DNA of 13,170 nucleotides from a virus. The notes below the pieces were generated by a model. That model was not told the DNA's origin and did no database searches. It worked only from the letters and a program-made list of their open reading frames with translations. The position numbers and the translations under genes are program-made. Every line of letters begins with the position of its first letter. Within the stretch, counting starts at the first letter, position 1. The stretch is from the UHGV virus genome UHGV-0063608; one strand, 5' to 3'. Below are positions 1 to 13,170 of this stretch, piece by piece.

Positions 1-48
1 AGCACATAATATCCCATTATACGCGCGTATAATGGGATATTAGGTGCT
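1..48. repeat. telRL-like telomere resolution palindrome (protelomerase target), truncated by the window start
   Basis: Positions 1-48 form a near-perfect palindrome centred between 24 and 25 (core CCCATTATACGCGCGTATAATGGG), with one mismatch (a6 versus g43). The right arm continues to 52 (gctgatc), so the left arm probably extends about 4 nt beyond the window. It closely resembles the N15 telRL/telO core as I recall it, and lies just upstream of a protelomerase gene. Confidence 0.8.
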
Positions 49-85
49 GATCTTTAGAACAAAGTCAAGGAACAAATTTTAACGT

Positions 86-124
86 TCCGATATTGTGTTT
101 TTGTTTATTATCCGTTATTGTGTT
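86..124 (+). repeat. Two direct repeats TCCG(A/T)TATTGTGTT flanking the telomere site (tos-like accessory repeats)
   Basis: tccgatattgtgtt at 86-99 and tccgttattgtgtt at 111-124, 25 bp apart, between the palindrome and telN. In N15 the telRL is flanked by short repeats that belong to the telomerase occupancy site. Confidence 0.5.
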
Positions 125-173
125 CTGTTAGTTTGTGACTAAGTTAACGCGTTATTAGTTATCTTATTCTCAA

Positions 174-181
174 ATTGTGTT
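174..181 (+). repeat. Third copy of the ATTGTGTT core just upstream of the telN ribosome-binding site
   Basis: attgtgtt at 174-181 shares the 8-mer core of the two repeats at 86-124; it could be a TelN autoregulatory or occupancy site. Confidence 0.3.
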
Positions 182-215
182 ACGATAATCCGAGCGGATA
201 ATCAGGAGAGGAAAG

Positions 216-2111
216 ATGAGCAAAGTAAAAATCGGTGAATTAATAAACTCACTTGTTAGCGATGTTGAGTCAATAGATAACTCTGACCGTCCTCAAGGGG
301 AAAAAACAAAAAAAATAAAAGCTGTTGCATTAAAATTTAAAAATGCATTATTTAATGACAAGCGAAAGTTTAGGGGGAAAGGATTAGAAAAAAGAATTAC
401 AGCCAACACATTCAATGCCTATATGAGCAGGGCCAGAAAACGGTTTGATGATAAACTTCATCATAGCTTTGAAAAAAATATACATCGCCTATCTGAAAAG
501 TATCCTTTATATAATGAGGAGCTATTATCATGGCTTTCTCTACCTGCTGCCGATATTCGCCAGAGAATGTCAGCTTTACAGGCAAAATTAAAATTAATTC
601 TCCCTTTATCAGAAGATTTATCTAATATCAGAATTGGTGATAACAAAAGTCATAATAAGTTATTAAAATTATCAAACAAATATAAAGAGTGGCAATTCGC
701 CATTTCTGATTTAACTAGCGATAACTGGAAAGATAAGCGCGATTATTTATATAAATTACTACAGCAAGGATCTGCCTTACTTGAGGAGTTGAATCAGCTA
801 AAAGTTAACCATGAGATTCTCTATCATCTTCAACTAAGCCCTGCCGAACGCGCATCTATCCAGCAACGATGGGCGGACGTTCTGCACAATAAGAAACGTA
901 ACGTGGTGGTCATTGATTACCCTAAATATATGCAAGCTATTTACGATATTATAAATAGCCCTGCTACATTAAATAATCTAAACACTCGTTCAGGTATGGC
1001 TCCTTTGGCATTTGCACTTGCTGCATTGTCAGGAAGACGAATGATTGAGATTATGTATCAAGGTACATTCACTGTTTCTGGTAAGTATACCGTTGATTTT
1101 TTAGGCCAAGCTAAAAAAAGAACTTCTGATGATATAACCAGAAAAATATATACATTATGCGAAGCGAAAACATTTGTTTATTTAATAAATGTACTTCGCT
1201 CATGCCCAGCAGCATCTGATTTTGATGATGTCGTTAAAGGTTATGGAGATAACGACACACGCTCTGAAAACGGACGTATTAATGCCATATTAGCAAAGGC
1301 TTTTAACCCGTGGGTTAAATCATTTTTCAAAGATGACCGCCGTGTTTATAAAGATAGTCGTGCTATTTATGCCCGTATTGCGTATGAAATGTTTTTCCGC
1401 GTAGATCCTCGTTGGAAAAATGTAGATGAGGATGTTTTCTTTATGGAAATTTTAGGCCATGACGATGAAAACACTCAATTACACTATAAGCAATTCAAGC
1501 TGGCCAACTTCTCAAAGACATGGAGGCCAAATACTGGAAACGAAAATACCAGGCTGGAAGCATTGCAGCAGCTTGATGACGAAATGCCTGGATTCGCCAG
1601 AGGAGATGCCGGGGTTCGTCTGCATAACACAGTTAAGCAGCTGGTAGAGCAGGACCCCTCTATAAAAATCACGAACAGCACTCTAAGAGCATTCAAATTT
1701 AGCCCAACAATGATTAGTCGATACCTGGAATTTGCTGCTGATGCTCTGGGGCAATTTGTTGGCGAAAATGGACAATGGCAGCTGAAAATTGATACTCCAG
1801 AAATCGTTATGCCTGACGAAGAAGAGCTGGAAGCAATACCTGAACAGGCGGATGAATTATCAGAGGATGACGATCTGGATGACGACGAAATTGAGATAGA
1901 GGAAGAGATAGAGGAAGAGAGCATAGAAGAACAGCAACCGCCCGCGCCTTCTTCACCTGTATCTAAGCCGGTATTTAAGCCAGTGAGAAATATTGGTGAT
2001 GGCTCATACGTTGTCGAGTTTCATTATAATGGCCAGAATTATGCGTGGTCAGGCAGTGCAAACAGCCCCATGTCAGCAATGCAGTTAGCATGGCTGACAT
2101 ATTTCGGCTAA
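216..2111 (+). CDS. telN: Protelomerase (telomere resolvase), tyrosine-recombinase-like
   Basis: 631-aa ORF, the same length as N15 TelN. The N-terminus MSKVKIGELIN... and blocks such as RSGMAPLAFALAA..SGRRMIEIM and NTQLHYKQFKL (active-site Tyr region) match my memory of TelN/TelK. Strong RBS AGGAGAGG upstream of the ATG, acidic C-proximal linker, and the gene sits next to the telRL palindrome. Confidence 0.93.
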   Translation: MSKVKIGELINSLVSDVESIDNSDRPQGEKTKKIKAVALKFKNALFNDKRKFRGKGLEKRITANTFNAYMSRARKRFDDKLHHSFEKNIHRLSEKYPLYNEELLSWLSLPAADIRQRMSALQAKLKLILPLSEDLSNIRIGDNKSHNKLLKLSNKYKEWQFAISDLTSDNWKDKRDYLYKLLQQGSALLEELNQLKVNHEILYHLQLSPAERASIQQRWADVLHNKKRNVVVIDYPKYMQAIYDIINSPATLNNLNTRSGMAPLAFALAALSGRRMIEIMYQGTFTVSGKYTVDFLGQAKKRTSDDITRKIYTLCEAKTFVYLINVLRSCPAASDFDDVVKGYGDNDTRSENGRINAILAKAFNPWVKSFFKDDRRVYKDSRAIYARIAYEMFFRVDPRWKNVDEDVFFMEILGHDDENTQLHYKQFKLANFSKTWRPNTGNENTRLEALQQLDDEMPGFARGDAGVRLHNTVKQLVEQDPSIKITNSTLRAFKFSPTMISRYLEFAADALGQFVGENGQWQLKIDTPEIVMPDEEELEAIPEQADELSEDDDLDDDEIEIEEEIEEESIEEQQPPAPSSPVSKPVFKPVRNIGDGSYVVEFHYNGQNYAWSGSANSPMSAMQLAWLTYFG

Positions 2112-2122
2112 AGCATACGTTA

Positions 2123-2147
2123 AAGGCACCGAATTAATCGGTGCCTT
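2123..2147. terminator. Stem-loop between convergent telN and the antirepressor operon; possible bidirectional terminator
   Basis: 10-bp perfect stem aaggcaccga/tcggtgcctt with a 5-nt loop, 12 nt after the telN stop. The flanking U-tracts are only moderate on either strand. Confidence 0.45.
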
Positions 2148-2283
2148 GTTATGTGGCCTACCTCGCCCACCCCCTGCAAAGGGCAGAAGTAACGGAGGAA
2201 ACGCGGCTGCAACCACAGACATCACCGCCCCGACTGCGAGGCTTCCCCTCACTAAGAAGAGCATAAATTCGGGCTGGCCAACC

Positions 2284-3066
2284 CTATTTATTAGTGATTT
2301 CAGCTGGCTTTAACTGCGCGGATAACTGCTCAAGTTTTTGAACTGCCAGTTCAAAATGCGCGGGTAACGCCTTTTCCAGATCAGAGTTAATATCGGTGAT
2401 GGGCAAATCACCACACGACATACTCCGCCTACCCCCACGAACAACATCACGCAACAACTCACGTTCATACGTGCGCATGTTCCCCAATGCCGACTCAGCA
2501 GCCGTCAAAATCCGGCGCAGTTCTGCCGTAATTGCTGGCAAATCATCAACCGTTATGGGGTTCGGGGATGGATTACGACACGCCCGACGCAAAGCCAACC
2601 ATACACCACTAATCCAGGCATTTCGGTATTGAAAACTTTGTGCAATATCGTTAATCAGCCCTCGCAGATACTCCTTCTGCCTCCAGTTCAACGGCTCCGC
2701 AGCTCGCATTGGCTCAGGCTCGACGTAAACGTACTCTCCATTCTTGCGAATAGAGGGCAAGACTTCGTTCGTTACCCATTTGCGAAACCGCCAAGCTGTT
2801 GTGCCTTGCTTCACCGCGTCACGGCAGCGGAGGATCAGGGTGTATAGACCTGACTCTGAAATAATATTTAGCTTTTGCTCTCCGCCAGGGGTGTAACTTA
2901 AAGTTACACCCTTTTCATCCTCATCCAGAGACATTAGCGCCTTCCGGGAGTTAACGAGTCTTAAAGCATCACATACATCCTTAGCCACAAACCACGGCTC
3001 ACCGTTAATCATCACTACACGAACCTGATGCTCTTCCTGAAACGAAAATACAGCTAACGCGCTCAT
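2284..3066 (-). CDS. Bro-N domain protein, putative antirepressor
   Basis: 260 aa; the N-terminus FSFQEEHQVRVVMINGEPWFVAKDVCDAL is a textbook Bro-N/AntA-type motif. Perfect RBS AAGGAGG before the ATG, and the start overlaps the upstream gene's stop (ATGA). It is the last gene of an Icd-like/small protein/antirepressor operon, as in the P1 immI and N15 immA loci. Confidence 0.7.
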   Translation of the reverse strand: MSALAVFSFQEEHQVRVVMINGEPWFVAKDVCDALRLVNSRKALMSLDEDEKGVTLSYTPGGEQKLNIISESGLYTLILRCRDAVKQGTTAWRFRKWVTNEVLPSIRKNGEYVYVEPEPMRAAEPLNWRQKEYLRGLINDIAQSFQYRNAWISGVWLALRRACRNPSPNPITVDDLPAITAELRRILTAAESALGNMRTYERELLRDVVRGGRRSMSCGDLPITDINSDLEKALPAHFELAVQKLEQLSAQLKPAEITNK

Positions 3067-3296
3067 TTAGCCTCCTTATTGTGCTGTAATTGCGACGAGA
3101 GAGATGCTGAATACCCCTGTGCTTCGTGTGTTAGCTCACACGCAATTTGAAGGAGCTTCCCGGCTTCTGATAGATAAATCGACGCCTCACAGCTGGATAC
3201 TGTCCGATGGGCTGATGACACGAGCGCATAGACCTGAGCAAGACGTTCATCCAACGACTCCAGCAGGCCAACAGTGTTCATTTTTACCTGATTCAT
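3063..3296 (-). CDS. Hypothetical 77-aa protein, middle gene of the anti-immunity operon
   Basis: ORF with RBS GAGGTGG upstream, translationally coupled at both ends by ATGA overlaps. No recognisable motif. Confidence 0.55.
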   Translation of the reverse strand: MNQVKMNTVGLLESLDERLAQVYALVSSAHRTVSSCEASIYLSEAGKLLQIACELTHEAQGYSASLSSQLQHNKEAK

Positions 3297-3457
3297 GCAG
3301 CCACCTCGCGCACCGGAATACGGGCAGACAATACCAGGACAAACCGGCTGGCGAACTGGCGACGAGCTTCCCGTTCAGATGACGCGATGGTGGAAAGATG
3401 ATGGATATGTGACTTTTTGTCTGTGCGAACGATTGCCGCAAATTTGAATTTGAACAT
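3293..3457 (-). CDS. Small Icd-like protein (putative host cell-division inhibitor), 54 aa
   Basis: Not in the supplied ORF track because it is under 60 aa. Hand translation gives MFKFKFAAIVRTDKKSHIHHLSTIASSEREARRQFASRFVLVLSARIPVREVAA. GGAG lies 8 nt upstream of the ATG and the stop overlaps the next start (ATGA). The pattern F.F.A...R.D ... SE.EAR ... F.L.L.ARIPV matches what I recall of Icd-like proteins that sit upstream of ant genes. Confidence 0.5.
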   Translation of the reverse strand: MFKFKFAAIVRTDKKSHIHHLSTIASSEREARRQFASRFVLVLSARIPVREVAA

Positions 3458-3495
3458 GGTATGCACTCCGTTTAATTGGTCGTGCTACCACCAGA

Positions 3496-3505
3496 GTTCC
3501 TACGC
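3496..3505 (-). promoter_or_regulatory. Antisense-target repeat, copy proximal to the Icd-like start (GCGTAGGAAC on the transcribed strand)
   Basis: Plus-strand gttcctacgc; identical 10-mer at 3663-3672. Complementary to ggtaggaa at 3531-3538 inside the candidate RNA. Confidence 0.4.
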
Positions 3506-3511
3506 TCTATA

Positions 3512-3590
3512 TGGCGGTAGCCCAGACGGGGGTAGGAATACCGGTAAACGAAGAAACCGGCCAGCTAAAAGCTGCCCCATCTGAGCCACC
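3512..3590 (-). ncRNA. Candidate small regulatory RNA (P1 c4 / P4 CI / N15 CA-like), tRNA-like with a 3' GCCA
   Basis: Minus-strand RNA 5'-GGUGGCUCAGAUGGGGCAGCUUUUAGCUGGCCGG...CCUACCCCCGUCUGGGCUACCGCCA-3'. The first 7 nt pair with GGCUACC (two G-U wobbles) and are followed by G-CCA, like an acceptor stem with discriminator and CCA. There are internal hairpins (CAGC/GCUG and CCGGU/ACCGG), and the UUCCUACCCCCG segment is complementary to two GCGUAGGAAC copies in the same leader. Confidence 0.35.
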
Positions 3591-3620
3591 ATAAATTTGG
3601 TGTACGCAGATTTTACACAC

Positions 3621-3642
3621 AAAAAAACACGCTGGCGCGTGT
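3621..3642 (-). terminator. Intrinsic-terminator-like hairpin inside the anti-immunity leader
   Basis: On the minus strand, a 6-bp stem ACACGC/GCGUGU with a 4-nt loop is followed by UUUUUU and GUGUGU. It lies between the distal antisense-target repeat and the 5' end of the candidate RNA. Confidence 0.4.
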
Positions 3643-3662
3643 TGTGCGCTTCATTTACTCGG

Positions 3663-3672
3663 GTTCCTACGC
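3663..3672 (-). promoter_or_regulatory. Antisense-target repeat, distal copy (GCGTAGGAAC on the transcribed strand)
   Basis: Identical 10-mer to 3496-3505. With its flank (CCGGGCGUAGGAA) it can pair 11 of 12 positions with UUCCUACCCCCG of the candidate RNA. Confidence 0.4.
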
Positions 3673-3752
3673 CCGGCTACGGGATTTACCGTAGCGGAGT
3701 AAACTTTACCGTCAAAACGACGCGCACGTCAATAATTTGCAAAGACATTTTA

Positions 3753-3772
3753 CCCCGTGACCAGTCACGGGG
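3753..3772. repeat. GC-rich perfect inverted repeat ccccgtga-ccag-tcacgggg after the accessory cassette
   Basis: 8-bp stem, 4-nt loop. The T-run on the plus strand is 7 nt away and the minus-strand U-tract is weak, so this is either a weak terminator for the upstream leftward genes or a protein-binding site. Confidence 0.3.
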
Positions 3773-3833
3773 ACAGGTGTTTTTATAGTTTGCTTGAACG
3801 AGTGTTCAGAAGTTGATCGTTAATCAAAGGCCA

Positions 3834-4121
3834 TTACTGATTAAGAGATTGGAAATACCTAACTAACTTACCGGCATCATCACATTTTTCTTTATCTTCT
3901 TCCTTAACATAGCCGCGACAAAAGGCTGAATAAAATTTTGCATTTTCAGAAGCAAAAGCAGCCGTCGAAAGGAGCAGTTCTTTGCATGATTCTTTTGATG
4001 CAGCATCGGGATTATTTTTACATGCAAGCTCTGCTGATGAGTCAATAACAGAAATGCTATCTTCCTGGGCATAAACCGCAGCAGAAAAGGCAAAACATAA
4101 AACAAAAATAAAACTCTTCAC
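3834..4121 (-). CDS. Small secreted or periplasmic cysteine-containing protein, unknown function
   Basis: GTG start with strong RBS AGGAG 5 nt upstream. N-terminus MKSFIFVLCFAFSAAVYA-QE is a typical Sec signal peptide with an AxA cleavage site, and the mature part has 4 Cys. The region is markedly AT-rich compared with repA, which is moron-like. Confidence 0.6.
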   Translation of the reverse strand: MKSFIFVLCFAFSAAVYAQEDSISVIDSSAELACKNNPDAASKESCKELLLSTAAFASENAKFYSAFCRGYVKEEDKEKCDDAGKLVRYFQSLNQ

Positions 4122-4148
4122 TTTATCTCCTGTAACAGTTATCGCAAC

Positions 4149-4544
4149 TCAATCAACTTTTTTAGCATCAGCCATACGCTTCAACCAGTAATCAACAATC
4201 GGTTGCTCATCCACAGAATGTTTACCAGGTATAACTCGCCAGCTGTCTGCCGAAAGGCTACCGTATCTATGCGGGAAAAGGCATTTCTTTAGCTCCTGCC
4301 ATGTGCTAGGAAAACCGTCTGCCAAAGTGCCAATTAACAGAAAAGGGACAAAAATCAGGGCTACAAACCATCGGGCAAGAAAGTGCTCAACAATAACCTC
4401 TTCACCGTTATAGTAATACGCATACGTATCCCATATACGAATTTTCCTTACCCTAAAAATGGCCTTATGCTGAGAACGACTTAGCTTGATGCGAATGTAT
4501 CCCTTATTCAAGAGGGATTGGTGTTTGTATGATTGAACTGCCAT
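4149..4544 (-). CDS. Single-pass membrane protein, unknown function
   Basis: 131 aa; RBS GAGAGGGG upstream of the ATG; basic N-terminal region, one hydrophobic helix WFVALIFVPFLLIGTLA, then a C-terminal soluble domain. Co-oriented and tightly spaced with its neighbours. Confidence 0.55.
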   Translation of the reverse strand: MAVQSYKHQSLLNKGYIRIKLSRSQHKAIFRVRKIRIWDTYAYYYNGEEVIVEHFLARWFVALIFVPFLLIGTLADGFPSTWQELKKCLFPHRYGSLSADSWRVIPGKHSVDEQPIVDYWLKRMADAKKVD

Positions 4545-4546
4545 TT

Positions 4547-4813
4547 TTAACCCCTCTCAGCGTTATTCTCTGATAACGGCTTTACCTTATATTTCCTCAA
4601 TAGGATACGGGCTTCATCTGTCCGGTCTTCCATGTTTTTATCGCTGGCAATACAGCAATAAACAGCATCATCATCGCCAAAGCCATTCATCCTAATGATG
4701 ATGAACGGCAGTTCTCGACCAGTTTTGTAATCGCTATAGCCAGTATCCATTCTGCTGACGTTAACAACATACGGATCATACCCTTCAATCAAAACGAGGC
4801 ACTCTTGCATCAT
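4547..4813 (-). CDS. Hypothetical small protein immediately downstream of repA
   Basis: The track ORF (4547-4843) begins at a TTG that overlaps the repA stop; the first ATG (MMQECLVLIEGYDPYVVNV...) is at 4813. No recognised motif, and the start is uncertain. Confidence 0.45.
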   Translation of the reverse strand: MMQECLVLIEGYDPYVVNVSRMDTGYSDYKTGRELPFIIIRMNGFGDDDAVYCCIASDKNMEDRTDEARILLRKYKVKPLSENNAERG

Positions 4814-4830
4814 TCCCACGCTTCTACCCT

Positions 4831-7800
4831 CTAAACTACACAAAACTCATCGCTGGCATGTCGTGGGCCTATAAAAGCCTTCAGCAACTTAATCTCATGA
4901 CCGGACAGCAAATCCATAAACTCAGTCATATAAAGGGCTGCAAACGTGTATGCGATGCTGTCAACTGACCACCCCCTGATAGATTCCAGTTCAGCTGATG
5001 GCAGAGCACTCATCGCCCAAGACTCAGGAACAGCCACCGGCAATACGGCCAAAGCCTGTGATATAGCTGAACGAGGGGGATCCTGTTCCACCGTGTTTGT
5101 GGATCGCGTTTCACCATTCATATATATATTTAATGACAAATCGCGATCCACTTCGGTCGTTGATTTTTCCGCCTTGCGAGCTTTCAACGTCATACCGTCC
5201 TCCTGACGTTGCGCAAGAATATCAAGCATAAATGCTACAGAATCAGGCTCAACAAAACGCAATGTCGGGCGCTTATCTCCATCTCTGCCGCGACGTTTTC
5301 CTGTTTTTAGGCCGAGAGAGTCGCAGATGTTTTTAAACAGTGCTTCCGGCACTTTAGGCTTCCCTTTTGGTGTCATAAAACCACCAATGCGCAGAACGTT
5401 ATTCAACAGATCACGGCGTTCTGCTGTCATGAGATTATCTCGAGCGAACTTAAGGCGTTCCTGCGTCGCTTCGCCGGTCATAGTTTCAGGGTCGATACCG
5501 CAGTCGATAAAGTACTGCCGGAGAGTTGCTGATTTAAGCGCATAGAATCCGCGCATGCCGACCTCAACAGCTGGGGTGGCTTTTACCTTGTAGTCGATTA
5601 TTCCCGGAAATTTCGCTTTGAATACATCATCAGCCTGCTCGCGTGTCATCGCGGTCACCACAAAATATTGCCACTGTCCGGTCTGGCGGTATGCGTATGT
5701 AAAATTGATAGCCGCTTCTTCACGGTCATAACGACGGGCTGTGACTTCATCAAGCAGCATCGTTTCATAACGGCGAATTTTGTCTCGAGCACCATCGAAA
5801 TAGAATTTCAGCGTGCCTTCTTCAACCGGTAGTTTCAGTTCGTTCTCAATATCCCAGCGGACAAGTTTTGCCTGTTCTTCAAGCGTTAGCGCACGTTTTT
5901 TTAGTAGTTCTTCACGCTCTGATTCTTCTGGTGTCTCTGTATTGAGGTGCAGATCCAGCGTCTGTTCCCACACAATATCCCGCGCTTCTTTGCGCAGCTC
6001 TTTACCAAAATCATTTGCGGCATAATCAGTAGCTAATGGCGATACCTTATAACCGTCGCTGTGCATGATGCAGATCATGTTGCTGGCGTAGTCGTTACGC
6101 GCAGACGCTTCAATAGCGGCAGCTTTAATTTTCATCCTGGTAAAGTCGGTATTGGCCACCCCCATTGATATACGGTCGCCATCGAAAACGACATCCGTCA
6201 GTTCACCGTTCATGCCTGCGGTAGCAAGTAATGCCTGGGCGAATGCACGTTCTATTTTTTGCGGATCAGTCTCGCGTTTTGCACGAGCTTTATCAAAGCC
6301 GATAATAAATTCTTTTGCTGTACGGTCGCGGCGTAGCATTTGCACTGCGTCGCTGGGCACAACTTCACCGCAGAACATGCCGAAATGACGGTCAAAATGT
6401 TTTTTCTCAAATGACACCCCGGAGGAAATCGACGGGCTGTAGATCAGTCCATCGTATTTCATCACCATTACTTTTGGCTGGTTGGTAAAGGCATCGACTT
6501 CTTCATCCTGTTTGCTTTTCTGGTTTACGCACAGAAATTTCTTACCAGGAAAATGCATTCTCAGGGTGGCTGTCACATCTTCTGCAAAGGTGGAGCTGTC
6601 GGTGGCCAACATGATTTTTTCGCCATCCGATACAGCTTTCACCACCTCGGTCATGATGCGATCTTTTTCTGTATAAAAAACCCGGATTGGCTCACCTGTT
6701 TCGCGGTTGCGAACATCAACAGGTAATTCAATTACGTGGATCTGCAGCCATGCCGGTAAACCTAGTTCTTCACGGCGTTTCATAGCCAGTTCAGCCAGGT
6801 CAACCAGCAGATCGTTCGCATCAGCATCCACCATTATTGGGTGTTGTTCCGTTCTGGCCAGCGCGTCGATTAACGTATTGAATACAGCCACCGGGTTTTC
6901 CATAGCCCGACCGGAAAGAACGGCACGTAGCCCTTGCGTGGCCTCGTCAAAGCCAAAATAGTCGTGCTGGCGCATCAACGGTTGCCAGCAGTTTTTAACA
7001 ATCGAGTTTATGCAGATGGTCAGTTTACTGGCGTATGGAGCCATTTCCTGATAGCCAGGGTCCTGATAGTGCAGGATATCGGCTTTTACACCTTTTCCTT
7101 CTGTCATCATTTCCCACAGGCCACCAATAAGGGAAACACGGTGAGCAACAGAGATACCACGTTCTGAGCTATGCATTAAAGGTCGTAACAATCCAGTAGA
7201 TTTGCCGGAACCCATACCAGCACGAACGATGACTATCCCCTGTAGTGATTGCACATACTTCAGGACGTCATCGGTCATTACCGAAGTTTCAAAACGCTTA
7301 TAGGTGATATGTTGAGGACGTTTATTGGGATCAGTTATGCGTTCGCTGAATGAGCGCGGAGCCTGGGCAATACGGCACTTTTTATTCAGGCGACGGGCAA
7401 TGTGGTCTTTTACCGTAGCGCGATAGATATTTTCCAGCCCCATTTCACGCAGAACGATGCAGAACATGTTAAATAAGTCTGACGGACTGTTAGGAACCGG
7501 ACAGGTTAGCATGCCAATATCCACCGCTCTCAGCAGCTCTTTGGCAAAAGTACGACGGTTATCCCGCTTAATTGTCTTCAGGCGGTTGAGCGTCAGAGAT
7601 AGCAAATCAGTGCCGGTTTTCAGGCGGTTTGCAGTTGCAAACAGTTGACGTGCTGTTTCACGAAGTCCACGCAGTTTGTGCAGGTCGTTGAAGTCACTGC
7701 ACTCCATTTGCGGATCGTCTTCAAAAGTTGGATAGACGCAGCGGACATCGTTGAATTTCGATAAGATTTCATAGCCAGTCCGCAGGCCGGCATTCCCTTT

Positions 7801-8814
7801 TCCTTCTGTGGCAGATTTCCGGTCATTATCCAGTGCGCAGGTGATTTTTGCCGCCGGGTACATGTTTACCAGTTGTTCCACAACATGAACCATGTTGTTA
7901 GCGGATACAGCGACAACCACAGCGTCAAAGCGTTTATCTTTTTTCGTGGCAAGCCAGATGGATGCACCAGTAGCAAAACCTTCTGTAACAGCGATGTTTT
8001 GCGCCCCTTTCAGCTCACCGATAACAAAGCAGGCACCGACGAAATCGCCGCTGGTTACTGCGCTGGTCTGGTATTTCCCACCTTGTTTGTCGATTCGCTG
8101 CCAACCCACAATACGACCATCATAACGACCGTCCAGGTGAGCCAGAGGGATAGCCATATATGTGGTTGGCCCCCGGCTCCATTTCGCACTGTCGTGACTG
8201 GTCACGCGACGCACATCACATGAACTAAAAACGTCACGAATACCTTTTTTAATCGCATATGGCCATGAGCCGTCTTCAGCCTGAGCATGTTCCCACGCGC
8301 TGTGGAATGCCAGCCATCCCAGCAAACGTTCATGGTCCATTTGGTTGTTTTTCAGGTCATTAATTCGTTTTTGTTCTTCACGGCGACGACGTGCTTCGGC
8401 CTGACGTTCTATTCTTTCCCGTTCTTCTTCCGGTTGTGCGACCACGGTCGCATTATTCCGTTGTTGCTCACGGCGATATTCAGAAAACAGGAAGGAGAAA
8501 CCGCTCCATGAGCCAGCATCGCTGCCTTTATGGACGAAGTTAATGAACGGGTAATCAATCCCTTTGCTGTGTTCCAGCCTGGAGTAAATTTCTACGCGTC
8601 CTTTCAGGCTCTTTTCGAGAGCTTCTGGAGATGTTTTATTGTATGAAGAGTAACGCTCAACCCCCCCGCGAGGGTTGAGTTGGATGTTGTCGGAACAGGC
8701 AGGCCAGTTGATACCAGCCATCTGTGCCAGCTCGGTTAGTTCATCCCGTGCTGCTTCAATTAGCGAGAACGGATCGCTGCCAAAGCGATCCGCATAGAAA
8801 TCGTTTAATGTCAT
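4831..8814 (-). CDS. repA: Multifunctional replication protein (primase plus helicase), N15 RepA / P4 alpha-like
   Basis: 1327 aa (N15 RepA is about 1324 aa). TOPRIM-like primase motifs (VTEGFATGAS, ALDNDRKS) in the N-terminal third and a Walker A P-loop (VRAGMGSGKST) in the central region. It sits directly upstream of cB, as in N15-like phages. Confidence 0.9.
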   Translation of the reverse strand: MTLNDFYADRFGSDPFSLIEAARDELTELAQMAGINWPACSDNIQLNPRGGVERYSSYNKTSPEALEKSLKGRVEIYSRLEHSKGIDYPFINFVHKGSDAGSWSGFSFLFSEYRREQQRNNATVVAQPEEERERIERQAEARRRREEQKRINDLKNNQMDHERLLGWLAFHSAWEHAQAEDGSWPYAIKKGIRDVFSSCDVRRVTSHDSAKWSRGPTTYMAIPLAHLDGRYDGRIVGWQRIDKQGGKYQTSAVTSGDFVGACFVIGELKGAQNIAVTEGFATGASIWLATKKDKRFDAVVVAVSANNMVHVVEQLVNMYPAAKITCALDNDRKSATEGKGNAGLRTGYEILSKFNDVRCVYPTFEDDPQMECSDFNDLHKLRGLRETARQLFATANRLKTGTDLLSLTLNRLKTIKRDNRRTFAKELLRAVDIGMLTCPVPNSPSDLFNMFCIVLREMGLENIYRATVKDHIARRLNKKCRIAQAPRSFSERITDPNKRPQHITYKRFETSVMTDDVLKYVQSLQGIVIVRAGMGSGKSTGLLRPLMHSSERGISVAHRVSLIGGLWEMMTEGKGVKADILHYQDPGYQEMAPYASKLTICINSIVKNCWQPLMRQHDYFGFDEATQGLRAVLSGRAMENPVAVFNTLIDALARTEQHPIMVDADANDLLVDLAELAMKRREELGLPAWLQIHVIELPVDVRNRETGEPIRVFYTEKDRIMTEVVKAVSDGEKIMLATDSSTFAEDVTATLRMHFPGKKFLCVNQKSKQDEEVDAFTNQPKVMVMKYDGLIYSPSISSGVSFEKKHFDRHFGMFCGEVVPSDAVQMLRRDRTAKEFIIGFDKARAKRETDPQKIERAFAQALLATAGMNGELTDVVFDGDRISMGVANTDFTRMKIKAAAIEASARNDYASNMICIMHSDGYKVSPLATDYAANDFGKELRKEARDIVWEQTLDLHLNTETPEESEREELLKKRALTLEEQAKLVRWDIENELKLPVEEGTLKFYFDGARDKIRRYETMLLDEVTARRYDREEAAINFTYAYRQTGQWQYFVVTAMTREQADDVFKAKFPGIIDYKVKATPAVEVGMRGFYALKSATLRQYFIDCGIDPETMTGEATQERLKFARDNLMTAERRDLLNNVLRIGGFMTPKGKPKVPEALFKNICDSLGLKTGKRRGRDGDKRPTLRFVEPDSVAFMLDILAQRQEDGMTLKARKAEKSTTEVDRDLSLNIYMNGETRSTNTVEQDPPRSAISQALAVLPVAVPESWAMSALPSAELESIRGWSVDSIAYTFAALYMTEFMDLLSGHEIKLLKAFIGPRHASDEFCVV
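5101..5149. other. Origin-like element inside the repA 3' region: 8-bp inverted repeat flanking an AT-rich (TA)n spacer
   Basis: ggatcgcg at 5101-5108 and cgcgatcc at 5142-5149 flank a 33-bp spacer containing catatatatattta, with two GATC sites. In N15 the replication origin is reported to lie within the 3' part of repA. Confidence 0.35.
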
Positions 8815-8868
8815 TTTTTAGCCATTCCATGCGAATTATGTTTTTTCGGGTTGAAAAAATCCGCAGGA

Positions 8869-8924
8869 GCAGCCACAATAAACGCATCTTGAATTGACGG
8901 AATCTGTCGCGTTGTTGTGGCTGC
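8869..8924. promoter_or_regulatory. Inverted repeat gcagccacaa / ttgtggctgc in the repA upstream region
   Basis: 10-bp perfect inverted repeat separated by 36 bp, extendable with mismatches, located 55-110 bp upstream of the repA start. It could be an operator pair or an RNA leader structure. Confidence 0.3.
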
Positions 8925-8937
8925 TTCCTGAAAAGGA

Positions 8938-8965
8938 CCCGAGTTTGCCGACTCGGGTTTTTTTT
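8938..8965 (+). terminator. Strong intrinsic-terminator-like hairpin, best formed on the plus strand
   Basis: 7-bp stem cccgagt/actcggg with a 6-nt loop followed by T8 on the plus strand. On the minus strand the same hairpin is followed only by UCCUUUUC. It lies between the cB stop and the repA start, both of which are minus-strand genes. Confidence 0.5.
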
Positions 8966-9059
8966 CGTCTTTTTTCTGCTGCTGTAACCTGAGTCAACCC
9001 ACAGAACATATGCCCTGCATTAAACCAGATTTACAGCAAACAATAAACCCCGTATTAAG

Positions 9060-9656
9060 TCATCTACCCTCAACCATGAATGATTTGATCGTTCCGACTA
9101 TTTGGTGAACAAATTCAAGATCGCTTTTCCTGAAGATGGCGCGTTGTGAGTTTGTTCCATCCAGATAGTAATTTTCATCATCAAAACGGGCCAGGCGCTG
9201 GATAGTGATATTTCCTGCAGTATCACGAACCAGAACATCCTCGCCGGGGACCAGTTCCAGCGCAGAATCGACCAGGAGAAAATCGCCTGGCTGATAGTTT
9301 CCCTGCGTAAGATTGCTGATAGTTAACGCATACACAGTATTGCGCTGGCTGATGAATGGCAGGAATCGCTCAGTATTTGGAACCTGTCCCGGCTTCCACT
9401 CTTCATCCGGCCCACTTTCAGTTGTGCCAATAACAGGAATGCGATCAGGGTCATATTCTGTCCCATATAGCACCCAATGCACTGGCTTGCGTAAGCACTT
9501 AGCCAGGGCAATACCTATCTCCAGTGACGGCATTACGTCGCCACGTTCTAAGTTTTGGACGCCTGCTATAGAGATATCGACAGCCTCAGCAACTTCTCGC
9601 AACGTCAGCTTCATCTCTAAACGGCGTGCTTTCAGTCGTTCGCCTCGTGTTTTCAT
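9060..9656 (-). CDS. cB: Prophage repressor, CI-like (N-terminal HTH, C-terminal LexA/S24-like fold)
   Basis: 198 aa. The N-terminus LKARRLEMKLTLREVAEAVDISIAGVQNLERG is an XRE-type HTH; the C-terminal part has a CI/LexA-like PGDFLLVD block. Divergent from cro with operator palindromes between them. No Shine-Dalgarno; a TATGAT -10 candidate sits 6 nt before the ATG, suggesting a leaderless mRNA like lambda cI from PRM. Confidence 0.85.
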   Translation of the reverse strand: MKTRGERLKARRLEMKLTLREVAEAVDISIAGVQNLERGDVMPSLEIGIALAKCLRKPVHWVLYGTEYDPDRIPVIGTTESGPDEEWKPGQVPNTERFLPFISQRNTVYALTISNLTQGNYQPGDFLLVDSALELVPGEDVLVRDTAGNITIQRLARFDDENYYLDGTNSQRAIFRKSDLEFVHQIVGTIKSFMVEGR

Positions 9657-9678
9657 ACTGTAATCATAAATGATCTTC

Positions 9679-9694
9679 TTATAGCTGGCTATAA
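9679..9694. promoter_or_regulatory. Operator-like palindrome TTATAGCTGGCTATAA (site 1)
   Basis: 15 of 16 positions are dyad-symmetric; located in the cB-cro intergenic region. Confidence 0.55.
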
Positions 9695-9704
9695 AATTTA
9701 TTTA

Positions 9705-9720
9705 TTATAGCTGGCTTTAA
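9705..9720. promoter_or_regulatory. Operator-like palindrome TTATAGCTGGCTTTAA (site 2)
   Basis: Near-identical to site 1, 26 bp away centre to centre; it overlaps the likely -35 region of the cro promoter. Confidence 0.5.
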
Positions 9721-9747
9721 TTGTTGTTTATTGTTTATAATAACAAC

Positions 9748-9969
9748 ATGAAACCAGAAGAACTTATTCGCCACTTTGGCAGTGTAGAAAAAGCAGCGGC
9801 AGGGGTAGGTGTAACACCCGGAGCTGTTTACCAATGGTTAACCGCTGGAGAGATTCCTTCATTGCGGCAAAGCGATATTGAAGTTCGTACTGCTTATAAG
9901 CTGAAGAGTGACTTTACAACTCGTCGGGTAAAGCAGTCGATTAAGGAGAGTCGTAAGCGTGGAGCTTGA
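9748..9969 (+). CDS. cro: Cro-like small HTH regulator
   Basis: 73 aa from the first ATG (the track ORF begins at an upstream TTG at 9721). MKPEELIRHFGSVEKAAAGVGVTPGAVYQWL is a Cro/XRE-like HTH. TATAAT at 9737-9742 lies 5 nt before the ATG, suggesting a leaderless transcript. Divergent from cB. Confidence 0.7.
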   Translation: MKPEELIRHFGSVEKAAAGVGVTPGAVYQWLTAGEIPSLRQSDIEVRTAYKLKSDFTTRRVKQSIKESRKRGA

Positions 9970-10669
9970 GTATATACGCAGCTGCGTCTCTACGGCATTG
10001 GCTGATGTTCATTATCGCCAGCGTGGCATTCTGGAGGTCCAGCTTGAGCAGATGCGTCTCGGTAGGTCAGGACGGTTTAACAATAAACCAGTCCGGTCAA
10101 TCAGTGTGGGGGATGATAACTCATACGAAGTGTCCGTTCCTGCTGAGCCGGTTAGATTCCACCAGGGGAAAACATTTAAACAATCATCAATGTTGCTCAC
10201 TGATATTGATTTTCAGAGCGCCAGCTGGCGCAGGGCTATTGGTCAGTTGAATAACGAGGAATCAGCCTGGCTTTATTATTGCTACGGATGCAAGCCTGAT
10301 TACAACAATGATGTGATTGTTTGTCAGTGGTTATGGCTTGATTTTCTGGTTGCTCATTCGGGGGGCGGCTTTAAAAAAATGAAGGCCTCCACGAAAAAAG
10401 CCATGCGGAAATTGATTTATTACGCGGCACAGCAGGTTAAATCAGAACTTACGTGTGCTGAGGCAGTTGATGAGAGAGAACAGGACAGGCATCTGAGTTT
10501 TCTACTGAATATATCTATTGATAGCTGGAGACAAGATTATAAAGAACGCTGGCTTTTAATTAAGTCGCGATGTCTGAGCTTAAATCGAACTGCATTATTA
10601 AATGCGGCGGAGAAGCGCAGTGAAATCATCAAACGCCATCGGGCAGGAAGTGCCATTCTGCCTTTGTAA
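9959..10669 (+). CDS. Putative late-gene regulator; Q-like antiterminator by synteny only
   Basis: 236-aa ORF overlapping the cro stop by 11 nt. N15-like phages carry a Q-like gene right after cro. I cannot confirm family membership from the sequence; it contains a Cys cluster (YYCYGCK...VCQW). Confidence 0.4.
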   Translation: MELEYIRSCVSTALADVHYRQRGILEVQLEQMRLGRSGRFNNKPVRSISVGDDNSYEVSVPAEPVRFHQGKTFKQSSMLLTDIDFQSASWRRAIGQLNNEESAWLYYCYGCKPDYNNDVIVCQWLWLDFLVAHSGGGFKKMKASTKKAMRKLIYYAAQQVKSELTCAEAVDEREQDRHLSFLLNISIDSWRQDYKERWLLIKSRCLSLNRTALLNAAEKRSEIIKRHRAGSAILPL

Positions 10670-10922
10670 ACAAGTTATGTTCAGGAAACCGTCGAAGCCA
10701 GAATTAAGGTATTCGGGGGTAAGAAATGAATATGTTATCTGGTGTCCAACTTGTGGTTACAGGACACGACCAGATAGTAATAAGCAGTCTGTAATTGCCG
10801 ATTGGTATTTATCAAATCAGCCAGGTAATAAGCATATAGAAAATCTTTGGATTAAGCGTTACTTGGAAATCAGAGAGGGTGCGACCGTGGTCGCACAAGA
10901 AAATGAAAATAACGCCATTTAA
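10602..10922 (+). CDS. Small zinc-ribbon protein, possibly Lar-like (restriction alleviation)
   Basis: ORF with Cys pairs (FCLC ... WCPTCG) followed by SVIADWYLS, which resembles the C...CxxCG...AIxxWN pattern of Lar-family proteins as I recall it. If translation begins at 10602 it overlaps the previous gene by 68 nt; the alternative ATG at 10677 would drop the first Cys pair. Start unresolved. Confidence 0.35.
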   Translation: MRRRSAVKSSNAIGQEVPFCLCKQVMFRKPSKPELRYSGVRNEYVIWCPTCGYRTRPDSNKQSVIADWYLSNQPGNKHIENLWIKRYLEIREGATVVAQENENNAI

Positions 10923-11106
10923 GCAGGGGCCGATGACGCATGATGAAGCAGAGCGTCTTTCAGATACTTATCGGCGGCGTGGTAAGAAAGTTCTGGTTGT
11001 TCGTTCTGATTTTTTAGGTGATGGATATTGCGTTTATGTTCATTTACCTGAATTAGAAAGAACGCCAAAACCATCCAGAACATATCAACAGAAAATTTGG
11101 GTATAG
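10903..11106 (+). CDS. Hypothetical small protein
   Basis: ORF in the track (10879-11106); plausible starts at 10903 (MKITPFKQG...) or 10933 (MTHDEAERL..., preceded by GGGG). No recognised motif. Confidence 0.4.
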   Translation: MKITPFKQGPMTHDEAERLSDTYRRRGKKVLVVRSDFLGDGYCVYVHLPELERTPKPSRTYQQKIWV

Positions 11107-11129
11107 ATAAACGTTGAGGAGAATTATTC

Positions 11130-11729
11130 GTGACTAATCAGATTATTTACGACAGGAAACGGTCTGATGTAATGATTGACCTTGAAACAATGGGTACTAA
11201 CACATGTGCTCCAATTGTTTCTATCGGGGCAGTGTTTTTTTCTCCAGAAAGTGAGGAATTAGGTTCTACTTTTTATGTGCCAGTGAATCTCAGAAGCTCG
11301 ATGTTGAATGGTGGTGTCGCCGATGGTGATACCATTTTATGGTGGTTGAAACAGAGCAAGGAAGCCAGAGCCGCAATTTGTACTAATGATGCCCTTGATA
11401 TTAAGGATGCACTTTTTGAATTATCACACTTTATTACTTGCCATGCATGTAATTTAAAAAAATTGAAAGTATGGGGAAATGGAGCAACGTTCGATAATGT
11501 AATTTTACGCGGTGCTTATGAGCGCGTTGGCTTAGCCTGTCCGTGGGAATATTTTAATGATCAGGATGTTCGAACAATCGTTAATCTTGGTCAGTTTATT
11601 GGTTTTAATCCTAAAAAAGATATGCCATTTGATGGCGAACGACACAATGCCCTGGCTGATGCTATTCATCAGGCTAAATATGTATCCGCAATTTTCTCCC
11701 GTCTTGTAAAAGGGCAAGGAGAATCGTAA
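11130..11729 (+). CDS. DEDDh-type 3'-5' exonuclease (DnaQ-like fold)
   Basis: 199 aa; GTG start 8 nt after GAGGAG. Motifs MIDLETMG (Exo I, D-x-E), WGNGATFDNVIL (Exo II) and HNALADA (Exo III, H-x4-D). Confidence 0.7.
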   Translation: MTNQIIYDRKRSDVMIDLETMGTNTCAPIVSIGAVFFSPESEELGSTFYVPVNLRSSMLNGGVADGDTILWWLKQSKEARAAICTNDALDIKDALFELSHFITCHACNLKKLKVWGNGATFDNVILRGAYERVGLACPWEYFNDQDVRTIVNLGQFIGFNPKKDMPFDGERHNALADAIHQAKYVSAIFSRLVKGQGES

Positions 11730-12148
11730 TGGCAAAGGCTTTTACACCAGAACAGAGGGAAGAACTGAATAAACAAATTGTGGAACTCGTGCGCCTGAAT
11801 GGACGAGGAACGGTTAGGCAACTTGCGGATGAAACTGGTATTAGCCGATGTGCTGTTAGTCGTTTATCAAGAGAGCTTGCTGCCAGTGGTGATTTGTATA
11901 TCTCTGGCTCCGGGATATTTCTGTCTGCACAAGCACGCAAGGACTGGCAAAACGCCCGTAAAAAACTATCAAGAGTAAAGCCGAAGACATCGGTAGTGGT
12001 TGATCCAGACCTTATCTGGTCATTACCTGACGGAGAAATACGTCGTTACGACAGGCGCTTGAACATGATTTGTCACGATTGCCGGAAAAGTGAAGTTATG
12101 CAGCGTGTGCTGGCTTTTTATCAGGGAAATTTACAGGAGGTGGCGTAG
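11729..12148 (+). CDS. Putative HTH DNA-binding protein
   Basis: 139 aa; start overlaps the exonuclease stop (TAATG). VRQLADETGISRCAVSRLSRELAASG looks like a helix-turn-helix or winged-helix segment. Confidence 0.55.
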   Translation: MAKAFTPEQREELNKQIVELVRLNGRGTVRQLADETGISRCAVSRLSRELAASGDLYISGSGIFLSAQARKDWQNARKKLSRVKPKTSVVVDPDLIWSLPDGEIRRYDRRLNMICHDCRKSEVMQRVLAFYQGNLQEVA

Positions 12149-12438
12149 TGAATATCGACACCACGATAACGATCGATACGGCCCTAAATATCGGTCTGGC
12201 ACTTCTCGGTTGGTTTTACATCATGTTCAGTGCGGGGAAGTGGGCGGCCTCTGTTTTTCTAAAGCAGTGGGGAAAGCACCGCAAACAGGAAAGACGCCAG
12301 AAAGTGTTAGAGGCGTTCTATGACGCATTTGAACTTAGCCGCATTGAGCCAGGCACAACAGCCAAGATAGCGACAAAAGGCGACCTGATGATAGTGATGT
12401 TCCGACAGGAGAGAGCAGATAAAGGGGAATCAGCATGA
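12148..12438 (+). CDS. Small membrane protein, one predicted transmembrane helix
   Basis: 96 aa; GTG start 9 nt after AGGAGG, abutting the previous stop. Hydrophobic helix ALNIGLALLGWFYIMFSA followed by a basic stretch KQWGKHRKQERRQK. Confidence 0.5.
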   Translation: MNIDTTITIDTALNIGLALLGWFYIMFSAGKWAASVFLKQWGKHRKQERRQKVLEAFYDAFELSRIEPGTTAKIATKGDLMIVMFRQERADKGESA

Positions 12439-13094
12439 AATTTTCCAAATTTTCTGAGTTGGTGAATCGTATTTTGTCCAACAACCACAGCCATCGTCGC
12501 GATATGGATGTAACAATCGTTATTCATTCGCCTGGCAGCATTGGTTCAACACCCTCAGTTGAGGTTCAGTCAATTCACGCTGGTTTTGATTGGGATTCCG
12601 GGAAAGTGCTGATTTTCCCAGCACAGCCACTGACCACGCTAACACCAGAACAGATTACTGATATTACTGATAGTGTGCGCAAAGGTCAGTCCTGGCACGC
12701 ATATCAGGAATACAAGAAGCATAAAGAGCAGTTGGAAAAATTGTCGATTGAACTGGATGCTGCAAAACAGCGCGTAGCAGAACTGGAAGCCAAACCTGTA
12801 AGCCAAACTTACAAGTTAACTTTTGAGCAATGGCTGGAACAGCAGCATGACAAAATTGATGTTGATTGTGGATGTGTAAGTACTGAAATGTTTATGCACT
12901 GGATAAGGGTCGCGTATGAGGCTGGCAACTCTCCGGTAACTCCGGATGGTCATGTTCAGTTTTCTGTTTCACTTCCTGCAGCGTTTGGTGGAGATAAATA
13001 TTTTATTGATGGTGTATTTCAACCTTTGAGATATGAGCGTGATTGTGAAAGGGCGGTTGTGGCCGCTGGCGGTGTAGTTAGTTGGGTTAAGTAA
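12435..13094 (+). CDS. Hypothetical protein with a central coiled-coil-like segment
   Basis: 219 aa; ATGA overlap with the upstream gene. The central KEQLEKLSIELDAAKQRVAELEAK is coiled-coil-like. No recognised catalytic motif. Confidence 0.55.
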   Translation: MKFSKFSELVNRILSNNHSHRRDMDVTIVIHSPGSIGSTPSVEVQSIHAGFDWDSGKVLIFPAQPLTTLTPEQITDITDSVRKGQSWHAYQEYKKHKEQLEKLSIELDAAKQRVAELEAKPVSQTYKLTFEQWLEQQHDKIDVDCGCVSTEMFMHWIRVAYEAGNSPVTPDGHVQFSVSLPAAFGGDKYFIDGVFQPLRYERDCERAVVAAGGVVSWVK

Positions 13095-13109
13095 TTTTCA
13101 GGAGGATTT

Positions 13110-13170
13110 ATGGCGCTGACACCGGCAGAACGGCAAAGGAGACGCAGGGAACGGTTGAAGAAGGAAGGCA
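13110..13170 (+). CDS. N-terminal fragment of a further gene, truncated by the window end
   Basis: ATG at 13110 preceded by AGGAGG with 6-nt spacing; it reads MALTPAERQRRRRERLKKEG... to the window edge. Confidence 0.5.
   Translation, partial: MALTPAERQRRRRERLKKEG

Follow-up and report, generated by a model that had tools for sequence, protein, structure and literature searches.

Bases 1-2,111 of the window, by which we mean the whole 13,170-nucleotide stretch of the virus genome UHGV-0063608 that was analysed, very probably (at about 0.85) constitute the telL end of an Escherichia prophage that is a linear, N15-like phage-plasmid. The first 24 bases would then be a wrap-around copy of telL, as given by a hairpin-ended prophage or by the sequence-identical replicated telLL junction, and not the telR arm of the uncut telRL form. 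Phage-plasmids of the N15 type, together with TelN and their tel site, are textbook knowledge, N15-like phage-plasmids of Escherichia and Shigella have already been described (bioRxiv 10.1101/2025.09.12.675607; PMC7969092), and the finding is biologically ordinary. Its value is methodological: it illustrates the appearance of hairpin telomeres in assembled sequence, and the lineage concerned is a common one in draft assemblies.

The window opens with a zero-spacer palindrome that occupies bases 1-48, with its dyad centre at 24|25 and its start reading AGCACATAATATCCCATTATACGC|GCGTATAATGGGATATTAGGTGCT. The two arms (1-24 and 25-48) are 96% complementary according to the repeat finder, with 23 of 24 positions paired, and bases 13-36 hold the core CCCATTATACGCGCGTATAATGGG. 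A6 and G43 form the one mismatch. These observations reproduce what a preliminary description of this DNA had reported, namely a palindrome of at least 48 bp with this core and one arm mismatch. Assuming uniform base composition, we calculate that at least 23 of 24 pairs would arise at any one centre with a probability of 73/4^24 = 2.6e-13, and by the same arithmetic the roughly 13,000 centres in the window would be expected to yield about 3e-9 such palindromes by chance. In a folding calculation on the single strand, bases 1-52 form one hairpin of -18.9 kcal/mol, compared with -4.4 +/- 1.7 kcal/mol for shuffled sequences (z = -8.5).

Comparison with the 56-bp N15 site and its relatives indicates that the symmetric tel site spans to +/-27 or 28 around the centre, so that the right arm ends at about base 52 and about 4 nt of a full left arm would lie before the window; the same 4-nt shortfall had been suggested in the preliminary description, and it agrees with the extent of the site in N15 and relatives. 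The telO core is common to N15 and 37 viral contigs, and the bases homologous to the window's telL half-site are labelled 'telL site' in the annotation of Escherichia phage PhiR46_1. Here the palindromic tel site with its telO core stands directly upstream of telN. The features of this region are collected in Table 1, in which the cleavage stagger is predicted from the published biochemistry of N15 and TelK.

Table 1. Features at the telomere end of the window.
Feature	Position	Strand	Basis or remark
Left arm, very probably a mirror (wrap-around) copy of the telN-side arm (telL')	1-24	.	0 of 24 differences to the mirrored telL of sister contigs L005, L006 and L010
Central CGCGCG, predicted hairpin tip and predicted 6-bp staggered TelN cleavage site	22-27	.	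centre read from sequence
telL half-site	25-52	+	column-for-column match to the right half of N15 telRL and relatives
telO core half GCGTATAATGGG	25-36	+	within the telL half-site
2-nt spacer AT	37-38	+	within the telL half-site; dinucleotide highly variable among 134 arms
Outer repeat ATTAGGTGCTGATC, consensus ATTATGTGCTGAT	39-52	+	within the telL half-site
G for T at arm position +19, causing the single mismatch with A6	43	+	private to the window
Telomere-telN flank, collinear with the N15 'tos' region	53-215	+	alignment to N15
Three direct repeats, TCCGnTATTGTGTT-like	85-99, 110-124, 167-181	+	direct-repeat family D1; N15 has motifs at matching places
Ribosome-binding site GGAGAGG	directly 5' of the telN ATG	+	
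telN, protelomerase (telomere resolvase), 631 aa, ATG start	216-2,111	+	Pfam, phmmer, tblastn

Degenerate copies of the outer repeat have been described for the N15 TelN target (PMC12624138), and the three repeats in the flank between telomere and telN are probably of the same kind, constituting extra TelN-binding (L1/L2-type) repeats. A sigma-70 promoter scan of bases 49-215 gave no convincing site, and a terminator scan called none on the plus strand 3' of telN.

The longest plus-strand open reading frame at the telomere end of the window is telN, and its product bears out the full-length TelN-like protein that had been proposed for it. All four domains of the TelK/TelN set (TelK_N, TelK_muzzle, ResT-TelK_cat and TelK_stirrup) are present (Pfam, E 1e-25 to 1e-50, far above the cut-offs). 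Against TelK of phiKO2 (2V6E, chain 2v6e_A), phmmer returned E = 2.3e-295 over residues 1-536, a span that covers the N-terminal, muzzle, catalytic and stirrup domains and the catalytic tyrosine; the acidic C-terminal tail of the window's protein (approximately 537-631) lies outside the crystallised construct. In this alignment Tyr424 falls opposite chain residue 445, which corresponds to TelK Tyr425 after a 20-residue alignment offset, and by this homology Tyr424 is the catalytic nucleophile. Identity at the protein level (tblastn) is 97.9% to YDC107_1, 97.8% to PhiR46_1, 78.3% to N15 gp29/TelN (a protein of equal length), 73.1% to phiKO2 and 43.2% to PY54, the last three being phages with which the preliminary description had proposed a comparison. 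The identical TelN protein is recorded in 217 blocks of public assemblies.

Taken as a whole, the window is the telN/repA/immunity arm of a phage-plasmid of E. coli. The element is N15-like (Ravinvirus-type), and public assemblies contain it in abundance. Located 3' of telN are a Bro/anti-repressor, small immunity-region genes, a 1327-aa RepA primase-helicase, a CB-like repressor, Cro, Q and an exonuclease, which together make up the N15 early region and combine a RepA-type primase-helicase with a lambdoid immunity module (CB repressor, Cro, Q). The 1327-aa protein matches the PHROG category 'replication' at E = 0, with a separate match for the repressor; P22_Cro and Phage_antiter_Q were found on the identical gene set of the sister contigs described below; and the window has nucleotide matches to N15 genes 37-40. 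It ends, at base 13,170, inside the early region, and the sister contigs go on to lysis, terminase, portal and tail genes, sopBA and the second telomere. The N15-type telomere-phage signature that had been recognised from the letters of the sequence, a tel site directly upstream of a protelomerase, thus stands on an N15-like backbone.

With N15 itself the window shares the 22-bp telO core CCATTATACGCGCGTATAATGG, the layout of tel site, repeat-bearing flank of about 190 nt and telN, and the downstream repA/cB/cro/Q module. However, at the nucleotide level only 29% of the window resembles N15, with a similarity of about 76%, the outer repeat is ATTATGTGCTGAT here and CTATTGTGTGCTGATA in N15, and the spacer differs as well. 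The N15 reference is also deposited in the phage (telRL) permutation, whereas the window is a telomere-end contig. Much closer is Escherichia phage YDC107_1 (genus Ravinvirus; CP025712.1), with 97.7% nucleotide identity over 97% of the window, and dozens of 45-48 kb 'plasmids' from E. coli, E. albertii, E. fergusonii and Shigella match at 95-97%. When compared with the window as known systems, YDC107_1, PhiR46_1 (PV340565.1) and these plasmids (96-98% nucleotide identity) have the same gene order but differ in the 2-nt arm spacer and in the small accessory genes that separate bro from repA. Among complete E. coli genomes no relative exceeded 99% identity in the first 4.2 kb, and the window's exact lineage at that level (telN-side 4.2 kb) is absent from the phage, plasmid and complete-genome collections searched; this lineage, with spacer AT, was found in draft assemblies alone (L005, L006, L010 and L012). 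Exact-pattern scans of IMG/VR viral contigs, GTDB species-representative genomes and JGI metagenome contigs gave no match to the window's telL arm with either T or G at base 43, and located no second copy of G43.

From the presence of both arms of the palindrome, the preliminary description had concluded that the site was uncut and was not a hairpin telomere end. This conclusion is not supported, because a hairpin read round its tip also yields both arms, and their mere presence therefore does not tell a hairpin from an uncut site. The discriminating test is which arm lies to the left of the centre. Bases 1-24 are the exact mirror of the telN-side arm of the sister contigs and differ at 1 of 24 positions from the mirror of the window's own right arm, whereas they are identical to none of the 38 sopA-side arms in the family. 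The AT spacer at 11-12 is confined to the telN-side arms of this lineage and their mirror copies, and is likewise found in 0 of 38 sopA-side arms. Mirror symmetry past the centre holds at 23 of the 24 positions available, the exception being a base private to the window. Left of position 1, an uncut telRL would be expected to continue into sopA-side sequence (...TCAAGAACA...) and a wrap-around into the mirror (...CTTTGTTCTAAAGATC); on its sop side a telR-telL junction would be expected to read AGCACATAATATCCC, and the sister's sopA-side sequence is ...AAGAACATAACAGCACACAATTCCCC....

Three sister contigs are 99.97-99.98% identical to the window, with 2 (L005), 3 (L006) and 4 (L010) differences in 12,111 bases, and they extend beyond its left edge. 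There the palindrome continues as a mirror for kilobases in L006 and L010 or stops after 24 nt in L005. L006 and L010 are perfect inverted duplications through the window's centre (0 mismatches in 3000 nt), with fold-backs of at least 9.8 kb and at least 4.1 kb, respectively. The 73.5-kb contig of L006 also has the other telomere (L080), which we reached by searching for SopA homologues, following the members of their cluster and matching allele P0122 exactly, and which is again a perfect fold-back. Its sopA-side arm reads ...AACAGCACACAATTCCCCATTATACGC| and has three differences from window bases 1-24, which fall at -13, -14 and -18. Perfect fold-backs at both telomeres of the sisters are, indirectly, the signature that covalently closed hairpin ends in the prophage would leave. 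In assemblies of Borrelia, terminal inverse duplication is accepted as the mark of hairpin telomeres (bioRxiv 10.1101/2025.07.18.665644). Contigs of Borrelia linear replicons pass the hairpin tip and run on into their reverse complement, the inversion point being the telomere, and L006 and L010 do likewise; the window, by contrast with such wrap-arounds, has just 24 nt of duplication and one mismatch.

In the third sister, L005, the same 24 nt past the centre are followed by chromosomal DNA downstream of tdk, within a 2.7-Mb contig. We considered chromosomal integration of the element beside tdk and rejected it in favour of a probable contig concatenation, because the join lies exactly 24 nt past the hairpin centre, because terminase and tail genes are abruptly joined further along in that contig, and because a sister assembly from the same accession series has phage-plasmid DNA abutting unrelated chromosomal genes.

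The scheme of hairpin ends, replication and resolution by TelN is established N15 biology. Applied to this element, the prophage would be a linear duplex with both ends covalently closed as hairpins, and replication would convert each end into a perfect palindrome (telLL and telRR). A TelN dimer would bind the palindrome, make cuts in the two strands, staggered by 6 bp about the centre, by way of a 3'-phosphotyrosyl link formed by Tyr424, and rejoin each strand to its own complement, regenerating two hairpins. Sequencing and assembly would have run round the hairpin tip, or sampled the replicated telLL junction, and the contig would have halted soon after. As a conjecture, the length of the overhang, 24 nt, might come from a de Bruijn self-loop, being (k-1)/2 with k = 49.

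The principal alternative, which we consider very improbable, is a genuine uncut telRL, derived from phage particles, a circular intermediate or freshly injected DNA, in which bases 1-24 are telR and the A6/G43 mismatch is a real difference between the two telomeres. To place the window among its relatives, loci were classed by the orientation of their flanks, which separates true junctions, fold-backs and contig ends in the E. coli group. That group holds 24 true telR|telL junctions, with the sopA-side flank on the left and the telN-side flank on the right, so real junctions do occur in many family assemblies. It also holds nine fold-backs (five telN|telN and four sopA|sopA) and 10 contig ends that halt a few tens of bases past the centre. 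Among all telO-bearing loci, 16 contig ends lie 11-51 nt past the centre, mostly as perfect mirrors.

Several points count against a wrap-around or for an uncut site. The window ends 24 nt past the centre, before the deciding flank. Perfect symmetry would be expected of a true wrap-around, and here one pair is mismatched; genuine telRL sites of the family are typically imperfect, usually with 1-3 arm differences inside +/-24. The contig end L074, whose overhang is 27 nt of the other telomere's arm and not a mirror, illustrates that a mirror copy is not automatic. AGCAC at window bases 1-5 is compatible with some sopA-side arms (L003 and L018), and the telR arm used as the reference is that of a sister genome, in elements whose sop end is mosaic. 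Against the uncut site stand the three differences in 24 positions from the sopA-side arm of a near-identical sister, where the mirrored telN-side arm has none, and the lack of any identical sequence among the family's sopA-side arms. Moreover, the odd base is G43, on the telL side and private to the window, and the supposed telR side is the family consensus, the opposite of what a diverged telR would give.

Read as part of a wrap-around of telL, the mismatch itself calls for an account. Relative to its three sisters, the window has a single private base in more than 12 kb, G43, and by our arithmetic the chance that a random substitution hits the 48-nt palindrome is 0.4% (48/13170). Of 134 arms, 129 have T at position +19, and A6 mirrors this consensus, which places the odd base on the telL side. 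Short-read coverage at a hairpin wrap-around is poor (bioRxiv 10.1101/2025.07.18.665644), and the contig end L051 has T-to-G junk at the same place; we therefore read G43 as probably a base-call or assembly error or a minority allele. A designed asymmetry between A6 and G43 is unlikely, and an error or minority allele is the most likely account in its stead.

We regard it as very improbable that the asymmetry is real, either as a +19 T-to-G change in the outer TelN-binding repeat with the telomere maintained or as an unresolved junction with differing halves. If it were, the window would be a natural experiment on how far TelN tolerates asymmetry or mutation of the outer repeat. It is similarly improbable that the mismatch is biologically real within a hairpin or replicated telomere in that the contig mixes alleles, through a T/G polymorphism at telL +19 or a telLL junction one generation after mutation. 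A consensus left arm joined to a variant right arm is the pattern that an allele mixture or a junction derived from a heteroduplex would leave, and the contig end L053 similarly has one mismatch in an otherwise mirror-image overhang. However, for a k-mer to span both positions, which are 38 nt apart, one molecule would have to carry A6 and G43 together, a state whose lifetime would presumably be one replication round, and a simpler explanation is a technical error where coverage of the hairpin is poor, the junk base of L051 occurring at the same kind of contig end.

An artificial join at the window's edge, arising as a library chimera or scaffolding artefact unrelated to telomere biology, can practically be dismissed: although the same 24 nt abut chromosomal DNA near tdk in L005 in a concatenation-like manner, the centre is the exact telO dyad that N15 has in common with more than 60 related loci, the arm is mirrored precisely, and many independent assemblies fold back at the telO centre, with 5 and 11 further similar places on record.

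More generally, a short palindrome at a contig edge beside a protelomerase gene probably marks a hairpin telomere that has been read round, and should not count as evidence of the uncut phage or circular form. Such wrap-arounds inflate or corrupt public records, and such records should be trimmed at the dyad centre before they are used to type elements, estimate sizes or count genes. Among 'circular' plasmid records, several of 61-91 kb have two places that match the window, and the 'complete genome' of YDC107_1 is another wrap-around case. The fold-back is present in its record, CP025712.1, and in the public record CP088738.1.

The 'complete genome' of Escherichia phage YDC107_1 (CP025712.1, locus L087, whole record), a close named relative of the window, is a fold-back assembly. 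Its telomere centre lies at about record position 36742/36743 and is followed by an inverted copy of ~10 kb that is full of errors, in which the protelomerase is broken into three CDSs and is accompanied by a second Bro and a second RepA in pieces. As annotated, the record contains neither sopA/sopB genes nor a second telomere.

Many plasmid records of 61-91 kb described as 'circular' each hold two matches to the window or two inverted copies of telN; such records include CP088738.1 (77 kb), NZ_CP014491.1, NZ_LT906558.1, CP088562.1, CP088810.1, NZ_CP019258.1, CP088430.1, and others. These records are wrap-around assemblies, 1.3-2x over-length, of an element of ~46 kb, and the one record inspected among them, CP088738.1 (L004), folds back on itself perfectly over 3 kb or more.

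Phage-plasmid DNA also directly adjoins chromosomal genes within Mb-size contigs. For L005 9786 (L005 being one of the near-identical sister contigs of the window) and the related locus L021, both in the 2.7-Mb contig CASDMQ010000024.1 of GCA_949281555.1, the chromosomal neighbours on one side are tdk/hns; for L028, a related locus in GCA_949281495.1, they are CCP_MauG and trehalase. The join between phage-plasmid and chromosome falls exactly 24 nt beyond the hairpin centre, and the arrangement looks like gapless contig concatenation rather than integration.

Within the telomere arms, the dinucleotide separating the telO core from the outer repeat (positions +/-13-14) is hypervariable: across all tel loci, otherwise near-identical elements carry GA, CT, AA, TA, TT, AT, GT, CA, and further variants, and the spacer varies even between phages with identical TelN. 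The spacers of the two telomeres match in some genomes and differ in others, and the non-palindromic bases of N15 lie at this same position. Among species-representative genomes, the exact N15 telO core was found solely in a 46,169-bp contig of Pseudocitrobacter vendiensis (NZ_CALSBS010000033.1, L066). The junction that this contig carries is of the telRL type, with an N15-like flank on the telN side, and puts an element of the N15 kind in Pseudocitrobacter.

Minor features of the window, with window coordinates
Feature	Position	Strand	Remark
Telomere spacer dinucleotide	37-38		mirror copy at 11-12
Repeat in the acidic C-terminal tail of telN	1893-1916		perfect tandem duplication
Terminator-like sequence between convergent telN and bro	2121-2150		putative terminator
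95-aa ORF	3834-4121	-	sole match: PHROG of unknown function
Right edge of the window	13170

The telN tail carries two copies of GAGATAGAGGAA. TelN is 627, 629, 631, 633, 635, 637, or 639 aa long among relatives, a spread that may stem from slippage in this repeat. Downstream, the intergenic sequence has the form GGCACCGA-ATTAA-TCGGTGCC followed by TTGTTAT, and it reads like a bidirectional intrinsic terminator; a consensus scan made no terminator call there.

In the close relative PhiR46_1 (PV340565.1), the place that corresponds to the window's 95-aa ORF, with the Icd-like gene on one side and repA on the other, holds a CDS that is likewise 95 aa long (record 3086-3373) and bears the label 'Spackle exclusion protein' in that record. 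The right edge of the window is not a biological boundary. Beyond it, every sister and related contig has the same sequence (CATCAAGACGGGACTGG...) and leads on to more early genes, then to lysis genes and a lambda-like packaging module.

What the first reader, a model, noticed from the sequence alone, without database searches (positions are those of the whole stretch)
3458..3720. Antisense-RNA-controlled anti-immunity operon with a tRNA-like RNA and A/B/C complementarity
Upstream of the Icd-like/77-aa/Bro-N operon, the transcribed (minus) strand carries two identical GCGTAGGAAC boxes (3663-3672 and 3496-3505) bracketing a segment UUCCUACCCCCG (3527-3538) that is complementary to both. That segment lies inside a 79-nt region that can fold with a 7-bp acceptor-like stem ending in G-CCA, and a terminator-like hairpin with a U-run sits between the first box and the RNA. 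This is the logic of the P1 c4, P4 CI and N15 CA anti-immunity RNAs, here coupled to a Bro-N antirepressor. The exact RNA and targets appear to be this element's own.
Basis: partly seen in the sequence, partly recalled or inferred. Interest (0 to 1): 0.65.

Follow-up and report, generated by a model that had tools for sequence, protein, structure and literature searches.

The report
N15-type CA/C4 anti-immunity RNA locus
This is the well-known small-RNA switch (P1 c4 / P4 CI / N15 CA type) that keeps a prophage's anti-repressor operon silent, here in an N15-like linear plasmid-prophage of E. coli; it is real and correctly recognised, but ordinary.

Summary
The window is an N15-like linear phage-plasmid (protelomerase, RepA, CB-like repressor, Q). 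The finding is the ortholog of the N15 immA leader and cA gene.

Rfam finds a full-length C4 antisense RNA (3596..3510, 73.6 bits against a cut-off of 45).

The downstream genes are Icd (93% identical to N15), AntA (63%) and the Bro-N protein AntB (74%).

The same tandem occurs in N15, phiKO2, PY54, P4, P1 and about 70 viral contigs. The C4 fold is supported by compensatory changes in 14 base pairs.

- b1 lies just before the terminator.
- b' is the C4 hairpin-2 loop.
- b2 covers the icd Shine-Dalgarno sequence.

The RNA and its targets are not unique to this element. Identical modules sit on six E. coli plasmids, and each box is shared with other phages.

Verdict: already known, low interest.

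The parts
3703..3732 (-). Sigma-70-like promoter of the anti-immunity operon (TTGACG, 18-nt spacer, TAAAGT). The predicted transcription start is near 3695.
   Evidence: It is the only promoter-like site in 3300-3900, and it is conserved in the N15-like relatives.
3622..3695 (-). isrK-like leader RNA, equivalent to the P4 seqA region and the P1 a1b1 region. It has hairpin 1 (3695..3676), hairpin 2 (3675..3660), a single-stranded spacer and an intrinsic terminator.
   Evidence: Rfam RF01394, 62.5 bits against a gathering score of 50, full length. The same element precedes C4 in all 14 fetched phage loci where both RNAs were called, including N15 and P4. P1 has a sub-threshold match (35.1 bits).
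3663..3672 (-). GUAGGAA (3670..3664) lies in the 8-nt loop of leader hairpin 2.
   Evidence: It co-varies with a' in 57 modules. In one search, where it is labelled 'b1', cognate pairing averages 7.1 bp against 3.7 bp for non-cognate pairs.
3649..3658 (-). Upstream target box b1, GUAAAUGAAG, in the unpaired spacer just 5' of the terminator. It can form 10 bp with the C4 hairpin-2 loop.
   Evidence: labelled 'a1' there: cognate 8.6 bp, non-cognate 5.8 bp. Its position corresponds to b1 as annotated in P1.
3621..3643 (-). Intrinsic terminator: a 7-bp stem, a GCCA loop and U7. It is homologous to the 'putative rho-independent terminator' annotated in N15.
   Evidence: The N15 annotation at L001 1682-1704 lies inside the N15 isrK-like match at 1628-1703.
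3510..3596 (-). C4-family (CA-type) antisense RNA gene. The predicted mature RNA is about 79 nt, 3590..3512. It has a long closing stem, two inner hairpins and a 3' GCCA tail.
   Evidence: Rfam RF01695, 73.6 bits against a gathering score of 45. Folding energy is -44.6 kcal/mol, z = -6.6. Across 37 sequences, 98.4% of cells are paired, 14 pairs carry compensatory changes and 0 of 500 shuffles reach this.
3544..3553 (-). b' recognition sequence CUUCGUUUAC, in the loop of C4 hairpin 2.
   Evidence: The P1 b' sequence is at the same place.
3532..3538 (-). a' recognition sequence UUCCUAC, in the single-stranded junction before the 3' strand of the closing stem.
   Evidence: The P1 a' sequence and P4 seqB are at the same place.
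3496..3505 (-). GUAGGAA (3503..3497) lies in the loop of a small AGAG/CUCU stem.
   Evidence: It co-varies with a' (labelled 'b2' there).
3484..3521 (-). Conserved alternative hairpin. The 3' strand of the C4 closing stem (3521..3513) can pair with the downstream GGUGGUAGC (3492..3484), placing a2 in the loop.
   Evidence: 95.8% of cells paired, with compensatory changes in 5 of 9 pairs across 32 sequences. third fold.
3466..3474 (-). Downstream target box b2, UAAACGGAG. It includes the icd Shine-Dalgarno sequence GGAG (3469..3466) and forms 9 bp with b'.
   Evidence: labelled 'a2' there: cognate 8.7 bp, non-cognate 6.3 bp. P1 b2 is annotated at the icd ribosome-binding site.
3293..3457 (-). 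icd-like gene (54 aa, ATG at 3457), the first gene of the operon.
   Evidence: 92.6% amino-acid identity to N15 Icd. Annotated 'host cell division inhibitor Icd-like protein' in identical plasmids.
3063..3296 (-). antA-like gene (77 aa), homolog of the N15 antirepressor gp31.
   Evidence: 63% identity, E = 2e-30.
2284..3066 (-). antB-like gene (260 aa, Bro-N domain), homolog of N15 gp30.
   Evidence: Pfam Bro-N, E = 1e-21; 74% identity to N15 gp30.

Best explanation
This is the immA (anti-immunity) control region of an N15-like linear phage-plasmid.

A constitutive-looking promoter near 3732..3703 starts a transcript at about 3695. Its first 75 nt form an isrK-like leader. Box a1 sits in a hairpin loop and box b1 in a single-stranded spacer directly in front of an intrinsic terminator.

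Transcripts that read through the terminator contain a C4-family RNA, called CA in N15, CI in P4 and c4 in P1. This RNA is cut out as a stable species of about 79 nt. Its 5' end is predicted near 3590 by RNase P, and it ends at the GCCA at 3512.

The RNA carries two exposed recognition sequences: b' in the hairpin-2 loop and a' in the junction. Acting in trans, they pair with a1 and b1 in nascent leaders. By analogy with N15 and P4, this favours termination at the leader terminator and so also limits the RNA's own synthesis.

They also pair with a2 and b2 in read-through transcripts. That occludes the icd Shine-Dalgarno sequence and, as in P1, shuts off translation of icd and of the overlapping antA and antB genes.

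The result is that Icd and the antirepressor are kept off in the lysogen. The sequence of the two boxes sets the specificity.

What is shown here:
- the RNA family memberships
- the fold, supported by covariation
- both box complementarities and their co-variation
- orthology of the operon to N15 immA

What is inferred from homologs:
- processing of the RNA
- the effect on termination
- the block on translation
For: Family membership:
- Rfam C4 scores 73.6 bits (cut-off 45) and isrK 62.5 bits (cut-off 50), both full length.

Element identity:
- TelK-type protelomerase, a CB-like HTH/S24 repressor, Q, and a 1327-aa ORF (weak Toprim and origin-binding-protein matches) in the position of N15 gp37, annotated as a CyRepA1 replication protein in relatives.
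- About 80% DNA identity to N15 28229-28588, which covers cA and the annotated terminator.
- Icd 92.6%, AntA 63% and AntB 74% identical to the N15 proteins.

Conserved architecture:
- The same isrK-like + C4 tandem is in N15, phiKO2, PY54, P4 and Aeromonas phages. It is also in P1, where GenBank annotates a1, b1, c4, a2 and b2 at the corresponding positions.

Fold:
- 27 pairs, 98.4% of cells paired, 14 pairs with compensatory changes, and slid registers drop to 31-50% paired.

Box pairs:
- Both pairs are kept through compensatory change in 57 distinct modules.
- Cognate against non-cognate duplex length: a1 7.1 vs 3.7 bp, a2 7.2 vs 5.5 bp, b1 8.6 vs 5.8 bp, b2 8.7 vs 6.3 bp (its labels are swapped relative to P1 nomenclature).
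- b2 contains the icd GGAG.

Literature:
- The N15 antirepressor is negatively regulated by the small RNA CA (PMC10732415).
- P4 CI pairs with seqA and seqC to cause termination, and STnc1160 is an RNA of about 80 nt processed from the isrK read-through transcript (PMC4825925).
- IsrK-like corresponds to seqA and C4 to CI, with similar systems in P1, P7 and N15 (PMC3632133).
- c4 blocks the ant ribosome-binding site in P1 and P7 (PMC12197685).
Against: - No expression, processing or regulatory data exist for this element. All functional steps are transferred from P1, P4, N15 and Gifsy-1.
- I could not read the primary N15 paper (Ravin et al. 1999). The statement that CA acts by promoting termination at the leader terminator rests on my recollection and on the P4 summary in PMC4825925.
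- Folding the leader alone shows no obvious anti-terminator that RNA binding would remove. How pairing with a1 and b1 would raise termination is therefore unexplained.
- The 3' CCA is not universal in relatives. N15 has CCC.
- The Rfam c4-a1b1 model scores below its cut-off here (34.3 against 46.7 bits).
- In Gifsy-1 the short leader RNA activates rather than represses.
Confidence: 0.85

Rival explanations
1. Gifsy-1 IsrK-type positive control. The terminated 75-nt leader is itself a trans-acting small RNA. It pairs through a1 and b1 with the C4 region of the long transcript, or titrates free CA RNA. That opens the mRNA and activates translation of the downstream genes. On this view the module is mainly an activator or anti-antisense switch rather than a repressor. 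It could coexist with the main explanation.
For: - The leader matches isrK above Rfam's gathering score.
- In Gifsy-1, short IsrK raises anrP translation more than 100-fold by binding the orf45/STnc1160 region.
- The minimum-energy fold of the unprocessed window transcript pairs a1 and b1 in cis with a' and b'. This resembles Gifsy-1 'structure A'.
Against: - In N15, the closest characterised relative, the small RNA CA is reported as a negative regulator of the antirepressor.
- The window has an icd gene with its own Shine-Dalgarno sequence inside b2, as in P1. It does not have an orf45 overlapping the C4 sequence.
- No data exist on the abundance or Hfq binding of the short leader here.
Confidence: 0.25
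2. The region encodes a protein. GenBank and RefSeq records annotate coding sequences over it: N15 'cA secondary immunity repressor' (gene 32), P4 'cI gene product' and PGAP's 'ash family protein'.
For: Coding sequences are annotated over the homologous stretch in N15, P4 and many RefSeq plasmids. A 40-aa TTG-initiated ORF lies at 3622..3500.
Against: - Substitutions among relatives are compensatory in RNA stems and in the intermolecular boxes, not codon-patterned.
- The hairpin loops have indels of 1-6 nt.
- The region matches two RNA covariance models at full length.
- The literature identifies the immunity factors of P1, P4 and N15 as RNAs.
Confidence: 0.02
3. It is a tRNA or tRNA-derived gene, for example an attachment site or a decoding RNA, and the repeated boxes are incidental.
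For: There is an acceptor-like terminal stem followed by G-CCA.
Against: - ARAGORN finds no tRNA or tmRNA in the window.
- The fold is a 17-bp stem with two hairpins, not a cloverleaf.
- The boxes occur at 200 times the chance expectation and co-vary with the RNA.
Confidence: 0.01

Closest known systems
N15 immA anti-immunity operon with CA RNA (cA-icd-antA-antB; Ravin, Svarchevsky and Dehò 1999)
   Same: - The locus is orthologous. It sits at the same place, between the repA-side accessory genes and telN.
- The leader and RNA are about 80% identical in DNA.
- The isrK-like leader with terminator followed by C4 is the same.
- Icd is 93%, AntA 63% and AntB (Bro-N) 74% identical.
   Different: Both specificity boxes differ.
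- N15: a' GUUGAGA, b' CUUCUUGU.
- Window: a' UUCCUAC, b' CUUCGUUUAC.

The two RNAs are therefore predicted not to cross-regulate. The RNA's 3' tail is CCA here and CCC in N15.
P1/P7 immI: c4 antisense RNA with a1 b1 / a' b' / a2 b2, icd, ant1/2 (Citron and Schuster 1990)
   Same: The architecture matches point for point:
- a1 in the loop of leader hairpin 2
- b1 in the spacer before a terminator-like hairpin
- b' in the hairpin-2 loop of the RNA and a' in its junction
- a2 directly after the RNA
- b2 at the icd ribosome-binding site

Both RNAs are Rfam C4 members.
   Different: - The P1 promoters are under C1 control through operator Oc4. No such operator was identified here.
- The P1 leader scores below the isrK cut-off (35.1 bits).
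- The antirepressors (Ant1/2) are unrelated to AntA.
- P1 Icd is too diverged to be found by tblastn at E < 0.001.
Satellite phage P4 immunity: CI RNA with seqA/seqB/seqC
   Same: - The isrK-like leader followed by C4 is the same.
- seqA, seqB and seqC correspond to a1, a' and a2. P4 carries GUGAGAA / UUCUCAC / GUGAGAA.
- A second, b-type pair is also present in P4 (CCUGUGAA with UUCACAGG).
- An Icd-like ORF lies downstream (48% identity).
   Different: - P4 controls its replication (alpha) operon, not an antirepressor.
- There are 107 nt between the terminator and the RNA, against 25 nt here.
- Reported control is by premature transcription termination.
Gifsy-1 isrK - orf45/STnc1160 - anrP (Hershko-Shalev et al. 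2016)
   Same: - An isrK-family leader with a leaky terminator.
- A processed RNA of about 80 nt from the read-through transcript.
- A downstream antirepressor.
- Leader and C4 sequences pair with each other in cis.
   Different: - In Gifsy-1 the short leader RNA is an activator in trans.
- An orf45 that overlaps the C4-like sequence couples translation to anrP.
- Gifsy-1 has no icd.
- It is a chromosomal lambdoid prophage.
P22 sar RNA / ant
   Same: A small RNA represses antirepressor synthesis at the ribosome-binding site.
   Different: sar is a true cis-antisense transcript from the opposite strand. Here the regulator comes from the same strand, upstream of its target, and is unrelated in sequence and fold.

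Membership tests
Rfam RF01695 C4 antisense RNA (P1 c4 / P4 CI / N15 CA) | Covariance-model score at or above the curated gathering score, over the full model | tested here: met
   73.6 bits against 45, model positions 1-87 of 87, E = 3.7e-13.
Rfam RF01695 C4 antisense RNA (P1 c4 / P4 CI / N15 CA) | A long closing stem enclosing two hairpins, supported by covariation | tested here: met
   27 pairs, 98.4% of cells paired, 14 pairs with compensatory changes, 0 of 500 shuffles as high, and slid registers at most 50% paired. The single-sequence minimum-energy fold is the same.
Rfam RF01695 C4 antisense RNA (P1 c4 / P4 CI / N15 CA) | Exposed sequences complementary to target boxes both upstream and downstream of the RNA on the same transcript | tested here: met
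   a' pairs with a1 and a2 (7 bp each). b' pairs with b1 (10 bp) and b2 (9 bp, including the Shine-Dalgarno sequence). Cognate pairing exceeds non-cognate pairing in 57 modules.
Rfam RF01695 C4 antisense RNA (P1 c4 / P4 CI / N15 CA) | A stable RNA of about 77-79 nt processed from the leader transcript, with its 5' end made by RNase P | not testable with these tools
   Only the substrate features are visible: a terminal helix followed by GCCA at 3515..3512.
Rfam RF01394 isrK-like leader (P4 seqA region) | Covariance-model score at or above the gathering score; two hairpins, a spacer and an intrinsic terminator directly upstream of the C4 RNA | tested here: met
   62.5 bits against 50, full length. 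The fold is and the terminator. The tandem with C4 is found in 14 relatives.
Rfam RF01394 isrK-like leader (P4 seqA region) | The short terminated transcript is a stable, Hfq-binding, trans-acting small RNA | not testable with these tools
   This is known only for Gifsy-1.
Rfam RF03163 c4-a1b1 target motif | Covariance-model score at or above the gathering score | tested here: not met
   34.3 bits against 46.7 (E = 4e-7) at 3708..3656. The position is right and the Klebsiella relatives and P1 pass. The miss reflects divergence of this allele, not a different element.
N15 immA operon | Gene order leader-cA-icd-antA-antB next to telN in a linear phage-plasmid, with homologous proteins | tested here: met
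N15 immA operon | CA-RNA-dependent repression of the antirepressor, by premature termination | not testable with these tools
   This needs a transcription or termination assay. The termination detail comes from my memory of Ravin et al. 1999, which is not held in the library.
tRNA / tmRNA | A cloverleaf recognised by ARAGORN | tested here: not met
   ARAGORN finds 0 genes in the window.

The most novel reading that the evidence does not exclude
The two recognition boxes may form a combinatorial specificity code. They reassort freely among N15-like phage-plasmids, P4-like satellites and P2-like Aeromonas phages: 27 variants of one box and 14 of the other occur in 35 combinations among 57 modules.

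Elements that share only one box would then partially cross-regulate each other's anti-immunity or replication operons. An example is this plasmid and a chromosomal P4-like satellite of E. coli, which carry the same a-box and different b-boxes.

In addition, a conserved alternative helix between the 3' strand of the RNA's closing stem and the sequence just downstream may act as a switch. It would decide whether a read-through transcript is processed into regulator or used as mRNA.
Probability: 0.3. Interest if true: 0.4.

Novelty: already known. Interest (0 to 1): 0.12.

Why it matters
It matters mainly for annotation. RefSeq records of identical plasmids label this stretch with protein names ('ash family protein', Icd-like) and do not show the RNA genes. 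A reader could therefore mistake it for something new.

Recognising it as the N15 immA / P1 immI-type switch identifies the element's secondary immunity determinant. It also predicts that the element is heteroimmune to N15 at this locus.

The comparative by-products could help predict cross-immunity among co-resident prophages, satellites and phage-plasmids. These are the two co-varying boxes that reassort and a conserved alternative helix. They refine a known mechanism rather than reveal a new one.

Tried and rejected
1. My first idea for the second box was the loop of leader hairpin 1 (GGUAAAU) pairing with the C4 loop (GUUUACC). I rejected it. That loop is nearly constant (GCAAAAUC) across relatives while the C4 loop varies. 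The partner that co-varies is the spacer before the terminator.
2. My a/b labels are the reverse of P1 nomenclature. I corrected them after reading the P1 GenBank annotation.
3. A single large regular expression for the whole module found only 3 loci. I replaced it with stepwise anchors.
4. I looked for an anti-terminator in the leader that RNA binding could remove. The leader folds into hairpin 1, hairpin 2, a free spacer and the terminator, with no competitor.
5. Primary papers on N15 could not be retrieved: Ravin 1999 and Mardanov and Ravin 2007. The primary P4 papers are not in the library.
6. tblastn with the Icd-like protein did not reach P1. I fetched P1 by coordinates instead.
7. The tRNA reading is rejected, and so is the protein-coding reading.
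8. A weak Pfam LtuB hit on the Icd-like ORF (18.6 bits, below the cut-off) and a Chloroflexus-1 Rfam hit (16.8 bits against a cut-off of 181.5) are noise.

Full report
**Observation.** All coordinates are on the minus strand.
- GCGTAGGAAC is present at 3672..3663 and 3505..3496 and nowhere else in the window. The chance expectation is 0.01 copies, and 0 of 200 shuffles gave two.
- UUCCUACCCCCG is at 3538..3527. Its first seven bases are the exact complement of GUAGGAA in both boxes.
- The 79-nt stretch 3590..3512 folds at -44.6 kcal/mol (z = -6.6). It forms a long closing stem, two internal hairpins and an unpaired GCCA tail.
- A 7-bp hairpin followed by seven U residues (3643..3621) lies between the first box and the RNA.
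- The only promoter-like site in the region (TTGACG, 18 nt, TAAAGT, 3732..3703) places the transcription start near 3695.

**What the element is.** The window encodes a TelK-type protelomerase (216-2111), a 1327-aa replication protein, an HTH/S24 repressor and a Q antiterminator.
- It is 96-97% identical over 90-96% of its length to E. coli linear plasmids of about 46 kb.
- The region of the finding is about 80% identical to N15 28229-28588. GenBank places 'cA, secondary immunity repressor' and a 'putative rho-independent terminator' there.
- The three downstream ORFs are homologs of N15 Icd (92.6%), gp31/AntA (63%) and gp30/AntB (74%, Bro-N).
- The phiKO2 record gives the functional names.

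The locus is therefore the ortholog of the N15 immA anti-immunity operon.

**The RNAs.** Rfam at gathering thresholds reports two full-length matches.
- C4 antisense RNA (RF01695) at 3596..3510, 73.6 bits against a cut-off of 45.
- isrK (RF01394) at 3695..3622, 62.5 bits against a cut-off of 50.

The same tandem was found in 14 fetched phage loci.
- In N15, the annotated terminator falls inside the isrK-like match.
- In P4, the two elements correspond to the seqA region and the CI RNA.
- It is also in phiKO2, PY54 and Aeromonas phages.
- P1 has it too.

An alignment of 37 distinct C4 sequences supports the Rfam fold. 98.4% of cells are paired and 14 of 27 pairs show changes on both sides. No shuffle out of 500 does as well, and slid registers fall to 31-50% paired. 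ARAGORN finds no tRNA.

**The boxes.** I aligned the whole module in 15 phages. I then extracted 57 distinct modules from those phages plus 70 IMG/VR contigs.

- GUAGGAA here and in phiKO2, PY54, KpLi5 and 48ST307
- UCUCAAC in N15
- UUCGCAA in PhiR46_1
- GUGAGAA in P4 and NAR688
- others as well

The loop of C4 hairpin 2 (CUUCGUUUAC, 3553..3544) pairs at two places:
- with the spacer just before the terminator (GUAAAUGAAG, 3658..3649, 10 bp)
- with UAAACGGAG (3474..3466, 9 bp), which contains the icd Shine-Dalgarno sequence, 8 nt before the ATG at 3457

Cognate duplexes are longer than non-cognate ones at all four sites: 7.1 vs 3.7, 7.2 vs 5.5, 8.6 vs 5.8 and 8.7 vs 6.3 bp.

The P1 GenBank record annotates exactly these elements:
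- a1 in the hairpin loop
- b1 in the spacer
- c4 RNA of 77 nt
- a2 directly after c4
- b2 at the icd ribosome-binding site

My scripts used the opposite labels.

**Mechanism.** The anatomy is the same as P1 immI, P4 immunity and N15 immA, so the most likely mechanism is theirs.
- The leader terminator lets a fraction of transcripts through.
- Those transcripts are processed into the RNA of about 79 nt.
- The RNA pairs with a1 and b1 of new leaders and with a2 and b2 of read-through mRNA.
- The a2/b2 pairing covers the icd ribosome-binding site.
- icd, antA and antB overlap by 4 nt each (stop and start codons at 3296..3293 and 3066..3063), which suggests translational coupling.

Literature held in the library supports the individual steps in the relatives:
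- CA negatively regulates the N15 antirepressor.
- CI RNA pairs with seqA and seqC to terminate transcription in P4, and an RNA of about 80 nt is processed from the isrK read-through transcript in Gifsy-1.
- c4 blocks the ribosome-binding site in P1 and P7.
- IsrK-like has been equated with seqA and C4 with CI, with similar systems in P1, P7 and N15.

Nothing was measured for this element. I could not retrieve the N15 primary paper. The leader fold shows no anti-terminator that would explain how pairing raises termination.

A real alternative, which does not exclude the main explanation, is the Gifsy-1 mode. There the short leader RNA activates translation in trans. The minimum-energy fold of the unprocessed window transcript does pair a1 and b1 with a' and b' in cis, as in Gifsy-1 'structure A'.

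**Additional anatomy.** The 3' strand of the C4 closing stem (3521..3513) can alternatively pair with GGUGGUAGC (3492..3484). That places a2 in a loop closed by a small AGAG/CUCU stem.
- Across 32 sequences, 95.8% of cells in this helix are paired.
- 5 of its 9 pairs show compensatory changes.
- It is visible in P4 and, with one mismatch, in P1.

It may present a2, or it may compete with formation of the processing substrate. I do not know whether this has been described.

**Uniqueness.** The claim that the RNA and its targets are this element's own does not hold.
- The 361-nt module is 100% identical on three complete E. coli plasmids and 99.7% identical on three more.
- The same box combination is present in three IMG/VR contigs.
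- Each box on its own is shared more widely, including the a-box in a chromosomal P4-like satellite.
- Both boxes differ from those of N15, so heteroimmunity to N15 at this locus is predicted.

Among the 57 modules there are 27 and 14 variants of the two boxes in 35 combinations. That indicates reassortment.

**Verdict.** It is nevertheless a textbook system, and standard RNA-family models detect it above their curated thresholds. It is already known, and interest is low. The only mildly new points are comparative: box reassortment and the alternative helix.

Noticed in passing
window 3751-3772 (minus strand): There is a perfect inverted repeat, CCCCGTGAC-TGG-GTCACGGGG, about 20 nt upstream of the -35 of the immA-like promoter. 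It is conserved in all N15-like relatives. No U-run follows it, and it is not called a terminator. It could be an operator, or the terminator of the upstream 95-aa gene.
   Followed up: no
window 3484-3521 (minus strand); also L013 (P4) and L089 (P1): A conserved alternative helix pairs the 3' strand of the C4 closing stem with the sequence just downstream, with the a2 box in its loop. 5 of its 9 pairs show compensatory changes across 32 sequences.
   Followed up: partly
57 modules from L001-L086 and the window: The two specificity boxes reassort: 27 variants of one and 14 of the other occur in 35 combinations. The window's b' is shared with NAR688 and PhiR46_1. Its a' is shared with phiKO2, PY54, KpLi5 and 48ST307.
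   Followed up: partly
L087 (E. coli MB06102 chromosome, P4-like satellite): This chromosomal satellite carries the same a-box as the window (GCGTAGGAAC twice, with UUCCUAC in the RNA). Its b-box is different (CAUAGUUA with UAACUAUGG). Partial cross-talk between a satellite and an N15-like plasmid is conceivable.
   Followed up: partly
window 3500-3622 and homologous stretches in N15, P4 and RefSeq plasmids: Public records annotate protein-coding genes over the C4 RNA: 'ash family protein', N15 gene 32 / cA 'secondary immunity repressor', and P4 'cI gene product'. These are historical or automatic protein calls on an RNA gene.
   Followed up: partly
CP025712.1 (YDC107_1) and several plasmids: Some N15-like elements show two separate places that match the module or icd. 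YDC107_1, for example, has them at about 33.0 kb and about 40.0 kb. This suggests a second copy of the anti-immunity leader or icd.
   Followed up: no
window 3834-4121 (minus strand): A 95-aa ORF with a signal-peptide-like N-terminus (MKSFIFVLCFAFSAAVYAQ) lies directly upstream of the immA promoter. Its counterpart in PhiR46_1 is annotated 'Spackle exclusion protein'. It has no Pfam match.
   Followed up: no

Follow-up and report, generated by a model that had tools for sequence, protein, structure and literature searches.

A mosaic gene slot at the putative distal end of the repA operon in an N15-like telomere phage-plasmid, with a candidate envelope-acting conversion protein

The window analyzed here is the whole stretch of 13,170 nucleotides from the virus genome UHGV-0063608. 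Downstream of repA it carries three minus-strand open reading frames in the same orientation, designated g1, g2, and g3, which are followed by an anti-immunity (immA) leader. The features are as follows, with positions counted in the window:

4831..8814, minus strand: repA, 1327 aa, replication protein and upstream operon gene (from the ORF and the labels of its homologues)
4547..4819, minus strand: g1, 88–90 aa, acidic, non-membrane, homologue of N15 gp36 and phiKO2 Gp34
4149..4544, minus strand: g2, 131 aa, single transmembrane segment (from hydropathy, charge, and alignment)
4320..4382, minus strand: coding region of the g2 transmembrane segment, residues ~55–75, FLARWFVALIFVPFLLIGTLA (Kyte–Doolittle)
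3834..4121, minus strand: g3, 95-aa precursor of a predicted small secreted (periplasmic) protein, AT-rich cargo module
4068..4121, minus strand: g3 signal peptide, residues 1–18, MKSFIFVLCFAFSAAVYA, with cleavage before QED (read from the sequence)
3819..4144, no strand: exchangeable g3 module between mosaic breakpoints, replaced by unrelated genes in YDC107_1
3753..3772, no strand: GC-rich palindrome CCCCGTGACCAGTCACGGGG (inverted repeat) between the g3 stop and the anti-immunity promoter
3626..3732, minus strand: immA leader, with a promoter-like site at 3732–3703 and an intrinsic terminator at 3643–3626 (scan)

The repA homologues are labeled "plasmid replication protein, CyRepA1 family," "origin of replication binding family protein," or "primase." The intergenic distances are 11 nt from the stop of repA to the GTG of g1, 2 nt from g1 to g2, and 27 nt from g2 to g3. 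The original prediction of three co-oriented, tightly packed genes after repA is thereby confirmed at the same positions, with gaps of 2–27 nt, and its description of the products as an 88–98 aa protein, a single-pass membrane protein, and a signal-peptide protein with four Cys also held, the four Cys being those of the mature form. A consensus scan of positions 3000–5200 returned no minus-strand promoter-like or terminator-like site from repA to the end of g3; given this and the tight coupling of the genes, g1–g3 are, as far as consensus scans can indicate, probably cotranscribed with repA. The region would then represent the promoter-distal end of the repA operon in an N15-like telomere phage-plasmid, and g1–g3 would be made in the plasmid-prophage state, on a transcript shared with repA. 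Expression of the operon genes in the lysogen is on balance probable, judging from their co-orientation with repA and by analogy with the proteomics of the same slot in NAR688.

The palindrome at 3753..3772 lies within a block conserved with N15 and would form an 8-bp hairpin in the minus-strand RNA (region MFE −23.4 kcal/mol, z = −2.5). It was missed by the terminator scan because its U tract is poor, and we regard it as a candidate terminator for the end of the operon, weak and possibly acting in both directions. The immA leader region shares 80% identity with an N15 block that carries the annotations "cA: secondary immunity repressor" and "putative rho-indep. transcription terminator," and it forms the downstream limit of the cargo slot.

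The first gene of the slot, g1, ends at 4547 and has three alternative starts, ATG at 4813 (88 aa), GTG at 4819 (90 aa), and TTG at 4843 (98 aa), among which the GTG, preceded by GAGGGT, gives the best alignment with N15 gp36. The two proteins share 77% identity over 78 aa and are both encoded directly after repA, and identity to the "putative gp36" of YDC107_1 is 97%; tblastn matches for g1 were obtained in N15, phiKO2, KpLi5, MStein-2023a, and YDC107_1. By alignment, g1 is a member of the N15 gp36 family, and its product would be cytoplasmic.

The g2 protein consists of a basic N-terminal domain, a predicted transmembrane segment, a conserved G-x-P-x-T motif, and a C-terminal tail of ~50 aa. 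Its hydropathy peaks at residues ~55–75 (KD19 maximum 2.15), and this segment is kept in all aligned relatives. Because the N-terminal part is the more basic one (10 K/R vs. 4 D/E, compared with 9 vs. 7 in the C-terminal part), the charge distribution suggests an N-in topology. Nine residues are invariant in the family down to 24% identity (R23, H26, R33, Y43, W59, L63, G77, P79, and T81); the predicted cytoplasmic N-terminal domain is conserved among the relatives, and the periplasmic tail is variable or missing. Homologues of g2 occur in telomere phage-plasmids of Escherichia, Klebsiella, Enterobacter, and Citrobacter as well as in the Yersinia telomere phage P840, and in the Escherichia, Klebsiella, and Yersinia contexts inspected they lie directly after repA or gp35. 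Two further homologues were found outside the telomere group: that of Proteus phage Isfahan overlaps the DNA polymerase gene at its stop codon, and that of Salmonella phage CF-SP1 sits amid unannotated genes. N15 has no detectable g2 homologue, and its gp33, considered as a remote one, was rejected. On these alignments, g2 is a semi-conserved operon gene whose products form a predicted inner-membrane family across telomere phages, and it may act separately from g3, at the inner membrane.

Translation of g3 starts at a GTG with AGGAG 6 nt upstream. The precursor would be exported by the Sec pathway and its signal peptide cleaved after VYA (VYA|QE); the A-x-A type site and the hydrophobic N-terminus are kept in the relatives, so that periplasmic export via a cleavable signal peptide is predicted at the level of sequence. 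There are five Cys in the precursor and four in the mature protein, and the latter four are conserved in all intact relatives, including those with as little as 30% identity. A lipoprotein nature was rejected, given that Cys9 lacks a lipobox and is not conserved. AlphaFold2 with a 13-sequence alignment predicted a three-helix bundle (pLDDT 88, pTM 0.69; helices 4–15, 22–53, and 56–75), into which the mature protein of 77 aa would fold in the periplasm; an earlier model from 3 sequences reached a pLDDT of 67 and had no match in the PDB by Foldseek. From the secondary-structure layout of the model, rather than from its coordinates, we infer disulfides C16–C28 and C50–C62 (mature numbering), each of which would act as a C-x11-C staple across a helix–helix turn. 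It should be noted that three-helix bundles are generic, and the fold is therefore uninformative on the target of g3.

That no known family could be assigned to the three proteins, as had been stated from the sequence, was borne out by the database searches. Pfam, NCBIfam, PADLOC, and PDB sequence searches with g1, g2, and g3 returned nothing useful, the PADLOC-DB defence models gave no match at E ≤ 1, and no homology to a known exclusion, defence, or immunity protein was found for any of the three. The PHROG families matched by g1 (phrog_18790) and g2 (phrog_15458 and phrog_28641) are all annotated as "unknown function."

To place the genes among their relatives, we used the 226 plasmids of PLSDB with a TelN homologue. 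All three genes proved to be accessory rather than core, as the original prediction required of them: g1 is present in 21 of the 226 plasmids (19 of these 21 being from Klebsiella), g2 in 47 (with 179 lacking it at E ≤ 1e-3), and g3 in 19. The interval from repA to the anti-immunity leader differs even among close relatives, with the following contents of the slot:

N15: gp36, gp35, gp34, gp33
PhiR46_1 and pS159-3: 63-aa product, gp35-like, g2, g3
YDC107_1: gp36, g2, 74-aa gene, 71-aa gene
E. fergusonii plasmid: gp35-like, g2, 270-aa gene
E. albertii plasmid: 74-aa gene only, with a 22-codon g1 remnant
K. pneumoniae MSB1_8A: gp35-like, g2 homologue, pesticin-like muramidase, 141-aa signal-peptide protein
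NAR688: 377-aa ORF and 181-aa ORF

The N15 genes 33–36 hold the same operon position as g1–g3, although gp33, gp34, and gp35 show no detectable homology to g2 or g3. In blastn comparisons of the window with its relatives, mosaic breakpoints fall at ~3818, 4134–4145, 4559, and 4894, that is, at every gene border: YDC107_1 aligns over 2000–3818 and 4145–6000 with a gap between, and pS159-3 aligns over 2971–4559 and is then divergent until 4894. Because of this, g1–g3 do not constitute the single three-gene cassette that had been proposed; the genes recur independently, and the slot would consist of three single-gene modules exchanged independently of each other, with g3 in the terminal position beside the anti-immunity leader. 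The combination of g1, g2, and g3 is absent from INPHARED, PLSDB, and the complete RefSeq E. coli genomes and is present in draft assemblies, and g1 is missing from most plasmids that have g2 and g3.

The base composition also separates the three genes. The GC content of g3 is 0.372 (GC3 0.25), which corresponds to the 8th percentile among 288-bp pieces of the window, while that of g1 (0.432) and g2 (0.427) is only mildly low. The AT-richness proposed for 3834–4121 is therefore evident in comparison with repA (0.488), but hardly so in comparison with telN (0.389), a gene that is AT-rich in its own right. Of the three genes, only g3 is clearly AT-rich imported cargo, and the idea of acquired cargo holds for this gene and not for g1, a gp36 homologue, or g2, a semi-conserved operon gene.

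The g3 family is very small, with 10 matches in 5.8 billion proteins, several of which switch to an alternative reading frame; an exhaustive HMMER search added three relatives of 33–43% identity and a profile search further ones, the distant relatives lying at 30–44% identity. In other prophages these relatives are solitary, three of them being located just upstream of the tape-measure gene and others among tail-tip genes, and no g2 homologue was found at the distant loci. Another relative occupies the same slot of a different N15-like element (L015), after ~750 bp of noncoding DNA in which promoter-like sites are no commoner than in shuffled sequences, and for the relative in L011 an intrinsic terminator of its own is evident. 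In all eight contexts examined, the GC content of the g3 gene (0.33–0.41) is below that of its flanks (0.46–0.56), in agreement with the window, where it lies below its neighbours (0.427–0.488), and its presence is patchy, g3 being missing at the slot in YDC107_1 and in the E. fergusonii and E. albertii plasmids. We conclude that g3 is an AT-rich, horizontally mobile moron in the sense of Juhala and Hendrix (PMC3594210). In the window, no promoter or terminator of its own was called (the upstream gap is 27 nt, and a weak hairpin follows downstream), and in this respect it departs from the self-contained moron of the textbooks. Taken together, we hold this account of the operon anatomy and of the mobility of its genes to be highly probable.

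A similar arrangement is known from the Klebsiella telomere phages, in which telocin toxin–immunity cargo, variable between close relatives, occupies the position of g3. The telocin cassettes (TelA-ImmA of NAR688 and TelB-E; PMC12042878) follow repA and its small genes, as g3 does, and precede the anti-immunity leader, icd, the BRO antirepressor gene, and telN; their products are likewise located in the envelope. TelA-ImmA lies between RepA and the protelomerase, and both proteins were detected in lysogens (PMC12042878), which supports the earlier placement of host-interaction cargo between repA and the anti-immunity leader. In the window, the location from the repA operon to the anti-immunity leader and telN is the same, while no bacteriocin-type toxin gene with an adjacent immunity gene was found: the slot lacks a toxin gene because the largest ORF within 3834–4830 has 131 aa, Pfam gave no bacteriocin or muramidase match for g1–g3, and neither g2 nor g3 shows homology to the NAR688 ORFs or to the pesticin-like pair of MSB1_8A. 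A homology of g3 to the pesticin-linked 141-aa protein of MSB1_8A was rejected, as the similarity is limited to the signal peptide. A survey of E. coli N15-like elements also reported no telocin homologues, resistance genes, or complete defence systems (bioRxiv 10.1101/2025.09.12.675607).

The second point of comparison is HK97 gp15, an inner-membrane superinfection-exclusion moron whose gene lies just upstream of the tape-measure gene (PMC3594210). Gene 15 shares with the three g3 relatives at that site the position, the small size, the envelope location of the product, AT-richness against the flanks, and patchy presence. However, gp15 is a YebO-family membrane protein, whereas g3 is predicted to be soluble and secreted with four Cys, and tblastn searches of the phage collection with g2 and g3 did not return HK97.

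A homologue of g3 with 96% identity is labeled "Spackle exclusion protein" in the PhiR46_1 record PV340565.1, for which no paper was found, and g3 and T4 Spackle do resemble each other. T4 Spackle (gp61.3) is, like g3, a small helical, Cys-containing, phage-encoded periplasmic protein of ~95 aa (95 aa in g3 vs. 97) with a Sec signal peptide, and the signal peptides look alike (MKSFIFVLCFAFSA in g3 vs. MKKFIFATIFALAS in Spackle). In the mature parts, however, no sequence relationship is detectable: BLASTP of g3 against T4 Spackle gave E = 30, hhalign of the 13-member g3 family aligned a 14-residue stretch of signal peptide alone (probability 32%), and neither phmmer nor the g3-family HMM found a Spackle chain among the PDB sequences. 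Mature Spackle has two Cys where mature g3 has four, and Spackle derives from a virulent phage, g3 from temperate elements. Lacking homology in the mature protein, g3 was rejected as a Spackle homologue, and according to these alignments the label on the PhiR46_1 protein rests only on signal-peptide similarity. That g3 is nevertheless a true Spackle, which would make it a periplasmic inhibitor of the gp5 tail lysozyme of T4-like phages entering the cell, has the label, the similar size, the cleavable signal peptide, and the helical, Cys-containing nature in its favor, but is highly improbable in view of the E-value, the alignment confined to the signal peptide, the missing PDB match, and the different Cys pattern.

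The region as a whole is best explained as the mosaic end of a repA operon with an envelope-acting lysogenic-conversion protein, g3, a reading to which we assign a probability of roughly 0.45. In its periplasmic form, g3 would most probably block something on its necessary way through the periplasm, for which the lysozyme, tape measure, or tail tip of a superinfecting phage would be examples. Its more specific assignment as an entry-exclusion or protection factor is tentative, with the odds somewhat against it, and it is unlikely that the family represents a new class of periplasmic superinfection-exclusion proteins, in which a disulfide-stapled three-helix binder would intercept the tape measure or tail-tip complex of incoming siphophages in periplasmic transit. 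If true, the latter would explain the repeated capture of g3 beside tape-measure and tail-tip genes as well as in the cargo slot of telomere phage-plasmids, whose usual content is envelope-acting toxin–immunity pairs.

Several other readings have to be set against this. One would regard the three genes as a single co-acquired exclusion or abortive-infection system with cooperating membrane and secreted parts, in keeping with their tight, co-oriented packing, the translational coupling of g1 and g2, and the adjacency of g2 and g3 in 19 PLSDB plasmids; T4 exclusion, too, reportedly uses a membrane protein, Imm, together with periplasmic Spackle. The breakpoints at every gene border, the absence of the trio from INPHARED, PLSDB, and complete RefSeq E. 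coli genomes, and the separate occurrence of the genes (g2 with other neighbours, g3 relatives without g2, and most g2- and g3-bearing plasmids without g1) make such a system very improbable. Somewhat less so, but still quite improbable, is an origin of g3 as orphan immunity or protection against a bacteriocin, telocin, or type VI secretion peptidoglycan hydrolase that acts in the periplasm, left as a relic or cheater of the slot cassettes. This reading draws on the MSB1_8A slot, with its muramidase and 141-aa protein, on TelA-ImmA in the NAR688 slot, and on the predicted periplasmic location of g3 without a toxin-sized companion gene; against it stand the resemblance to the 141-aa protein in the signal peptide only, the lack of a tblastn match for g3 in Klebsiella plasmids, the location of the distant relatives in tail-gene clusters with no toxin nearby, and the survey of E. 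coli N15-like elements, which had no telocin homologues (bioRxiv 10.1101/2025.09.12.675607).

A further reading would make g3, and possibly g2, host-fitness conversion factors that have nothing to do with the entry of phages or toxins and are comparable to Bor and Lom of lambda, acting in tolerance of envelope stress, in resistance to serum or bile, or in colonisation. An index of public assemblies contains the exact g3 protein in 1112 blocks, the listed carriers being E. coli and Shigella of human, poultry, and other animal origin, and tail-operon morons are known to include non-exclusion factors (PMC3594210). We consider such a role rather improbable, as g3 has no similarity to a known virulence or stress protein, and a three-helix bundle of 77 aa in which no enzyme motif and no metal-binding motif could be detected is more in keeping with a binder than with an enzyme. 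Marginally better placed, yet still doubtful, is a function of g2, perhaps with g1, in replication or early development of the phage-plasmid itself, possibly by tethering the RepA replisome to the membrane or regulating it there; g2 would then not be a conversion gene. Its homologues directly after repA or gp35, the overlap with the DNA polymerase stop in Isfahan, and the conservation of the cytoplasmic N-terminal domain (with R23, H26, and R33 invariant) over the variable tail all point in this direction, and the association of the family with replication genes is as compatible with a role in replication or early infection as with exclusion. By contrast, N15 and 179 of the 226 TelN-positive plasmids do without a detectable g2, and N15 mini-replicons, like the vectors built on them, replicate as linear plasmids with repA and telN alone.

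N15-like phage-plasmids occur in E. coli of humans, poultry, and other animals. The filling of their slot in E. coli elements has so far been undescribed, in contrast to the bacteriocin weapons of the Klebsiella relatives. Should g3 or g2 prove to exclude phages or toxins, a small and easily tested envelope factor would join the prophage-encoded protections, which would also bear on host range in phage therapy. Regardless of exclusion, a misleading public "Spackle" annotation is corrected, and the modular structure of the repA-distal region is defined.

The window belongs to an N15-like telomere phage-plasmid. The three genes under study, designated g1, g2 and g3, all lie downstream of repA on the minus strand.

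Gene order of the window (coordinates, strand, feature)
1-48, no strand, telRL-like palindrome
216-2111, plus, telN
2284-3066, minus, BRO-type antirepressor gene
3063-3296, minus, 77-aa gene
3293-3466, minus, icd-like gene
3626-3732, minus, anti-immunity leader, with promoter-like site (3732-3703) and intrinsic terminator (3643-3626)
3834-4819, minus, g1-g2-g3
3834-4121, minus, g3, 95 aa, GTG start, AGGAG upstream
4149-4544, minus, g2, 131 aa
4547-4813/4819, minus, g1, 88-90 aa
4831-8814, minus, repA

The complete 48-bp palindrome at 1-48, AGCACATAATATCCCATTATACGCGCGTATAATGGGATATTAGGTGCT, lies about 170 bp upstream of telN and resembles an intact telRL telomere-resolution site, which would mean that the window begins at the element's telomere site. 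A second, perfect and GC-rich palindrome, CCCCGTGACCAGTCACGGGG, was found at 3753-3772, in the stretch from the g3 stop to the anti-immunity promoter. It falls in a block that is conserved in N15 and could serve to bind a protein or as a weak terminator working in both directions.

The packed, co-oriented genes of the original prediction are real open reading frames, in which the stop of g1 precedes the start of g2 by 2 nt and a gap of 27 nt separates g2 from g3. Between repA and the g3 stop, a prediction scan called neither a promoter-like nor a terminator-like site on the minus strand, from which we infer that g1-g3 are co-transcribed with repA. The description of g2 as a single-pass membrane protein agrees with its one hydrophobic segment (about residues 55-75), and the more basic N-terminal part suggests an N-in topology; g3, as described, carries a signal peptide with predicted cleavage between MKSFIFVLCFAFSAAVYA and QED, and its mature part contains four Cys. 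As before, none of the three proteins could be placed in a known family: no significant match came from sequence searches of Pfam, NCBIfam, PADLOC and PDB, and every PHROG family matched is labelled "unknown function." The proposed AT-richness of g3 holds against repA (GC 0.372, GC3 0.25, vs. 0.488) but is only marginal against telN (0.389), and for g1 and g2 the GC deficit is mild (0.43).

The original prediction had further treated the genes as one acquired cassette. They are not a unit, given that breakpoints between the window and its relatives (approximately 3818, 4134-4145, 4559, and 4894) coincide with gene borders, and that the content of the slot between repA and the anti-immunity leader is highly variable between close relatives. 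The combination g1-g2-g3 was absent at ≥80% coverage from INPHARED, PLSDB, and complete RefSeq Escherichia coli genomes; it occurs in draft assemblies. On these comparisons the region reads as the distal end of the repA operon, composed of three independently exchanged modules, with only g3 in a true cargo slot and only g3 looking horizontally acquired. All three are accessory genes without an assigned role, not conserved core genes.

The g1 protein shares 77% identity with N15 gp36 and 97% with the "putative gp36" of YDC107_1, and its homologues follow repA in N15, phiKO2, KpLi5, and MStein-2023a. Together with its presence in only 21 of the 226 PLSDB plasmids encoding a TelN homologue, mostly from Klebsiella, this homology argues that g1 is a patchily distributed N15-group gene and not newly acquired cargo. 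Escherichia albertii pEA26_5 retains a 22-codon, 100% identical remnant of the g1 start (2900-2965) adjoining repA; its slot lacks the remainder of g1, g2, and g3, with a transposase gene beyond an antB-like gene, and the remnant resembles a deletion scar.

Near relatives of g2 are scarce, and no homologue was detectable in N15. The family was found by tblastn in 47 PLSDB plasmids (Escherichia 25, Klebsiella 16, Enterobacter 4, Citrobacter 1, Shigella 1) and includes ORF32 of the Yersinia telomere phage P840 (41% identity), there the final gene after repA; the inspected Klebsiella plasmids carry a gp35-like (DUF5448) gene followed by the g2 homologue and variable cargo. This spread and the repeated position in the repA operon point to a semi-conserved operon member, not clearly "acquired cargo." Alignments show conserved R23, H26, R33, Y43, W59, and L63, a G-x-P-x-T motif right behind the transmembrane segment, and a C-terminal tail that is variable or missing. 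The protein may be expressed early and act in exclusion at the membrane, or it may have a replication-linked role. Remoter relatives are found in Proteus phage Isfahan, with the gene overlapping the end of the DNA polymerase gene, in Salmonella phage CF-SP1 (genus Swiduovirus), and in others. In the alignment the CF-SP1 protein (4007-4381) looks much closer to the version of two Klebsiella telomere plasmids (L028/L029, 4498-4878) than to that of E. coli, suggesting exchange between unrelated phage types.

The g3 family is very small. In a public assembly collection, 1112 blocks index the exact protein. Exhaustive and profile searches recovered relatives at 30-44% identity, in which the signal peptide is retained along with the four Cys, spaced C-x(9-11)-C-x21-C-x(11-13)-C. 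AlphaFold2 gave a weak model with three sequences (pLDDT 67), and with a 13-member alignment a model of helices 4-15, 22-53, and 56-75 (pLDDT 88, pTM 0.69); the Cys positions flank both helix-helix turns, and from this helix layout we infer two C-x11-C disulfide staples, C16-C28 and C50-C62. An alternative-frame ORF of 80 aa lies within g3 at 3863-4105, and five database "homologues" (P0003, P0005, P0007, P0008, P0010) switch midway into this frame; they probably represent indel errors or frameshifted assemblies and not real variants, the errors possibly falling in A-rich runs of g3 in plasmid assemblies.

No g2 homologue is present at the loci of the 30-44% identical relatives. Three of these, including those of widespread Citrobacter prophages, are solitary and immediately upstream of the tape-measure gene in prophages with siphovirus-type tail genes, the same site as HK97 gene 15, the prototype moron, which encodes a superinfection-exclusion protein (PMC3594210). 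Two others lie among tail-tip genes, and one between repA and icd of another N15-like element, the same slot, after about 750 bp of noncoding DNA. The gene is AT-rich against its flanks in 8/8 contexts (GC 0.33-0.41 vs. 0.46-0.56), and one relative has its own intrinsic terminator. This pattern identifies g3 as a putative mobile single-gene moron.

Localization, mobility, slot identity, and analogy together make a periplasmic role in lysogenic conversion most likely for g3. Blocking of an incoming phage component is the single most likely option, at roughly one chance in three, followed by a fitness role unrelated to phage and by orphan immunity against a periplasm-acting toxin. On the last, NAR688 carries a 377-aa and a 181-aa ORF at the position of g2/g3, where Byers et al. 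describe the TelA-ImmA telocin-immunity pair and detected both proteins in lysogens (PMC12042878). In the K. pneumoniae MSB1_8A telomere plasmid (NZ_CP031806.1, 5250-6806), a pesticin C-terminus-like muramidase and a divergently oriented gene for a 141-aa signal-peptide protein directly follow the g2 homologue, at the exact position of g3, and probably form a TelB-type telocin-immunity pair. In E. coli N15-like elements, a survey reported neither telocins nor complete defence systems (bioRxiv 10.1101/2025.09.12.675607). The 141-aa protein was considered as a g3 relative and rejected, having no likeness outside the signal peptide.

A 96% identical g3 homologue in PV340565.1 (3086-3373, homologous to window 3834-4121) is annotated as "Spackle exclusion protein," which the evidence does not bear out. 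BLASTP of g3 against T4 Sp gave E = 30, the alignment of the family profile with T4 Sp was confined to a 14-residue stretch of signal peptide, and neither a PDB sequence hit nor a fold hit to Spackle was obtained. The label is probably an over-annotation, best explained by likeness in signal peptide and size.

Draft contigs L025 and L027 (approximately 10000-16288) pass through telN into an inverted copy of the same genes (telN, BRO, icd, g3, g2, etc.), which suggests that the assembly read through the hairpin telomere. In GCA_949281555.1 (a 2.7-Mb contig, 12496-16288), the N15-like element is joined just past telN to probably chromosomal genes for thymidine-kinase, H-NS-like, and nucleotidyltransferase-family proteins; the junction reflects either a scaffolding artefact or integration of the element.

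The feature is real but fairly ordinary, and its weight would rise if an exclusion phenotype were found. It comprises an uncharacterized moron family and a semi-conserved membrane-protein family within a previously described cargo region, and the analysis of g3 corrects the public "Spackle" annotation.
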